A stretch of DNA of 64,000 bases, taken from positions 311,017 to 375,016 of the forward strand of contig CABUVL010000001.1 in the NCBI GenBank assembly GCA_902495005.1, written 5' to 3'. The DNA comes from an uncultured Verrucomicrobiota bacterium. GTDB taxonomy: Bacteria; Verrucomicrobiota; Verrucomicrobiia; Opitutales; UBA9783. Made by a program: the position numbers and the translations under genes. This document shows positions 1 to 64,000 of the stretch, one piece after another; the first letter of the stretch is position 1, and the number at the start of each line of letters is the position of its first letter. Under the pieces are notes generated by a model. The model worked only from the letters and a program-made list of their open reading frames with translations. It did no database searches and was not told where the DNA came from.

Positions 1-70
1 GGAAGGGGACTTGTTGACGCCATGTAAGTGCAGCAACGGAAATAAAAATACAAAAATGCTGAAAAATTTT

Positions 71-559
71 TTATTCATTGGTGCTTTCGTAGAAACTTAC
101 ATGCGCATTTTTCTTTATAATTATTTTGGCCCGTACATCGTTGTAATGTTTGCCTTCCCAGGTCCAATTTTCGCCAATAACGGTGTACCCCGGATTGGTA
201 ATTGTCAATAGGTCACGTCCGTGGGCTTTGTGTTCGGTGAGGGAAACAACTGCTTTTGGACTTCGTATGTCCATGTCAACAACGGTTTCGTCCTCAATAG
301 AAAAATACTCGATGTGCATTTTTTCTATTTTTATTTTTGTTTCTGACAAATAACGAACTTGATCGCCCAAGCATTGCCAAATTTTTTGTCCTTGCGGGTT
401 AAACATTGGCAAACGAAACCCTTGAATAGGCGTGTTGGCCTGTAGGCGAAATAATTCGCCTGAAACAATTTGAGCCGTATTCAATAAAATACATATACCC
501 AATTTATTCCAGGCTTGCAATCCCATTGTTGATATAACTCGCCTGAGGGAAAGAAACAT
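71..559 (-). CDS. hypothetical exported protein (possibly LptC/OstA-like beta-rich fold; function not established)
   Basis: 162-aa ORF starting 12 nt downstream of the pnp stop on the same strand. Hydrophobic N-terminal anchor (LGICILLNTAQIV) followed by beta-strand-like sequence. No diagnostic motif recognised. Confidence 0.5.
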   Translation of the reverse strand: MFLSLRRVISTMGLQAWNKLGICILLNTAQIVSGELFRLQANTPIQGFRLPMFNPQGQKIWQCLGDQVRYLSETKIKIEKMHIEYFSIEDETVVDMDIRSPKAVVSLTEHKAHGRDLLTITNPGYTVIGENWTWEGKHYNDVRAKIIIKKNAHVSFYESTNE

Positions 560-571
560 TACGCCTAATGT

Positions 572-2692
572 TTAATTAAGTGCTGCCTTTCGGCTTAAGC
601 GAACTTTACCACGTTCATCAATTCCAAGACAAACCACGATCATTTCGTCGCCTACGCTGCATACATCACTCGGGTGTTTTACCTTGCAGTCGGAAAGTTC
701 TGAAACGTGAACGAGGCCCTCTTTGCCCGGTAAGCATTCGACAAAGACACCAAAGTCCTTGATGGTTCGAACGATGCCTTTGTAGGTCTTGCCTTTTTCA
801 ATCTCTTGATCCAGAGAACGAATTTCGTCAACAACCTGCTTTAGCATTTTTTCGTCGCGTGCGTAAATGTTAACTTTGCCGGAATTGTCTTCGCAAATGT
901 CAATTTGACAACCTGTGGCCTCGGTTAAACGCTTAATATTTTTTCCTCCAGGACCAATCAGTGCGCCGATTTTTTCGGGATTGATTTGAATGGTTTGGAA
1001 ATGAGGCGCGTAAGCGCTGATGTTTTCACGCGGCTTATTAATGGTATCCTTGATCATCTTAAGAATACGCAGACGAGCCCTTCGATTTTGGTGAATGGCT
1101 TCGGCCATGATATTGAGTGGCAAGCCTGCAATCTTTAAATCTAATTGAAATCCCGTGATACCGCTTTCTGTACCGCAAATTTTAAAGTCCATGTCGCCGA
1201 AATGGTCTTCATCGGCCACAATATCGGTGATTAAACGATAACGTTCGATGGTATTGCCATTGCGTTCTGTGATGAGTCCGACCGAAATGCCGGCAACTGG
1301 AGCTATGATGGGGACACCTGCGTCCATTAACGCGAGCGTACCGCCGCAGACAGAGGCCATAGAGGTAGATCCGTTGGATCCCATGATGTCAGAAACCAAT
1401 CGAATAGAATAAGGGAATTCGGTTTCCGAAGGGATAATGGGCAACAAGGACCGTTCAGCCAAGGCACCGTGTCCGATTTCTCTGCGACTTATGAACCCAA
1501 AACGACCCACTTCACCTACGGAATAGGGTGGGAAGTTGTAATGGAGAATGAAAGATTTTGATTGAACGCCACCGGTGAGCCCATCTAAATCTTGGGCATC
1601 ACGATTTGAACCTAATGTGGCACTGACCAAAGCTTGGGTGTCTCCGCGTTGAAATAGGGCGGAACCGTGGACCACTTTAGGTAATACGTCTACGGCGCAG
1701 GAAATGGGCCTTATGTCTTCAACTTGACGGCCGTCGAGGCGAAGCGACTTGTCGAGGATAGCACTGCGGCATAAATCCTCCTGTACGGACTCAAATGCAA
1801 CGGCGATCTTATCCTTTGCCGTATCTTCGTTGTCAAATAGACCCTTGTCGAGGGCCTTTTGGACCAACTCTTTCTTTAATTCCTTTATCCCCGCTTGAGC
1901 CACTTGTTTAGGCGTGTTGTACCAGGCGGATTGTAATCGATCGCCCAATTCATCTTTGCAGAATTTGACGAGGTCTTCGGACGCCAAATAAGAGGTATAG
2001 TCTAATTTGTGTGGATTGACCTGACGTGCGAGTTCTTCTTGCGCGGCCAAGATAGGTTGGATTGCCTTTTGTGCAAAGTGAAGGGCCTCAATAAAGCGAT
2101 CTTCTGGCAATTGGTCTGCACATCCTTCAATCATCAAGGCGTCATTTTTATTGCCGACGTAAATGAGGTCTAAATCCGATTCGAATTGTTGATCGTTGCT
2201 CGGATTGATAATGAATTGATCATTGATTTGTCCAATGCGAACGCAGGCAATGGGGCCCATCCAAGGGATGTTGGAGCACATTAAGGCGGCCGAAGCGCCA
2301 TTGACCATCAGGACGTCTGGCTCGTTTTTGAGATCGGCGGACAGGAGCAAGCCTATAATTTGCACCTCATTTAAAAATCCTCTGGGGAATAGAGGGCGTA
2401 AGGGGCGATCGCACAGACGAGACGTTAAAATTTCTTTTTCCGTTGGCTTGCCTTCACGCTTTACATAACCTCCGGGGAAGCGTCCTGCGGCTGAAAACTT
2501 TTCACGATAATCAACGGTAAGTGGGAAGAAATCTTGATTTTCTCCGACTTCGGGAGCCATGGTTGCCGTAACCAAGACCATCGTTTGTCCCGATTGAACA
2601 ACGACAGCGCCGTTGGCCAATTTTGCAATGGCACCTGTAGAAAAACTTAAATCAAGGCCTTCAGCCTTGACGGAATATTTTTGTGATAACAT
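572..2692 (-). CDS. pnp: polyribonucleotide nucleotidyltransferase (PNPase)
   Basis: 706 aa with two RNase PH-like halves, then KH (GPGGKNIKRL) and S1 (GIVRTIKDFGVFVE) domains. Sits in the classical rpsO-pnp arrangement. Confidence 0.97.
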   Translation of the reverse strand: MLSQKYSVKAEGLDLSFSTGAIAKLANGAVVVQSGQTMVLVTATMAPEVGENQDFFPLTVDYREKFSAAGRFPGGYVKREGKPTEKEILTSRLCDRPLRPLFPRGFLNEVQIIGLLLSADLKNEPDVLMVNGASAALMCSNIPWMGPIACVRIGQINDQFIINPSNDQQFESDLDLIYVGNKNDALMIEGCADQLPEDRFIEALHFAQKAIQPILAAQEELARQVNPHKLDYTSYLASEDLVKFCKDELGDRLQSAWYNTPKQVAQAGIKELKKELVQKALDKGLFDNEDTAKDKIAVAFESVQEDLCRSAILDKSLRLDGRQVEDIRPISCAVDVLPKVVHGSALFQRGDTQALVSATLGSNRDAQDLDGLTGGVQSKSFILHYNFPPYSVGEVGRFGFISRREIGHGALAERSLLPIIPSETEFPYSIRLVSDIMGSNGSTSMASVCGGTLALMDAGVPIIAPVAGISVGLITERNGNTIERYRLITDIVADEDHFGDMDFKICGTESGITGFQLDLKIAGLPLNIMAEAIHQNRRARLRILKMIKDTINKPRENISAYAPHFQTIQINPEKIGALIGPGGKNIKRLTEATGCQIDICEDNSGKVNIYARDEKMLKQVVDEIRSLDQEIEKGKTYKGIVRTIKDFGVFVECLPGKEGLVHVSELSDCKVKHPSDVCSVGDEMIVVCLGIDERGKVRLSRKAALN

Positions 2693-2717
2693 ATAAATTG
2701 CTTAAGGATATAATTTA

Positions 2718-2987
2718 TTAGTGCCTTAGTTGTAAACGAGTTACCACGTCTTGATACTTTTCAAAATTATTAGACTTTAAATATTCTAACAGTTTTCTTC
2801 TACGGTTAGCCAAAGCAATTAAGCCTCTACGAGAGTGTAAATCTTTGGGATGTTGTTTTAAATGGGCTGTTAAGTCTGTAATACGTTGCGTTAATAGAGC
2901 AATTTGTACTTCCGAAGAGCCTGTATCACTTTCGTGCTTTTGGAAGGATTTCAAAATGGATTGCTTAATTTCTAATGTAATAGCCAT
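2718..2987 (-). CDS. rpsO: 30S ribosomal protein S15
   Basis: 89 aa. Contains GSSEVQIALLTQRI..LTAHLKQHPKDLHSRRGL, typical of S15. Lies immediately upstream of pnp. Confidence 0.96.
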   Translation of the reverse strand: MAITLEIKQSILKSFQKHESDTGSSEVQIALLTQRITDLTAHLKQHPKDLHSRRGLIALANRRRKLLEYLKSNNFEKYQDVVTRLQLRH

Positions 2988-3162
2988 ATGATTTATTCTT
3001 TCTTTAATTCACCCTTTAAATGAAACTTTTTGCGAGTTTGTTTCAAGCAAATAAAACAGATTTTTATCATATGCGTTTATTTGCGGTAAAAGTATGGGCG
3101 TTTGAAACTTATGCGATTTTCATGTTGAAACATTCGCATTCTTGCTTCACATTGACTTTACG

Positions 3163-4359
3163 ATGAAGCTTATGACGGGAAATTTATTGGTAATGCAATC
3201 AGGAATTGCAAGTGTTGTCGGTAATGCAACTTTGTACGGAATACTTTCTGAAGCTTTAAATTATGAATCCATTGAAGAAATTTATGGATGTTACAATGGC
3301 TTTGAAGGACTGCAACAAGGTAATTTTTTAGATTTAGCAGCCTTGCCTCAAAAGTCGGCTCGTATGTTGTTGCACACGGCTGGATTCGCCTTGCGCAGTG
3401 AAGGGGCCGCTTTTGACTCAACGCATTGTGATTATGCGCGTATGCTCCAAAATTTACAGGAGAAGGGAGTCCATTTGATGTGTTGCATCTGTGACTCGAG
3501 CACATTGCCGCTTGTCAATCTCTTCCTCGAGGCTGCACGCAAGGCAAATTACGATTTGCAGGTGATCGCGATCCCTCAATCGAATACCAATGAATTGCCT
3601 TTGTCTGACCACAGCTTGGGTTACGGCAGTTACCTGAAATGTTTGAATGCGCATATACTCGAATTTAATCAATGGCTGAGGAATTCTGGCGAGAAGGTGG
3701 GTATTTATGAAGTCTCCGGTGGTAGCAATGGCTGGCTTGCCGCAGGGGTCGCTTTGGGAAGTGCAGCTGCCAACAAATCTGGCTCTATGGAGAAAAACCC
3801 ATTTTTGGTCTGTTTGCCGGAACAACCGTTGAACGAATCTTTGTTGACAGAGCTGATCCAGGAAAAGATTAACGCGTGTGGGTACGCTTGCGTTGTTACG
3901 AACCATCAATTGGTTAATGATGAGGGCGAATTCTTGGATTTGTGTGCGTACAATTACAGTATGGCCCAATACTTAGATGCGTGCATTCAAGATAAATTGG
4001 GATTTTCTTCTCGTATCAATTTTTGCCCACTTCACCTGCAGGCGCTTTCTCATTTTATATCCAAGCAAGATCAAACAGAGGCCATTGAAAGTGGACGCAC
4101 GGCCGTTCGACAATTGATGGATGGCGATGGCGATGCCAAGGCTTTGGTCTTAGTCCGCAAGGATTCTGACCATTATGATTTTGGTGTGGATCTTGTTGAT
4201 TGGAGCGAGTTGTTAACCGGTTTGAAATTCTTCCCAACCGATTGGACTTCCGACGCAATGTGTATCAATTACCCATTCGTAAAGTACGCCTTGCCATTGA
4301 TTCAGGGCGAAGTTGACGTTTGCTACGAAAAAGGCTTGCCTCAACTTGTCCAATTGTAG
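3163..4359 (+). CDS. phosphofructokinase-family protein with degenerate catalytic motifs (probable non-catalytic paralogue)
   Basis: The scaffold follows the PPi/ATP-PFK layout: LLVMQSG..., AIPQSNTNELPLSDHSLGYGS and EVSGGSNGWLAAG correspond to SGGPT, PKTIDNDL..TDH..GFGS and EVMGR..GWLA. The first in-frame ATG is 3163. The ORF extends to a TTG at 3142. Confidence 0.7.
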   Translation: MKLMTGNLLVMQSGIASVVGNATLYGILSEALNYESIEEIYGCYNGFEGLQQGNFLDLAALPQKSARMLLHTAGFALRSEGAAFDSTHCDYARMLQNLQEKGVHLMCCICDSSTLPLVNLFLEAARKANYDLQVIAIPQSNTNELPLSDHSLGYGSYLKCLNAHILEFNQWLRNSGEKVGIYEVSGGSNGWLAAGVALGSAAANKSGSMEKNPFLVCLPEQPLNESLLTELIQEKINACGYACVVTNHQLVNDEGEFLDLCAYNYSMAQYLDACIQDKLGFSSRINFCPLHLQALSHFISKQDQTEAIESGRTAVRQLMDGDGDAKALVLVRKDSDHYDFGVDLVDWSELLTGLKFFPTDWTSDAMCINYPFVKYALPLIQGEVDVCYEKGLPQLVQL

Positions 4360-4396
4360 GGCCTGTGGCGTTTTAGATTGAGCAGAGAGGTAGATA

Positions 4397-5320
4397 ATGC
4401 AGCTTGTGCTATTATTCCCCGGACAGGGGGCTCAAAAAGTGGGAATGGGGCGGCGCTTGTATGAAAACAGTGCGTGCGTGCGCTCCTATTTTGATTTGGC
4501 GGATCGTTTATTGCCGTTTCGTTTAACCGAGTTGTGCTTTAATGGGCCTGAGGAAGGTTTGAAAGAAACCAAGGTTTGTCAACCCGCCTTGTACGTAATG
4601 GGCTACAGCATTTTTGCCTGCTTGAAGGAGGCGCAATTTTTTTCTCGCAATGAATTGGCTTGCACGTGTGGATTGAGCTTGGGAGAGCTGACTGCCTTGG
4701 CGATCGCGGGTGTTTTTGACTTTGAAACGGGTTTGGCCTTGGTGGCAGAACGAGGTAGACTTATGCAAGAAGCGTGCGAGTCTGCTCCCACTGGCATGTT
4801 GAGTCTGATTGGTGGCAATTTGTCATTGGTTGAGGAATTGTGCCAAAATTTTGATTTGGATGTTTCGAATTTAAATTGCCCGGGTCAGATCGTGGTCTCA
4901 GGACCGTTGGCCGCCTTAAGTGAAGCAAAAGTAAAGGCGAAGGCAATGGGATTTAAGTTGGCAATTCCTCTGGAGGTTGCAGGTGCCTATCATTCGAGGT
5001 GGATGAAGGGGGCGAGTGAGAAATTTGAAAAATTTATAGGTCAATTTAAGTTTAATGCGCCGCAGTGCACGGTGTTAACCAACGTTTCGGGTCAGGCCGT
5101 TTGCCAGCCAGATGAGATTAAGCAGATGCTGGTGCGACAAATTACATCCAGGGTCAGATGGGAAGACTGCATGCGTTACTTGTTGACGAAAAACCTTGTG
5201 CATTGTTTCGAATGTGGACCTGGCAATGTTTTGGCCGGCTTGGCACGTCGGATTGATCCGGCCTTGCAAGTCAATTCTGTCGGTGATTGGGAGCAAGTTG
5301 AAGCCTTGCTGGGGGCGTAA
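4397..5320 (+). CDS. fabD: malonyl CoA-acyl carrier protein transacylase
   Basis: LFPGQGAQKVGMG N-terminus and a GLSLGE nucleophile elbow. Length (307 aa) is typical. Confidence 0.92.
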   Translation: MQLVLLFPGQGAQKVGMGRRLYENSACVRSYFDLADRLLPFRLTELCFNGPEEGLKETKVCQPALYVMGYSIFACLKEAQFFSRNELACTCGLSLGELTALAIAGVFDFETGLALVAERGRLMQEACESAPTGMLSLIGGNLSLVEELCQNFDLDVSNLNCPGQIVVSGPLAALSEAKVKAKAMGFKLAIPLEVAGAYHSRWMKGASEKFEKFIGQFKFNAPQCTVLTNVSGQAVCQPDEIKQMLVRQITSRVRWEDCMRYLLTKNLVHCFECGPGNVLAGLARRIDPALQVNSVGDWEQVEALLGA

Positions 5321-5325
5321 AAAGA

Positions 5326-7122
5326 ATGGAATCAGTTCGTAATTTTTGCATTATTGCACACGTAGATCACGGAAAGACGACTTTGTCAGATCGCCTTTTG
5401 GAGCAAACACAAACGGTCGAAAAGCGCAAGATGCAGGAACAATTACTGGACTCCATGGATCTTGAAAGGGAAAAGGGCATTACGATTAAGTGCCACCCTG
5501 TGACCATGCATTACCGTTCCGGTGGTAAGCAGTACAAGTTTAATCTTATTGATACGCCCGGGCACGTTGATTTTTCTTACGAAGTCTCACGTAGTTTGGC
5601 GGCTTGTGAAGGAGCCGTGTTGTTGGTCGATGCTTCTCAGGGCGTTGAGGCGCAAACGCTGGCGAACGCACAGTTGGCTTTACAGCATAAGCTGACGTTA
5701 ATTCCGGTTCTCAATAAGGTCGATTTGCCGAGTGCCGATGTGGAACGCGTGAAAAAGCAGTTGGAAGATATTCTGGCAATACCGGCCGACGAAGCGTTGT
5801 TGGTAAGTGGAAAAACGGGCGTGGGCGTTCCAGCCCTTTTGGATCGCATTGCGGCAGTAATCCCGATGCCGAAGGGAAGTGCCAATGCGCCCTTGCAGGC
5901 CTTGGTGTTCGATGCGACTTACGATGCGTACAAGGGCCTTATTTGTTACATTCGCGTGTTTAATGGCAGCTTGAAAGCGGGTGAAAGCATCTTGATGATG
6001 CGCAATGGAACGGAGACACAAGTTAAAGAAGTGGGTATCTTTACACCTGAGATGCACCCGGAAGGTGAACTACAGGCGGGTGATGTGGGTTATGTAATTA
6101 CCAATTTAAAAACACTGACGGAAATTAAAATAGGGGATACGTTAACGCTTGTACAAAAACCGGCTTCGGATCCTTTACCGGGCTATGTTGAGATTAAGCC
6201 CATGGTGTTTAGCGGCTTGTATCCTTTGGATACAAAGGACTTTGAACGCCTGAAATCCGGCTTGAGCCGCTTGCAGCTGAATGATGCTTCTCTGACGTTT
6301 TTACCTGAAAGTTCGACGGCTTTGGGCTTTGGCTTCCGTTGTGGATTTTTGGGCTTGCTGCACATGGAGGTGATACAAGAACGTCTGAGGAGGGAGTACG
6401 ACCTTGACCTCATTACAACGTATCCGAGTGTCGTGTACCACGTCCATTTGACAGACGGTGATGTTATCAACGTGGACAATCCCCTGCGCTTGCCGGAGCC
6501 CTCGAGAATTCAGTTCATCGAGGAGCCTACCATTAAGGCGTTTTTGCACATTCCCAACGAAAATATTGGTGATATTTTGGCACTTGTCGTTGAGAAGCGA
6601 GGTGAATGTTTGTCTACAGAAACTTTGGATACACAACGGGTTTTGCTCACATGTTCACTGCCATTGAATGAAATTTTGTTGGATTTTAACGATCGTTTGA
6701 AGAGTATTACACGCGGTTACGGGTCGATGGATTACGATTTCAATACTTACGTGCGTTCTGATTTAGTTAAGATGGACATCCTCGTCAATGGGGAGCCAGT
6801 TGATGCATTTTCGAGTATTGTGCACCGTGAGAAGGCCGAACAGCATGGACGCGCCTTGTGTGAACGCTTGAAGGATTTATTGCCTAAGCAATTGTTTAAG
6901 GTTCCCATTCAAGCAGCCGTTTGGGGAAAAGTTGTGGCTCGAGAAACCTTAAGTGCCTATCGTAAGGATGTTACGGCCAAGTGTTACGGCGGTGACATTA
7001 CGCGTAAGCGGAAATTATTGGAAAAGCAAAAAGAGGGGAAAAAGCGCATGAAGCAAATTGGAAAAGTTTCGATTCCCCAAGACGCCTTTGTAAAAATTTT
7101 GAAGACAGATTCGACACATTGA
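5326..7122 (+). CDS. lepA: elongation factor 4 (LepA)
   Basis: NFCIIAHVDHGKTTLSDRLL G1 motif, DTPGHVDF and NKVDL. 598 aa with a LepA-type C-terminus (GKKRMKQIGKV.IPQDAF). Confidence 0.97.
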   Translation: MESVRNFCIIAHVDHGKTTLSDRLLEQTQTVEKRKMQEQLLDSMDLEREKGITIKCHPVTMHYRSGGKQYKFNLIDTPGHVDFSYEVSRSLAACEGAVLLVDASQGVEAQTLANAQLALQHKLTLIPVLNKVDLPSADVERVKKQLEDILAIPADEALLVSGKTGVGVPALLDRIAAVIPMPKGSANAPLQALVFDATYDAYKGLICYIRVFNGSLKAGESILMMRNGTETQVKEVGIFTPEMHPEGELQAGDVGYVITNLKTLTEIKIGDTLTLVQKPASDPLPGYVEIKPMVFSGLYPLDTKDFERLKSGLSRLQLNDASLTFLPESSTALGFGFRCGFLGLLHMEVIQERLRREYDLDLITTYPSVVYHVHLTDGDVINVDNPLRLPEPSRIQFIEEPTIKAFLHIPNENIGDILALVVEKRGECLSTETLDTQRVLLTCSLPLNEILLDFNDRLKSITRGYGSMDYDFNTYVRSDLVKMDILVNGEPVDAFSSIVHREKAEQHGRALCERLKDLLPKQLFKVPIQAAVWGKVVARETLSAYRKDVTAKCYGGDITRKRKLLEKQKEGKKRMKQIGKVSIPQDAFVKILKTDSTH

Positions 7123-7126
7123 GTTT

Positions 7127-8020
7127 ATGCGAGATTGGACGCTTGTTATATTGGCCGCGGGGCTTGGAAGTCGTTTTGGTGGCTTAAAGCAGTTGTATCA
7201 TTTTGGGCCTCAAGCGGCGACCTTGGCGGAGTTTGCCATGTTTGATGCGTTGCGCAATCATTGCAAGTACATCATTGCGGTTGTGAATCGGCAGACAAAG
7301 GTAGAATTTGAACAAATTTTTCAACGTTGGGGTCTGTCTGACAGGGCTGTGTGCGTTGAGCAATCGATAGACGACTTGCCCGAAGGCATGCAAACACTTG
7401 CGTTAAATCGTCGTAAGCCGTGGGGAACGGGACACGCTTTGTGGAGCATCCGCAATTTTATCAAGACGCCATTTGTGATCGTCAATGCGGATGATTTTTA
7501 CGGCTTCAATGCCTATCGGCTGGCATTGAATTATTTTGATGAAAGTCAGCGCGATTACGCTTTAATTAGTTACCCATTGGAAAAGACTTTATCGGCGCAC
7601 GGCTGTGTCTCTCGCGGTATATGTTCCGTCGACGATGCTTCGTCCCTTACACAACTGATTGAATGCAAGGGTATTTGTCGAAATAACTTGGGGCAAATGG
7701 TCGACGACAAGGGTGTCGTTTTCCCAAAAAATTGTCTGGCGTCCATGAACTTTTGGCTTTTGCAGACGAATATTTTTGAATGCTTGAATGGCATATGGGC
7801 AGATTTTTTGGCGTCTGCCGAAAACCTGGAAACGGCCGAATTTTATTTGCCCGTCGCTATTTTTGAGGCTACACGTCGCTTGGGCTTAAGGATAAAAAAC
7901 ATTCCCAATTCAGTTGATGACTGGTTGGGGGTAACATTCCTTGAAGATGTGGATCACGTCAATGCAAGTTTACGCGAGTTGACGCTTGCTCAACGTTACC
8001 CTGTTCGCTTTCATGTGTGA
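7127..8020 (+). CDS. sugar-phosphate nucleotidyltransferase family protein
   Basis: N-terminal LVILAAGLGSRFGG signature of NTP_transferase enzymes, plus KPWGTGHA and VNADDFYG motifs. Substrate unknown. Confidence 0.7.
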   Translation: MRDWTLVILAAGLGSRFGGLKQLYHFGPQAATLAEFAMFDALRNHCKYIIAVVNRQTKVEFEQIFQRWGLSDRAVCVEQSIDDLPEGMQTLALNRRKPWGTGHALWSIRNFIKTPFVIVNADDFYGFNAYRLALNYFDESQRDYALISYPLEKTLSAHGCVSRGICSVDDASSLTQLIECKGICRNNLGQMVDDKGVVFPKNCLASMNFWLLQTNIFECLNGIWADFLASAENLETAEFYLPVAIFEATRRLGLRIKNIPNSVDDWLGVTFLEDVDHVNASLRELTLAQRYPVRFHV

Positions 8021-8067
8021 TAAAGCGGTTCGGCGTGCAAGTGAGCTGAACTTGTTTTGGAAATTAA

Positions 8068-9123
8068 ATGGAAGAATTATTTCAAACGTTGCTCTTGGAT
8101 TGGTTTTATAAAAATGCACGGGTGTTACCCTGGAGGGTGAATCCGTCGTTGTACAAAACCGTCGTATCGGAATTTATGTTGCAACAGACGCAGGTGAAGA
8201 CCGTGCTCCCTTATTTTGAACGGTGGTTGCGTTTATTCCCAAGTTTTGAAGCATTGGCCGAGGCAGAAGAATCGACCGTGTTGGAAGCGTGGTCCGGTTT
8301 GGGGTATTATTCTCGGGCCAAAAACTTGCATGAGTTGGCCAAGCAGTTGACGGCAACGCCCGTACATTCTTACGCCGATCTTTTACGTCACAAGGGGATA
8401 GGACGGTACACCGCCGCCGCGATTGCCAGCATGTGTTTTAATGAAGCTGTGGCGGCGGTTGACGGCAATGTCATTCGCGTTTTGTGTCGCCTATTAAATG
8501 TGTCCGAGCCCTTCAAAACGAAGGAGGCGGCCGTTCAGACGATAACGCCTGTAGCCGATCGTTTTTTGTCCAAACGTTATCCGGGAAAATACAACGAAGC
8601 CATCATGGAATTAGGGGCGTTAATTTGCACAAAACAAAAGCCAAATTGTGAAGACTGCCCCGTGCGAACTTGTTGTCAAGCTTTCCAACATCACAGCGTA
8701 GCTCTGTGCCCTCGGTTTGTTCAAAACGAGAGAACGCGTTGTCTGGTTCAACGTTTTTGGCTGAGAGATGCGCACGCCCTGCTCCTTGAGCCTTCCAACG
8801 TGGGTAAAGCTTTTGGAAATTCCAAGCAAAGTTTAATGGAATTGCCCGTCCTGACGGAGGAAAGATTGTCCATCTTGGGAATTGGAGCGCAAATTTTTAC
8901 CGGTACGCGCAGCATTGGAACGAAGGATTTTACGGAACAAATTTATTTGCCGCGTTCGCAAGTTGAGCTGCCAAAACTTTTACAATTATCGGCTTTTAAG
9001 GAATGTCGGTGCATTGACGTATCCCGGTGGAATGCCTGTGCTTGTACGGGCCCCCACAAGCGTTGGATCGGTGAATTATTAAAACAAGAAACTTTATTTG
9101 ATGCCGCCTCGTTGTGCGAATAA
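8068..9123 (+). CDS. mutY: A/G-specific adenine DNA glycosylase
   Basis: LPWR..PYKTVVSEFMLQQTQV HhH-GPD N-terminus and a 4Fe-4S cysteine cluster (C-x6-C-x2-C-x5-C: CTKQKPNCEDCPVRTCC). The long C-terminal domain is consistent with MutY rather than Nth. Confidence 0.9.
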   Translation: MEELFQTLLLDWFYKNARVLPWRVNPSLYKTVVSEFMLQQTQVKTVLPYFERWLRLFPSFEALAEAEESTVLEAWSGLGYYSRAKNLHELAKQLTATPVHSYADLLRHKGIGRYTAAAIASMCFNEAVAAVDGNVIRVLCRLLNVSEPFKTKEAAVQTITPVADRFLSKRYPGKYNEAIMELGALICTKQKPNCEDCPVRTCCQAFQHHSVALCPRFVQNERTRCLVQRFWLRDAHALLLEPSNVGKAFGNSKQSLMELPVLTEERLSILGIGAQIFTGTRSIGTKDFTEQIYLPRSQVELPKLLQLSAFKECRCIDVSRWNACACTGPHKRWIGELLKQETLFDAASLCE

Positions 9124-10371
9124 AGAAATTTCTTTTTCAAAGGCCTCGCCTCGTTGTGCGTAATTTTTAAATTGATCCCAACTGGCAAATCCGGGACAAA
9201 AAATGAATTTTACGGGCTGATCACTTACGTGTATTTTTTCAAAAACATGGGCCAAATCCTGGACCAAGACGCACGTGGCGTGAATGTCCGGCGATGCTTT
9301 AAACAGCAAGTACAAGGGGGCGCCTGTGTCTCCTATAAAATAAATTTGGCGTACTTGCGGGTAATGTGCAAAGGTTTTGACGTATTCCGTGAGATCTTCG
9401 CCCTTTGATTGTCCCCCCAAGACCCAATGCACGTTCGTGGCATTTTTGCAGCTTTCGAGGGCCGCTTGTAAGGCGTGTAAATTAGTGGCTTTTGAGTCTT
9501 CCCAAAATTCCATTTCTCCGATGCGGGTAACGTAATGCAATCGGTGGGGCGCCTGCTGGAATTTTTGAAAACAGTCTTGTAATTCTGCGAATGGGATGTG
9601 ATTTAGCGTGCAAAAATTTTTTAGCGTATAAAAATTTTCTCGTTGTCCCGCTGAGTAACTTAAGGGGAATTGCTCCCATTGAGCCAATTCGGCTTTGCTT
9701 GGAACTGATACAAAGTGGATGTCGGGATGACTCAATGAGCACAACGGCCTTACACTGCTGCCGAGTAAAATTTGCCCATTGTTTTGCAGGCACCGCCGTA
9801 CTAAGTTCATTTTTGAATTGAAGTAGTGTGAAAAGCCCCTGTGATAGTTGAGGTGATCGGGGGCAATATTCGTCCAAATAACTTGCTTAATTGGCATGTG
9901 ACGAAGTCCCCAGGCTTGGAAAGAGCTAATTTCGCAGATCAATTGAGTGTCGTCGGACACGTGCCCAACCGTGCTCGAAAGCACACGACCGTTGTTGCCA
10001 ACGGCCAAGCTTTTTTGACCGATTTGATTGAATAACTGGGCCAAGCATTCTGTGACAGACGTTTTTCCGTTTGTGCCCGTGATGGCAATGATGGGATTTT
10101 TTAAAAAGAGGGAGGCGAACTCTAATTCGTTCAGGCAGGGGACCTGCGCCTTGTAAAATGTTTTTAACCAAGGATGGTACGGCGGGAATCCGGGACTGTA
10201 CACGCATGCTGAAAAATTGCTTACGTTGGTCGGCAATAAGGGTCCCTTTTGATCAAAAATTTCCCATTTGATCCCGAGCTCTGTCAAGAGATGTGCACAT
10301 GCATTACCGGAAACACCGTTGCCCAAGATAGCCACACATTCCAATTGCGATGTAAAATGCGGTAATCGCAT
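9094..10371 (-). CDS. murD: UDP-N-acetylmuramoylalanine--D-glutamate ligase
   Basis: N-terminal GNGVSG Rossmann-like motif and the ITGTNGKTS P-loop of Mur ligases. 425 aa. The 3' end overlaps the mutY 3' end by 30 nt (convergent). Confidence 0.88.
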   Translation of the reverse strand: MRLPHFTSQLECVAILGNGVSGNACAHLLTELGIKWEIFDQKGPLLPTNVSNFSACVYSPGFPPYHPWLKTFYKAQVPCLNELEFASLFLKNPIIAITGTNGKTSVTECLAQLFNQIGQKSLAVGNNGRVLSSTVGHVSDDTQLICEISSFQAWGLRHMPIKQVIWTNIAPDHLNYHRGFSHYFNSKMNLVRRCLQNNGQILLGSSVRPLCSLSHPDIHFVSVPSKAELAQWEQFPLSYSAGQRENFYTLKNFCTLNHIPFAELQDCFQKFQQAPHRLHYVTRIGEMEFWEDSKATNLHALQAALESCKNATNVHWVLGGQSKGEDLTEYVKTFAHYPQVRQIYFIGDTGAPLYLLFKASPDIHATCVLVQDLAHVFEKIHVSDQPVKFIFCPGFASWDQFKNYAQRGEAFEKEISLFAQRGGIK

Positions 10372-10419
10372 CTGAATTTTTGGGTTAAATGGCTACTGGG
10401 TCTTAGATTCTGAAAATTT

Positions 10420-11679
10420 TTAAGAAAAGTAAATTTCTTTTTCCGGCAACCAATTGTGTAAAACACTTGGGATTTTCAGACACGACTTGTGCGTATTGTT
10501 TTCGAGGATGGCGGCTAAGACCCGTGGAATTGCAAGGCCAGAGCCATTCAGCGTGTGAACAAACTTCAATTCCCCATTTTTTGTGCGATACCGTATGTTG
10601 GCTCGTCGGGCTTGGAAGTCTGTGAACAAGCTGCAACTTGACACTTCCAGCCAGCGTTTTTGCCCCATTGCCCACACTTCTAAATCGTATTGTTTGGCGT
10701 GAGGGAATCCCATGTCTCCCGTGCAAATGGAGAGCACGCGGTATGGAATTTCCAATTTTTGCAATAAGTCTTCGGCATCTTTTCGCAACGCTTCTAAACT
10801 TGCGAGGCCATTTTCCGGCAAAACCCACTGAACCAATTCAACTTTATCAAATTGGTGCAGGCGATTAAGTCCTCTGACATCTTTTCCCCAGCTGCCCGCC
10901 TCTCTGCGGAAGCATGGCGAATAGGCGCAATACTTTTTAGGCAAATCCGCCTCGTTGAAAATTTCATTGCGGAAGAAATTTGTGACGGGCACTTCCGCGG
11001 TCGGGATAAGGTAGCCTTCGTGGGTCGCGTACATCATTCCTTCTTTGTCGGGCAGTTGGCCTGTGGCGGTTGCGCTCGTTGCATTTACCATGAGCGGAGG
11101 TAAAAGTTCAACGTAGCCCTTCGAATAGGCTTCTTCCAGAAAAAATGCGATCAGCGCGCGCACGAGCCTGGCTACGGGGCCCACATAAAATGGGAAACCG
11201 GCGCCCATGACTTTTGTTCCTCGTCCAAAATCAATCCATTTTTCAAAATTGGGTATGTCAAAATGGGCAAGCGCTTCATCGTTTTCTTTTTGCGTCGGCT
11301 TCCATTGATACAGCTCCTTATTGTCTTGAGCGCCTCGACCGACCGGGACAGATGCGTGGGGCACATTGGGCACGCTGAGCCATTCTTTATAAAAAGCTTC
11401 TTCCGCTTGCTGACATTTTTTCTCCAAATTCTTGCTTTGATTTGACAGCGACTTCAGTGATTGGATGGCCGCGGCAAATTCTGGTGATTTCTTGTCTAAA
11501 CTGGCTACGTACTTGTTGGCGGATTGTAGCTGTGAACGGGCTTGTTCGTAAGCTTTTAATTGAGTTACGTATTCCCGATCTAACAGTCGTACTTTCTCCA
11601 GATCACATGTAAAATGTTTTGTTGCAATACCGCGTTGAATTTCTTCAAACGCCTCCCTAAACCAGTGAATGTCTAGCAT
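10420..11679 (-). CDS. serS: seryl-tRNA synthetase
   Basis: 419 aa. N-terminal coiled-coil arm followed by a class II core (CFRREAGS, GSGLAIPR). Confidence 0.95.
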   Translation of the reverse strand: MLDIHWFREAFEEIQRGIATKHFTCDLEKVRLLDREYVTQLKAYEQARSQLQSANKYVASLDKKSPEFAAAIQSLKSLSNQSKNLEKKCQQAEEAFYKEWLSVPNVPHASVPVGRGAQDNKELYQWKPTQKENDEALAHFDIPNFEKWIDFGRGTKVMGAGFPFYVGPVARLVRALIAFFLEEAYSKGYVELLPPLMVNATSATATGQLPDKEGMMYATHEGYLIPTAEVPVTNFFRNEIFNEADLPKKYCAYSPCFRREAGSWGKDVRGLNRLHQFDKVELVQWVLPENGLASLEALRKDAEDLLQKLEIPYRVLSICTGDMGFPHAKQYDLEVWAMGQKRWLEVSSCSLFTDFQARRANIRYRTKNGELKFVHTLNGSGLAIPRVLAAILENNTHKSCLKIPSVLHNWLPEKEIYFS

Positions 11680-11692
11680 AAAGCAAATAAAT

Positions 11693-11777
11693 TGGTGCTC
11701 AGAAGGGGATTCGAACCCCTACGCCTTTCGGCACACGCCCCTCAAACGTGTGTGTCTACCTATTCCACCACCTAAGC
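11693..11777 (-). tRNA. tRNA-Leu (anticodon GAG), encoded CCA
   Basis: Reverse complement reads GCTTAGGTGGTGGAATAGGTAGACACACACGTTTGAGGGGCGTGTGCCGAAAGGCGTAGGGGTTCGAATCCCCTTCTGAGCACCA. It has a 7-bp acceptor stem, anticodon stem CACGT/GCGTG with loop TTGAGGG, a long variable arm, a TTCGAAT T-loop and a CCA end. Confidence 0.9.
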
Positions 11778-12487
11778 ATTTAATAACTAATAAAGAAGCT
11801 CAATAGGAAGAACGCAACGTAAAATTACATCTTTTTGTATTACGCGTATAAGGGATGTTTGTGGAAATGTTTTTTTGTAAAACGTGCAACAGTTTTCTTT
11901 CCCTGTGTCAATGGCTTCAACCCATGCGCGGGGTAATTTGAAAATTGACCGTAGGTTTTTTCTTTATTTTGTTAATGAAAGAGGATATTTGCGTAAAAAT
12001 GAGGATGTTCTTGGAATACTTTGACTACGACCAGGATCTGAAATGGAGTTACAGGGATCTTATGAAGTTGTTCTTTATTTGTTCATAGCAAACATCTTAA
12101 TCTATTTTTCTCGCCTATGGCGGTTTGTAAATGATTTATATCTCCCAGTGTTTTCTTGGCCGATAAAGGTTCAATAATACGGCAACAGATCCATTTTTTG
12201 AAAAGTCGATTGTGCTCGACCCAATCAAAGCGTACGGGACATGCACTTAGATGAATTCATCTGTTGAAAACAGGCTTGTTCCTCTCTGTTGTATGGACTT
12301 AGCTTACGGTCAAAACTGGATGCGAGTGACTTAACCATTGCGACATGGCATCCACGACTGTGCTGCTTCCGTTGTGGTGGGAGGCTGGTTGTCGAATTGA
12401 CTCGGAATGCGTGCACATTGCACATTAGAGGCAGGCTTGACGCGGCCCAGTAGCAATTTTTTTGCCGTTCCATCACTTTTTCATCGC

Positions 12488-12520
12488 ATAAAAAAGGCCT
12501 TGGTTAAAAACCAAGGCCTT
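12488..12520 (-). terminator. rho-independent terminator downstream of rpsT
   Basis: Perfect 10-bp stem AAGGCCTTGG/CCAAGGCCTT (12494..12520). On the minus strand it is followed by a T-run (the A-run at 12490..12495). It lies about 20 nt after the rpsT stop. Confidence 0.8.
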
Positions 12521-12539
12521 GGATGGGATGGGAGAAATT

Positions 12540-12845
12540 CTATTCTGCACTTGCAGGAACCTTTTCCGCGGTTTCTGCGGCAGGAAGATCAACAAATATG
12601 TACTGTGACAAACGAGCTTTTAAGCGACTTGCCTTATTGTGATGAATGACGTTGTGCTTAACAGCTTTATCTAAGGCCGACATATACTCAATTGCACTTA
12701 ATTTAGTGGCAAGTTTATCCTCACTTGTCTTGGCTTTTTGAACGCGCTTCGAAAGTGTTTTTAAGCGGCTTCGTTCAGACTTGTTTCTTGCCGTTAATTT
12801 TGCAATCTTTCTAATTGCCTTTTTGGATGATTTTATGTTTGCCAT
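12540..12845 (-). CDS. rpsT: 30S ribosomal protein S20
   Basis: MANIKSSKKAIRK..ARNKSERSRLKT N-terminus, typical of S20. 101 aa. Confidence 0.93.
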   Translation of the reverse strand: MANIKSSKKAIRKIAKLTARNKSERSRLKTLSKRVQKAKTSEDKLATKLSAIEYMSALDKAVKHNVIHHNKASRLKARLSQYIFVDLPAAETAEKVPASAE

Positions 12846-12910
12846 TAGGTTTTCCGATCTTCTGTATTAAATAGAAAAATTATTTTAGAATATGTCAAGC
12901 GTTTTATTTA

Positions 12911-13189
12911 TTATTCATAAAATTGATTGGCGAATAATTTTTGCAACTCTTCCCATAAATTTTTGCAATCTTGTTGAGGCCCTTCGAGAGTAACTTCAAG
13001 CCAACTGTTACAGCAGACGGCCAGCATCATAATTTCTAGAATATTACGCCCGTTGGCCTGCTCTTTATTGATGGAGAACGTGACTTTGACTTTGGGGAAT
13101 TTTTCTGCGGTATGTACAATTTGCGCACAGGGCCTTGCGTGTAAGCCCATTTTATTTTTCACCAAAAGCTGTCCTTTTATTTTAACCAC
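12911..13189 (-). CDS. HPr-family phosphocarrier protein (looks closer to NPr/PtsO than to sugar-PTS HPr)
   Basis: 92 aa with a GTG start. Active-site GLHARP (His15 equivalent). The LEGPQQD segment resembles ATGPQEEEA of NPr. Confidence 0.85.
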   Translation of the reverse strand: MVKIKGQLLVKNKMGLHARPCAQIVHTAEKFPKVKVTFSINKEQANGRNILEIMMLAVCCNSWLEVTLEGPQQDCKNLWEELQKLFANQFYE

Positions 13190-13278
13190 ACAGATACTAA
13201 CGATAATGTAAATGATTTTTGGGAGAATGCAATCTTTTCATTTGCATTATTAAATAAAAATGTTGAAATTACTCTGTT

Positions 13279-14058
13279 ATGTTTAGGCGTCTTACACCTT
13301 TCCTGTTCGTGAGTGTTATGTGTGTGTTTGGCTTATTGTATGGGGAAAAAGCAGATTCAAATGTAAGAATTGAAGGCAAGGTTTGTTTTAAAACGGAGGA
13401 CATTTTACGTGGAGCCCTTAAAGCTAAGCGCGGGGTGGAGCCACATGCTTTATTAATTATAAAAAATGAGAAGCGGGGTGTGTATGCTGAAACGTGTGCG
13501 TTTTTACCCACGCAGTATAAGCAGAAATTTGGAGACCGCTGGTCTTTTAGTGCGGGGTACCTTCAAAAAATAACGGAATTTTTTACCTGGGATGTCGGTG
13601 GGCAGTACAATTTATTGAGAAGGGCCCCAAAGGATCAGTTGAGTTATTGGCGAGAACTGTATACGGGAATTAAGGCGGACTTGCCGTTGAATCCAAGTTT
13701 TTACCTTTATCACGATCTTGAACGAAGGCAGTGGTGCGTGGAGATTCAATGTGCTCATGATTTTGATCTTTTTGATTCGGACAAGTGGGCCTTGGAAAGT
13801 TTATTCTCGTGGGGTTATGTAAAAGCTAAAAGACCTTTTGGCGGTGTTCGATCGGGTGCGTGGAATCGAAAAAATCACTATTGGTACACGAGCTTACAAT
13901 TGCTGCTGGCGTACCACGTTAACGATGAACTGTGCATCAAGATGGGTCCTCAATTTACTTACAATCGGGATGGAACACGTCCGTATTCCATCGCCAATGA
14001 GGCCACGCATCATTCGCACTTGTGCTCCTTCTCAATGGGCATTTCGTATCGTTACTGA
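13279..14058 (+). CDS. putative outer-membrane beta-barrel protein
   Basis: Signal peptide (MFRRLTPFLFVSVMCVFGLLYG), alternating aromatic-rich beta-like segments, and a C-terminus ISYRY ending in an aromatic residue as in OMP barrels. Confidence 0.55.
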   Translation: MFRRLTPFLFVSVMCVFGLLYGEKADSNVRIEGKVCFKTEDILRGALKAKRGVEPHALLIIKNEKRGVYAETCAFLPTQYKQKFGDRWSFSAGYLQKITEFFTWDVGGQYNLLRRAPKDQLSYWRELYTGIKADLPLNPSFYLYHDLERRQWCVEIQCAHDFDLFDSDKWALESLFSWGYVKAKRPFGGVRSGAWNRKNHYWYTSLQLLLAYHVNDELCIKMGPQFTYNRDGTRPYSIANEATHHSHLCSFSMGISYRY

Positions 14059-14067
14059 GTTTGTCCA

Positions 14068-14532
14068 GTGAAGCATTTTTTGATTACATTTTTACTTTTA
14101 TTGACTACTCACTTGGGAGCTTCATTACCTGATGCAGAAGATTGCCTTAGCTTCTTAATAAGAGAAGGTTATCAAACGCAAGAGGGTGTTAATCGTTTCG
14201 CTAATTTATTGAGTGGATGGGCTGTTACTGTTTACAGTGACGTTGTTGCAGAGATTTATTATTTATGTGATGATAATTGTAAAGAGTCTTCTGAATACAT
14301 CCCCGCTTATGAACGTGTTCCAAGGGATAGTCTATTAAAAGCCAAGTACCATATCCTGTGCTATGGCGTATTGCATTTGACTAATTCTAATACACTTTTA
14401 GGAAAAGAATTATGCGCGACGATAGCTTTGTACATGGAAGATCTTTTACAAGAAGATATCAATAAGTATATTGAACCTTACACGATTGAAGAATTAAAGG
14501 CTGAGTTTTCAAAGCGCACGCGAGCCGATTGA
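14068..14532 (+). CDS. hypothetical secreted protein
   Basis: 154-aa ORF with a GTG start 9 nt after the previous gene. Has a signal peptide (MKHFLITFLLLLTTHLGAS). No recognisable domain. Confidence 0.5.
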   Translation: MKHFLITFLLLLTTHLGASLPDAEDCLSFLIREGYQTQEGVNRFANLLSGWAVTVYSDVVAEIYYLCDDNCKESSEYIPAYERVPRDSLLKAKYHILCYGVLHLTNSNTLLGKELCATIALYMEDLLQEDINKYIEPYTIEELKAEFSKRTRAD

Positions 14533-14543
14533 TATTTAGATTC

Positions 14544-15338
14544 TTAATGGGCACTGGGATGCACGAAGCCGCGATTGGGCTTATCACTTAAGAAAAATTG
14601 CAGGAATTGTTTGCCGCGATCTGTTTGTGGAACGTTGTCTGTGAGGACTTGTTGAGCCAGACGTTGAAAGGCGTTACTTTCTTGGCCGTAAACATGTCGA
14701 TAGCACTGCTTTATATCGGCGACTTCAAGCGTGGAAAATCCGCGTCTTTGTAGGCCGATGAGGTTCAAATTTTTCAATTGGTTGCGTTCCAGCACTGTTA
14801 CAAAAGGAGGTACGTGCATGGTGATGACGGTGTTGCCGGAGATGAATGCGCTTTCACCGATGCTGACAAATTGGTGTACCATGGAGCCCCCGCTTAAAAA
14901 AGCAAAGTCGTCTACGTGGACAAAGCCTCCGAGTAAGACGTGATTGACGAGTGTGCAGTGATTTCCGACGTGGCAATCGTGTCCGACGTGGCTGTAGGCC
15001 ATAAGTAGGCAATGGTCCCCGATAATTGTATTTTGGTCGGATTGAGAGGCTTTATGCACGGTCGCGCCTTCTCGGATGACGCTTCCTTCGCCGATAATAA
15101 CGCCTCCCGACAGATTAGCGTTAAAGTTACTAATTTGTGGCAGATCACCGAGGCAGACAAAGCTGTGCACGTGGACGTGATCTTTTAAAATAGTCCCCGA
15201 TTTTAAAATGACGTGGCTGTCCAGAACGACACCTTCGCCCAGTTGGACGCCGGGTTCAATTTGACAAAAGGGGCCTATGGACAGTTTGTCGTTGAGTTGT
15301 ACGCTTGGATCTACAATGGCTGTCGGGTGAATTGACAT
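14544..15338 (-). CDS. lpxA: acyl-ACP--UDP-N-acetylglucosamine O-acyltransferase
   Basis: MSIHPTAIVDPSVQL start, left-handed beta-helix hexapeptide repeats and a helical C-terminal domain. 264 aa. Confidence 0.9.
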   Translation of the reverse strand: MSIHPTAIVDPSVQLNDKLSIGPFCQIEPGVQLGEGVVLDSHVILKSGTILKDHVHVHSFVCLGDLPQISNFNANLSGGVIIGEGSVIREGATVHKASQSDQNTIIGDHCLLMAYSHVGHDCHVGNHCTLVNHVLLGGFVHVDDFAFLSGGSMVHQFVSIGESAFISGNTVITMHVPPFVTVLERNQLKNLNLIGLQRRGFSTLEVADIKQCYRHVYGQESNAFQRLAQQVLTDNVPQTDRGKQFLQFFLSDKPNRGFVHPSAH

Positions 15339-15448
15339 AAGACAATATGCAAATTACTTATGATTGAGCTTGCAATACAATAAGAATAAAATTCAAAATC
15401 CAACGAGCGTATTTCAAAAAAATTGCGTGTAAAATTATCACGGAACGT

Positions 15449-16846
15449 ATGGCTCATTTGTCAGATCAGAGTTGGGATGTTATTGTAATTGGCGCGGGTA
15501 TGTCGGGATTAGGCGCCGGCATTCGATTGGCTTTGGCGGGGCAAAAGGTTCTTTTATTGGAAAAGCACAACTCGGTGGGGGGGCTCAATGGTTATTATTT
15601 TCGGGATGGCATAAAGTACGATGTCGGTTTGCACGCCATGACTAACTTTGTCAATAAGGGGAGTAAAAAAAGCCCGTTAATGAAATTGTGTCGTCAACTG
15701 AGGCTGTCTTACGACGATTTACAACTAACAGAACAAATCAGGTCATGTATTCATTTCCCCGATGTACAATTGTTTTTTAGCAATCATTTTGAGCTTTTGT
15801 CTGAGGAGATTGCCGAAAAATTTCCGAGCCAAGTGGATGCATTTAAGCGCTTGGTCGCGGCGGTGTTGGCGGTGGAAGATACGTCGTTGACAGAAAATTC
15901 TTTTATTTCAACGCGAGCATTATTGCGCGATTTTATTCCGGATCCCGTGTTGTCGGAGATCTTGCTGACCCCGCTGCTCTATTACGGCAGTGCGCACGTC
16001 AATGATATCGATTGGCGTCAGTTCGCCATTTTATTTAAGGCAATTTACTTGGAAGGTTTTGCACGTCCACGTGGGGGTGTTCGCACTTTACTTAATTTGT
16101 TGCGTGAACATTATCGACAATTGGGAGGCGCTTTGCGCGTTAAGGCGGCCGTGGAATTTGTTGAGGCGAATCAAAGCGGCGTAAATGTCCATTTGCTTTC
16201 TGGAGAAATTTTGCACGCGTCGAGTGTTTTGTCATCCATTGGATACGCTGAAACAATGCGACTGTGCGGACAAAATCAAAAGCTAAATGGGCCTCGTTTG
16301 AGCTTTATGGAAACGATTACGACCCTTCGTGGAGCGCCTGCAGAACATCATTTGAAAAATACGATTGTGTTTTACAATGATTCAATGCATATGCACTATG
16401 AGGCCCCTGAGGATTATGCTGATTTGCGCAGCGGTGTGATTTGTGTGCCAGAGAATTACGAAGATGGGTGCCTTCATGACTGCACGACCTTGCGGACAAC
16501 CCATTTGGCAAATTACCTTTACTGGAAGCGGCTTTCTAAAAACGCATATGCGGAGATGAAACGTGTTTTCTTAGAGCAGTCACGTCAACGTGTGTTTTCA
16601 CTTTTCGGTCAAGCGCAGGAGCCTGTCATCATCGCAGAGGATATTTTTACGCCTTTAACCGTCGAAAGGTACACCGGCCATATGGACGGTGCCATTTATG
16701 GATCGCCGGACAAAATTCGTAACGGGGATATCGGGATCCCGAATGTGTTTATTTGTGGCACTGATCAGGGCTTTTTGGGGATCGTTGGTGCCCTGTTGAG
16801 CGGCATATCCATGGCCAATTACCACGTGATTCAGCCAAATGTCTAA
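15449..16846 (+). CDS. FAD/NAD(P)-binding oxidoreductase (phytoene-desaturase/amine-oxidase-like family)
   Basis: DVIVIGAGMSGLGAGIRLALAGQKVLLLEKHNSVGG dinucleotide-binding motif. 465 aa. Substrate unknown. Confidence 0.7.
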   Translation: MAHLSDQSWDVIVIGAGMSGLGAGIRLALAGQKVLLLEKHNSVGGLNGYYFRDGIKYDVGLHAMTNFVNKGSKKSPLMKLCRQLRLSYDDLQLTEQIRSCIHFPDVQLFFSNHFELLSEEIAEKFPSQVDAFKRLVAAVLAVEDTSLTENSFISTRALLRDFIPDPVLSEILLTPLLYYGSAHVNDIDWRQFAILFKAIYLEGFARPRGGVRTLLNLLREHYRQLGGALRVKAAVEFVEANQSGVNVHLLSGEILHASSVLSSIGYAETMRLCGQNQKLNGPRLSFMETITTLRGAPAEHHLKNTIVFYNDSMHMHYEAPEDYADLRSGVICVPENYEDGCLHDCTTLRTTHLANYLYWKRLSKNAYAEMKRVFLEQSRQRVFSLFGQAQEPVIIAEDIFTPLTVERYTGHMDGAIYGSPDKIRNGDIGIPNVFICGTDQGFLGIVGALLSGISMANYHVIQPNV

Positions 16847-16920
16847 TTGCTTTATTTCCATTAATATGGATAAAATGATTGACATTTTCCACTTAATATT
16901 TACGTTCAATAATGTTGAGC

Positions 16921-16997
16921 GGGGTAGTAGTTCAGTTGGTTAGAACGCCTGCCTGTCACGCAGGAGGTCACGAGTTCGAGTCTCGTCTATCCCGCCA
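16921..16997 (+). tRNA. tRNA-Asp (anticodon GUC), encoded CCA
   Basis: GGGGTAGTAGTTCAGTTGGTTAGAACGCCTGCCTGTCACGCAGGAGGTCACGAGTTCGAGTCTCGTCTATCCCGCCA. Acceptor GGGGTAG/CTATCCC, anticodon stem CCTGC/GCAGG with loop CTGTCAC, T-loop TTCGAGT. Confidence 0.93.
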
Positions 16998-17430
16998 TTC
17001 GTTTCTTTCTTAAACTGGGGCAGCGTTTTATAAAAAGTTAATGTTTTATTGGGGGCACCTGGTTAGAATACGATCAATGGTTATCGCGCGATGGACAGGG
17101 GGCGTAACTTTATTCAAAGGTAAGTTAAAGAAGCGTTGGCTGAAGTTGTGTAATAAGGTTGGTGCCTTGATACTTTACCTATCATCGGCGTTTGTTTGAC
17201 CTATTCATTTCGTTATCGAAGTCACCTCTAATTTGCGCACCTCAATGCGTGGTCAATGTGTCGAACCGCTAAATCGAAAAAACGTTCAATAAGCACTTCG
17301 CAGGAGTAGGAACGTTGGCAAAATTTGAAAAAAGTTTAATCTTTGCGTCGATTAAAATGCTAATTCCGCAAAAGGAACTCATTTGCTTTTGTGCTTTATC
17401 TACAATTCACGTTTTCAACAGTTATAGGTT

Positions 17431-17466
17431 AAAAAAGAAGAAGGAGATGGCTTAGCGATCTCCTTC
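17431..17466 (-). terminator. rho-independent terminator of the 18273..19592 / 17491..18264 gene pair
   Basis: 9-bp stem GAAGGAGAT/ATCTCCTTC (17440..17466). On the minus strand it is followed by TTCTTTTTT. It lies about 25 nt after the stop at 17491. Confidence 0.75.
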
Positions 17467-17490
17467 TCTTTCTCTTTACTGAAGAATGCC

Positions 17491-18264
17491 TTATGCTTTT
17501 TGAGGCTCGCCCTTTTGTTTTATCTCGTTGTATTTGTTAATTAAATTTTGAACTTTATTTTTTAATTTCGATATTTTCTCTGTGGAATTTTTATCGTTTT
17601 CTTGGGTGTTGAGAGCCTCTTGCAACTCCTCTAAAGGCTTACTTAAGTCAAGTGCTTCTATTTCGCTTGGTTTTACACTGTCCTCGGGTAATATTTGTTG
17701 CTGCATCCACAAATAAATTGCTGGACCATATGAGTGCTCTTCAAAAGTATCATCGACTTTTTGTATCATTTTACAATATGTCGTTTGAAGGACTTGGAGC
17801 AAGATTAAACACTTGCCCTTTAATTCTGGTAATTCTGGATCAGAAGCAGCTCGGAAGAAAAGCAGAACATAGGCATTTAAGCAATCTTGTGCAGTTGTAA
17901 TGGCATCGAAATTAATTTCATTGGTTAAATCTATTTTTAAGTATTCTGCTATTGTTTTGATAAAATTTGCTTCTGTTTTAGTGTTATTTTTTACTAGTTC
18001 ATTGGAATATTGTACATATACGGTTCGTTTTAATATGTTATTTTCTGTTTCGATAACAGACTTAGCATCTTTAGGAAAAACATCACTTGATGTAATGAGG
18101 CAAATTAATTTTAATTCTTCGCTTAATTGAGGGAAGTTGCGATATTTTGTGCGAATTACATCTCCGTTATATACGAATTTGTTAATTTTATTAATGTATT
18201 GAATAAGATTTAGGTTGTCTAGTGTAGGATTTGTGAGCAAGGTATTCCACCATTTAGAAGCCAC
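17491..18264 (-). CDS. hypothetical protein (orphan, AT-rich)
   Basis: 257-aa ORF 8 nt downstream of the preceding gene. K/E/N-rich with a coiled-coil-like C-terminus (KISKLKNKVQNLINKYNEIKQK). No recognisable motif. Confidence 0.6.
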   Translation of the reverse strand: MASKWWNTLLTNPTLDNLNLIQYINKINKFVYNGDVIRTKYRNFPQLSEELKLICLITSSDVFPKDAKSVIETENNILKRTVYVQYSNELVKNNTKTEANFIKTIAEYLKIDLTNEINFDAITTAQDCLNAYVLLFFRAASDPELPELKGKCLILLQVLQTTYCKMIQKVDDTFEEHSYGPAIYLWMQQQILPEDSVKPSEIEALDLSKPLEELQEALNTQENDKNSTEKISKLKNKVQNLINKYNEIKQKGEPQKA

Positions 18265-18272
18265 AGCGTTAA

Positions 18273-19592
18273 TTACAAGCTTAAAACGGCTTGTTTCCTT
18301 TCTTGCTTCTTGCGTTCAAACTCTTTTTTTGCATTTTCCAAAAGTTTTTGCGCTTTATTTAAGGTATTATTTGCTGCATTAGCTTCGAGTACTTTTTTGT
18401 CGTAATCATTCTTTGCGGCCGCTATTGTATTTCCTATTTCTTTTTTGGAGTTTTTGAGTGCATTTAATTTTTCCTCATAGGCGTTGCCGGCGTCTTGAGC
18501 TTCCTTTTTTTTGAGTTCTAGATCTGCTTGGGCCGTGTTGGCAATTGCATTTAAACCTGTCTCCGAGCACATTTTTCTTTCCTCTGGAGATAAAGACGTT
18601 ACGCTTGTTATAGGATAAAGGGTTTCTATAATATTTTGATTATTGAGGAAGAACCTAATGCCTTTTAGAAGCATAGCTTGGTAATTAGTATCCCCAGGTT
18701 GCCTGTCATAAATGCGTATTGCTTCGTTTGCTTCAAAATATGTTTTATAATGAATACCATTCAGATCAGTGTACCATGGTACAATAAGCGTGCCTTTAGC
18801 CTTTGCTAATTCTTTTAGCTTTATTATCATAGCCGTGGCTGCGTCGTATAATCCTGTTTCATTCTTCTGTTCGGGTTGAATAAGTATCAACGTTGAATCG
18901 AGATAGCCTTCTGGGGTTGGAAACTTAACTATTGTAGTCTCGTTATCTTCGCCTTTGATTACGGTCTGATATGTTTGATCTTTATATATGCTTCGCCAAT
19001 CGTTTAGCGTCAGGGCAACATGCTTTTTTACAAAGTGATCCACTAGAGAATTTGGATCATCCTTTTGGCATTGTTTTCCAGAAAATCTGTTTTGGGCATT
19101 AATTTTGTCTGTAGTTAAGCCTAATAATGTAGTTTTTATCTTTTGAAAGTCCGCTAAACTTTGCTTTGCCTCTTCCAATTTTTGTTCAGCTTCATAACGT
19201 TTATTGCTAGCTGCTATTGAATCCGTAACTGATTTATTGAAAACCTCCCTGGGCAGATCTACACCTTCCTGAAGCGCTTTTTCATAATTTGCTTTGGCTT
19301 GATTTAATGCGAGTTCAGCATTTTTTGCCTGTTGTTCGGCCTCTTGAATTTGTTTTTCAATATCTTCGACTCGTTGTTCGGCGTCTTGTACCCAGTTTCC
19401 TTTAAGCAGGCGACTCGCTTCATTGAATTGCTGATTCGCTTCATTAAATCGTTGCCGAGCTTTTTGTTCCCAAGGCTGTATTTTTTTTGTGGGCTTAGGA
19501 GTCGATGCCAATACCTTCCCAATAGGAAGCATGTTGCAGATCAAACTAGCGATTAGAAAAGCAACATTAAAGGAATGAAAAACTTTTTTCAT
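18273..19592 (-). CDS. hypothetical secreted coiled-coil protein (orphan, AT-rich)
   Basis: 439 aa. Signal peptide (MKKVFHSFNVAFLIASLICNMLPIGKVLAS). N- and C-terminal heptad-like A/K/E/Q/N-rich segments flank a globular core of about 200 aa. No recognisable domain. Confidence 0.65.
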   Translation of the reverse strand: MKKVFHSFNVAFLIASLICNMLPIGKVLASTPKPTKKIQPWEQKARQRFNEANQQFNEASRLLKGNWVQDAEQRVEDIEKQIQEAEQQAKNAELALNQAKANYEKALQEGVDLPREVFNKSVTDSIAASNKRYEAEQKLEEAKQSLADFQKIKTTLLGLTTDKINAQNRFSGKQCQKDDPNSLVDHFVKKHVALTLNDWRSIYKDQTYQTVIKGEDNETTIVKFPTPEGYLDSTLILIQPEQKNETGLYDAATAMIIKLKELAKAKGTLIVPWYTDLNGIHYKTYFEANEAIRIYDRQPGDTNYQAMLLKGIRFFLNNQNIIETLYPITSVTSLSPEERKMCSETGLNAIANTAQADLELKKKEAQDAGNAYEEKLNALKNSKKEIGNTIAAAKNDYDKKVLEANAANNTLNKAQKLLENAKKEFERKKQERKQAVLSL

Positions 19593-19815
19593 AAAAAATT
19601 TTTATAAAAGCAAGATGTTTGTTCTGTTATTAAACAAAATGTTTTGAGGGAGTTTAACCTTAGTGCATGGCCGATGGCATTGACGGAAACAATTTTTTCT
19701 TCATGAGTGTCTTTGTCTTAATGGACTTCTTAATGTTCCGTAGGGCTATTTGTTGTCTTTCATGTTAGAGTGCTTTGAAAAAAGCTTGTGTCTTTCTGTT
19801 TGCACGGTAATTTTA

Positions 19816-20601
19816 ATGTTCATGCAGAGGGTCTTATTGAAATTGAGCGGTGAAGCTTTACAGGTGACTTTAAATGGCGGGAGCTTACAAGAAGCCTCAT
19901 CTGAAGCGCGCGCTTGTAAGGTTTTATCTGGAAATGATGGTGCGGTACCCAAAAAGTCAAGTGTTTATTCGGCTCAACGCTTGCAAGATCTTCAAGAACA
20001 AATAAGCCAATTGCGCAAGCGGGGCATTGAGGTCGGCATTGTTGTCGGTGGGGGCAATATTTTTAGGGCTAAAGATTGTGGCATTCCCGTTGATCGATGT
20101 TTGGCGGATCGAGTTGGAATGGCGGCAACATTTGTGAACGCGCTGGCCTTACAGGCTTACTTTCAGGCGAAAAGCTTGCCCTCAAAGGTGTATGGGGCGC
20201 ACGCTTGGACACAAGTGCCCGTATTTGAGATTGATCAAGTACGCCGTGATTTGAAGACACACGTTCTCATTTTTGCAGGGGGGACGGGGCACCCATTTTT
20301 TTCAACCGACACGGCTGCAGCCTTGCGCGCCATTGAAATAAACGCAGACGTATTGCTCAAGGCTACGAAGGTGGATGGCGTTTACAATAAGGACCCAAGG
20401 AAGTATTCAGATGCGAAGCGCTTCGAAGATTTGACTTACAAAGATGCCTTGAAGGGGCAATACGAGGTCATGGATGCCTGTGCATTTGCGTTGTGCATGG
20501 AGCAAAACTTGCCCATTTTTATATTTAATATTTTTGAAAAAGATGCTATTTTAAGAGCAGTTGACCAATCTATCAAAGGAACCCTCATTAAGGAAAAATA
20601 A
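19816..20601 (+). CDS. pyrH: UMP kinase
   Basis: RVLLKLSGEAL, VVGGGNIFR, GTGHPFFSTDTAAALRA and LKATKVDGVY motifs. The ORF is open from 19750, but the conserved N-terminus begins at the ATGs at 19816/19822. Confidence 0.93.
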   Translation: MFMQRVLLKLSGEALQVTLNGGSLQEASSEARACKVLSGNDGAVPKKSSVYSAQRLQDLQEQISQLRKRGIEVGIVVGGGNIFRAKDCGIPVDRCLADRVGMAATFVNALALQAYFQAKSLPSKVYGAHAWTQVPVFEIDQVRRDLKTHVLIFAGGTGHPFFSTDTAAALRAIEINADVLLKATKVDGVYNKDPRKYSDAKRFEDLTYKDALKGQYEVMDACAFALCMEQNLPIFIFNIFEKDAILRAVDQSIKGTLIKEK

Positions 20602-20603
20602 TT

Positions 20604-21164
20604 ATGGATTTTAAGTTGTTTAGTAAAAAACTCGAGGAGAATATGCAAAAGGCCATTGATCGTACCCTCCATCAATTGGGTACTTTACACACGGGGAAGG
20701 CCTCTCCTCAAATGTTGGACGGCGTCGTTGTTGAGGTTTACGGCTCTAATATGAAATTGCGCGATATCGCTTCAATTACAACGCCTGATGCGCGTACCAT
20801 TCAGGTCCAACCGTGGGATAAAACAAATCTTAAGGCTATTGAAAAAGCCATTTTGAAAGCCAACTTGGGCATTACCGCCGCTATTTTTGGGGAGCATGTC
20901 CGTTGTCCATTACCGGAATTGAGCAGAGAACGTCGTCAAGAATTGGTTAAGGTCGCCAACACGATGGCCGAAGATGGTCGCGTGGGCATTCGCAACTGTC
21001 GTCGAGAGGGCATGGAAGAGATTAAAAACACCAAGAAATTGGGAGCCTGCTCGGAAGATGACGCCAAAAAATTTGAGAAAGAAGTACAAAAAATAACAGA
21101 TAAGTACATCGATACACTCGATCAGTACATTGCGGCAAAAGAGAAGGAATTAACGACAATTTAA
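20604..21164 (+). CDS. frr: ribosome recycling factor
   Basis: 186 aa. GKASPQMLDGVVVEVYGS, ITTPDARTIQVQPWD and LPELSRERRQELVK. Sits in the classical pyrH-frr pair. Confidence 0.96.
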   Translation: MDFKLFSKKLEENMQKAIDRTLHQLGTLHTGKASPQMLDGVVVEVYGSNMKLRDIASITTPDARTIQVQPWDKTNLKAIEKAILKANLGITAAIFGEHVRCPLPELSRERRQELVKVANTMAEDGRVGIRNCRREGMEEIKNTKKLGACSEDDAKKFEKEVQKITDKYIDTLDQYIAAKEKELTTI

Positions 21165-21928
21165 GTTTTGGGGGCTGCATTTGGTGTGGGGGCAAGTGCG
21201 TGACTCATTGTTAAAATTTGGAGTGGCGTTAATAAATAGGGCAGGTTTATGCGTGTTGAGCGCATATCTTGTTATTTTTTAGAGTATCTTCAACAAGTGT
21301 AACACGTTTTGTCGAAGGTCCTGAACGCGACTTGCTCAATTAGGCGCTTGGTAAGGGGTTGTGCGTTTGTGTGAGGGTACGGTGGAATGTCCTAATTGAC
21401 TTCCGCTGTCTGAGTTACTTTTGTTTTAATGCCCGAGTAAGGTGTGTTAAATTTACTCGACTGATAATATCCACAGATAAAAATAGAATGCACTACGGCA
21501 ATTGTTCCGTATAGCAATTAAGATTTGCTCGACGTGTGCTTTGATCTTACTTCCATAAGATCATTGTTGGTAAGGCGTTTGTTAAACAGAAAATCTGTAT
21601 GATAAAATAGAAAATGGAAATGTTTTTAGTCCGATGGCTTGTTTAATGGTTTGAGATTTTATAGATAAGTGATTTGTCTTAAGGGACTAGTACTTGCAGG
21701 ATCGCTCAAGTGCCAGTTAGTCATCAAAATATCATCGAAATACGACGCAATTGTACGTTAATGGAGTTTTGATGGGGGAATAAGAATGCTATTAGATCAA
21801 TCCTATTTTTTTGTATATCAATATTTTGCTTATATTATTAATTCTGCTTGGCCATGAAGCTAATTAATTTAATTGGAGTTCACTGGATTTTTTAAAAATT
21901 GCGCGGGCCGGTTGTTTTTGGCATTAAA

Positions 21929-22291
21929 ATGGCTTGTAAAAAGTTTATGAGGGTGAAAATAGGAATTGGTTTAATCGCAGTGATGTGTGTGGAGGTGAGT
22001 GCCGCCTACTTAAATAGAGCTATCCCTCAGATGTATTTCCAATCGGCCTCGATTCCTTTTGATCGGCACTTATTGATTCCTATAGATAAAGGAAAGTTAT
22101 CGGAGTCACACGATATACCCGAAAGCCCGAAAGAGAGTACTCAGATCAACGTGGCTGACGGCCGCCCCAGTGGGTTTATAGAAAAATTAAAGGCGGAAGA
22201 CATTATCCCTTATTTAAGGGAAAAAAATAAAAGCTATTCCACGGAAGTGAACCTGCAAATTAATGCTTACAACCAATTGCGAGATTACTAG
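21929..22291 (+). CDS. hypothetical small exported/membrane protein
   Basis: ORF open from 21899. The ATG at 21929 gives MACKKFMRVKIGIGLIAVMCVEVSAAY (signal or anchor). No homology recognised. Overlaps the convergent neighbour by 4 nt. Confidence 0.4.
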   Translation: MACKKFMRVKIGIGLIAVMCVEVSAAYLNRAIPQMYFQSASIPFDRHLLIPIDKGKLSESHDIPESPKESTQINVADGRPSGFIEKLKAEDIIPYLREKNKSYSTEVNLQINAYNQLRDY

Positions 22292-22662
22292 ATGTTGGCG
22301 CAATCTGTTTTATCTTTTGAGGTGTACCCGGTATCTTGGCGGTGATGATTAACTTCGTTCTTCTTTTTATAAATCTCGAAAATATCCTCCGCGCTCATTC
22401 CAAGTACTTGGGCAATACTTAAAACAAAATGTATGATGTCAATTAATTCGACGCGTGCGTTTTGGAGATCCATTTTTTGATAATGCGCCCACCATTTCCA
22501 CGGCACACAATCCACGAGTTCAGATGTTTCTTGTTGCAGGGCGCGTGCGTAGTTAAGAATCCACGCCGCAATTTCTTTTTCGTCTAACTGATCAACATCC
22601 TTGCCTAAAATACGAACGTTTAATTCACGTTGCATTTCAAACATTTGTTCTAACTTGTCCAT
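22288..22662 (-). CDS. all-alpha NTP pyrophosphohydrolase, dimeric dUTPase-like (MazG/dUTPase_2 type)
   Basis: 124 aa. The pattern QQETSELVDCVPWKWWA...ELIDIIHFVLSIA resembles the E-x2-E...W-K-x-W...D-x2-HF layout of dimeric dUTPases. Confidence 0.6.
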   Translation of the reverse strand: MDKLEQMFEMQRELNVRILGKDVDQLDEKEIAAWILNYARALQQETSELVDCVPWKWWAHYQKMDLQNARVELIDIIHFVLSIAQVLGMSAEDIFEIYKKKNEVNHHRQDTGYTSKDKTDCANI

Positions 22663-22672
22663 AAGACCAAAT

Positions 22673-22747
22673 TGGTAGGCCGACAGGGACTCGAACCCTG
22701 AACCAATGGCTTAAAAGGCCACTGCTCTACCATTGAGCTACCGACCC
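22673..22747 (-). tRNA. tRNA-Lys (anticodon UUU), encoded CCA
   Basis: Reverse complement reads GGGTCGGTAGCTCAATGGTAGAGCAGTGGCCTTTTAAGCCATTGGTTCAGGGTTCGAGTCCCTGTCGGCCTACCA. Anticodon loop CTTTTAA, T-arm CAGGG/TTCGAGT/CCCTG. The acceptor stem carries three G-U pairs. Confidence 0.82.
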
Positions 22748-22799
22748 AATAGATTAACCTCTCATGAATAAAGATGAAGATTATGAATGAAGTGTCAAT

Positions 22800-23873
22800 C
22801 TATTTTTGCTGATAATTTTTCATGCGTGCTTGTGCGAGAAGTGCAAGCGTTTCCATAATATTGCAGGCGTCCTTGGGGCTTAATAATAATTTATCAAAGG
22901 CCTCGGCGAAGTCGATTTGCAGTTGCTTTAAGACTTCGTAAGGGAAAATGCTTTGCAGTCGACTGAGGTACCAGGGGTTTTGGGAAAATAGACAGAAGGT
23001 GTTTTTTTCAACAATGGGACCGAAATGGTCCTCATAGGGTTGCTTAAGTGTATCGAGTGTCTGCTTGTTGAGGCTGTGAAATGTGTGATGTTCTCTTAGG
23101 TAAGCCAGTTGAATGAGGAGGCGATTCCTATTTTGTAGCATGCTGAGGATGCTGCGTACTTCTTTGTGAATGAGATAGTGGTTGCGTAAGCTTTTTGAAA
23201 ACCATTCCACATCGCCCGCATAGAAAGCTTCTACGGGCTCGAAAAACTCGTCGTTGGGCAATGTTGGGGTATTGTTGAGAACGCAATCTCTCGTAATGGT
23301 CCCCTGAAATCGATTGAGGCAGGCTAATTTTTCAAATTCGTTGGCAATCGTGCGGGCTTGTTTGTTGAGTTTTTGTTCCAATAATTCAAGGGCATCGGGG
23401 GCGATGTCGACGGAAAATTTGCTGGATAATTTTTTGATCAGTGCCTGTAGGTAGGCGTCTTGATGACTGGCCTCAAGTTCAATGCAGTGGGCAAGCGCTT
23501 GGACACTTTTGAATAGACGAAGCCGCTTGTCGACGTTGGAGGAGGAAATAATGAGACAGGTGTCGTTGGGAATTTTTGCCAAATACGAGAGCCATTGTTC
23601 GATGCATTTTTGCCCACTTTCTGTCGTCGCAGGGCTCGTGCTGGTAAACAGATTGGTGTTACGCAGCCATACGCATTTTTTTGCTGAAAAAAAATCAACG
23701 GTCCGTAAGCTTTCCGTTAAATTTGCCAAAGTGCGTTTCATTTCGGCAACAGTATTCATTTGACCGTCGATTGTTTCCAATGAGGCATCCGCGTACTTTT
23801 TTAAGGTTGCTTGGGCCGTGATCTCCACAAAGTATTCGTTGGGACCAAAAATAAATTGCAAATTTGATTCCAT
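22800..23873 (-). CDS. holA: DNA polymerase III delta subunit (probable)
   Basis: 357 aa. N-terminus FIFGPNEYFV resembles the delta LLYGEE-type start. Size and all-helical C-terminal half fit. The call is weaker than for the motif-bearing genes. Confidence 0.55.
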   Translation of the reverse strand: MESNLQFIFGPNEYFVEITAQATLKKYADASLETIDGQMNTVAEMKRTLANLTESLRTVDFFSAKKCVWLRNTNLFTSTSPATTESGQKCIEQWLSYLAKIPNDTCLIISSSNVDKRLRLFKSVQALAHCIELEASHQDAYLQALIKKLSSKFSVDIAPDALELLEQKLNKQARTIANEFEKLACLNRFQGTITRDCVLNNTPTLPNDEFFEPVEAFYAGDVEWFSKSLRNHYLIHKEVRSILSMLQNRNRLLIQLAYLREHHTFHSLNKQTLDTLKQPYEDHFGPIVEKNTFCLFSQNPWYLSRLQSIFPYEVLKQLQIDFAEAFDKLLLSPKDACNIMETLALLAQARMKNYQQK

Positions 23874-23875
23874 GC

Positions 23876-25072
23876 TTAGCTAGCGTTTTTTATTTTATCG
23901 TAAGTGAATTTTTGAAAAAACTCTTCAAAAATTTGATTTCCTTGAGGCCATTCAACTTCCATTCGTAAGAAGTAAAATGGCAAGGGCGATTGAAAGCCTC
24001 TGTCAATGCGAACGGCATCTTTTTCGGTTGTGATAGCACAAACGGCGCCCTCCTGTTGAGCCTTTTGAAAAAATAATTGTAATTCGTCGTCTGTGAAACG
24101 ATGATGGTCCATGAAATGTTCAATGTACACAATTTGTGCCCCTTGTTCACTTAAGAATTGCTCAAAACTCTTTGGCGAAGCAATGCCCGTTAAGGCCGCT
24201 ACTTTCAAGCTGCGTAAGGCTTTTAGCTCGAGTTTTTGTGGCTTATGGATGCATTGTAAATACTTTGGGCTGTGCACGCAGGGAGCTATCTTAGCCGTTC
24301 GATTATAACGACGTACGAAACGTTCCAAGGCGCGTAAACGTTCGGGTGGGACGCGATCGCTTTTGGTTAAAAAAATGACGCGCGCTCTCTTCATGTGCGA
24401 TAGCGGTTCGCGTAAAATTCCACGGGGGAGCAGGGCTCCATTGCCAAACGGGTTGGTCGCGTCAATCAGCATGACGTACAGCGTGCCTTTTAATTGTAAA
24501 TATTGAAATCCGTCATCCAGTACGAGCACGTCGGCATTGAAATTTCGAATGGCGTATTGTCCCGCTTTAACGCGATCTTTATCCACAACGATGGGGACGT
24601 GTGGTAAATTTTGTGCCAATAAAAAAGGCTCATCCCCGGCGACTTCAGAGGACATTAAACAGTGTTTTCCGTCGCTGACCACTTTGGGTGGGGGTGGCGG
24701 CGTGTGTGTGATCCAACGTAAGCAACGCTTCCAACGAGCTTCTTGCTTGCTCTTATACCCGCGGCTTAAAATGGCCACATTACGTCCGCATTGGTGAAGA
24801 TAACGTGCAATTTTTTCAACGATGGGGGTTTTCCCCGTGCCTCCTACCGTCAAATTGCCAACTACAATAATGGTGCAGCCCAGGTGTTGGGAATGCATCC
24901 ATCGTTTTTGATAGGCGTGAATGCGCAGCCTCACAATCCACGTAAAGGGGATGGAAAGTGCGCGTAAAATAAATGCCAATCTACGTGCTGCTTTGTCGTG
25001 ACGTTTATTGTAAATTACGTCCGTCACAAAAGATTCTGCGCGTTTGAGTGCTTGTGTCAGGCACTGCAGCAT
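23876..25072 (-). CDS. lpxK: tetraacyldisaccharide 4'-kinase
   Basis: [18 protein letters not shown]-loop, ILSRGYK and LDDGFQ motifs. 398 aa. Carries a PPPPP insertion (HTPPPPPKV). Confidence 0.9.
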
Positions 25073-25079
25073 AATGGCC

Positions 25080-25622
25080 TTATTTCAACGGATAGTACAC
25101 CAAGTCGCAACGACGATCTTTCCAGGCATCAGCCTTACTTAATCCTTTGCTCGCGTGGGTGCTGCCCAAGGACAAAACTTCTGTTCTCGTAACTCCCTGT
25201 GTTTGTAAGAATTGTTCGACGCAATTGGCACGTTTTTCTCCCAAACGTAAGTTGTAGTCTTCGGTACCGTACCAATCACAGTGGCCCACGATGAGTAAGC
25301 TTGTATCGGGATGCGAATTGAGATAATTTATAATGGATTGAAGCTCGTGTTTGTTGCCGTCGGATAAGACGAATTTGTCAAATTCAAAATAGATGGCCAG
25401 AGCGACATCTTGCGCATTGTACAGACGGGCAAATTCCTTTTGATCGGATAGGGTGAGAGCACTGTGTCGCTCCTCTAAGGTTTGAATGGGCATTTCATCA
25501 TTTGATTTTACGTGAGTAACGACCGAGGGGAGAGTGTCGGAAGGTTGTGGATTTGCAGGCTGAGTGGTGTTAAAGCAACCCGACAGGAGTAAGCAGATGT
25601 TGAACAAGTGGATTTTTTTCAT
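25080..25622 (-). CDS. pal: peptidoglycan-associated lipoprotein (OmpA-family)
   Basis: Lipobox LLSGC after MKKIHLFNICL. C-terminal OmpA-like domain (FEFDKFVL..., GHCDWYGTEDYNLRLGEKRA). Confidence 0.85.
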   Translation of the reverse strand: MKKIHLFNICLLLSGCFNTTQPANPQPSDTLPSVVTHVKSNDEMPIQTLEERHSALTLSDQKEFARLYNAQDVALAIYFEFDKFVLSDGNKHELQSIINYLNSHPDTSLLIVGHCDWYGTEDYNLRLGEKRANCVEQFLQTQGVTRTEVLSLGSTHASKGLSKADAWKDRRCDLVYYPLK

Positions 25623-25676
25623 ATGTACTTAGGAGCATAGTTATCTCGACGTATTTTGCAAGAATTATGTGAGCTG

Positions 25677-25979
25677 TCAATGTACCTTAAACGTGTTGGG
25701 GCCTTGTGCGCCGGTGGTCTTAACGTAGGTGTTGGAAATGGGATCTCGCACGTATTTGCTAAAACCTTTTTGGGCAAGGCTTTTGTCGGAAAGTAATTGC
25801 TTCGTTTGGCCTTCCGAATACTTGTTGCAGATGTTGGGGACTGTGTACACGCGTTCGACGGGATAGCCGTACAGGGGGTCTACGGTTATTTTTTGATCGC
25901 AATGATGTTGTATTTCAATCACCGGGCAGGCCGCCTTGTCTTGCTCCGGAATGAGAACTCGATACAGATACCAAGGCAT
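25677..25979 (-). CDS. hypothetical protein
   Basis: 100-aa ORF. The MPWYLYRV start is reminiscent of FmdB-type zinc-ribbon proteins, but the Cys pairs are not conserved. No firm assignment. Confidence 0.45.
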   Translation of the reverse strand: MPWYLYRVLIPEQDKAACPVIEIQHHCDQKITVDPLYGYPVERVYTVPNICNKYSEGQTKQLLSDKSLAQKGFSKYVRDPISNTYVKTTGAQGPNTFKVH

Positions 25980-26018
25980 AAAATTATCCTAAAAATAATA
26001 ATGCATTTTGGCAAGTGC

Positions 26019-26357
26019 TTATTTTTGAGTGTTGTTCGGCGTGCTCTTGATGAGTAGCCTGTTGTTGATAGGCCAGATGCCGACAAGTTTGCCGTGCAAC
26101 GATTTTTCAAATGTGTTTTGTATCCCTTTGGGAAAATGATCCAGTGCCTCTTGAAATTTGGGCGGGGGTGTCAGTTGAGCAATTGTTTGATGGCTGTGTG
26201 ACTGTGAGAATGTTTCCCAATCGTCGGCGGGTTGACTTGGCTCTTCCGTGGGCTCCATCGGACTTGTCTCATCGACGGAGGGAATGGAGCTTAATGGCGG
26301 AGTTGACGTGGCCGCTGCGCGGGTGTGATCTTCTTCTTTAATCAGTCGTTTTTTTTT
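26019..26357 (-). CDS. dnaX: -1-frame continuation of dnaX (putative tau-type C-terminal extension, reachable only by frameshift, slippage or an indel)
   Basis: From the A9 run the -1 frame reads KRLIKEEDHTRAAATSTPPLSSIPSVDETSPMEPTEEPSQPADDWETF...NNTQK with no stop until TAA at 26019. The 79-aa ORF 26019..26258 in the track is only its ATG-delimited tail. Confidence 0.5.
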   Translation of the reverse strand, partial: KKKRLIKEEDHTRAAATSTPPLSSIPSVDETSPMEPTEEPSQPADDWETFSQSHSHQTIAQLTPPPKFQEALDHFPKGIQNTFEKSLHGKLVGIWPINNRLLIKSTPNNTQK

Positions 26358-27445
26358 ACGTCAGTGCTGGACTCATTTAAGAGTTTTAGCAGGGTTTCGA
26401 CGGAGTTCAATTTGACGCACTCTACCGCTTTAAAAATGATACTTTCCAGATTGCTGCGGATGGACAAGGCGTTTTGTAGGGATTCTTCGCCTCCTTTTAA
26501 CACATCTAAAATTTGCGTGTAGGCAAAGGGAGATAGGGGCCCGGCTTGCTTAAAACTTTGCGTAAAGCGTTCGTGAAAGCAGCGGTACAGGCTTTTGAGC
26601 GCGCGGTAAGAATCGTGCCCCTTGTTTATAATGGATTCGATAATGTTGAGTATTTGAGCATAATCACCCTTTTCGATGCTTGAGGCCAATGCTTGGATGG
26701 TTTCTAAGGGCGTTAATCCGTAAATAGACAGAACAGCCTCTTTCGTGAGGGGCCCATCACAAAATGCGATCGCTTGATCGAGAATGGATTGCGCATCTCG
26801 CATCCCGCCTTCAGCCAATTGAGCGATAATGGCAAGCGCCTCCTCTTCGGCGTTAATTTTTTCGACGTCCACGATGTGCCGCAAGTGCTTTTGAATAATT
26901 TCTGGACTTAAGGGGTAGAATTCGAAATGTTGGCAGCGAGATACGATAGTACTTGGAACCTTGTGTATTTCTGTGGTTGCAAAGATAAATTTTACGTGCG
27001 CCGGCGGCTCTTCGAGGGTTTTGAGCAATGCGTTGAAGGCGGCGGTGGACAGCATGTGGACTTCGTCCAATATATAAATTTTAAATGGACTTTCCGATGG
27101 AGAATATTGGCAGTTTTCGCGTAACGAACGGATTTGTTCGACGGAATTATTGGAGGCGCCGTCAATTTCAATTACGTCCAGGTTTTGTCCTTGAAAAATG
27201 GATGAGCACCGTGGGCTTTCGGGGTCAAAATCCACCCGCGGGCCATTTTCGCAATTGAGTGCCATGGCGAAGAGGCGGGCTGTACTCGTTTTGCCAGTCC
27301 CCTGAGGGCCTACGAATAGATAGGCGTGTGCAATGTGATTCGTTTGAATTGCGTTAGTAAGTGTCTTAACAATATTGTCTTGCCCCACCAAGGCTTGAAA
27401 TGTTTTTGGACGCCAACGTCTTGCAATGACCTGATAATTACTCAT
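26342..27445 (-). CDS. dnaX: DNA polymerase III subunit gamma/tau (zero-frame product, 367 aa)
   Basis: VGPQGTGKTSTARLFA Walker A, ILDEVHMLS Walker B and FIFATTEIHKVPSTIVSRCQ sensor/SRC motif. The length corresponds to clamp-loader domains I-III only. Confidence 0.93.
   Translation of the reverse strand: MSNYQVIARRWRPKTFQALVGQDNIVKTLTNAIQTNHIAHAYLFVGPQGTGKTSTARLFAMALNCENGPRVDFDPESPRCSSIFQGQNLDVIEIDGASNNSVEQIRSLRENCQYSPSESPFKIYILDEVHMLSTAAFNALLKTLEEPPAHVKFIFATTEIHKVPSTIVSRCQHFEFYPLSPEIIQKHLRHIVDVEKINAEEEALAIIAQLAEGGMRDAQSILDQAIAFCDGPLTKEAVLSIYGLTPLETIQALASSIEKGDYAQILNIIESIINKGHDSYRALKSLYRCFHERFTQSFKQAGPLSPFAYTQILDVLKGGEESLQNALSIRSNLESIIFKAVECVKLNSVETLLKLLNESSTDVKKND
26349..26357 (-). promoter_or_regulatory. 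A9 homopolymer (candidate slippery/slippage site) 5 nt upstream of the dnaX zero-frame stop
   Basis: The minus strand reads GTA AAA AAA AAC GAC TGA. There are nine consecutive A (nine T on the plus strand, 26349..26357). Confidence 0.5.
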
Positions 27446-27580
27446 CTCACTTTAGTGAAATTGAAAATGAAACTTTTGCAACTCAAAATGTGCGTTGCTT
27501 CTTTCAAAGCTATTGTGAAAGGAGAACGATAGAACACATTACTATTAGAAATATATTTTAAGGACCTAATGGAAATGCTC

Positions 27581-27620
27581 AAAAACAGAAGAAGAGGGGA
27601 ACTGTGCCCCTCTTCTTCTT
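27581..27620 (-). terminator. rho-independent terminator downstream of hpf
   Basis: 13-bp stem AGAAGAAGAGGGG/CCCCTCTTCTTCT (27587..27619). On the minus strand it is followed by GTTTTTGAG. It lies about 16 nt after the hpf stop. Confidence 0.8.
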
Positions 27621-27635
27621 TATCTTAGTGAAAGT

Positions 27636-27968
27636 TTATTGTTTTATTGTTTGCTTGCGTTTTACTTTGAGTAAACGGGAGCGACGTCGGATTTTCCGTT
27701 GCAATTTGTCGACCAAGATGTCGATAGATTTGTACAAGTTTTCCGAATACGTCGCGACCACCAAGTCGGGCCCGTGAATTTGTATGTGGCCCTTGGCGAT
27801 GAACTCACCGTGATCCTTACGACTTGCGTCTTGAATCAGCTCAACACGTATGCGGACAATGGACGGTTCATGTTTGAATAATTTTGAAACTTTTTCAGTT
27901 ACAACATTTTTTATGGCATCTGTTAATGTCAAATGCACCCCTGTAATGATAATAGCTGATTCATTCAT
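27636..27968 (-). CDS. hpf: ribosome hibernation promoting factor / RaiA family (short form)
   Basis: 110 aa. IIITGVHLTLTDAIKNVVTEKVSKL..., then LYKSIDILVDKLQRKIRR, typical of the sigma-54 modulation protein/S30EA family. Confidence 0.88.
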   Translation of the reverse strand: MNESAIIITGVHLTLTDAIKNVVTEKVSKLFKHEPSIVRIRVELIQDASRKDHGEFIAKGHIQIHGPDLVVATYSENLYKSIDILVDKLQRKIRRRSRLLKVKRKQTIKQ

Positions 27969-28070
27969 ATGTTTTATTGTAGGTTATTTGGGGATGGACG
28001 CAACGTTTAAATGCAACAAATGTATTTTGAAGTTGCGTGTTGAGGGTAATGTTGTTTGATTAATCGCATA

Positions 28071-37332: not shown

Positions 37333-38482
37333 TATTTTTAGCGCTTGATTGATTAATTTGAATGGACACGTGGTCATTTTGAAGGCCTATTTCACCTACA
37401 AACTTTTTGAATCCATTGATTTTTATGAGTGTTTGCTGTAAAAGAGACATGGGCAGTTTGAGGACGCTTCCTTGTTGCCACGACAGCACGTCATTGACGC
37501 AATAGTTGTTGAGATCCCATTCGGCCGTCACCTGTAAATCGATGTGTGCGTACGTTTCGCGCCAAATTGTGGGCTTGCGTTCAATTTGAACTGTTGTTTG
37601 CCGGGTTTTGTTAAATTGTGCCAAAATGGGTTGTATTTGGCTGTAAGGGAAGGCACATTGAAGGCAACCCTCCGGTTTTCCTTCAATGGACACATCGAAG
37701 GTGACAATTATGTAAGGGGTATACAAATTTTGTGGATGTGGGACAAAGCGCTTGTTGCATTCACAATCGATCAATTGAAAGCTGTTTGCCTCAGAGTACA
37801 CCGGCCACAGCTGACGCCATGTTTGAAGTGCTCCCAACAGGTTTTCGTTAATAAGGGCCTTCTCGATGTCTGTGAGCAAGCGATCTGTTGGAATTTCTTT
37901 CCCCTGTCCACCGAGCAGGCGATTTACCATAAGCAGGCATAAGGGAATATCGGCGAAACACAGTCCGATGCCAGGCAATTGATTAATTTTGAAAAGGATG
38001 ATGTGCTTGGGATCGTTGAGTGTGTTAAAAAAATGTCGGTAAGTTTGAATAGAGAAAGATTGCAATGAACAGCTTACATTAATTTTTAGTGACAGCTCTA
38101 GGTGGGTGCTTAGTGACTGCATCCACTGCGAATGGGCCTCTTTTAAATAATCAAATTCGAGATCTGAATAATTTTTAGGTGCCCGAAAGTCATACGATTC
38201 AACGCGCGTTTTGTCTGGGTCTAAACGCTGACCATTTTTGCCCAGAATCGTACCATTCGATAGGATTGTGGCGTCCTTCTCTATGTCCGTTATTTGAGCA
38301 TCGAGGGCGGCGTCGGTCTCTTGTGAAACGTCCCAGCCGTTTGACGGATTTTCGAGGTCTAGATCCGGAGAAATGGGCGTCTCAGATGGAGGAAGCGCTT
38401 GCGCAGAGGCTTGAGGGCTTTGTTGAGAATCACCTGCGCTCGTCGCTTGGGGATTGAATGTGCTTTGATCTTGGGAATTCAT
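37325..38482 (-). CDS. fliM: flagellar motor switch protein FliM (with atypical N-terminal extension)
   Basis: YDFRAPKNYS (the canonical YDFRRP motif), the middle FliM domain and a C-terminal SpoA-like domain (VLKLPMSL...IKINGFKKFVGEIG). Position in the operon fits. Confidence 0.88.
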   Translation of the reverse strand: MNSQDQSTFNPQATSAGDSQQSPQASAQALPPSETPISPDLDLENPSNGWDVSQETDAALDAQITDIEKDATILSNGTILGKNGQRLDPDKTRVESYDFRAPKNYSDLEFDYLKEAHSQWMQSLSTHLELSLKINVSCSLQSFSIQTYRHFFNTLNDPKHIILFKINQLPGIGLCFADIPLCLLMVNRLLGGQGKEIPTDRLLTDIEKALINENLLGALQTWRQLWPVYSEANSFQLIDCECNKRFVPHPQNLYTPYIIVTFDVSIEGKPEGCLQCAFPYSQIQPILAQFNKTRQTTVQIERKPTIWRETYAHIDLQVTAEWDLNNYCVNDVLSWQQGSVLKLPMSLLQQTLIKINGFKKFVGEIGLQNDHVSIQINQSSAKNNE

Positions 38483-38709
38483 AAGCGCGTGGATTTTTCA
38501 AGATTTATTATGGTTCGTTGGTGAGTGCGGATATTTTTGACCCCAAGGACAACCATGGTGTTGGCATAAGCTCGTCCGCTTGTGAAAATTGTTAGCTTTT
38601 GGAGAGGTGATTTAAGCGACACTCGCGCGTTCTTCGGTGTTTCTAAGGTGAACATACTCCGAGTTTGGAAGGATCTTATGGGGGCAATAACTGATGCTAA
38701 TTTTGACAT
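38479..38709 (-). CDS. small basic hypothetical protein in flagellar operon (weak FlbD/SwrD-like resemblance only)
   Basis: 76-aa ORF whose TGA overlaps the fliM ATG (ATGA). None of 8 stop trinucleotides falls in frame. FTLETPKNARVSL is vaguely like the FlbD IEETPDTVITL. Confidence 0.45.
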   Translation of the reverse strand: MSKLASVIAPIRSFQTRSMFTLETPKNARVSLKSPLQKLTIFTSGRAYANTMVVLGVKNIRTHQRTIINLEKSTRL

Positions 38710-38728
38710 TTTATGCGACTTAATTAAC

Positions 38729-39298
38729 TTAATTGGCCATACCGTGGTTCGGGTGTGTTAGCCAGACAGCGTCGCCTTGAGCTTGCATGGGGATTACAAA
38801 CCAAGGTTTTGAACCTCGTTCTGAGCGCGTTTGTCGTTTCGAGGAATCCGTGTGAAAGACCCCCGCCAGTTTAAATGGGTGGATGCTTGCCGGGATATTC
38901 AGCGGAAACGGAGGCTTTAGCGTGCCCGTTGTTTGAACGAGGTCGGACTTATTTGAACTCAATTGTCTAATGGGCTGAGCATTGCAAGGCTTGTGCCGAT
39001 GGGTTGACGTCATTGTCTTGTTGAACTGCCGTATAAGCCCAGTTGCCGCTTGAGCTTGGGTTGAATGAAGCAAGTCTGTGGGACAAGTCCAGTCTGTCAG
39101 ACCAGGGAACATGCGAAACCAGTGCAAATAGCCCTTTCCTCGTTGGAGAATCGAAGGACAAATCCCATTTACCCCCCTTATAGCCCAATGCCCTGCCTTC
39201 CAATGCCCTGTCTCTATTTTTTTTAGCCCCTTTTTTAATTTGCCTTTCGCTTGCAGCCCCATGGGAAAAATAATACGTTGAAAAGCGGGCGTATGCAA
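38729..39298 (-). CDS. basic hypothetical protein in flagellar operon (no recognisable family)
   Basis: 189-codon ORF (TTG at 39298, first ATG at codon 13) in the same frame as fliL, separated by TAA plus one codon. About 12 stop trinucleotides in the region and none in frame. Composition is W/H/K/R/T-rich with very few acidic residues. Confidence 0.45.
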   Translation of the reverse strand: MHTPAFQRIIFPMGLQAKGKLKKGLKKIETGHWKAGHWAIRGVNGICPSILQRGKGYLHWFRMFPGLTDWTCPTDLLHSTQAQAATGLIRQFNKTMTSTHRHKPCNAQPIRQLSSNKSDLVQTTGTLKPPFPLNIPASIHPFKLAGVFHTDSSKRQTRSERGSKPWFVIPMQAQGDAVWLTHPNHGMAN

Positions 39299-39301
39299 TG
39301 G

Positions 39302-39841
39302 TTATTTTATAATAAATTGAGAGAAGAAGAGCGACTTAATGTATTTATTTTGCAGTACTTGTTCAAAATTTTGTAGCAGTTGAGTTCTGACGATGTCCTT
39401 AATGTTAGGCTTACTCAAATCATCGGTGGACAATAAGGCCAGAATGCTGAGCGTTGTGTCGATGAGTTGGGCTTTGTGTTGTTCCATCAATTCACTGAAG
39501 TTGGGTTGGGTGCCCTCAACAACGTAACTCACGCGGATGTAACGCGATTGACCGCTGCCTATGAGATTGCCAACAATGTCTTTAAGCTCGTACGTTTGTA
39601 CGGTTGCTTCATTGGGAGAAGTGGGTGTGTCGGAGGGTGAGAGTTCTGGATCCATCGATTGTTGAAGCGCTTGTGTGATTTGTTTTTGTAAGCGTGGTGA
39701 CAAGACGTATTCTGTAAATAAGAATGATACGATGGGAAGCCCGATGAGAACCGCCAATGCAGGTGCCCAGGTTGAGAAGGTTGAGGCTTTAGGAGGGTTC
39801 ACCTGAGCATTGGTTATTTCTTCAATTTTTTCAGCGCACAT
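39302..39841 (-). CDS. fliL: flagellar basal-body-associated protein FliL
   Basis: 179 aa. N-terminal TM (WAPALAVLIGLPIVSFLF), then YELKDIVGNLIGSGQSRYIRVSYVVEG, the FliL signature. Confidence 0.85.
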   Translation of the reverse strand: MCAEKIEEITNAQVNPPKASTFSTWAPALAVLIGLPIVSFLFTEYVLSPRLQKQITQALQQSMDPELSPSDTPTSPNEATVQTYELKDIVGNLIGSGQSRYIRVSYVVEGTQPNFSELMEQHKAQLIDTTLSILALLSTDDLSKPNIKDIVRTQLLQNFEQVLQNKYIKSLFFSQFIIK

Positions 39842-39844
39842 AGA

Positions 39845-40927
39845 TTAAGAACGTTTAAGGTTGACGACTTCATTCAGAATTTCATCGGAGATGGTGATGA
39901 CACGCGCAGAGGCTTGGAATCCACGTTGCAGGGTGATCATATCTGAGAACTGCTTGGTAATGTCGACGTTGGCCATTTCCAAGGTCTTAGAACGTAAGTA
40001 CGTGTTGGTAATGCCGAATGATGTGTACGAAGTTCCGGCCGCTTCCATACCCGTGTACAAACCGTCACCTTCGTACAATAGCGCTTGTGCATCATCCACG
40101 CACGCCAATATCAACTTGCCGCCAATGACGTCCGTGCTGTTTTGATCGTTGAAAATGTAGTGGATTTCTCCCGTCGTAGAAAAACTGAAGCTGTTGATGA
40201 TGGGTGCCTTGGCGATGATATCGGCATGGTTGATTGTGTTGGCAGTTATAGCCGTTTGTGCGCTTTGACTGAGGTACAATTTTCCGCCTGTAATGTTTTT
40301 CTCGTTGCTATTATAATTATCCTCATCATTGTATGTGGCGTCTATATCTCCTTCAGCGTAATTAAATTGGATGCGCAAGTCGTCTTCGGTACCTTGGTTT
40401 TTGGGCTGATTAACTTCAATATTTTTAAATGTAATTCCTTTTTCTGCATCGTAATCGACGCGAAAGGCGGGCATATGTGTACTATCCATCTGCGTGCCCT
40501 GCAAACGGTATCCTTGTTGGTAGGTTACGAGGTAGTTGCGGCTGTCTTTCCGGAAATTACCGGCACGAGTTAGATAAGGGGTATTGCTGGTAGTGTCGAG
40601 TACTTTGAAAAAACCGCTGCCAACGATGGCCAGATCCGTTTCTTGTTCCGTTCGTTCCAGGGCGCCTTGTGAAAAACTTGTGACTGTACCGTCTACCTGC
40701 ATGCCGTTACCGACTTGCATGGCAACGGTGTTGGACCCATATTCAACTTCTTCATTGGCGGGCGCAGAGCGTTGTAAAATGGTGCTGAATGAAGACAAGT
40801 AATTCATTTTGGAGGACTTAAATCCAATGCTGTTGACGTTACTGATGTTATTGCTGACAACGTCGAAACCTTGCTTAAATCCATCCATTGCGCTGAAAGC
40901 GTTGTTCATTGCGTTAATGAGAGCCAT
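39845..40927 (-). CDS. flgE: flagellar hook protein FlgE
   Basis: N-terminal rod/hook motif (FDVVSNNISNVNSIGFK) and C-terminal LEMANVDITKQFSDMITLQRGFQASARVIT. Lies immediately after flgD. Confidence 0.88.
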   Translation of the reverse strand: MALINAMNNAFSAMDGFKQGFDVVSNNISNVNSIGFKSSKMNYLSSFSTILQRSAPANEEVEYGSNTVAMQVGNGMQVDGTVTSFSQGALERTEQETDLAIVGSGFFKVLDTTSNTPYLTRAGNFRKDSRNYLVTYQQGYRLQGTQMDSTHMPAFRVDYDAEKGITFKNIEVNQPKNQGTEDDLRIQFNYAEGDIDATYNDEDNYNSNEKNITGGKLYLSQSAQTAITANTINHADIIAKAPIINSFSFSTTGEIHYIFNDQNSTDVIGGKLILACVDDAQALLYEGDGLYTGMEAAGTSYTSFGITNTYLRSKTLEMANVDITKQFSDMITLQRGFQASARVITISDEILNEVVNLKRS

Positions 40928-40933
40928 AATTCC

Positions 40934-41554
40934 TTATGCGTTGTTGGTTAAATGTATTTCTTGAATAAATTGAGGATCGTAGGATTCATTGCCAATTTGT
41001 ACCTTGCATTGGGCCGTATTGGGATTCAAAATTGCGGTGACTTTACCCGAAAATGGCGTGGAATCTTGCAGTCTTCCGACCACCATTTTACCGAGGTAAT
41101 CCGTAAAATTAGATGGGGATGAGTTGTGTGAAGATAAGACACTGATTACGTCCGAAGCCTGAAAAGATTTACCGTTGATGGAAATAGTGCAGTTGGCTTC
41201 GCCTATGTTTTGAACAGCGTCGACGACCCCTTGAACGGTTTGAGATTGTCCTCGGTCATCGATGCTTTGGACAATTACCTCTTTGCCCAGGTAGCTTTCA
41301 CCTAAGTGACTGTTTTGAGCCTTGGTAAACAAATCTAACGATTCGGACAAGCGGGCGGACGTCAATGAATTGATTTGCCCCATCATTTCGGCGCTTCCCA
41401 TGGGCTCTAAGGGGTTTTGATTTTTCAATTGGCAGACAAGTAATTGCATAAAATCTTCCCCTTTGAGAGAACGATCTTGATGGCTTGTTATGAGTTCATC
41501 GCCGACGGTGTAACTACTTGAAAGTTGATTAAATGTGACACTCGGTAGAGGCAT
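40934..41554 (-). CDS. flgD: flagellar hook assembly (capping) protein FlgD
   Basis: KGEDFMQLLVCQLKNQNPLEPMGSAEMMGQINSL is the FlgD N-terminal signature. 206 aa. Confidence 0.9.
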   Translation of the reverse strand: MPLPSVTFNQLSSSYTVGDELITSHQDRSLKGEDFMQLLVCQLKNQNPLEPMGSAEMMGQINSLTSARLSESLDLFTKAQNSHLGESYLGKEVIVQSIDDRGQSQTVQGVVDAVQNIGEANCTISINGKSFQASDVISVLSSHNSSPSNFTDYLGKMVVGRLQDSTPFSGKVTAILNPNTAQCKVQIGNESYDPQFIQEIHLTNNA

Positions 41555-41567
41555 AGCTTTCTTGGGG

Positions 41568-42839
41568 TTAAAAAAAGTATGGGTTTGAGAGTTGCAAATT
41601 CATTTTGGCCGCTTCTGATCTTAGCCAATGCCATTGGTTTTTGAGGGACGTTTGTAGCTTTTGATCGGTGGATGAGAAGTACACGGTTAAGAATGACTTT
41701 GATAAGCTAAGTCTGCAATGGAGTGTGTCGCCGTTAGCAAGATCTATTTTTAGAGGAATGGCGTTCTTCTTGTTGCGCTTGAGGTCTTCGGCGGCTTGTA
41801 AGATGACGGACATAGCTTTCGATATAAGGGAGTTCTTCGTGGGCCCGAGCAATGAGGGAAGGTGTAGCTGTGCCTGTTTCTTGAGGGGATGAATGGCATT
41901 TTGTATGAGGGAATTTGCTTGAGCTGTGTCATGCAAAAATGGATTGCGCGGGGTTGTATGAGCTAATGGAGATTCAATTGCTTGAGCGGTAGGAGTTCTT
42001 GAGGTACTTGTAAAGGTCGTATTGTTCATTCGCTTGCTAAATAGACTTTGTGAAGAAGGAGCATTTTTAGTGCCAAATGCGTTGTCTTTAGGCCAAGCTT
42101 TATGGTTTGCTAGATAAGTACTCATGGTTTCCTTCGTTTGAGGTACTTGTAATAATGGCAGATACTGAATGATCTGTGAGTGCCGTACATGTGATTGCAA
42201 TGGCAGATGGATTGAATGGCTTTGTCCGTTGTGTAGATGCGGTAATGTGACTTGATTGACCGCTGAAGTCGTTTCACTTGCAGGTAAAAAGCTTGTGGAT
42301 CGCTGTACGCTTTCAGTTTGATTTGGTAACAGCGGTTCCTTTAAAGTGGACTCTTGTTCGGTTAACTCAGAAGTGTTTTTTAATGCCTGTTGGGGATTAT
42401 TATGCTGGGTGAGTGTTTGGGCCTGTATAGGACCGTGATTTGTGGGTTCTTTGGCGGGTGTTGCAGTTGAATTGAGAAGTGATGGTGTGGCGATGAATAA
42501 GTTGTCTGGAAGCTCATGATTGTCGGATTCATCTGGTAAAAGAGATTGTGTGGACGCTGATTCTATGAGTGTGAGGGGTTCGTCGAGGTCGTCGGAATCG
42601 TCAGTGCCCTCGGAAGCATCAGATTCGATAATTTCAACGAGGGCGCCATCAATATCTACTTTTTTAGGCAGATCATCGGAGTTTTGTGGGTAAGGGTTAA
42701 CGAGCAATTCACACAAGTTTTCCTCAAAATACTTCTTGGGCGCTGGCTTGGCATCTGCTTTGGGTTTATCGACAGTTGAATTATTGTCGCATTCCTGAAC
42801 GATGGGGCTGCAAGTACAATCGGAAATATTTTGGCTCAT
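41568..42839 (-). CDS. fliK: flagellar hook-length control protein FliK-like
   Basis: 423 aa. Long low-complexity S/T/P/Q/D-rich N-terminal region. C-terminal Flg_hook-like block (PLKIDLANGDTLHCRLSLSKSFLTVYFSSTDQKLQTSLKNQWHWLRSEAAKMNLQL). Position between the ylxF-like gene and flgD. Confidence 0.7.
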   Translation of the reverse strand: MSQNISDCTCSPIVQECDNNSTVDKPKADAKPAPKKYFEENLCELLVNPYPQNSDDLPKKVDIDGALVEIIESDASEGTDDSDDLDEPLTLIESASTQSLLPDESDNHELPDNLFIATPSLLNSTATPAKEPTNHGPIQAQTLTQHNNPQQALKNTSELTEQESTLKEPLLPNQTESVQRSTSFLPASETTSAVNQVTLPHLHNGQSHSIHLPLQSHVRHSQIIQYLPLLQVPQTKETMSTYLANHKAWPKDNAFGTKNAPSSQSLFSKRMNNTTFTSTSRTPTAQAIESPLAHTTPRNPFLHDTAQANSLIQNAIHPLKKQAQLHLPSLLGPTKNSLISKAMSVILQAAEDLKRNKKNAIPLKIDLANGDTLHCRLSLSKSFLTVYFSSTDQKLQTSLKNQWHWLRSEAAKMNLQLSNPYFF

Positions 42840-43450
42840 TTTTGTGATAATTCGTTGGTGCTTAGTCGAAAATTTTCGATTAATTGGTTTAATTTTTTGT
42901 GGTACGTTTTGTTATCTGTGGGGCGGGACATGCTTTGTAAAATGGGGCCCAAGGTGTCTGGAGATAAGAAGTGCATTATTTTTACGACGGAAGAAGTTTC
43001 CATCTCGTTAAAGACTCGAACGACCGAGTCGGGCGTCATATTCGAGTAGGTTGCAGCCAGTGTTTTGAGATTTTTTAATTCAGCTTCATGTAAGTACGTT
43101 ACGGATTGTGTGAGCTGTTTTTGTAAATGTTCGATATCTTTTTTTAAGTCATTTAGGGCCTGACGTTCTGTACGAATTTGTTCCTGCATGGCCTGTAATT
43201 CTTGTTCTTTTTGTGCCTGTTCTTTTGCGGTTTTATCGACTGCACTCAATAGGGCAGAAAAGTCTTTTACTTGCCTTTCCCACAGCGGTAATTGGGGCTC
43301 CTGAGTTTCATTTTGTCGATTTGTAAAGGAGGCTTTTAAGTGGGTGATGGCTTGCGTGGTACACGTGTTAATTCTTTTCCATAAATAAAAATTTTGGATG
43401 CCAAAATACAGCAACAATGCGCTCAAAAAACTCAGCCAATAACGTACCAT
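42836..43450 (-). CDS. flagellar operon protein, YlxF/MotE/FlbB-like (MgtE-N-like helical repeat)
   Basis: N-terminal TM, a coiled coil, then LKTLAATYSNMTPDSVVRVFNEMETSSVVKIMHFLSPDTLGPILQSM, matching the M-x-P-x2-(A/V)...repeat of MotE/YlxF. Same position as ylxF in the Bacillus fla/che operon. Confidence 0.55.
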   Translation of the reverse strand: MVRYWLSFLSALLLYFGIQNFYLWKRINTCTTQAITHLKASFTNRQNETQEPQLPLWERQVKDFSALLSAVDKTAKEQAQKEQELQAMQEQIRTERQALNDLKKDIEHLQKQLTQSVTYLHEAELKNLKTLAATYSNMTPDSVVRVFNEMETSSVVKIMHFLSPDTLGPILQSMSRPTDNKTYHKKLNQLIENFRLSTNELSQK

Positions 43451-43451
43451 A

Positions 43452-43895
43452 TTATTTCTTTTGACCAGCGTTGAACTGAGACCAGTCGTCGATTAGTTTT
43501 TCAGATAGCATGGATTGTGTGTGCAAGAATTGTTGCATTTTCTTTTCTTTTAGTTTTTCGAGTATTTCTACATTTCTTTTGGCTTCTAAGAACTCGTTGA
43601 GCCTTTTACTCTCCTCAATTTCGAGTGATTGTATGTGTCGTTGGAGATCCTCAACTTGACTGTGCAGTTCGTTCACTTTGTTGCGTAATTGAATGTACTG
43701 TTGAGGGTTGACGAGTTGATTGATTTGTTCCTGATTGTAAATGAGTTGCTTGAGTTCTAGCCTGGTTTTTTTTAACGATTCGGTTAAATTCATTTTTTGT
43801 TGAACGATTCGAGCATAGGCTTTTAGCTTAGCCTCTTTGGTCCGTTCTCTGAGTGCCAGGACCGTCGTAAGTTTAAACCCAAAATCTAATTGCAT
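43452..43895 (-). CDS. fliJ: flagellar export chaperone FliJ
   Basis: 147-aa all-coiled-coil protein directly after fliI. The sequence LALRERTKEAKLKAYARIVQQ... fits the FliJ pattern. The call rests mostly on synteny and size. Confidence 0.6.
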   Translation of the reverse strand: MQLDFGFKLTTVLALRERTKEAKLKAYARIVQQKMNLTESLKKTRLELKQLIYNQEQINQLVNPQQYIQLRNKVNELHSQVEDLQRHIQSLEIEESKRLNEFLEAKRNVEILEKLKEKKMQQFLHTQSMLSEKLIDDWSQFNAGQKK

Positions 43896-45220
43896 AGTAA
43901 AATGTCTTGAAGTTCCTTAAATAGTGCATTTCTTTCAAAGATTTCTGTGTAATTTTGTTTTAGAAAAGAAGTTAAATCATTGTACTTACGGACGGCTAAA
44001 TCCAATTGTTGGTTGTGGCCGGGGGTGTAAGCGCCAACGGATATTAGGTCTTCATTCTGTTTGTAAATAGCTAGCAAATTTCGTGCCATTGTTACAAGTT
44101 TGCTCTCTTCGGGGGATAAAATTTGTTTTGCGATACGGCTGATACTCATAAGTACGTCGATGGCTGGGTAGTGATTGGCGTTGGCAAGTGCCCTTGAAAG
44201 AATGATGTGTCCATCCAAGATACTGCGAACGGCGTCCGAGATCGGTTCATTGAATTCATCGCCTTCCGACAAAACCGTATAAACGGCCGTGATGTTACCG
44301 CGGTGGGTTCGGCCCGCCCTTTCCAGCAATTTAGGAAGTAATCCGAACACTGATGGAGGGTACCCGCGTGTCGTGGGAGGCTCGCCTAGGGATAGGCCAA
44401 TTTCACGTTGAGCCATGGCAAATCGCGTAATGGAATCCATCATGAGCAGAACGTTTTTCCCGCAGTCTCGGAAAAATTCTGCGATATAAGTGGCCAAAAA
44501 GGCGGCCCTGATGCGTAGAGGGGCGGCTTGGTCGGAGGTGGCAACCACAATCACAGATTTTTTTAATCCCTCTTCTCCCAGGTCATTGTGAATAAATTCG
44601 TTCAATTCGCGTCCACGTTCACCGATGAGCGCCAGGACGTTAATGTCGGCTTCGGAATGCTTGGCCAACATTCCAAGTAGGGTGGACTTGCCGACCCCGC
44701 TGCCGGCAAAGATGCCCATACGTTGTCCCAGTCCCATTGGAATGAAAGTGTCAATGGCCTTGATGGATGTGATAAAAGGACGGGTAATGATGGGGCGTTC
44801 AAGTGCTTTTGGAACGGCGGAGTTGAAGTGTCTTATACGTTGACAATGAAGCGGGCCCAGCTTGTCCATGGGAGCACCGAAGGCATCGATGATTCTGCCC
44901 CTCAGTCCATCGCCGATGGGGACAGATTGCTTGTAATTGTTTAAAACGACGCGACAACCGTAGGCAATATTGTTATTTTCCCCCAGCGGCATGAGGAGGA
45001 CGTGTGTGTCGTGGAAACCGATAACCTCGGCATCGATGAGGGCTTCATCGTTGGGAGATACGATAGAGACAAGATCGCCGAGGGCACATTGAGGCCCTTG
45101 AGATTCAACGAGTAATCCACTGACCTTGCAAACCTTTCCGATATGCTGATACAAGGGGGTTGTCTGGGTTAAGATGCGAAGGTGGGCGATCGTTTCGTTG
45201 AGGGACATGGTTAGCAACAA
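43886..45220 (-). CDS. fliI: flagellum-specific ATP synthase FliI
   Basis: Walker A GIFAGSGVGKSTLLGM, Walker B VLLMMDSITRFA, and an F1-beta-like C-terminus. 444 aa. Confidence 0.95.
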   Translation of the reverse strand: MLLTMSLNETIAHLRILTQTTPLYQHIGKVCKVSGLLVESQGPQCALGDLVSIVSPNDEALIDAEVIGFHDTHVLLMPLGENNNIAYGCRVVLNNYKQSVPIGDGLRGRIIDAFGAPMDKLGPLHCQRIRHFNSAVPKALERPIITRPFITSIKAIDTFIPMGLGQRMGIFAGSGVGKSTLLGMLAKHSEADINVLALIGERGRELNEFIHNDLGEEGLKKSVIVVATSDQAAPLRIRAAFLATYIAEFFRDCGKNVLLMMDSITRFAMAQREIGLSLGEPPTTRGYPPSVFGLLPKLLERAGRTHRGNITAVYTVLSEGDEFNEPISDAVRSILDGHIILSRALANANHYPAIDVLMSISRIAKQILSPEESKLVTMARNLLAIYKQNEDLISVGAYTPGHNQQLDLAVRKYNDLTSFLKQNYTEIFERNALFKELQDILLCN

Positions 45221-45777
45221 TGGTCAAAGCAAGTTTGAAGCGTTTTGAGACGACTCTTTAGGCGATTATCCAGAATGCCGAAATCGGTTTTTAAGATCAT
45301 GTCTCCTGCCTGCAAGGATGGGTCGGTGGTTATTTTTAATTGAGGGTACTTGTTCGTAAAATGTTTTTGTAAGTCATCAATCATGGTTTGATCTGCAAGG
45401 GAAATACACAGCGTCAGAGGACCTTCGGAAACGTTAGACGCGAGCAGTTGTTGGATTAATTCAAGCAGGGTTTCGCGTTCAATTTTGATCTTGGGTAACA
45501 GTATTTCTAACAGATGCATCAGGTAATCTGGTAATTGATTTTGAAAATCCTCCATGAAGTGATCGTACGATGTTTGAATTTTGCTGCAGAGTTTTTCAAA
45601 ATTTTCTCCCTGTTGAAGGCTTTGTTGTTCCAGTTTTATATTTACTTGTTGTTCAATGCGTTGCTGCATCAATTCATGTTTTTTTTCGTCTCTGTGTTCA
45701 ATGGTCCCACAGTAAGAAAATCGGATTTTAGTCGGTGTGTTTTTTAAGAAATTAATTTTTTTATAAGAGGATTTCAT
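45211..45777 (-). CDS. fliH: flagellar assembly protein FliH
   Basis: 188 aa. Central Q/E-rich helix and C-terminal ITTDPSLQAGDMILKTDFGILDNRLKSRL, matching the FliH/YscL C-terminal block. Lies between fliG and fliI. Confidence 0.7.
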   Translation of the reverse strand: MKSSYKKINFLKNTPTKIRFSYCGTIEHRDEKKHELMQQRIEQQVNIKLEQQSLQQGENFEKLCSKIQTSYDHFMEDFQNQLPDYLMHLLEILLPKIKIERETLLELIQQLLASNVSEGPLTLCISLADQTMIDDLQKHFTNKYPQLKITTDPSLQAGDMILKTDFGILDNRLKSRLKTLQTCFDHCC

Positions 45778-46807
45778 CTTGGTTTTGATCGAGGTTCAGT
45801 TGGCCTTGGGCTTCAAGCTTATAAACAACGTCGATAATCTTTTGACGTGCGGCTTCAATCGTCTTAACGCGTTGAGGCCCAAGGTTGGAAATTTCTTCTT
45901 GGAGCGTTTCCGCCGCGCGCTTTGACATGGCGTTGGTTATGCATTGAAAGAGTTCTGCCGGTGCAGCTTTTAAGCTCATGATGAGATCGTTGTTGTCGAC
46001 CTCGCGGAGAATTTTTTGAAGATCAAAGTTCGACAGCTTAACGAGGTCTTCAAAGGTAAACAGGTACTTTTGTATGGCTTTTGTCAGCGGGGCATTTTTT
46101 TTCTCAAAGAACGCCAGCATTTGTTGCTTAATTTCTTTTTCATACGTATTGAGTATGTTGGCCACAGAAACGGGTCCCCCTTCAATGGCTTTCTTACGCT
46201 TGGAGAGACTTGTGTGGTTGTCGTGGGGGGCACAAAGTTTTTTGAGGACGCCGAGTAATTGTTCGATACATTGGGTGGAAATGGGGCCCATCGTGCCCAT
46301 TTGTAATAAAATGCTGACGCGCTTTTCTTGAGGAAAGTGGCTCAGCAAACGGGACACCGCGGAGGGAGGTAGGCAAGCGAGTAGAGAGGCGATTGTTTGT
46401 TCTTGTTCATCTTGCAGCGTGTTGCACAGTTGAATGGGGTCAATGCTTTCAACCAGTTGGGTCACTTGTGAACAGGCGGGCGCTTGGAGTGCGCGTGAAA
46501 ATAGGGTACGTGCGGTTTCGTCTCCTTTGGTTAAGGCGAGTGTCTTTTGAACTAAGTTGGCGTCGTTGACAACGTCATCTAGGTTGTTGACGATGATGTT
46601 GGAAAATTCTTCCAGCAGCGATTGCCTTAAGCTGGCTGAAATAAATTTGATGTGGGCCATTTCTCTGCAAACATTCACAAGGGTCCCTTCGTCAAATTGC
46701 TTCAGCAATGGAGCAGACGTCTCGGGCCCTAAGATCACAAAAAGGTGCGCCAACTTTTGTAGTTTTGTCAGCCCCTTATCATTTTCGTTTTCAGTCATTT
46801 CACTCAT
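45761..46807 (-). CDS. fliG: flagellar motor switch protein FliG
   Basis: LTKLQKLAHLFVILGPETSAPLLKQF N-domain. C-terminal torque-helix region (LQKILREVDNNDLIMSLKAAPAELFQCITNAMSKRAAETLQEE). Confidence 0.93.
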   Translation of the reverse strand: MSEMTENENDKGLTKLQKLAHLFVILGPETSAPLLKQFDEGTLVNVCREMAHIKFISASLRQSLLEEFSNIIVNNLDDVVNDANLVQKTLALTKGDETARTLFSRALQAPACSQVTQLVESIDPIQLCNTLQDEQEQTIASLLACLPPSAVSRLLSHFPQEKRVSILLQMGTMGPISTQCIEQLLGVLKKLCAPHDNHTSLSKRKKAIEGGPVSVANILNTYEKEIKQQMLAFFEKKNAPLTKAIQKYLFTFEDLVKLSNFDLQKILREVDNNDLIMSLKAAPAELFQCITNAMSKRAAETLQEEISNLGPQRVKTIEAARQKIIDVVYKLEAQGQLNLDQNQDEILL

Positions 46808-48336
46808 ACCTCATTTTTCATCCATATTTTGAGCGCATTGCTTACATTCTCAGGCTTTTGTTGAATGATGTTATTCAGCATTTCGGGGGTCAAAGTTTGT
46901 GTGGAAGCTGTTGATTTGCTTAAGCATGGGGTGTTGTTGTCGAGCAGTGTGAGCGCCGGTGTTTTTTGAGCTTTAGATTTTTTGAGAAAACGTAAGAGAA
47001 TGCCGAACAAGGTGAGGCAACAAATGATGCTTATGAAATTTTTGGCAATGGGCCCCCAACGAAATATTTGTTCACTTAAGGGCTGATCGAGCGCTGGAAA
47101 TTTATTCAAGGTTGTGGTGTTGAACGCGAGCTCTTGGACCGATACGTGTGCCAAGTTGTCGATGCCCAATGCGTTTGCAATCATTGCCTTAAGCGAATTA
47201 ATTTCGGCATCAGAACGGGTTTGGTACTGTCCCGGGTTGTTTTTGGACGCTTGTTGTGCGATAAAGACGGCGGCTGTTATTTTTTTGATGGTCCCGGGCG
47301 TCGCCACGATTTCGCGTGTGTATTTGTTGATATCGTAGGCGATGGTTCTATTTTTTTTATTTTCATTGGAAGAAATTTCACGCGCTTGGCCGCCATTGGC
47401 TTCACGTTCTTCCGCAGAACCTTGAAAGGCGTTAGATTCATTATTGGAAGAAGAATTTTCTTGGTAAGTTTGGGAGCGGACCACCTGACTTTCCGGATCG
47501 TACGTTTCTTCAACAATCGTGGTGGTTGTGTTTTCCAAGTCCACGGATACGCGTGCTACGACTTGTCCTTCTCCCAAGACAGAATGCAGCATGCTTTCTA
47601 TTTTTTTGCCAAAATAACTTTCCAAACTTTCCCGCATTTTGATGTGTGAAGAGGAGAGCCCCATAGAGCTCGATTTGGCCAGGTCTTCCGATAAAACCTT
47701 ACCGTGATTGTCAACGACGCTCACGTCGTCGAGTTTAAGGCCTTCCACAGAGTTGGCGACGAGGGAGCGTATGGCGTTTACGGCGGATTCTTGGAGTGAT
47801 AATCCTCCGGTGTCGACGAAGACAGAGGCCGTTGGATGCACGTTCGCTTGAGAGGCGAGCAGTTTGTTTTCGGGGACTACGATCATGACGCGTGCGTTGC
47901 GGATCCCATTCAACTCGGCAATGGTTCGTGACAACTCCCCTTGCAGGGCTCGCGTGTAGTTGGTCTTTTGCATGAAGTCACTGATACCAATGTAATTGCG
48001 GTCAAATATTTCATAGCCGACATCTTTGCCCGAAGGAATTCCTTTTTCCACCAATCCCATGCGAACCGTGTAAACGGATTTTTGTGGGACTAAGATGGAG
48101 TGCCCGCCGTTGGCCAATTGATACGGGATGCCTTGTTCTTCGAGTTCGGCCACGATATCGGACGCATCTTTGGCGTTTAATCCGCCGTACAGCAGTTGAA
48201 AATGAGGCCTATTGACCCAAAAGAGAAAAGTCGCGAAGCCCAAAGTAATGGCGAGAGTAGAGGCCAAAAAAGAGAGTTTTTGCCCGGTACTCAGTTGATC
48301 CCAAAATTTTTTAAGCTGTTTGACGAACGATTGCAT
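46804..48336 (-). CDS. fliF: flagellar M-ring protein FliF
   Basis: 510 aa. N-terminal TM, a YscJ/FliF periplasmic domain (LLYGGLNAKDASDIVAELEEQGIPYQL), a second TM and a C-terminal FliG-binding tail. ATGA overlap with fliG. Confidence 0.93.
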   Translation of the reverse strand: MQSFVKQLKKFWDQLSTGQKLSFLASTLAITLGFATFLFWVNRPHFQLLYGGLNAKDASDIVAELEEQGIPYQLANGGHSILVPQKSVYTVRMGLVEKGIPSGKDVGYEIFDRNYIGISDFMQKTNYTRALQGELSRTIAELNGIRNARVMIVVPENKLLASQANVHPTASVFVDTGGLSLQESAVNAIRSLVANSVEGLKLDDVSVVDNHGKVLSEDLAKSSSMGLSSSHIKMRESLESYFGKKIESMLHSVLGEGQVVARVSVDLENTTTTIVEETYDPESQVVRSQTYQENSSSNNESNAFQGSAEEREANGGQAREISSNENKKNRTIAYDINKYTREIVATPGTIKKITAAVFIAQQASKNNPGQYQTRSDAEINSLKAMIANALGIDNLAHVSVQELAFNTTTLNKFPALDQPLSEQIFRWGPIAKNFISIICCLTLFGILLRFLKKSKAQKTPALTLLDNNTPCLSKSTASTQTLTPEMLNNIIQQKPENVSNALKIWMKNEV

Positions 48337-48346
48337 AGGTCAATTC

Positions 48347-48757
48347 TCAAATGGACATGCGCATCAATTCCTTGAACCCTTCAACCAATTTGTTTCTCAT
48401 TTCTATTAATAGGGTGAAAGCGAGACCGGCTTCCTGGGTCGCTAAAATGCTTTGATGGAGGTTGTCGGTGCTACCGCTGAGTCCTTGGCGTGTCAGGTCT
48501 TGAGCAACTTGTTGTTTTTCGTTGATGGTGTCGATGAAATGTTCTACGGGTCGGTCAACCGTGACAGAATGAGAGGATGTTTTGTGAACGGGCACGGCGT
48601 CTATGCCCATGAGGTTTTTCTTTGCCTCTGCAATTGCTTGTTGGGTTGCTTTAGACAGGGTCGGCCGCGTTGTTTGACTGACGCCGGGTTTTAAAAAGGC
48701 TGAATCGTTAAAATTGATTTGCATTTGTTTTCCTTGAATGAGCATATTACTTGCCAA
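48347..48757 (-). CDS. fliE: flagellar hook-basal body complex protein FliE
   Basis: C-terminus ILATQEAGLAFTLLIEMRNKLVEGFKELMRMSI matches the FliE signature. The true start may be one of the internal Met codons (ORF start overlaps flgC by 11 nt). Confidence 0.8.
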   Translation of the reverse strand: MASNMLIQGKQMQINFNDSAFLKPGVSQTTRPTLSKATQQAIAEAKKNLMGIDAVPVHKTSSHSVTVDRPVEHFIDTINEKQQVAQDLTRQGLSGSTDNLHQSILATQEAGLAFTLLIEMRNKLVEGFKELMRMSI

Positions 48758-49157
48758 TTTGGATGGTTTTTTGAGCCATGTTTTGTGACAACTTGAAAGC
48801 TTTTAAGTTCGCTTCATAAAGTCTTGAGGCCATCATCATGTCGACCATTTCTTGGGAAACTTTAACGTTTGGCATTTGTACCATTCCTTGCGAATTGGCG
48901 TGTGGATGGCCCGGATTGTAAACGTAATGATCGGGGGCCTTGTCTTTCTGGATCGTCCGGACGTGTACGGTATTGTTACTCGGGTCGGAGTGATCCATGA
49001 GTGTTTCAAAGGCGACAATTTTACGTTGATAGGGCTTACCGTTGACGTCCTTGGTTGTTTGCGCGTTGGCAATATTTTCAGAAATCATTTGCATGTGTAT
49101 TTTTTGAGCGGCCAACGCACTGGCAGTCGATTCAAATCCTGGAATGAGGTGTGTCAT
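48747..49157 (-). CDS. flgC: flagellar basal-body rod protein FlgC
   Basis: ISENIANAQTT N-terminal rod motif and C-terminal VSQEMVDMMMASRLYEANLKAFK. 136 aa. Confidence 0.93.
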   Translation of the reverse strand: MTHLIPGFESTASALAAQKIHMQMISENIANAQTTKDVNGKPYQRKIVAFETLMDHSDPSNNTVHVRTIQKDKAPDHYVYNPGHPHANSQGMVQMPNVKVSQEMVDMMMASRLYEANLKAFKLSQNMAQKTIQIGK

Positions 49158-49169
49158 AGCTTGTAAAGT

Positions 49170-49517
49170 TTAGAAGGCATTACCGGTAATTGCGCTGCGA
49201 ATCATGCGCACATTCTCTTCGGCAACCTTTAGTAAAAATTGATGTTTGACGGCGTTTTCGTTGAGTTGCAGTAGTTCCCTGTCAATTTCGACGTTATTGC
49301 CATTGGCCTGACAGGAACTTTTTTCGTCCGTGTAGGTTGCTGGCCTGAGCTCCTGAAAACCTTTGAGGTCGCCCTCTGCAAGGCATTGGGTCAATTGTTG
49401 GTCAAATGATGGATCGACATCGATACGTTTGTAATGGGGGACTTGTGCATTTGCCAAGTTGGAAGAGAGGGCTTTTTGCCTTAAGACCACGGCATCCATT
49501 TGCTTTTTCGCTAACAT
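49170..49517 (-). CDS. flgB: flagellar basal-body rod protein FlgB
   Basis: SSNLANAQVPHYKR rod motif and C-terminal GNNVEIDRELLQLNENAVKHQFLL. ORF open to the ATG at 49553. The ATG at 49517 is preferred because it is preceded by AGGAG at 8-nt spacing. Confidence 0.88.
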   Translation of the reverse strand: MLAKKQMDAVVLRQKALSSNLANAQVPHYKRIDVDPSFDQQLTQCLAEGDLKGFQELRPATYTDEKSSCQANGNNVEIDRELLQLNENAVKHQFLLKVAEENVRMIRSAITGNAF

Positions 49518-49571
49518 GTAATTTTCTCCTAAGGCATGTGTGATGATGGTCATGGTAAGTTTTGATAATAT

Positions 49572-49587
49572 AGCACATTGCGTGCCA
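49572..49587 (-). promoter_or_regulatory. candidate sigma-54 (-24/-12) promoter of the flagellar operon
   Basis: The minus strand reads TTGGCACGCAATGTGCTAT. TGGCACG-N4-GTGCT compares with the consensus TGGCACG-N4-TTGCW, with GG and GC at the canonical spacing. It lies about 55 nt upstream of the SD-associated flgB ATG. Confidence 0.55.
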
Positions 49588-50042
49588 AAGTTATTTTTTT
49601 GTTGTTTAATTTATTGATATAGAGTGAATTTTTGACTACTAGTGTGCGTGAGTTTTTGCCTCTCTGCTACCTCGTTGACTTTTGATGGAAGAAGAATTCA
49701 TTGGACATTGAAGCGTTATGAGAAAAGGTAAGACAATGTTTCATTATCGATAATAAGGTGGGGAAGGTAACTGCGGTGCTTACAAATTTCTTAAGTAAGC
49801 AATCTAGCTATAAAGTAGTTGGCAATTATAAAACAATGAAAGTTAATCAAAACGTAAGTAGGCCTGTGCAGATAAAGGCAAGCGTCGTGTCAGTGGAATC
49901 GAATTGCCTTTTTTAATGACTTATTAAATGGGCGTTTTTGTTTGGGCGATAAGGGAATTGAACGGAGATTACCGTTGTTTTTGATTTGCAAAGAATTCAT
50001 AAAAAGCAACAATAAATAACTGTATGTAACGTGTAATGAACG

Positions 50043-50504
50043 ATGGGGTTATGGATTTTAGATGGTTATAACGTAATGCACGCCCTGCACAAGTTGGAGG
50101 GCATGGCATCTTTTGAACTTGCGCGAGACCGATTTATTGCGTGGGTCAGTGAATTCCAAAATCTGGAGGATAAGTCGCTAACCATCGTTTTCGATAACAA
50201 CGTAGAGCCCATCGCGGATAAGGTTATAGGGCATCGCGTCCGTGTGATTTACAGTTCTCGGGGCTTTAGTGCGGATGGAACCATACTGCAATTGGTGCGT
50301 GCCATGCCGCCTCAGGCTCGTAGCCAAGTGACCGTCGTGACAAGGGACAATGGCTTACGGGAAGCATTATTTTCTTATCATTGTGTGTTGGTTTCTCCTT
50401 TGGGATTTTTGAAAGAATTTCGCATGGGGCAAGCGCACCAAAATCGGACTGCGGAATCACACACATTTTTTTATCGGCCTTTTGAGGATTATTTCGGCGA
50501 GTGA
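50043..50504 (+). CDS. NYN/PIN-like domain protein (YacP/Rae1-like predicted RNase)
   Basis: WILDGYNVMHAL..., TIVFDN, and VIYSSRGFSADGTILQLV follow the YacP-type NYN layout. 153 aa. Confidence 0.65.
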   Translation: MGLWILDGYNVMHALHKLEGMASFELARDRFIAWVSEFQNLEDKSLTIVFDNNVEPIADKVIGHRVRVIYSSRGFSADGTILQLVRAMPPQARSQVTVVTRDNGLREALFSYHCVLVSPLGFLKEFRMGQAHQNRTAESHTFFYRPFEDYFGE

Positions 50505-51101
50505 GTGGGGCCTGGGGTTAAGACTACTTGGACGTTGAATGAGGGTCGCATAGGGTAGACGCATTAGAAGCCCATTGTTGTGGCACCGTATCCGATACCT
50601 CTGCGGGGGCAGCAGAATTGTTGGGGCTGATACTTCGTGGGCGATTAAACTCAAATGGCTGATAACTTAATTTCTACATCCTTTTTAAGATGAGACCTGC
50701 CGTAAAAAACATAAGCTAGCTGTCTGGAAACGAGCAATATTATTGAGAGTGCTGTTAGTTGTTAAGTCATTAAAATGAAGCCAGAATCGCGTTTATTGGT
50801 TGGGATTGCAAGAGCGCTTGCATTTAGGCCTACAACTTGTTAATTGTCATAAAAAATTACTTCGTCTTTGTAAGTGTAGGGCCCTCTGCTATGCAATCTA
50901 CGAGTACTTCCATCATTGAAAAAACGATGAATGCTGATGCAAGAGGAGGTGTACTGGGTGTAAGAGGTTTGCTCGGCTCGTTAAACGGATTGAGTCCTCG
51001 GGTCAATACGGCCCATTTATGTCGATGTATGCCTTTATTTTGCTCGGGTCGACTTGATTTTGTTGCTGGACTTCTCGTAAAAATTGGCCTATACTACCTT
51101 T

Positions 51102-52100
51102 ATGGAAACGATTGCATTATTCGGTGCGCAGGATTACGACAAATATTTTTTCAACAAGATAAATGACGAACATCGATTGGGTTTTTCTTTCAAATTTTTT
51201 GAAAAAAACCTGACGGAAGAGACGGTGTCGTTGGCCAAAGGCATCAAAGTGGTTTGTGTCTTTGTCAATGATACTGTGAATGCCGCCGTCATTGATACTT
51301 TATATAAGAATGGTACACGGCTTTTGGCCCTACGTTGTGCCGGGTTTAACAACGTTGATCTGGAAGCCGCTCGTGGCAAATTGAGTGTGGTTCGTGTGCC
51401 CGCTTATTCGCCGTACGCGGTGGCCGAGTACGCACTCGGTTTGATGTTGGCGTTGAATCGTAAAATCACGCGAGCCGTTTGTCGCACACGCAGTGGAAAT
51501 TTTTCGCTGAACGGTTTGTTGGGTTTTGACATGCACGAGAAGACCATTGGAATTGTGGGAACTGGAAAAATCGCCAAGGTTCTCATTCAATTGTTGGAGG
51601 GTTTTAAGGTTAACTTGTTGGCGTACGATATTTTTGAAGATAAAGAATTTGCTAAAGCTCACGGGGTTCGGTACACGACGCTGGATGAGTTGTTGGAAAA
51701 ATCGGATATCATTTCACTGCATTGCCCATTAACCCCCGAGACCCGTTATTTAATCAATGAGAACTCGATTCGAAAGATGAAGGAAGGCGTGCTCTTAATT
51801 AACACTGGTCGAGGACAGTTGGTCGATACCGCTGCACTGATTGAAGGCTTGAAGGAGCAACGGATCGCCGGAGCCGCATTGGATGTGTACGAAAGGGAAG
51901 GGGAATATTTTTATCGCGATTGTTCAAATCACGTTTTGCAAGATGATTTACTCGCTCGTTTGTTGTCGTTCAATAACGTGATTGTCAGCTCGCACCAGGC
52001 ATTTTTTACGCGAGAAGCGCTGACGAATATCGCCACGAGCACCTTGGAAAGTGTGCAAGCTTTTTTGGCCAACAAGCCTTTATTAAATGAGGTCAAGTGA
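51102..52100 (+). CDS. ldhA: D-lactate dehydrogenase / D-isomer-specific 2-hydroxyacid dehydrogenase
   Basis: The N-terminus parallels E. coli LdhA (..YDK.Y...N......F.FF...LTE.T...A.G...VC.FVND). GIVGTGKIA NAD-binding motif, and LINTGRG..VD with a later SSHQAF catalytic His region. ORF open from 51084, ATG at 51102. Confidence 0.85.
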   Translation: METIALFGAQDYDKYFFNKINDEHRLGFSFKFFEKNLTEETVSLAKGIKVVCVFVNDTVNAAVIDTLYKNGTRLLALRCAGFNNVDLEAARGKLSVVRVPAYSPYAVAEYALGLMLALNRKITRAVCRTRSGNFSLNGLLGFDMHEKTIGIVGTGKIAKVLIQLLEGFKVNLLAYDIFEDKEFAKAHGVRYTTLDELLEKSDIISLHCPLTPETRYLINENSIRKMKEGVLLINTGRGQLVDTAALIEGLKEQRIAGAALDVYEREGEYFYRDCSNHVLQDDLLARLLSFNNVIVSSHQAFFTREALTNIATSTLESVQAFLANKPLLNEVK

Positions 52101-52485
52101 TTGGCTTTGACGAAAGGCCTCTGTCGGTGATGCCGCAGTGGCTTTCGTGGGAGGTCGCTGAATGTTGTTGAGTGCGTTGTGAATGTATTTCTTCTTTATC
52201 AAATTACCGCAAACGACATTTAAGCGGCATCCTTATTTCAATGGGCCCGAATGCGCCGGGCGCTTAGCCGTATTTCTGGGTGCTTATTTTAAGATAGGTT
52301 CAGCTGTAGCCTTAAGCTGTATGGGCGAGTTGTTTTCGGATAAATAGGCTTTTTTTAGCGGCGCTTATTGATCAAATGATTGTAAACTGGACGTTTAGAA
52401 ATACTTTCAAGCGTATAATTTACGCTGTGCACTTTTAGTAGGTGTGCCTTTTTTTGAACAATATCCTTCGATTAACAGGGTATAT

Positions 52486-52521
52486 AACAAAAGGGCCAGC
52501 AGCTCCAACGCCACTGGCCCC
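52486..52521 (-). terminator. rho-independent terminator downstream of the LRR gene
   Basis: Stem GGGCCAG/CTGGCCC (52493..52520). On the minus strand it is followed by TTTTGTTAT. It lies about 23 nt after the stop at 52544. Confidence 0.65.
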
Positions 52522-52543
52522 TTAAAATCAGTTATTACGCATC

Positions 52544-53227
52544 TTATTCGCTGTATTGTACGTTACAGTTATCGGGAATGCCTATCCGTCTTTCTTGGCC
52601 CTCGAATCTTCTTGGAAGGGTAATACTCGTCAAGGCCCTACAGTCCGTAAACGCATCATCTCCTATGCGCGTCACGGTATTTGGAAGCGTGATATTGACC
52701 AAAGCGCTACAGCCACTAAAGGCCCGACCTCCTATGCTCGTCACAGAATTCGGGATCTCGATACTTTCCAAGGCCTTACAGCCCTTAAACGCATAATTGC
52801 CTATTTCTTCAAATCCATCTGGAATTATAATGTTATGTTGTTCACTTTCCTCAAAGCTATTGTTATTCAGTGTCGTCACAGATTCTGGTAACTCTATCCC
52901 GCATAACTTTTTTTCTCCAAACCACACATGCCGCCCTATAATGTCTACTAGGTTGTAGATCACAATACTTCCTAAGGCGCTACAGTCCTTAAACGCATGA
53001 TCTCCTATGCTCGTCACGGAAGCCGGGATCGTGATATTGTTCAAGGCGCTACAGCCATAAAACGCAGCATCTCCTATGTGCGTCACATTGTTTGAAAACT
53101 TGACACTCGTAATTTGCGACTTATCGACAGGTTTATTTCCATTCTCGTCATGCAGTCCATTTCTATCATAGATCCACTCTCCATGAGCACTCAACAAGCT
53201 GGTGCCCAGCAGCAGCGGCGTTAACAA
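52544..53227 (-). CDS. BspA-type leucine-rich repeat (LRR_5) protein, secreted
   Basis: Repeated units of about 23 aa: IP.SVT.IG..AF..C.AL..I.(I/L)P. N-terminus LTPLLLGTSLLSAHG looks like the h- and c-regions of a signal peptide. Start uncertain (TTG at 53227; see finding). Confidence 0.8.
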   Translation of the reverse strand: MLTPLLLGTSLLSAHGEWIYDRNGLHDENGNKPVDKSQITSVKFSNNVTHIGDAAFYGCSALNNITIPASVTSIGDHAFKDCSALGSIVIYNLVDIIGRHVWFGEKKLCGIELPESVTTLNNNSFEESEQHNIIIPDGFEEIGNYAFKGCKALESIEIPNSVTSIGGRAFSGCSALVNITLPNTVTRIGDDAFTDCRALTSITLPRRFEGQERRIGIPDNCNVQYSE

Positions 53228-53639
53228 TTTCCTTTAGGTTTCTTTCAATTTTAATGTTCATAATCTTAATATTGAATTAATTAAAAATAATCAGCTTTAA
53301 TATATTATTAATTTTGTAAAGAAAAATTTGTTATTTTGTACAATTCATGTATTTTATTTTGCCATCTTAGTACATAAAGCTTAATTAAGCATAACACAAA
53401 AGGGAGGTATGGTCAAGTGCTGATGCACCTTGTTCCAAAATACATTTATCATATTTTTTGTGTCTCTAGCATTTTTCTCGGCCAGATGCTAGATTGACCC
53501 CAATTACATTGTGTTTGTCGAATAGAGCGTTGAATAAATTTGGAAAATCTCGCCGAATACTTGAATATAAAATCCAACGTCTTATGCTGGCATTCTTTGA
53601 CCGTGGGCCTTGAAATCGAAAATCGATGGGCTAAGTTAT

Positions 53640-55103
53640 TTACGCGCGTTTTCGTTGTTGGATGGCCCATTGGTAAACCTGCTCGTATTGTTTTGCGGAG
53701 TGATCCCAAGAGAAGTCTTGACTCATGGCTTGCTTTTGCATGCTGGCAAATGCTTGTGGCCTGTCGTAATAGGTGGAGCAAGCCCAGCCGATCGTATTGA
53801 AGAGAGCTTGGGATGTCAGGTCATTGAAGACGAATCCGGTACCGACGGCCGTTTTTTCATCGAAGGATTGGACGGTATCTGCAAGACCTCCCGTGTTGTG
53901 GACGATGGGTAAAGTTCCATAACGCATGGAATACATTTGATTAAGTCCGCACGGTTCAAAGCGGCTGGGCATGATGAAACAATCGGCGCCCGCTTCAATT
54001 AAGTGGGCCAGCTCTGCATTGTAACCGATGTGCACGCTCATTTGTTTGGGATGCTGACGGGCGATATCTCGGAAACGTTGTTCCCAATTGGCCTCGCCGC
54101 TTCCCAAAACGATGAGCTGAATGTCCATGTGTGAAAGTACCTGCGGAAGTATGTCGAGCAAAATGTCCAAGCCCTTTTGGTAATAAAGGCGACTAATAAT
54201 GCCAAAAATCGGGGTCCGTGGCGCGAGTCTAAGCTGGCACTGGCGCTGTAATTGCTCTTTGCAGATGGCCTTGCCAAATAAATTTTGCGCGGAGTAATTG
54301 GCCGGTAGGGAGGGATCGGAAGAGGGATCCCAAAGTTCGTCATCGATGCCGTTGAGTATGCCAACGAGATCCGCCGCTTTGAATTTTAATGTGTCCTGCA
54401 AGCCAAAACTAAGGGGGGCTTGTTGGATTTCTCTTGCGTAAGTTGGACTGACGGTCGTGACCTTAGTGGCGTGATAAATGGCACCCTTCATGCAATTGAC
54501 AGAGCCCATGGATTCAAGACTGTCGGCGCGGTATTCTGAAAATGGAATGCCCGCATAAGCGAGTAAATCAGGCGCAAAAATGCCCTGGTGTTCCAAATTG
54601 TGAATTGTGAATACCGTTGCCGCTTTGCCCAGAGGCTGATCCCGTTCGCAGGTATTTAACATAACGGGAATGAGCCCTGTCGTCCAGTCGTGACAGTGGA
54701 TCACATCGGGATGCCACTGCAAGTAATCGCACAAATCAAGCGCCGCCTTGCTGAAAAATGCAAAGCGTTCCCCGTTGTCAAAATGGGGGCCAAATGGTCC
54801 TCCATAGATGCCTTCGCGTTGAAAATAAGATTGGTACTCGATGAAATAATAAGTGATCTCGTTTTGTTTCGTTTCCCACAACCTGCACGTGTGAATTTGT
54901 TCGCCGAGGCGGACGGGGACATTGTCATAATGTTGCCAGTCGTCCTGCACCTGAATGGACCCGTACAGGGGTAAACAAACACGTACGTCGTGCCCTAGAC
55001 GCTTGAAATACTTGGGAAGCGCTCCGACGACGTCTCCAAGCCCGCCAACTTTGGCGTAGGGATGACATTCTGGACTTGCCATTAAGATTTTCATAAACGA
55101 CAC
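53640..55103 (-). CDS. glgA: glycogen synthase (ADP-glucose type)
   Basis: MKILMASPECHPYAKVGGLGDVVGALP N-terminus and C-terminal GT1 motifs (PSRFEPCGLNQMY, TGGLADTV). 487 aa. Confidence 0.95.
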   Translation of the reverse strand: MSFMKILMASPECHPYAKVGGLGDVVGALPKYFKRLGHDVRVCLPLYGSIQVQDDWQHYDNVPVRLGEQIHTCRLWETKQNEITYYFIEYQSYFQREGIYGGPFGPHFDNGERFAFFSKAALDLCDYLQWHPDVIHCHDWTTGLIPVMLNTCERDQPLGKAATVFTIHNLEHQGIFAPDLLAYAGIPFSEYRADSLESMGSVNCMKGAIYHATKVTTVSPTYAREIQQAPLSFGLQDTLKFKAADLVGILNGIDDELWDPSSDPSLPANYSAQNLFGKAICKEQLQRQCQLRLAPRTPIFGIISRLYYQKGLDILLDILPQVLSHMDIQLIVLGSGEANWEQRFRDIARQHPKQMSVHIGYNAELAHLIEAGADCFIMPSRFEPCGLNQMYSMRYGTLPIVHNTGGLADTVQSFDEKTAVGTGFVFNDLTSQALFNTIGWACSTYYDRPQAFASMQKQAMSQDFSWDHSAKQYEQVYQWAIQQRKRA

Positions 55104-55113
55104 AAACCCTTAC

Positions 55114-55142
55114 AGAGACGTATAAGAACTTCATACGTCTCT
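55114..55142 (-). terminator. 10-bp hairpin between eno and glgA (possible terminator/processing or stabiliser element)
   Basis: AGAGACGTAT-N9-ATACGTCTCT is a perfect stem. Only a weak T-rich tract follows on the minus strand (GTAAGGGTTTGTGTCGTTT). Confidence 0.4.
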
Positions 55143-55166
55143 CGTTTAATTAAATATGATAAAGCT

Positions 55167-56480
<1,314 letters not shown>

Positions 56481-56496
56481 TTATTTAATCATGAAA

Positions 56497-57357
56497 TTAA
56501 CGAAATAACAAGACAGAAATTTTGCAACGGCGTATTAAATCAGTGGTGGTGCTGCCAATGAGTAAATGCCGGATTGCACTGTGACCGTAGGCGCCCATGA
56601 TGAGCAAGTCGATGTGTTTTTGTACGGTGAAATTGGCAATTACGTCGCTGACGTCGCCGCTTAAAACAAAAGAATTGACTTGGTATTTAGCATCACTGAG
56701 GGCCTTTTCAACGCTTTTGATAGACTGCGTGCTTTCCGCAACACTCGCCTCATCGGGGCAAACGGTTAGCAGTGTAATTGAGAGGTCTTTGAAGATTTTT
56801 GTCCGCAGTAAAAATTGAATGGCCTGATGAACACTGGGACTTCCATCGTAAGCAATCAGAATGTTTTTGATAGGGATAAAGCTTCTGGCTGCCACCCAGC
56901 AGGGCCGTTTACTGGTTCGTACCAGGCGTTCCATGGAGGTGCCTAAGTGTTCCGTGTCGAAATTGGCGTTTTCACCACGTTTGCCTAAAATAACTAGGTC
57001 TACACCGATGGCGCTATTTTCAAATGATTGATAGGCATCAATTAAAGAACCTTTTTGCTGGCAAAAGGTGATTCTATCGAGAAGGCCGCGTTCTTTAAAG
57101 AACCTTTCCGTGTTGGATCGAATAACTCGTATCTTTTCTTCTTCGATGTTTTGTAATTGGGTATACAAGTTGTTGTAGGGTTGTGCTCCTAGGCTGCCTC
57201 CTAAATCTGCCAGCATCGAGATGTCAAATTGTCGAGAATCAGACACGTACAGGACGTTGGCAGGTGTATGGGTCTTTTGCATGAGCCAGGCGGCGTAATT
57301 AAAACAACTTTCCGTGTAAGGAAACGACCCATCGGTACAAACGAGTAAGCTCTTCAT
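56497..57357 (-). CDS. universal stress protein, tandem UspA domains
   Basis: Two Usp-like halves, each ending with a G-x2-G-x9-G(S/T)-type block (ILGKRGENANF..LGTSMERL; IMGAYGHSAIRHLLIGSTTTDL). 286 aa. Confidence 0.8.
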   Translation of the reverse strand: MKSLLVCTDGSFPYTESCFNYAAWLMQKTHTPANVLYVSDSRQFDISMLADLGGSLGAQPYNNLYTQLQNIEEEKIRVIRSNTERFFKERGLLDRITFCQQKGSLIDAYQSFENSAIGVDLVILGKRGENANFDTEHLGTSMERLVRTSKRPCWVAARSFIPIKNILIAYDGSPSVHQAIQFLLRTKIFKDLSITLLTVCPDEASVAESTQSIKSVEKALSDAKYQVNSFVLSGDVSDVIANFTVQKHIDLLIMGAYGHSAIRHLLIGSTTTDLIRRCKISVLLFR

Positions 57358-57440
57358 GCGTTAGATTATGTTGATGAACGGACATTGTTTCAATAGCAAA
57401 GTTGATGAATAATTGCGCTCATTGGCGCTCGTCAGCCTTG

Positions 57441-57857
57441 CTAGTGAAGTACGTTTACGAGGTAATCTCGAGCTGGAAGCGGTAAAAGCTGTGCGCTTGA
57501 AAGTTCGTGAATAGGAATCCAATGAAAGCTTAATTTGGGCTCTGTGGGAGATTGAAAATCGTCGTTTGGAAGTTCCGGGCTGTCTACTAAAAAGAGGAAA
57601 CTGTACTCGTGACAGGGACCTTGCTGCGCGTCGGTGAAGTGGCCTTCAAAGAATTGTAAAAATTTGCCAACTTTGCAAGAACAGGCGAGTTCTTCCTGCC
57701 ATTCTCTCTGCAGGGCTTGTGCTAAAGTTTCTCCAAATTCTACGTGTCCGCCCGGTAGGTAATAAGAAGAGGGCATGCGGGAGATTTTACAAGTCAGTAA
57801 ACGATTCTTGTGGACGTAGACCCCGCGTGAAATGACTTCAATCTCATTCATGTTCAC
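57441..57857 (-). CDS. NUDIX hydrolase
   Basis: Nudix box GGHVEFGETLAQALQREWQEELA (G-x5-E-x7-REUxEE). 138 aa. Confidence 0.85.
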   Translation of the reverse strand: MNMNEIEVISRGVYVHKNRLLTCKISRMPSSYYLPGGHVEFGETLAQALQREWQEELACSCKVGKFLQFFEGHFTDAQQGPCHEYSFLFLVDSPELPNDDFQSPTEPKLSFHWIPIHELSSAQLLPLPARDYLVNVLH

Positions 57858-58060
57858 GATGATGTCAGTAAATTACGTGTGATTCAATGACTTTTTTTAT
57901 GAATCGTGGCGCTGAATAATGCCGTAAGATGCCATTGTGCCGGTGTGTAAATTATGAGATTTTTTTAGGGAAAAACATCTGGTTGTGTTAGATGATGCAA
58001 TCGTAACTTGTAGGATGGCTGTTTTAAATTTTTGATGAACAATCAATTGAATGGCTTCAG

Positions 58061-58081
58061 CAAAATGGGCAAAAATGCCCC
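58061..58081 (-). terminator. weak rho-independent terminator downstream of the histidine kinase gene
   Basis: The minus strand reads GGGCA-TTTT-TGCCC followed by ATTTTG. It lies about 15 nt after the stop at 58095. Confidence 0.45.
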
Positions 58082-58094
58082 CTTACCCTTGAAC

Positions 58095-59264
58095 CTACGA
58101 CTCGGGCAATGTTTGATCCGCAAGTTTCTTGCGATACTTGTTGTCGAGGGGGAATTTTAGATAAATGACACTACCGAGCCCGGTCTTGCTTTCGATTTCG
58201 ACCGTGCCGCCGTGTTCTTTCATAATTCTTCTCACGATGAGCATGCCAATGCCGTGGCCCTGCGGTTTTGTACTGGAGGGCTGTGTGTTGAATAATTGAG
58301 CGGCTTGTGTGGATGACATGCCGGTGCCTGAGTCCGCAAAGGCGACGACGAGGTCACTCGCATCCGTAAATAGTGAAATACGAATCCAGCCGTCTGTGCC
58401 AATGGCCTCAATGGCATTCTTAATGAGGTTGAAAAACGCCTGATGTATGCGCGCTTCGTCTACCCTTGCATAAGGCAAGGAGCCTTGCGCCTTGAGTTCT
58501 ACGTTAATGTGAAGGTTGGATAATTGTGGCGATAGGATAGAGAGTACTTTTTCAACAAGTTTGACCAAGTCGGTCTCTTTCAGCTTGGGCGCTTGTGGCC
58601 TGACGGCTTGCAGGAAGTGCTTGATGATTTCATCCAAACGTTTGACTTCAGCAATGCAGACTTGCAAAGAATTTGAAAGCTCTTGCGGCAGAATTAAGTC
58701 GCGGGTTTGACGTTCTATAAGCTGCAAGTGAATGGCAATCGAGTTGAGGGGATTCCCCAATTCGTGTGCCACTTCGGCGGCCAGTTGAACGACGGAATCC
58801 AGTCGCTCTTGTACCAGTCGTTCTTCATTGTCTCTTGTTTCGTTTGTAATGTCGCGGAGGATAATGATAAATCGTTCTTCGTTTTTGCTGTTTTCGGTAA
58901 ATTTTTGCAAATGTAGTTTAATGAATCGTTTTTCCGGATACAGTAGATCTACTTCTTGTTCAATGAGATTTGGAGTGAGGGCATCTTCGCGAATGGAAAA
59001 TATTTTTTTTATGCTGGGAAGCCATTTCCAGATGGGGGTATTGGCGTGATCTTTTTCTTTAAATCCAAGAAGATGGCCGGCAGCTTGATTGCAAAACTCA
59101 ATGCTGCCGTTGGCGTTGACCAAAATAATCGCTTCTTGAAGAACGTTGAAAATGGATTCGAGCAATTGGCGTTCTTGGTCCACCCGTTGAATAAAGCTAT
59201 TAATTTCAGCTTTGTTGAGGGCTTCTAGCCGAGCGCAAAATTTTTCACTTACACTTTTTTTCAT
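58095..59264 (-). CDS. cytoplasmic PAS-domain sensor histidine kinase (NtrB/AtoS-like)
   Basis: PAS-like N-half (LQEAIILVNANGSIEFCNQAAGHLLG). H-box AAEVAHELGNPLNSI, N-box FNLIKNAIEA, G1 DSGTGM, G2 GHGIGM. No TM segments. Confidence 0.9.
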   Translation of the reverse strand: MKKSVSEKFCARLEALNKAEINSFIQRVDQERQLLESIFNVLQEAIILVNANGSIEFCNQAAGHLLGFKEKDHANTPIWKWLPSIKKIFSIREDALTPNLIEQEVDLLYPEKRFIKLHLQKFTENSKNEERFIIILRDITNETRDNEERLVQERLDSVVQLAAEVAHELGNPLNSIAIHLQLIERQTRDLILPQELSNSLQVCIAEVKRLDEIIKHFLQAVRPQAPKLKETDLVKLVEKVLSILSPQLSNLHINVELKAQGSLPYARVDEARIHQAFFNLIKNAIEAIGTDGWIRISLFTDASDLVVAFADSGTGMSSTQAAQLFNTQPSSTKPQGHGIGMLIVRRIMKEHGGTVEIESKTGLGSVIYLKFPLDNKYRKKLADQTLPES

Positions 59265-59725
59265 TAATTGGGCTCTTTAAAGATGTAACATTTCCCCGTT
59301 GTTTCATTAATTACAAACATCTTGCTAATTTTTTTGTTTACAAGAGCGAAATCAATGGCAGCAGAGTCACTTTTATTACTCTTCCAAATGAGGTAAATGT
59401 TATTGAGCGTCGACGAACTTACACCCGACCAATAGCCATCAAGGCTTGAATGGTCGGGATTAAATGGGTACCAGTAGGGTTGAAGCTTTTCAAAAGCGCT
59501 GGAGGATAATTTACCTTCTGCAATTGTTGGCATCGTCCCATACATCTCTTTGTAGGTGGCTAAAGCATTACGAAGCAGTAAGAGCTCTTGTGCAAAAACT
59601 TCCGCCCGGTGAGACTTTTGTACGTAGCGAATACTGAAAACACAACTGGATGTTAATATGCAGACGCAAAATAACACGAGGCATAGTTCAATAAAAGAAA
59701 ATCCATTTATGTGTTTTGTATTCAA
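59264..59725 (-). CDS. prepilin-type N-terminal cleavage/methylation domain protein (pseudopilin-like)
   Basis: GFSFIEL motif (G/F....E at +5) followed by a hydrophobic helix (CLVLFCVCILTSS). The ORF is open to 59800 (overlapping gpmA). The TTG at 59725 would give the canonical short leader MNTKHING. The stop overlaps the kinase ATG (TAATG). Confidence 0.7.
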   Translation of the reverse strand: MNTKHINGFSFIELCLVLFCVCILTSSCVFSIRYVQKSHRAEVFAQELLLLRNALATYKEMYGTMPTIAEGKLSSSAFEKLQPYWYPFNPDHSSLDGYWSGVSSSTLNNIYLIWKSNKSDSAAIDFALVNKKISKMFVINETTGKCYIFKEPN

Positions 59726-59738
59726 TGTAGAATTTATG

Positions 59739-60485
59739 TTAAGCGGTTTTGCCTTGATTTGCAACGGCGGCCTGTGCCTGTGCAATGTATGCGGCATCAC
59801 CCAGGTAATAGTGCTTAATGGGGCGTAAGTCCTTATCGAGTTCGTAAACCAATGGAATTCCGGTTGGAATGTTGAGGTTTACGATCGCTTCGTTCGATAA
59901 TTGATCGAGGTGTTGGACAAGTGCCCTGAGAGAATTACCGTGGGCGACGATGAGCAATTTTTTGTGATTTTGAATCTCGGGGGCTAAAGTGGAATTCCAA
60001 AATGGGAGCAAGCGTGCAGATGTGTCTTTTAAACATTCTGTCAGTGGCAGTTGTTCGCTGGGAATGCTTGCGTACATGGGCTGATGTCCAGGGTACCTGG
60101 GGTCATCTTTTTGTAACGCGGGGGGGCAAACGTCATAGCTCCTTCGCCAAATTTTGACTTGCTCTTCGCCAAATTTTTTGGCCGTTTCGCTTTTATTAAG
60201 GCCTTGCAATGCGCCGTAATGCCGTTCATTTAATTGCCAAGCGCGTTGTACGGGCAACCACATACAATCCATTTCGTCTAAAACAATCCACAAGGTTCGG
60301 ATGGCTCGTTTTAAGAGAGAGGTGTACGCTTTGTCAAATGTGAAATGGCGCTGTTTGAGAAGCTTGGCCGCTTGGATGGCTTCGGCTTTACCTTTGTCGG
60401 ATAAGTCTACATCTGTCCATCCGGTGAAACGGTTTTCTTTATTCCAAACACTTTCTCCGTGACGCAATAAAACTAAGTAATACAT
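59739..60485 (-). CDS. gpmA: 2,3-bisphosphoglycerate-dependent phosphoglycerate mutase
   Basis: [26 protein letters not shown], and a later AHGNSLRAL. 248 aa. Confidence 0.96.
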
Positions 60486-60530
60486 AGATATCTATATTGT
60501 GACGGTACTGTCGTTTGTACAAGGTTTATT

Positions 60531-61364
60531 TCATGATTGTTGGGTTGAAAGAGTAGGACTGTTACTGATGACTGTCGCGAGTTCTTTTAGAGGAGAACTT
60601 TCAAAACTGTTGATCAGGTCTTGGGTACTTGTTTCCACATCGACGTAATTCTTATTATTTAAGGCGTCTTCTATGAGAGAACTTCCGTCGTTTTCTTGTA
60701 CGCTACGCGTTTGAGTTTCCTCATCGGAAGTGGTTGCTTGAGTTGCTTCATCCACATTTTGTTCTGAATTTGCTTGCGAGTGTAATATAGCTGTACTCGT
60801 TTCGTCCGTTTGGTTAACTTCTCTGTCGTTTGCAACTGCTTGGGAAAGCACAATTGCATCGCGATGAATTTCGAAGTTAGCTACAGTTTTGAACTCTTTC
60901 TTAAGTTGGCTTAAGAATTCGTCAATGTCTTTGGAATCGATTGTAACTTTATTAACAACGGATAACATACCTAATACCAATGCACAAGCATGTGCGAGTA
61001 AACTAAGGCCCTTTCCAACAGCCCATTGTAACATGTTGGCCAGAGCATGGACAAAACTCTTAATGCCGGAAGCTTCACGAAACTTTTGGCATACACTTGA
61101 AAAGCTTTTGTGGCCCTTGTCGATGGTTTTAAGAATGAGATTTTTTAAATGTAAAACGTCATCTTTTATAATTTTTTCTACTGCTGTTTTTGCAAAAGCA
61201 GTGACGCCTTCTGGTAACACACGAGGGAGGGGTTTGCAAATTAAGTCTGTCAGTCGTTCACACGCTTTTGCAATTGCTGGGAATTCTGGCATTTGCACGG
61301 AGTCAGAAGCCGCAACATTACGTGTAGAGCTGAGAAAAGAACTCGCTTCAGTATTTATGTTCAT
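60531..61364 (-). CDS. hypothetical membrane-associated protein
   Basis: 277-aa ORF. Single long hydrophobic stretch split by KG (FVHALANMLQWAVG-KG-LSLLAHACALVLGMLSVV), followed by a S/T/E/Q/N/D-rich disordered tail. No recognisable domain. Confidence 0.55.
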   Translation of the reverse strand: MNINTEASSFLSSTRNVAASDSVQMPEFPAIAKACERLTDLICKPLPRVLPEGVTAFAKTAVEKIIKDDVLHLKNLILKTIDKGHKSFSSVCQKFREASGIKSFVHALANMLQWAVGKGLSLLAHACALVLGMLSVVNKVTIDSKDIDEFLSQLKKEFKTVANFEIHRDAIVLSQAVANDREVNQTDETSTAILHSQANSEQNVDEATQATTSDEETQTRSVQENDGSSLIEDALNNKNYVDVETSTQDLINSFESSPLKELATVISNSPTLSTQQS

Positions 61365-61482
61365 GAAACAATTATAAGAGAATTAAGTTGGGGAGGCAAG
61401 TGTATTTTTATAGGGTATTCCTGAATAAATCGTATTGACCGCTGGGAAGGAAATTCTAACCTAGGTTTCATCTGTTTATTTA

Positions 61483-62115
61483 ATGGAACAAGTTCCAAAT
61501 GAGAAGATGAATGTAAATGATGCGCTCGCACAAGAATCGGCGCGTGAGGATCTCTTGTGGCTCGGTAAAGTCAAAGAAGGGAATATGGGGGCATTTAATT
61601 GGTTGGTTCGCAAGTATCAAAGACGAATTTACGCCATCATTTACAACATTACTTCGAATAAGGAGGACACGGCAGATTTGACACAAGAGGTGTTTATCAA
61701 GGCGTTTAAATCGATTGATTCGTTTAAGGGCAGCTCTAATTTTTACACGTGGTTGTACCGCATCGCGCTTAACACGGCATTGTCGTTTGTAAAAAAGCAC
61801 CGCAGGACGCCTGTGTACAGTTTGGAAGATTGGGATAGCGTCGATGATCCGAAGCATATTATCAATGATATTGTAGGAGTAAGTGATGGAAATCGGCGCG
61901 TTTTATTAAAAGAATTACAAGAAAAATTGAACGAAGCGCTGCAAAAATTGTCTCTATCTCATAGAACGGTTATAATTTTATTTGAAATCGAAGGTATGAG
62001 TCACGCTGAGATTGCCGAAGTATTAAAATGTTCTGAGGGAACGGTGCGTTCACGTTTGCATTACGCCAAAGAACAATTGAAGAATTTTTTATCAGGGTAC
62101 TTAAATGAAAAATAA
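61483..62115 (+). CDS. ECF-type RNA polymerase sigma factor (sigma-70 family group 4)
   Basis: Region 2 (AFNWLVRKYQRRIYAIIYNIT..EDTADLTQEVFIKAF...FYTWLYRIALNTA) and a region 4 HTH (LSHRTVIILFEIEGMSHAEIAEVLKCSEGTVRSRLHYAKEQL). Confidence 0.9.
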   Translation: MEQVPNEKMNVNDALAQESAREDLLWLGKVKEGNMGAFNWLVRKYQRRIYAIIYNITSNKEDTADLTQEVFIKAFKSIDSFKGSSNFYTWLYRIALNTALSFVKKHRRTPVYSLEDWDSVDDPKHIINDIVGVSDGNRRVLLKELQEKLNEALQKLSLSHRTVIILFEIEGMSHAEIAEVLKCSEGTVRSRLHYAKEQLKNFLSGYLNEK

Positions 62116-62521
62116 ATTGAGAATTAGTTTGGAAGATTTATTGCATTTAAAAAGAAGTGAGATGCCGAACGAAGCATTTTGGCAAGATTTTGACAGGCGC
62201 TTGCAAGAACGTTTGCAGCTTGAGATAAACAATTCCGCTCGCTTACATTTCAAGGAAATCTTTTATCACTACCTTAAGCTATTATTTCGTTGGGCACCGG
62301 CCATGGCATGCGCGTTGATTTGTTTCGGCTACGCTTTTTTACAGGGGCTTAAACCCACGAATCGTTTTGTACTTGCAGAGGACAGGTATGTTCCAGTGCA
62401 AGACTTGAGGCAAGTTCCATTGAAGGCCTGTGATGCGCTTACGGCAATGCCTGTCAAAAAATTGATAGATGGCACGCAAAAAATGATTGCCATGAGCAGC
62501 CGAGATCGTTTTTCTTTTTAG
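62105..62521 (+). CDS. putative anti-sigma factor (single-pass membrane protein)
   Basis: 138 aa. Overlaps the sigma gene by 11 nt. Short cytoplasmic N-domain, one TM (WAPAMACALICFGYAFL). No zinc-binding HxxxCxxC motif. The call is by position only. Confidence 0.5.
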   Translation: MKNKLRISLEDLLHLKRSEMPNEAFWQDFDRRLQERLQLEINNSARLHFKEIFYHYLKLLFRWAPAMACALICFGYAFLQGLKPTNRFVLAEDRYVPVQDLRQVPLKACDALTAMPVKKLIDGTQKMIAMSSRDRFSF

Positions 62522-62523
62522 AC

Positions 62524-63504
62524 ATGCTGAATAGCTTAACGAAGTCTTTGTTGCTTATAGGCTTGTGTGTTCTTAATCAAAGGGGATTAGAGTTAACGGT
62601 TGTACAAGCTTGCGAAAAAAGTGCGTTGGTGGGCGTAGATGCGATAAAGGAGGTTTATCGTCAGTCAAATGAGAAGGTGGTCCTTGTCCGTAGCCAAACA
62701 AAAGACAACAAAGTTCAGTTGGCTACAGGCTTCTTCGTCAGTGAACTTGGGCATCTATTGACAACCGATTCGGAGGCCGATTCTTATCAAATCGAAATTG
62801 ATAAAAAATTGTATCCCGCAAAAAAATTGGCGGGTGACACGTGGAACAACGTTGCGTTGTTGCAATTGGAGTCAAGCCCAAAGGACCTGCCTTATGTTGC
62901 CTTACCGAGCGTTGGAAATTACCCACAAATAGGCGACGTTTTAATCAGCCTATCTTACAAGTTGGCCCTCAATGTTTCACCACAGTACGGTTATGTGACG
63001 GGCTTGAATGATCGTTATTTTGACATTGAATGGCCCACTACTCTGGTGCGCAGTACCTTGGCAATAGACGGAGCGGATTGCGGAGGGCCCGTATTTAATG
63101 AGGCAGGGCAATTACAAGGGATGCTATTGCACCCGTTGGCTGAAACAAAAGAAACTTATTTCATGCCCGTGTGCGCCTTGTATAAAATTTACAGCGATTT
63201 GTTGTTATTTGGACGCGTCCGTTATGGTTACATCGGGATAACAACGGAGGTTGTATTTGAAAAAGAGACGCAGCAGTTGTACTTGCAGGTGGTGGAGGTG
63301 CAGGCTGATTCCCCGGCGCAAAAGGCCGGTTTTAAGGTAAGTGATATCTTGCTCAAAATTGACGACACGCCCATTACGAGCAGGGAGACTTTTAAAAATT
63401 TTGTGTTTTTTTCACACCCTGGGCAAAACTTGAGCATAAAAATTCGTCGGGGCCAGCAGGAAAAAATATTGTCTGTGAAGGTCGTGGAAAAAGCGCGTGC
63501 TTGA
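62524..63504 (+). CDS. periplasmic trypsin-fold/PDZ protein (HtrA/DegS-like) with non-canonical catalytic triad
   Basis: Signal peptide. Protease-fold blocks GFFVSELGHLLTTDSEA, NNVALLQL and DGADCGGPVFNEAGQLQGML. C-terminal PDZ (GYIGITTE...VVEVQADSPAQKAGFKVSDILLKIDDTPI). Confidence 0.75.
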   Translation: MLNSLTKSLLLIGLCVLNQRGLELTVVQACEKSALVGVDAIKEVYRQSNEKVVLVRSQTKDNKVQLATGFFVSELGHLLTTDSEADSYQIEIDKKLYPAKKLAGDTWNNVALLQLESSPKDLPYVALPSVGNYPQIGDVLISLSYKLALNVSPQYGYVTGLNDRYFDIEWPTTLVRSTLAIDGADCGGPVFNEAGQLQGMLLHPLAETKETYFMPVCALYKIYSDLLLFGRVRYGYIGITTEVVFEKETQQLYLQVVEVQADSPAQKAGFKVSDILLKIDDTPITSRETFKNFVFFSHPGQNLSIKIRRGQQEKILSVKVVEKARA

Positions 63505-63657
63505 TCGCGGCTTAGCTCCATTACGTTGGGTGTAAAATGTGCTCACGGGGGCTACGATGGAATTTAAAAAATTTTTTCAACATTGGGATGTGGGGCATGA
63601 ATCAATAAGAACACGCCGTTTTACGCCGATGTAAGAGTCTTAACCAGAAGTGAGTAA

Positions 63658-64000
63658 ATGACATTTGAAAAAGAAATAGAAGATTTAAAAGCGGCAGAAA
63701 CGTATCGGATTTTACCGCAGTACGACGATACATTTTTAGATTTCTCAAGTAATGATTATTTAAATTTATCTAAGAATGCAGAGGTCATCAAAGCCGGTTA
63801 TGAAGCGGCCTTGAAGTGCGGGGCTGGTAGTACAGGTTCCCGTTTGTTGTCTGGAAATAAATCGATTTTTGCGGCGTTTGAGGAGCAGATCGCGAGAGAT
63901 AAAAACACGGAAGCTGCCTTAATTTTTAATTCAGGTTTCCAGGCAAATTCGGGAGTCTTGAGCGCGATTTTAAACAAGGATTCAATTGTAATTTTTGATA
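63658..64000 (+). CDS. bioF: 8-amino-7-oxononanoate synthase / 2-amino-3-ketobutyrate CoA ligase family, 5' partial
   Basis: Translation MTFEKEIEDLKAAETYRILPQ...FLDFSSNDYLNLS...GAGSTGSRLLSGN...IFNSGFQANSGVL matches the AONS-family N-terminus. The ORF runs off the window end. Confidence 0.75.
   Translation, partial: MTFEKEIEDLKAAETYRILPQYDDTFLDFSSNDYLNLSKNAEVIKAGYEAALKCGAGSTGSRLLSGNKSIFAAFEEQIARDKNTEAALIFNSGFQANSGVLSAILNKDSIVIFD

Follow-up and report, generated by a model that had tools for sequence, protein, structure and literature searches.

The dnaX gene and the open frame behind its A9 tract

The stretch of DNA analysed here, referred to as the window, comprises 64 kb and carries a dnaX gene on its minus strand. 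Based on the ORF list and its translation, the zero-frame ORF including the TGA stop codon spans 26342..27445; the ATG start codon lies at 27445, and the coding part (27445..26345, minus strand) is translated into 367 aa. Judged by its profile matches, this N-terminal ORF was assigned unambiguously to DnaX: TIGR02397 (dnaX_nterm) was matched at E 4.5e-122 with 407.7 bits (cut-off 250) and NF004046 with 417.9 bits (cut-off 400), the Pfam families DNA_pol3_delta2, DNAX_ATPase_lid and AAA were detected, and the Pfam match to DNA_pol3_gamma3 was sub-threshold (21.6 bits vs. a cut-off of 24.4). In an alignment, the product was collinear with E. coli gamma/tau, residues 3–276 corresponding to E. coli residues 2–275, and its length fits that of crystallised domain I–III constructs (368–376 aa). 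In agreement with the first-pass annotation, the 367-aa product is gamma-like and covers clamp-loader domains I–III only. In the public annotation, the 367-aa ORF alone is called and 26019..26341 is left empty.

The zero frame ends with ...ACT GAC GTA AAA AAA AAC GAC TGA and thus includes, by exact base count, an A9 tract at 26349..26357 of the minus strand (T9 on the plus strand), which is read as GT[A AAA AAA AA]C and is the proposed site of slippage or shifting. Two slippery heptamers, A_AAA_AAA and A_AAA_AAC, lie in phase inside the run, i.e. GT[A_AAA_AAA]AC, and the TGA stop codon of the gamma-like product (26342..26344, minus strand) follows 4 nt past the run. Homopolymer runs in the window decrease in number faster than geometrically beyond a length of 7, and the A9 tract is the sole A/T run of at least 9 within the 64 kb. 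A survey of the window homopolymers for long ORFs that stop while another frame continues returned only the dnaX A9 tract and a T7 run at 41570; the latter was considered as a second homopolymer-linked frame break and rejected, being an ordinary gene junction.

As had been noticed at first pass, the −1 frame remains open past the dnaX stop for about 110 codons. It opens just 3 nt upstream of the A9 run (26357..26349), reads KRLIKEEDHTRAAATS...NNTQK and meets its first stop, TAA at 26021..26019, 109 codons past the run, so that the stop-free extension with its stop codon occupies 26019..26348 on the minus strand; the +1 frame closes after 3 codons. The 79-aa ORF at 26019..26258 is, as had also been stated, nothing but the ATG-delimited tail of this −1 frame. 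From the base composition, the chance of a 109-codon open frame was estimated at approximately 0.002, and since the frame moreover starts at the sole A/T run of such length, chance is an unlikely explanation. No terminator-like site was found between 26342 and 26019 on the minus strand.

Addition of one A to the run would fuse both parts into a product of 475 aa, and removal of two A's would give 474 aa. The tau-like extension through the −1 frame, as proposed in the first-pass annotation, was supported, and the length of approximately 477 aa given there was corrected to 475 aa (one A added). With one A added or one base re-read, the junction of the fused tau-like product reads ..STDVKKKRLIKEEDH.. 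/ ..VKKKRLIKEEDHTRAAATS.., and the predicted junction peptide of the 475-aa product is VKKKRLIKEEDHTR / ..STDVKKKRLIKEEDHTR...

The extension consists of two parts. Its first part is a variable, Pro/Ser/Glu-rich linker (26172..26348, minus strand), which is poorly conserved among relatives; sequence and length vary, and the length differences never break the frame. It is followed by a conserved C-terminal motif, TPPPKFQEALDHFPKGIQNTFEKSLHGKLVGIWPI (26067..26171, minus strand), the counterpart of the full-length DnaX C-terminus in relatives. Within these last ~35 codons (26171..26067), which follow the pattern TPPPxF...LHGKxVGIWPI, 11 columns are invariant in 8 lineages. Between the lineages L001 and L002, the motif differs at 1, 1 and 8 sites of codon positions 1, 2 and 3, respectively, the changed codons being 8 synonymous and 1 non-synonymous, and across the lineage comparison codon position 2 was the least variable in all pairs but one. 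Judged from this codon-position pattern, purifying selection acts on the −1 frame.

The C-terminal part, taken as a profile, was compared with the ends of DnaX proteins that related Opitutae encode in a single ORF, resulting in an hhalign probability of 95.7% and E 9.3e-9 over 48 columns; the motif also lines up with single-ORF DnaX C-termini in the full-length alignment. When a 70-aa window fragment was aligned to full-length proteins with MAFFT, the fragment was split, and the alignment was sensible over the last 40 residues only. The NCBIfam matches listed were dnaX models, and the listed alignments end by residue 414. Pfam returned no family over residues 368–475, even at E up to 1, and a PDB sequence search with the profile of the C-terminal motif gave nothing significant (best E 0.43); an assignment of the extension to the tau domains IV/V of the E. 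coli type was accordingly rejected at the sequence level, its sole match being the verrucomicrobial DnaX C-terminus. An AF2 model of the 62-residue C-terminus from single-ORF relatives contained two short helices (pLDDT 80.6). Because the extension is without a Pfam or PDB sequence match, it is its position in the protein that makes the C-terminal motif the presumptive end of tau for tethering the polymerase. Taken by its homology and codon pattern, the extension is real coding sequence and represents the tau end of DnaX.

Conservation of the tract and of the frame break

The nearest genomes to the window are MAGs of uncultured Puniceicoccales/Opitutales (Verrucomicrobiota), Puniceicoccales being the order named for its two nearest relatives. 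Relatives were collected by a scan of genome contigs with the whole fused protein, which returned 80 loci, mostly unrelated dnaX genes hit via the YILDEVHM pattern (5 of 80 were useful), and by a metagenome scan with C-terminal patterns, which returned 8 loci. The first-pass annotation had suggested aligning orthologues to see whether they are single long ORFs or share the A run and the frame break. Both were encountered: 12 lineages have the run and the break in common with the window, and other relatives have a single long ORF that likewise contains the tract.

In the resulting 13 lineages in which the DNA-encoded frame gives gamma (window and 12 others, 53–100% protein identity; gamma-default lineages hereafter), the C-terminal part always lies in the −1 frame, and the zero-frame stop always follows 1–7 codons past the run. 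The run is A9 in the window, L001–L004 and L085–L087, and A10 in L008, L099/100, L101, L102 and L103. Protein identity to the window is ~75% for L001 and L002, 66% for L004 and 57% for L008. In L001–L004, L085–L087 and L008, dnaX stops 2–7 codons past the run, with another 125–145 open codons in the −1 frame; L099/100, L101, L102 and L103 (53–56% identity) show the same break with A10. Throughout the 13 lineages, the −1 frame is free of stops and of frame-breaking indels over 109–154 codons, and it opens between 2 nt inside the run and 60 nt before it. Among the 120 nearest protein clusters, 66 terminate no more than 7 residues from a KK/KKK run at this site, and 50 continue beyond it.

In the single-ORF relatives (L093, L095/96, L097/98, L088–91), an A9 or A10 without interruption encodes the internal KKK, and each of the two other frames meets a stop 1–10 codons past the tract. 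Altogether, A9 or A10 was found at the homologous site in all 19 lineages examined (window and 18 others), never fewer than nine; the run begins at codon position 1, 2 or 3 depending on the lineage, and it is kept while the flanking nucleotides vary. L099 has an uninterrupted A10 despite AAG in 15 of the 17 upstream Lys codons of its dnaX (2 AAA : 15 AAG), and this retention against codon bias argues that the homopolymer itself is under selection. From the occurrence of the tract across these sequences, the A tract is judged to be older than the frame break. On a rough NJ tree, at least 11 changes between the single-ORF and the two-ORF state were counted by Fitch parsimony among 119 clusters, a count that is indicative only, as the tree is crude and some states could be assembly errors.

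Probable origin of the predicted long product

The arrangement is best explained as programmed recoding of dnaX, in which the polarity is reversed and the DNA-encoded frame stops 2 codons past the A9 tract. Default reading would yield the 367-aa gamma-like clamp-loader subunit (domains I–III), and a fraction of expression would enter the −1 frame and yield a 475-aa tau-like subunit with linker and C-terminal motif. The reversed polarity, with gamma in the zero frame and tau in the −1 frame, had been put forward at first pass and is supported by the conservation in 13 lineages, the purifying selection and the homology of the C-terminus. In the proposed mechanism, RNA polymerase would copy the T9 template reiteratively, giving transcripts of mixed A-run length. 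A10 transcripts (also A13 and A7) would join both parts in one frame and encode tau (474–475 aa from A10 or A7), A9 and A12 transcripts would encode gamma (367–368 aa), and A8 and A11 transcripts would encode gamma-like proteins of 368–369 aa with an alternative 3-residue tail, ..TTD. A uniform −1 direction of the breaks is also predicted by insertion-biased slippage. In the literature, mRNAs with up to 6 extra nucleotides have been reported (PMC5009743), and runs of at least 9 have been described as selected against (PMC1088944). The site is probably a programmed one, with the long product formed mostly by transcriptional slippage that adds one A; that the long product is made, and by slippage rather than by ribosomal frameshifting, is what we infer from the following comparison of explanations.

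The simplest of these, already raised in the first-pass annotation, is a homopolymer undercall: the run would truly be A10 and dnaX a single, ordinary long ORF. Some sequencing platforms are prone to errors in homopolymers, and L092 (= P0005, a 2.2-kb contig), a close relative of the L087 lineage, reads A10 with both parts fused. But the A9 run and its flanks are identical in four independent assemblies of the same organism (the NCBI MAG GCA_964316805.1, two from ENA and a Logan assembly of ERR4335225; short-read-style, with contig names of the MEGAHIT/SPAdes type), a public collection lists the identical 367-aa protein in 80 of its blocks, and the break recurs in the 12 other lineages as well as in 66 of the 120 protein clusters closest to the window. 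Had the run been undercalled systematically, a zero-frame stop 1–7 codons past it would not be present in every lineage. Because independent assemblies agree and the break is conserved, assembly error was rejected as next to inconceivable. Nor does the gene look truncated, with the C-terminal part a decaying remnant and the 367-aa protein the sole product. The public gene call would agree with such a reading, but a remnant would hardly keep 109–154 codons free of stops and frame-breaking indels in 13 lineages, nor the purifying pattern described above (position 2 least variable; 8 synonymous vs. 1 non-synonymous change between L001 and L002), and the polymerase-binding end of tau is, according to a published abstract, essential in the bacteria studied, which makes truncation extremely improbable. 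Very unlikely, too, is separate translation of the extension into a free C-terminal protein, by re-initiation past the gamma stop or from the ATG at 26258. That ATG does head the 79-aa ORF of the window, gene callers elsewhere produce orphan proteins of 65–196 aa that match the extension at their C-terminal ends, and L003 has a TTG overlapping the stop. However, no start codon is conserved, and independent initiation is disfavoured because the extension lacks Met altogether in several relatives (L001 and L003 among them); in each lineage the −1 frame can be followed without a stop back to the A run, the conservation of the A tract would be left unexplained, and, given the known function of tau, a motif for tethering the polymerase would defeat its purpose if separated from the clamp loader.

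The remaining explanation concerns the decoding step. The main route to tau could be −1 programmed ribosomal frameshifting on A_AAA_AAA or A_AAA_AAC in a homogeneous A9 mRNA. Irrespective of the codon position at which the run begins, the window and each of its relatives have X_XXY_YYZ heptamers in phase, with A_AAA_AAG among them in L008 and L099, and −1 is the direction needed in all 13 gamma-default lineages; a uniform direction served as a criterion for ribosomal frameshifting in Antonov et al. (PMC3711429), and E. coli-like stimulators accompany some reversed dnaX genes, such as that of Chlorobium phaeobacteroides with only A7, according to a review (PMC5009743). Against this, frameshifting needs just seven A's, yet the run is never shorter than nine in the 19 lineages, where every codon phase is represented and the tract persists in spite of codon bias. 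Stimulators were also lacking in the sequences folded and inspected: the 89 nt past the run in the window gave −11.5 kcal/mol vs. a mean of −13.8 for shuffled sequences (z +0.87), the five lineages folded shared no common structure and the relatives ranged from z −1.43 to +1.09, and no SD-like stimulator (GGAGG/AGGAG) at a conserved distance was recognised by eye in the 40 nt upstream at 15 loci. Finally, the stops in both other frames of the single-ORF relatives are sensible only if both +1 and −1 products arise, as they do by slippage. For these reasons transcriptional slippage is favoured, and ribosomal frameshifting, which may contribute through the heptamers inside the run, is considered an unlikely main route.

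The clamp loader is connected to the replicative polymerase through tau. If this subunit is obtained here only via non-standard decoding, an essential replisome would depend on a programmed 'error'. The A tract might also serve as a heritable toggle, replication slippage between A9 and A10 flipping the default product and shifting the tau:gamma ratio. This is hinted at by a pair of close relatives (L092, A10 and fused, is 94.75% identical to L087, A9 and split), by the repeated polarity changes and by the presence of the tract in both states; we give it a slim chance. If true, lineages, or cells within a population, could shift the tau:gamma ratio and still make both products. For annotation, pipelines may score such a dnaX gene as truncated and miss tau, with 26019..26341 unannotated or given spurious small ORFs, and many Opitutales/Puniceicoccales genomes are affected by truncated dnaX annotation.

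Relation to known dnaX systems

In E. coli, dnaX undergoes −1 frameshifting at A_AAA_AAG with an upstream SD sequence and a downstream stem-loop. The window resembles this system in the gene itself, the boundary after domain III, the slippery sequence of lysine codons and the −1 direction. It differs in the reversed outcome, in the length of the run (9 vs. 7) and in that no SD-like or stem-loop stimulators were detected; furthermore, the domains IV/V of E. coli tau are not recognisable in the window extension. Less closely related is Shigella flexneri mxiE, where slippage is likewise needed for the longer, fused product of two ORFs (on a T run; cited in PMC1088944), but the gene is unrelated and the role regulatory, not stoichiometric.

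With Thermus thermophilus dnaX, the window shares an A9 tract at the gamma/tau boundary. A mixed mRNA population is expected there from RNA polymerase slippage (Larsen et al. 2000, PNAS 97:1683, as far as reported in PMC1088944). The polarity is opposite: in Thermus the DNA frame encodes tau and slippage leads to gamma, whereas in the window the DNA frame encodes gamma and slippage would be needed for tau; a DNA frame encoding tau with close stops in both other frames is not what the window has. Moreover, slippage was shown experimentally in Thermus, and in the window it is proposed from the sequence. The exact Thermus layout is found in the single-ORF relatives (L093, L095–98 and L088–91).

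The closest match is the two-ORF dnaX group, which includes Coraliomargarita akajimensis, a cultured member of Puniceicoccales. According to Antonov, Coakley, Atkins, Baranov and Borodovsky 2013 (NAR 41:6514; PMC3711429), 17 reversed two-ORF dnaX genes occur in 12 genera, mostly Chlorobi and Bacteroidetes plus Coraliomargarita akajimensis, with Chlorobi, Flavobacterium, Cytophaga, Capnocytophaga and Coraliomargarita akajimensis named in Supplementary Figure S3; 12 of the 17 genes have poly-A runs of 7–10, A10 is present in 9 published cases, and transcriptional realignment is the mechanism proposed there. The reversed arrangement is also covered in the review of Atkins et al. 2016 (PMC5009743). 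In the literature library searched for experiments on the reversed arrangement, or for reports specific to Verrucomicrobia, nothing further than the 2013 paper and the 2016 review came up. As in the published set, the window has two adjacent ORFs with a poly-A junction of 7–10, a stop directly after it and tau in the −1 frame: the upstream ORF ends past the poly-A run at the domain III boundary, the −1 ORF encodes the rest, and position and direction of the break are conserved across genera (13 lineages, all −1). Unlike that set, the window lineage and its nearest clade have A9, not A10, and the window stems from an uncultured MAG lineage outside the set.

The layout in which tau needs recoding is therefore already published since 2013, including Coraliomargarita akajimensis of the same order. 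What is added here is that single-ORF and two-ORF states alternate within one group and that both carry the tract. A group with both A-tract polarities is well suited as a natural series in which to study what sets the tau:gamma ratio, and it is this breadth within the Opitutae, with both polarities side by side, that is new compared with the known systems.

Length of the A run in related dnaX genes

Among the loci compared with the window dnaX, L092 (JGI Ga0256870_1031386) carries an A10 allele, by which dnaX is read as a single ORF of 511 aa (P0005), whereas L087 (Ga0256405_10049287), to which the L092 lineage is 94.75% identical, carries A9 and a split dnaX. Either the polarity has truly flipped between these near-species relatives, or the short contig contains an error. 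In L099/L100, from a GC-richer relative, dnaX is split and AAG is used at 15 of the 17 upstream Lys codons, yet its A10 run is uninterrupted. A reverse-transcriptase (RVT_1) gene is located directly upstream of this dnaX (L099/L100 1..849).

Database traces of the tau extension

The 109-aa extension, the −1 frame continuation of dnaX, was used as query against 1.84 billion representatives and retrieved 21 proteins (P0121–P0141). Most of these are orphans of 65–196 aa, matched to the extension at their C-terminal ends; they have the look of dnaX tails from other genomes in which the gene is split and its tail was mis-called as a separate protein. Antisense to the extension lies a 76-aa ORF (window 26111..26341, plus strand; 2605..2835 in the compared locus L082), which one public assembly annotates as a gene; two others have no gene call in this stretch. 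The call is probably spurious, and was probably made because the −1 frame extension is unannotated.

Surroundings of dnaX and a second homopolymer

The interval that separates dnaX from an hpf-like gene (27636..27968) contains a perfect hairpin of 13 bp, AGAAGAAGAGGGG...CCCCTCTTCTTCT, at 27587..27619. On both strands the hairpin is scored as a terminator, and next after it comes a promoter-like site for dnaX (27582..27555). Elsewhere in the window, a T7 run (41570..41576, minus strand) coincides with the stop of a 423-aa ORF, which is followed by ORFs of 206 and 360 aa (genes 39845..43450, minus strand). Judged by eye, these ORFs resemble flagellar hook genes (FliK-like, FlgD, FlgE), and the run was rejected as a recoding site, being an ordinary gene junction.

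The ORF downstream of dnaX

A 100-aa ORF, MPWYLYRVLIPEQDKAACPVIEIQHHCDQKITVDP... (25677..25979, minus strand), starts 40 nt past the stop of the tau extension and has no Pfam match on record. It is conserved, with a counterpart directly after dnaX in L001 and L002 (MPWYLYRVLLPN...). The slot it occupies is the place of ybaB/recR in many bacteria, and in the Kiritimatiellae locus L007 a YbaB-like ORF is found in the corresponding slot.

Follow-up and report, generated by a model that had tools for sequence, protein, structure and literature searches.

The 819 nt that separate fliL from fliM in this uncultured Verrucomicrobiota bacterium are most likely lineage-specific non-coding DNA, and the two open reading frames within them, ORF X and ORF Y, chance open frames. 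The spacer occupies positions 38483..39301 on the minus strand of the 64,000-nt stretch of DNA that we analysed (the window). In the ancestral state of the clade, fliL would have been followed by a spacer of ~45-55 nt, made up mostly of a sigma-70-like promoter box, and then by fliM. Approximately 0.79 kb of DNA would have been inserted 3' of the -10 element and 5' of the fliM start, and would now be part of the fliM-fliN-fliO message as a long leader or as a spacer between cistrons, presumably transcribed and without a function of its own. The insert may have persisted because a strong terminator is absent from it and because the junction tolerates disruption. Among the points that count against the non-coding reading, a 190-codon open run (p = 0.015) lies on the coding strand of the operon and abuts fliL, and young orphan genes likewise lack both homologues and native codon usage.

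Organization of the fliL–fliM spacer

Both genes that flank the spacer are intact (Table 1). The fliL stop is the ancestral TAA (39304-39302), and in an alignment the C-terminus of FliL, ...FSQFIIK followed by the stop, lines up with the end of FliL in six relatives. Only one codon among the first 110 of fliM could serve as its start, and its product begins with a Q/S/P-rich N-terminal extension of ~45-50 aa that was absent from four clade relatives in the alignment. The insert has a GC content of 0.474 (window mean 0.442); at the 86th percentile, it is not an outlier within the window. The coding fraction of the window is ~87% by a crude estimate. Long spacers are common in the host genome, and several of 400-730 nt occur within the window.

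Table 1. Features of the fliL–fliM region, in window coordinates
Feature	Position	Strand	Description
fliL	39302..39841	-	intact; Pfam PF03748, E 1.1e-12
promoter-like box	39270..39298	-	-35 TTGCAT (39298-39293), 17-nt spacer, -10 TATTAT (39275-39270)
ORF X	38729..39298	-	189 codons from TTG, 177 from ATG 39262
insert	38483..39269	-	~787 nt, lineage-specific; boundaries approximate
two CAGGGCATTGG copies	39185..39213	-	14-nt unit, 93% identical, 15 nt apart
ORF Y	38479..38709	-	76 codons; stop overlaps fliM ATG
fliM	37325..38482	-	intact; Pfam PF02154 + PF01052

The description of the two frames from the letters of the sequence was reproduced. ORF X is in frame with fliL, from which it is separated by the TAA plus one codon (CCA), it opens with TTG, and its first ATG is codon 13. 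The TGA of Y overlaps the start codon of fliM as ATGA. A run of eight A residues is located at 39217..39224, and a repeat search recovered the near-tandem repeat CAGGGCATTGG in two copies; the pair adjoins the A8 run and is a low-complexity feature close to the insert's 5' end. The second open frame was likewise confirmed and extends to 38967. The count of off-frame stop trinucleotides in Y agreed with the earlier count of 8, while X holds 15 of them rather than the about 12 given before. However, the argument built on these counts, that the frames look selected, is largely circular, since an ORF has zero in-frame stops by definition.

The insert is unique to one species

We compared the window with five genomes of the same clade and with 17 more distant loci; one of the 18 loci taken from GTDB genomes is also among the five. 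The five clade relatives have 43-54 nt between fliL and fliM, compared to 819 nt in the window, and the 18 GTDB-genome loci have -4 to 56 nt. The earlier statement that nothing lies between fliL and fliM in related operons held, with short gaps in all relatives examined, and the conservation check proposed with it went against X and Y being genes, as the insert is missing from every one of these relatives. No similarity between the gap and the relatives' loci was detected by blastn or tblastn. When GTDB genomes and JGI metagenomes were scanned with FliM peptide patterns, which were overly specific, nothing but the same species came up. Only this species has the insert.

In the loci L006 and L007, the operon stops after fliL and a tRNA-Arg gene follows. 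The fliL/fliM junction is a permissive breakpoint, at which DNA was inserted here and the operon was split in a relative.

A promoter-like box just after fliL is conserved in position

A box of the form TTGNNN-N17-TANNNT begins +1 to +4 nt past the fliL stop in the window and in five other loci (L003, L009, L012, L014 and L017). It was present in 6/6 loci in which fliM comes next and absent from 2/2 in which it does not (L006 and L097), and the entire 64-kb strand holds only 12 matches to this pattern. In a promoter scan, the box of L012 matched at 10/12 positions and that of the window at 8/12, which is below the scan's call. The leader between the box and fliM is 14-25 nt long in the relatives. 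With its two hexamers, its 17-nt spacing and its conserved position, the box is a predicted sigma-70-type promoter, and we infer that it is active. It is best seen as inherited from the ancestral fliL-fliM spacer; in this gut-associated Verrucomicrobiota clade it lies directly before fliM. The TTG "start" of X forms the first half of the -35 hexamer (TTGCAT).

ORF X and ORF Y lack the signatures of coding sequence

The only homologues of X among 5.8e9 clustered proteins were ~99%-identical strain copies, and a full phmmer search of 1.84e9 representative proteins yielded self matches only. The Pfam queries were X, Y and, with stops masked, the five remaining reading frames; no match was obtained in any of the six gap frames (E <= 1 to 10). 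In NCBIfam, PHROGs and PDB nothing was significant for X or Y, the best E-values being 0.13 (Y, PHROGs) and 0.59 (X, PDB). The profile searches that the original prediction had suggested therefore gave neither frame a significant match in Pfam, NCBIfam, PHROGs or PDB. They also failed to bear out the faint FlbD-like ETP...SL resemblance proposed for Y: the FlbD profile PF06289 was unmatched in Pfam at E <= 1 for Y and at E <= 10 for the whole frame that contains it, and an FlbD identity of Y was rejected. Read-through of the fliL stop into X found no comparative support either, as FliL ends in ...FSQF[IV]IK-stop in 7/7 aligned homologues; no C-terminal extension of FliL homologous to X was found downstream of fliL in other loci.

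Codon usage and composition set both frames apart from the genes of the window. X had a codon log-likelihood margin of -0.009 and Y one of -0.024, compared to 0.06-0.28 in 48 real window genes and 0.15-0.28 in five small real genes, and the codon usage of X falls ~4 sd under that of real genes. GC content at the three codon positions was flat in both frames (.52/.47/.50 in X and.42/.44/.43 in Y, compared to.51/.37/.48 in real genes). Their strongly basic character, as previously described, was evident: the pI is 10.7 for X and 11.9 for Y, which has no D, both beyond the range of 4.6-9.8 found in real genes. The same holds for the peculiar residue and codon content reported for X, with D+E at 3.7% (11.6% in real genes), W at 3.2% (1.1%), H at 5.8% (2.5%), and GGG codons at 42 per 1000 (9 per 1000).

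The period-3 chi-square of X was 10.9 (p = 0.09), compared to a median of 24 in 570-nt pieces of real genes and 1-10 in other spacers. The period-3 measure P3 was 1.32, slightly over the values of the seven other spacers tested (1.10 at most), a signal to be qualified because selecting for an ORF alone induces some periodicity. When the gap was shuffled 5000 times with dinucleotides preserved, the transcribed strand had a longest open run of 105 codons on average, and 190 codons or more were reached with p = 0.015. X is therefore moderately unusual in length, while Y, shorter at 76 codons than the mean longest shuffled run, is not.

Structure prediction, another check proposed for X and Y, gave no fold for X, whose AlphaFold model was unstructured (pLDDT 35) and without secondary structure. 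For Y, one AF2 model reached a pLDDT of 64.8 with a single helix and four models reached 36-44; for both frames these are single-sequence predictions and weak evidence either way. An ORF of 59 aa on the plus strand (38582-38761) was considered as an antisense gene and rejected, given its weak codon score (0.07) and the lack of a family match.

X resembles spurious or orphan intergenic ORFs in that it lacks homologues, native codon usage and a predicted fold, has an extreme pI, is rich in W, H and C and poor in D and E, and varies among strains in an intergenic-like manner, with a nonsense allele among its variants. It differs from typical chance ORFs in being longer (p = 0.015), and from typical spurious ORFs in lying within a tightly packed flagellar operon otherwise without long spacers. 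Altogether, X is probably a chance open frame and no functional gene. Y is probably a chance open frame as well, and at most an upstream ORF for translational coupling whose peptide itself is irrelevant. X, which is called as a protein in public assemblies, is found on 69 contigs across NCBI, ENA and Logan and should be treated as dubious; Y was not called by the ENA and Logan gene callers.

ORF X is disrupted in some strains

Variation was examined in nine strain assemblies that are ~99.9% identical, with insert copies at least 99.75% identical over the compared regions. The gap contained three substitutions, which in the X frame read C72Y, L144R and Q174 to TAA, so that 3/3 are non-synonymous or nonsense, and in addition one 1-nt indel. 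The nonsense allele at Q174 occurs in three assemblies from two studies (L102-L104), alongside intact fliL and fliM, and costs X only the final 16 of its 189 codons. The indel is a 1-nt deletion in L105, between the TTG of X and its ATG at codon 13. Further variants among X proteins include L76S, H182P and a 4-aa deletion. X is thus broken in some strains. Polymorphism amounted to 3.7 substitutions/kb in the gap, 4.4/kb in another spacer and ~1.3/kb in coding sequence, so that the gap density is ~3x that of the flanking coding sequence. In none of the nine assemblies was the insert lost or shortened.

The insert shows no RNA-structure or mobile-element signature

A whole-window Rfam search at the gathering threshold returned only tRNAs; for the gap, a search with a permissive E-value cut-off gave two chance-level hits (E 3.2 and 5.6). 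Folding of the gap was not in excess over shuffled sequences (z +1.6 for the minus and +3.5 for the plus strand), nor was that of eight 100-nt tiles of it (z -0.36 to +1.39). These results, without an Rfam match and with folding z-scores at zero or positive, speak against the structured insert that had been offered as one explanation of the two frames.

A search of the 64-kb window found no second copy of the gap, and a repeat search of the gap found neither terminal inverted repeats nor an above-chance target duplication. The 3' ends of fliL and X share a 28-nt, 75% match, which was considered as a target duplication and rejected, its exact 10-mer core being at about chance expectation. The gap contains no transposase-like frame, and it matched neither phage nor plasmid sequences by blastn nor viral contigs in a scan. 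Consensus scans of the window for sigma-54 and sigma-28 promoters gave counts at chance level; for sigma-54 there were 51 matches compared to 39 +/- 6.7 expected. One sigma-54-like box, CGGCACAAGCCTTGCA, lies in the gap at 38998-38983 on the matching strand. In sum, the insert is without coding or RNA-structure signatures.

Alternative explanations

It is unlikely that the insert is a regulatory leader of fliMNO, acting through binding of a protein or small RNA (e.g. at the duplicated CAGGGCATTGG), through an internal sigma-54-type promoter such as CGGCACAAGCCTTGCA, or through coupling of Y to fliM. Its position between the conserved promoter-like box and fliM would suit such a role, as would the duplicated 11-mer, the correct strand of the sigma-54-like box and the full-length retention of the insert in all nine strain assemblies. 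Y may merely bring ribosomes to the overlapping fliM start, a variant consistent with the Y stop lying over the fliM ATG and with the scarcity of Shine-Dalgarno-like motifs, which were found at 7/48 genes of the window and not at fliM. However, RNA structure in the insert is not in excess and no Rfam family matches it, sigma-54-like matches in the window do not exceed chance, the relatives do with a leader of 14-25 nt, and polymorphism in the gap is as dense as in other spacers. Also unlikely is a young, species-specific orphan gene X, probably read from the ATG at 39262 and encoding a basic, probably disordered protein co-expressed with FliM, FliN and FliO. The length of the frame, its location within the operon and on the operon strand, and its prediction by gene callers would agree with such a gene, and X could be translated from a leaderless message, since the -10 hexamer ends 8 nt before the A of this ATG, the distance at which transcription would be expected to start. 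Yet homologues are absent and X is missing from all relatives, its codon usage and flat codon-position GC are not those of a real gene, its pLDDT is low, and its substitutions all change or truncate the product, with the nonsense allele in circulation and a polymorphism density equal to that of intergenic DNA. The fuller proposal, in which a new gene born in the insert is translated from this ATG on a leaderless message of the conserved internal promoter and adds a basic disordered protein to the FliM/FliN/FliO unit, is very improbable.

We consider it highly improbable that the insert is a decayed gene or mobile element that once lay between fliL and fliM, with X as a stretch of its old frame. 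X is longer than expected by chance, the GC content is slightly high, and the junction is the point of rearrangement in L006 and L007, all of which would be compatible with a remnant. Against this, no frame has family-level similarity, terminal inverted repeats, an above-chance target duplication and a second copy in the window were not found, the GC content is well within the range of the window, and scrambling beyond profile detection should not spare an open frame of 190 codons. Of the three possibilities raised by the original prediction, a lineage-specific insert that is open by accident, possibly a scrambled older remnant, is what survives. The structured version of such an insert is not supported, given the folding results and the lack of an Rfam match, and neither are lineage-specific flagellar components, given the lack of homologues, the relatives without the insert, the foreign-looking codon usage, the lack of a predicted fold for X and the nonsense allele. 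The sequence observation itself is real, yet probably ordinary. Nothing found here favours a translated gene or a functional leader over non-coding DNA; if either were true, the locus would be a tidy model of gene birth or of new regulation within a conserved operon, and a newborn gene X would be de novo gene birth caught in the act within the operon of a core machine.

Relation to known flagellar operons

FlbD (PF06289), a small protein, is known from Firmicutes and Spirochaetes, where its gene lies in flagellar operons between flgE and motA. Y is likewise a small ORF of a flagellar operon, downstream of flgE; unlike FlbD, it has no Pfam match and a pI of 11.9, and motAB is not nearby. Long regulatory 5' leaders are known for the flagellar genes flhDC and hag, whose leaders are bound by CsrA. 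The insert resembles them as a long, putatively untranslated stretch between a promoter-like box and a flagellar gene, and differs from them in lacking a conserved structure, a binding motif and support from comparison, and in being a leader in one species only.

The more positive results, modest as they are, concern the conserved promoter-like box before fliM and the permissive fliL/fliM breakpoint. In Pseudomonas putida, nested flagellar operons have internal promoters upstream of fliK and fliL (bioRxiv 10.1101/2021.08.29.457346). Similarly, the box described here lies within a long string of flagellar genes, faces fliM and is positionally conserved across the clade. In contrast to P. putida, the box is sigma-70-like (TTGNNN-N17-TANNNT) and neither sigma-54 nor FliA in type, and it is a putative promoter as judged from sequence. 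The window box also lies ~0.79 kb away from fliM. In one relative, the operon is split at exactly this junction.

The fliL-fliM gap and its two open reading frames

The flagellar genes lie on the minus strand in the order flgB, flgC, fliE, fliF, fliG, fliH, fliI, fliJ, a 204-aa ORF, fliK, flgD, flgE, fliL, fliM, fliN and fliO, and neighbours are separated by anything from short overlaps to 13-nt gaps, with the interval between fliL and fliM as the sole exception. Most assignments were backed by Pfam; flgB had no Pfam match and fliK a weak one (E 0.05), and both calls were based on gene order. The gap holds ORFs X and Y, whose positions, lengths, starts and overlap with fliM were exactly as first described; the A8 run, the duplicated CAGGGCATTGG and the second open frame were likewise all present. 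Both products are indeed basic (pI 10.7 for X and 11.9 for Y), D+E make up 3.7% of X vs 11.6% in real genes, and GGG codons occur at 42 per 1000 in X vs 9 per 1000.

Features of the fliL-fliM junction, the flagellar string and a relative's locus
Feature	Position	Strand	Description
fliL	39302..39841	-	Pfam-supported member of string
Gap	38483..39301	-	819 nt, fliL-fliM
Promoter-like box	39298-39270	-	TTGCAT-17-TATTAT
ORF X	38729..39298	-	189 codons, TTG start, first ATG at codon 13
Sigma-54-like box	38983-38998	-	CGGCACAAGCCTTGCA, 1 mismatch
ORF Y	38479..38709	-	76 codons, TGA overlaps fliM ATG
fliM	37325..38482	-	Pfam-supported member of string
FliM residues 1-50	38333-38482	-	N-terminal extension
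fliN	37063-37377	-	Ambiguous start
Region downstream of fliO	35799-36743	-	APH-family kinase, lipase, MscS
fliK indels	41819-41888	-	2-nt deletion and 11-nt insertion
204-aa ORF	42836-43450	-	Between fliJ and fliK
Sigma-54-like box	49572-49587	-	TGGCACGCAATGTGCT, 1 mismatch
L006/L007, region after fliL	14285-15400		tRNA-Arg, ORF, rpsO, pnp

X and Y do not look like genes. A word-indexed search of 5.8 billion clusters matched X only to strain copies of about 99% identity, and a full search with phmmer against 1.84 billion representatives likewise returned strain copies only. None of the gap's six frames matched Pfam, and NCBIfam, PHROGs and PDB sequences gave nothing significant for X or Y, which agrees with the initial view that neither belongs to a recognisable flagellar family; the FlbD-like resemblance suggested for Y failed the tests run. 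In a codon-usage model fitted to 48 long genes from the window, the margin over the best wrong-frame model was 0.06-0.28 for every real gene and 0.15-0.28 for small ones (fliN, fliO, fliJ and two others), and it was -0.009 for X and -0.024 for Y. GC content at the three codon positions was.51/.37/.48 in real genes, flat in X (.52/.47/.50) and.42/.44/.43 in Y. The period-3 signal of X was not significant (chi-square 10.9, p = 0.09), lying at the bottom extreme of the real-gene range and slightly above other spacers, as expected merely because in-frame stops are absent. AlphaFold gave X a pLDDT of 35 and no secondary structure; of five models of Y, one formed a single long helix at 64.8 and the other four scored 36-44. 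The missing Shine-Dalgarno motif carries no weight, as only 7 of 48 genes in this genome have one.

The gap has few stop trinucleotides. In 5000 dinucleotide-preserving shuffles, the transcribed strand had a longest open run of 105 codons on average, so Y is unremarkable; runs of at least 190 codons arose in 1.5% of shuffles, which makes the length of X moderately unusual, not compelling.

Across nine strain assemblies covering the region (99.75-99.94% identical), the differences within the 819 nt were three substitutions and a single 1-nt deletion. Read in the frame of X, the substitutions are C72Y, L144R and a change of Q174 to TAA, the last occurring in assemblies of two studies (L102; L103/L104) in which fliL is intact, as is fliM where the contig reaches it. 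The deletion, in strain assembly L105, affects a T-run at 39270 directly after the -10-like hexamer, between the TTG and the first ATG of X; it brings the -10 closer to the ATG at 39262 and puts the TTG out of frame, and may be an assembly error, since it concerns a homopolymer in a single assembly. The X protein cluster also contains L76S, H182P and a 4-aa deletion. Substitutions per kb were 3.7 in the gap, 4.4 in another spacer (33215-33673) and about 1.3 in coding sequence: on these small numbers, the gap behaves like intergenic DNA.

The junction in related genomes

The organism falls within an uncultured Verrucomicrobiota clade, and the named genome nearest to it is 'Verrucomicrobia bacterium UBA1183' (FliI 69% identical); the names of several records point to gut metagenomes. 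Five relatives share the gene order (L003, L009/L010, L012, L014-L016 and L017), and in these fliL and fliM are 43-54 nt apart, confirming that related operons lack the two ORFs; L003 FliM is 41% identical to that of the window. When GTDB loci were searched with HMMs made from clade FliL and FliM, the spacing was -4 to 56 nt in the 18 loci with both genes (L017 included). All seven FliL homologues share the C-terminus FSQF[IV]IK-stop, so the window FliL is complete and X no ancestral extension of it; the idea that X is reached by read-through of the fliL TAA failed the tests run. In nucleotide and translated comparison the gap was similar to no relative's locus, and the extra 0.8 kb is specific to the species of the window.

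In locus L006/L007 (FliI = P0008), the string stops after fliL and is followed by tRNA-Arg(ccg) at 14553-14628, a 116-aa ORF with no Pfam match, rpsO and pnp; its fliMNO must be located elsewhere. As the operon ends after fliL here, the fliL-fliM junction is evidently permissive. The L097 contig ends 92 nt past fliL, with no fliM start in those 92 nt.

A promoter-like box at the 5' edge of the gap

The pattern TTGNNN-N17-TANNNT opens the spacer in all five relatives, +1 to +3 nt past the fliL stop: TTGTCA-17-TACAAT in L012 (10 of 12 consensus positions), TTGCTA-17-TA[AG]ACT in L009, L014 and L017, and TTGCAT-17-TAAAGT in L003. The window copy lies at +4 and matches 8 of 12 consensus positions, and the window and L003 have a spacer motif, GC.GCTTTT, in common. 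As the pattern occurs only 12 times on the whole 64-kb strand, a box at this exact site is unlikely by chance (about 1e-3). Neither L006 nor L097, the pair of loci without a following fliM, has the box after fliL. From sequence, we infer a conserved putative internal promoter for fliMNO; internal promoters within long flagellar operons have been documented in Pseudomonas putida. It follows directly that the TTG 'start' of X is the -35 hexamer of the box; the additional sequence, at about 39269..38483, lies between box and fliM.

A sigma-54-like box also lies in the gap, ~500 nt 5' of fliM (about 0.06 such matches expected there by chance), and another stands 19 nt upstream of the flgB start at 49553, where it is a possible candidate for the primary promoter of the string. 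Over the whole window such matches occur at chance level.

Origin and meaning of the extra DNA

Probably, the gap is a non-coding, lineage-specific insertion: extra DNA would have entered between the conserved box and fliM and been tolerated as a long leader ahead of fliM, with X and Y as chance open frames within it. Several other spacers of the window span 400-730 nt (21165-21898, 35225-35798, 50505-51083 and others), none with a convincing ORF by the codon model, and a crude estimate puts ~87% of the window in coding sequence. That X is instead a young orphan gene is distinctly unlikely; leaderless expression is conceivable, as only 8 nt separate the -10 hexamer from the ATG at 39262, but codon usage, homology and codon-position composition all run contrary to X and Y being genes.

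A role of the insert as a regulatory leader is unlikely, whether through Y acting as a coupling upstream ORF or through a promoter at the sigma-54-like box (38998-38983); boxes of this type occur at chance frequency. Nor did a structured RNA, as the original prediction had allowed, find support: Rfam gave no match in the gap at the gathering threshold and two chance-level matches at a permissive one, whole-gap folding was no better than that of shuffles (z = +1.6 on the transcribed strand, +3.5 on the opposite strand), and eight 100-nt tiles gave z from -0.36 to +1.39. That a gene or element once stood here and has been scrambled past recognition is very improbable: the window holds no second copy of the gap sequence, the gap has no meaningful terminal repeats, and phage, plasmid and viral collections showed no similarity to it. 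Its GC content is no outlier: 0.474 vs 0.442 on average for the window, or the 86th percentile of the window. Returning to the non-coding insertion, the observation of extra DNA is confirmed, although the gene interpretation of X and Y is not supported; the insert is real, yet ordinary extra intergenic DNA, and the pair of 'two basic flagellar proteins' is most likely no real feature. Gene callers have annotated X on dozens of contigs in public data; it should be flagged as a dubious protein, and the conserved promoter-like box before fliM in the clade is a by-product that may merit keeping.

Other features of the flagellar string

FliM carries a Q/S/P-rich N-terminal extension of ~45-50 aa, absent in L009, L012, L014 and L017; L003 FliM has a different, K/A/E-rich one. 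Residue 50 varies between assemblies: the window has W, and 8 of 9 others have G. The fliM coding region may have recruited part of the lineage-specific DNA. The longest fliN ORF (104 aa) overlaps fliM by 53 nt, and public gene calls give 89 aa and an 8-nt overlap. Genes other than fliPQR lie downstream of fliO; in L009/L012/L014 a 690-794 aa ORF without a Pfam match directly follows it, and export-gate genes are absent from the string in the window and in these three loci. In fliK, strains differ by two indels 68 nt apart; the two frameshifts compensate each other and change the residues of a short segment of FliK (423 aa vs 426 aa). The 204-aa ORF, with no Pfam match recorded in precomputed annotations, weakly matched FlbB, a collar protein of the spirochaete periplasmic flagellum (NCBIfam NF047368; E 1.9e-10, 40.8 bits, far under the cutoff of 110). 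All clade relatives have an ORF of similar size at this position, and an FlbB-like protein in Verrucomicrobiota might be of interest.
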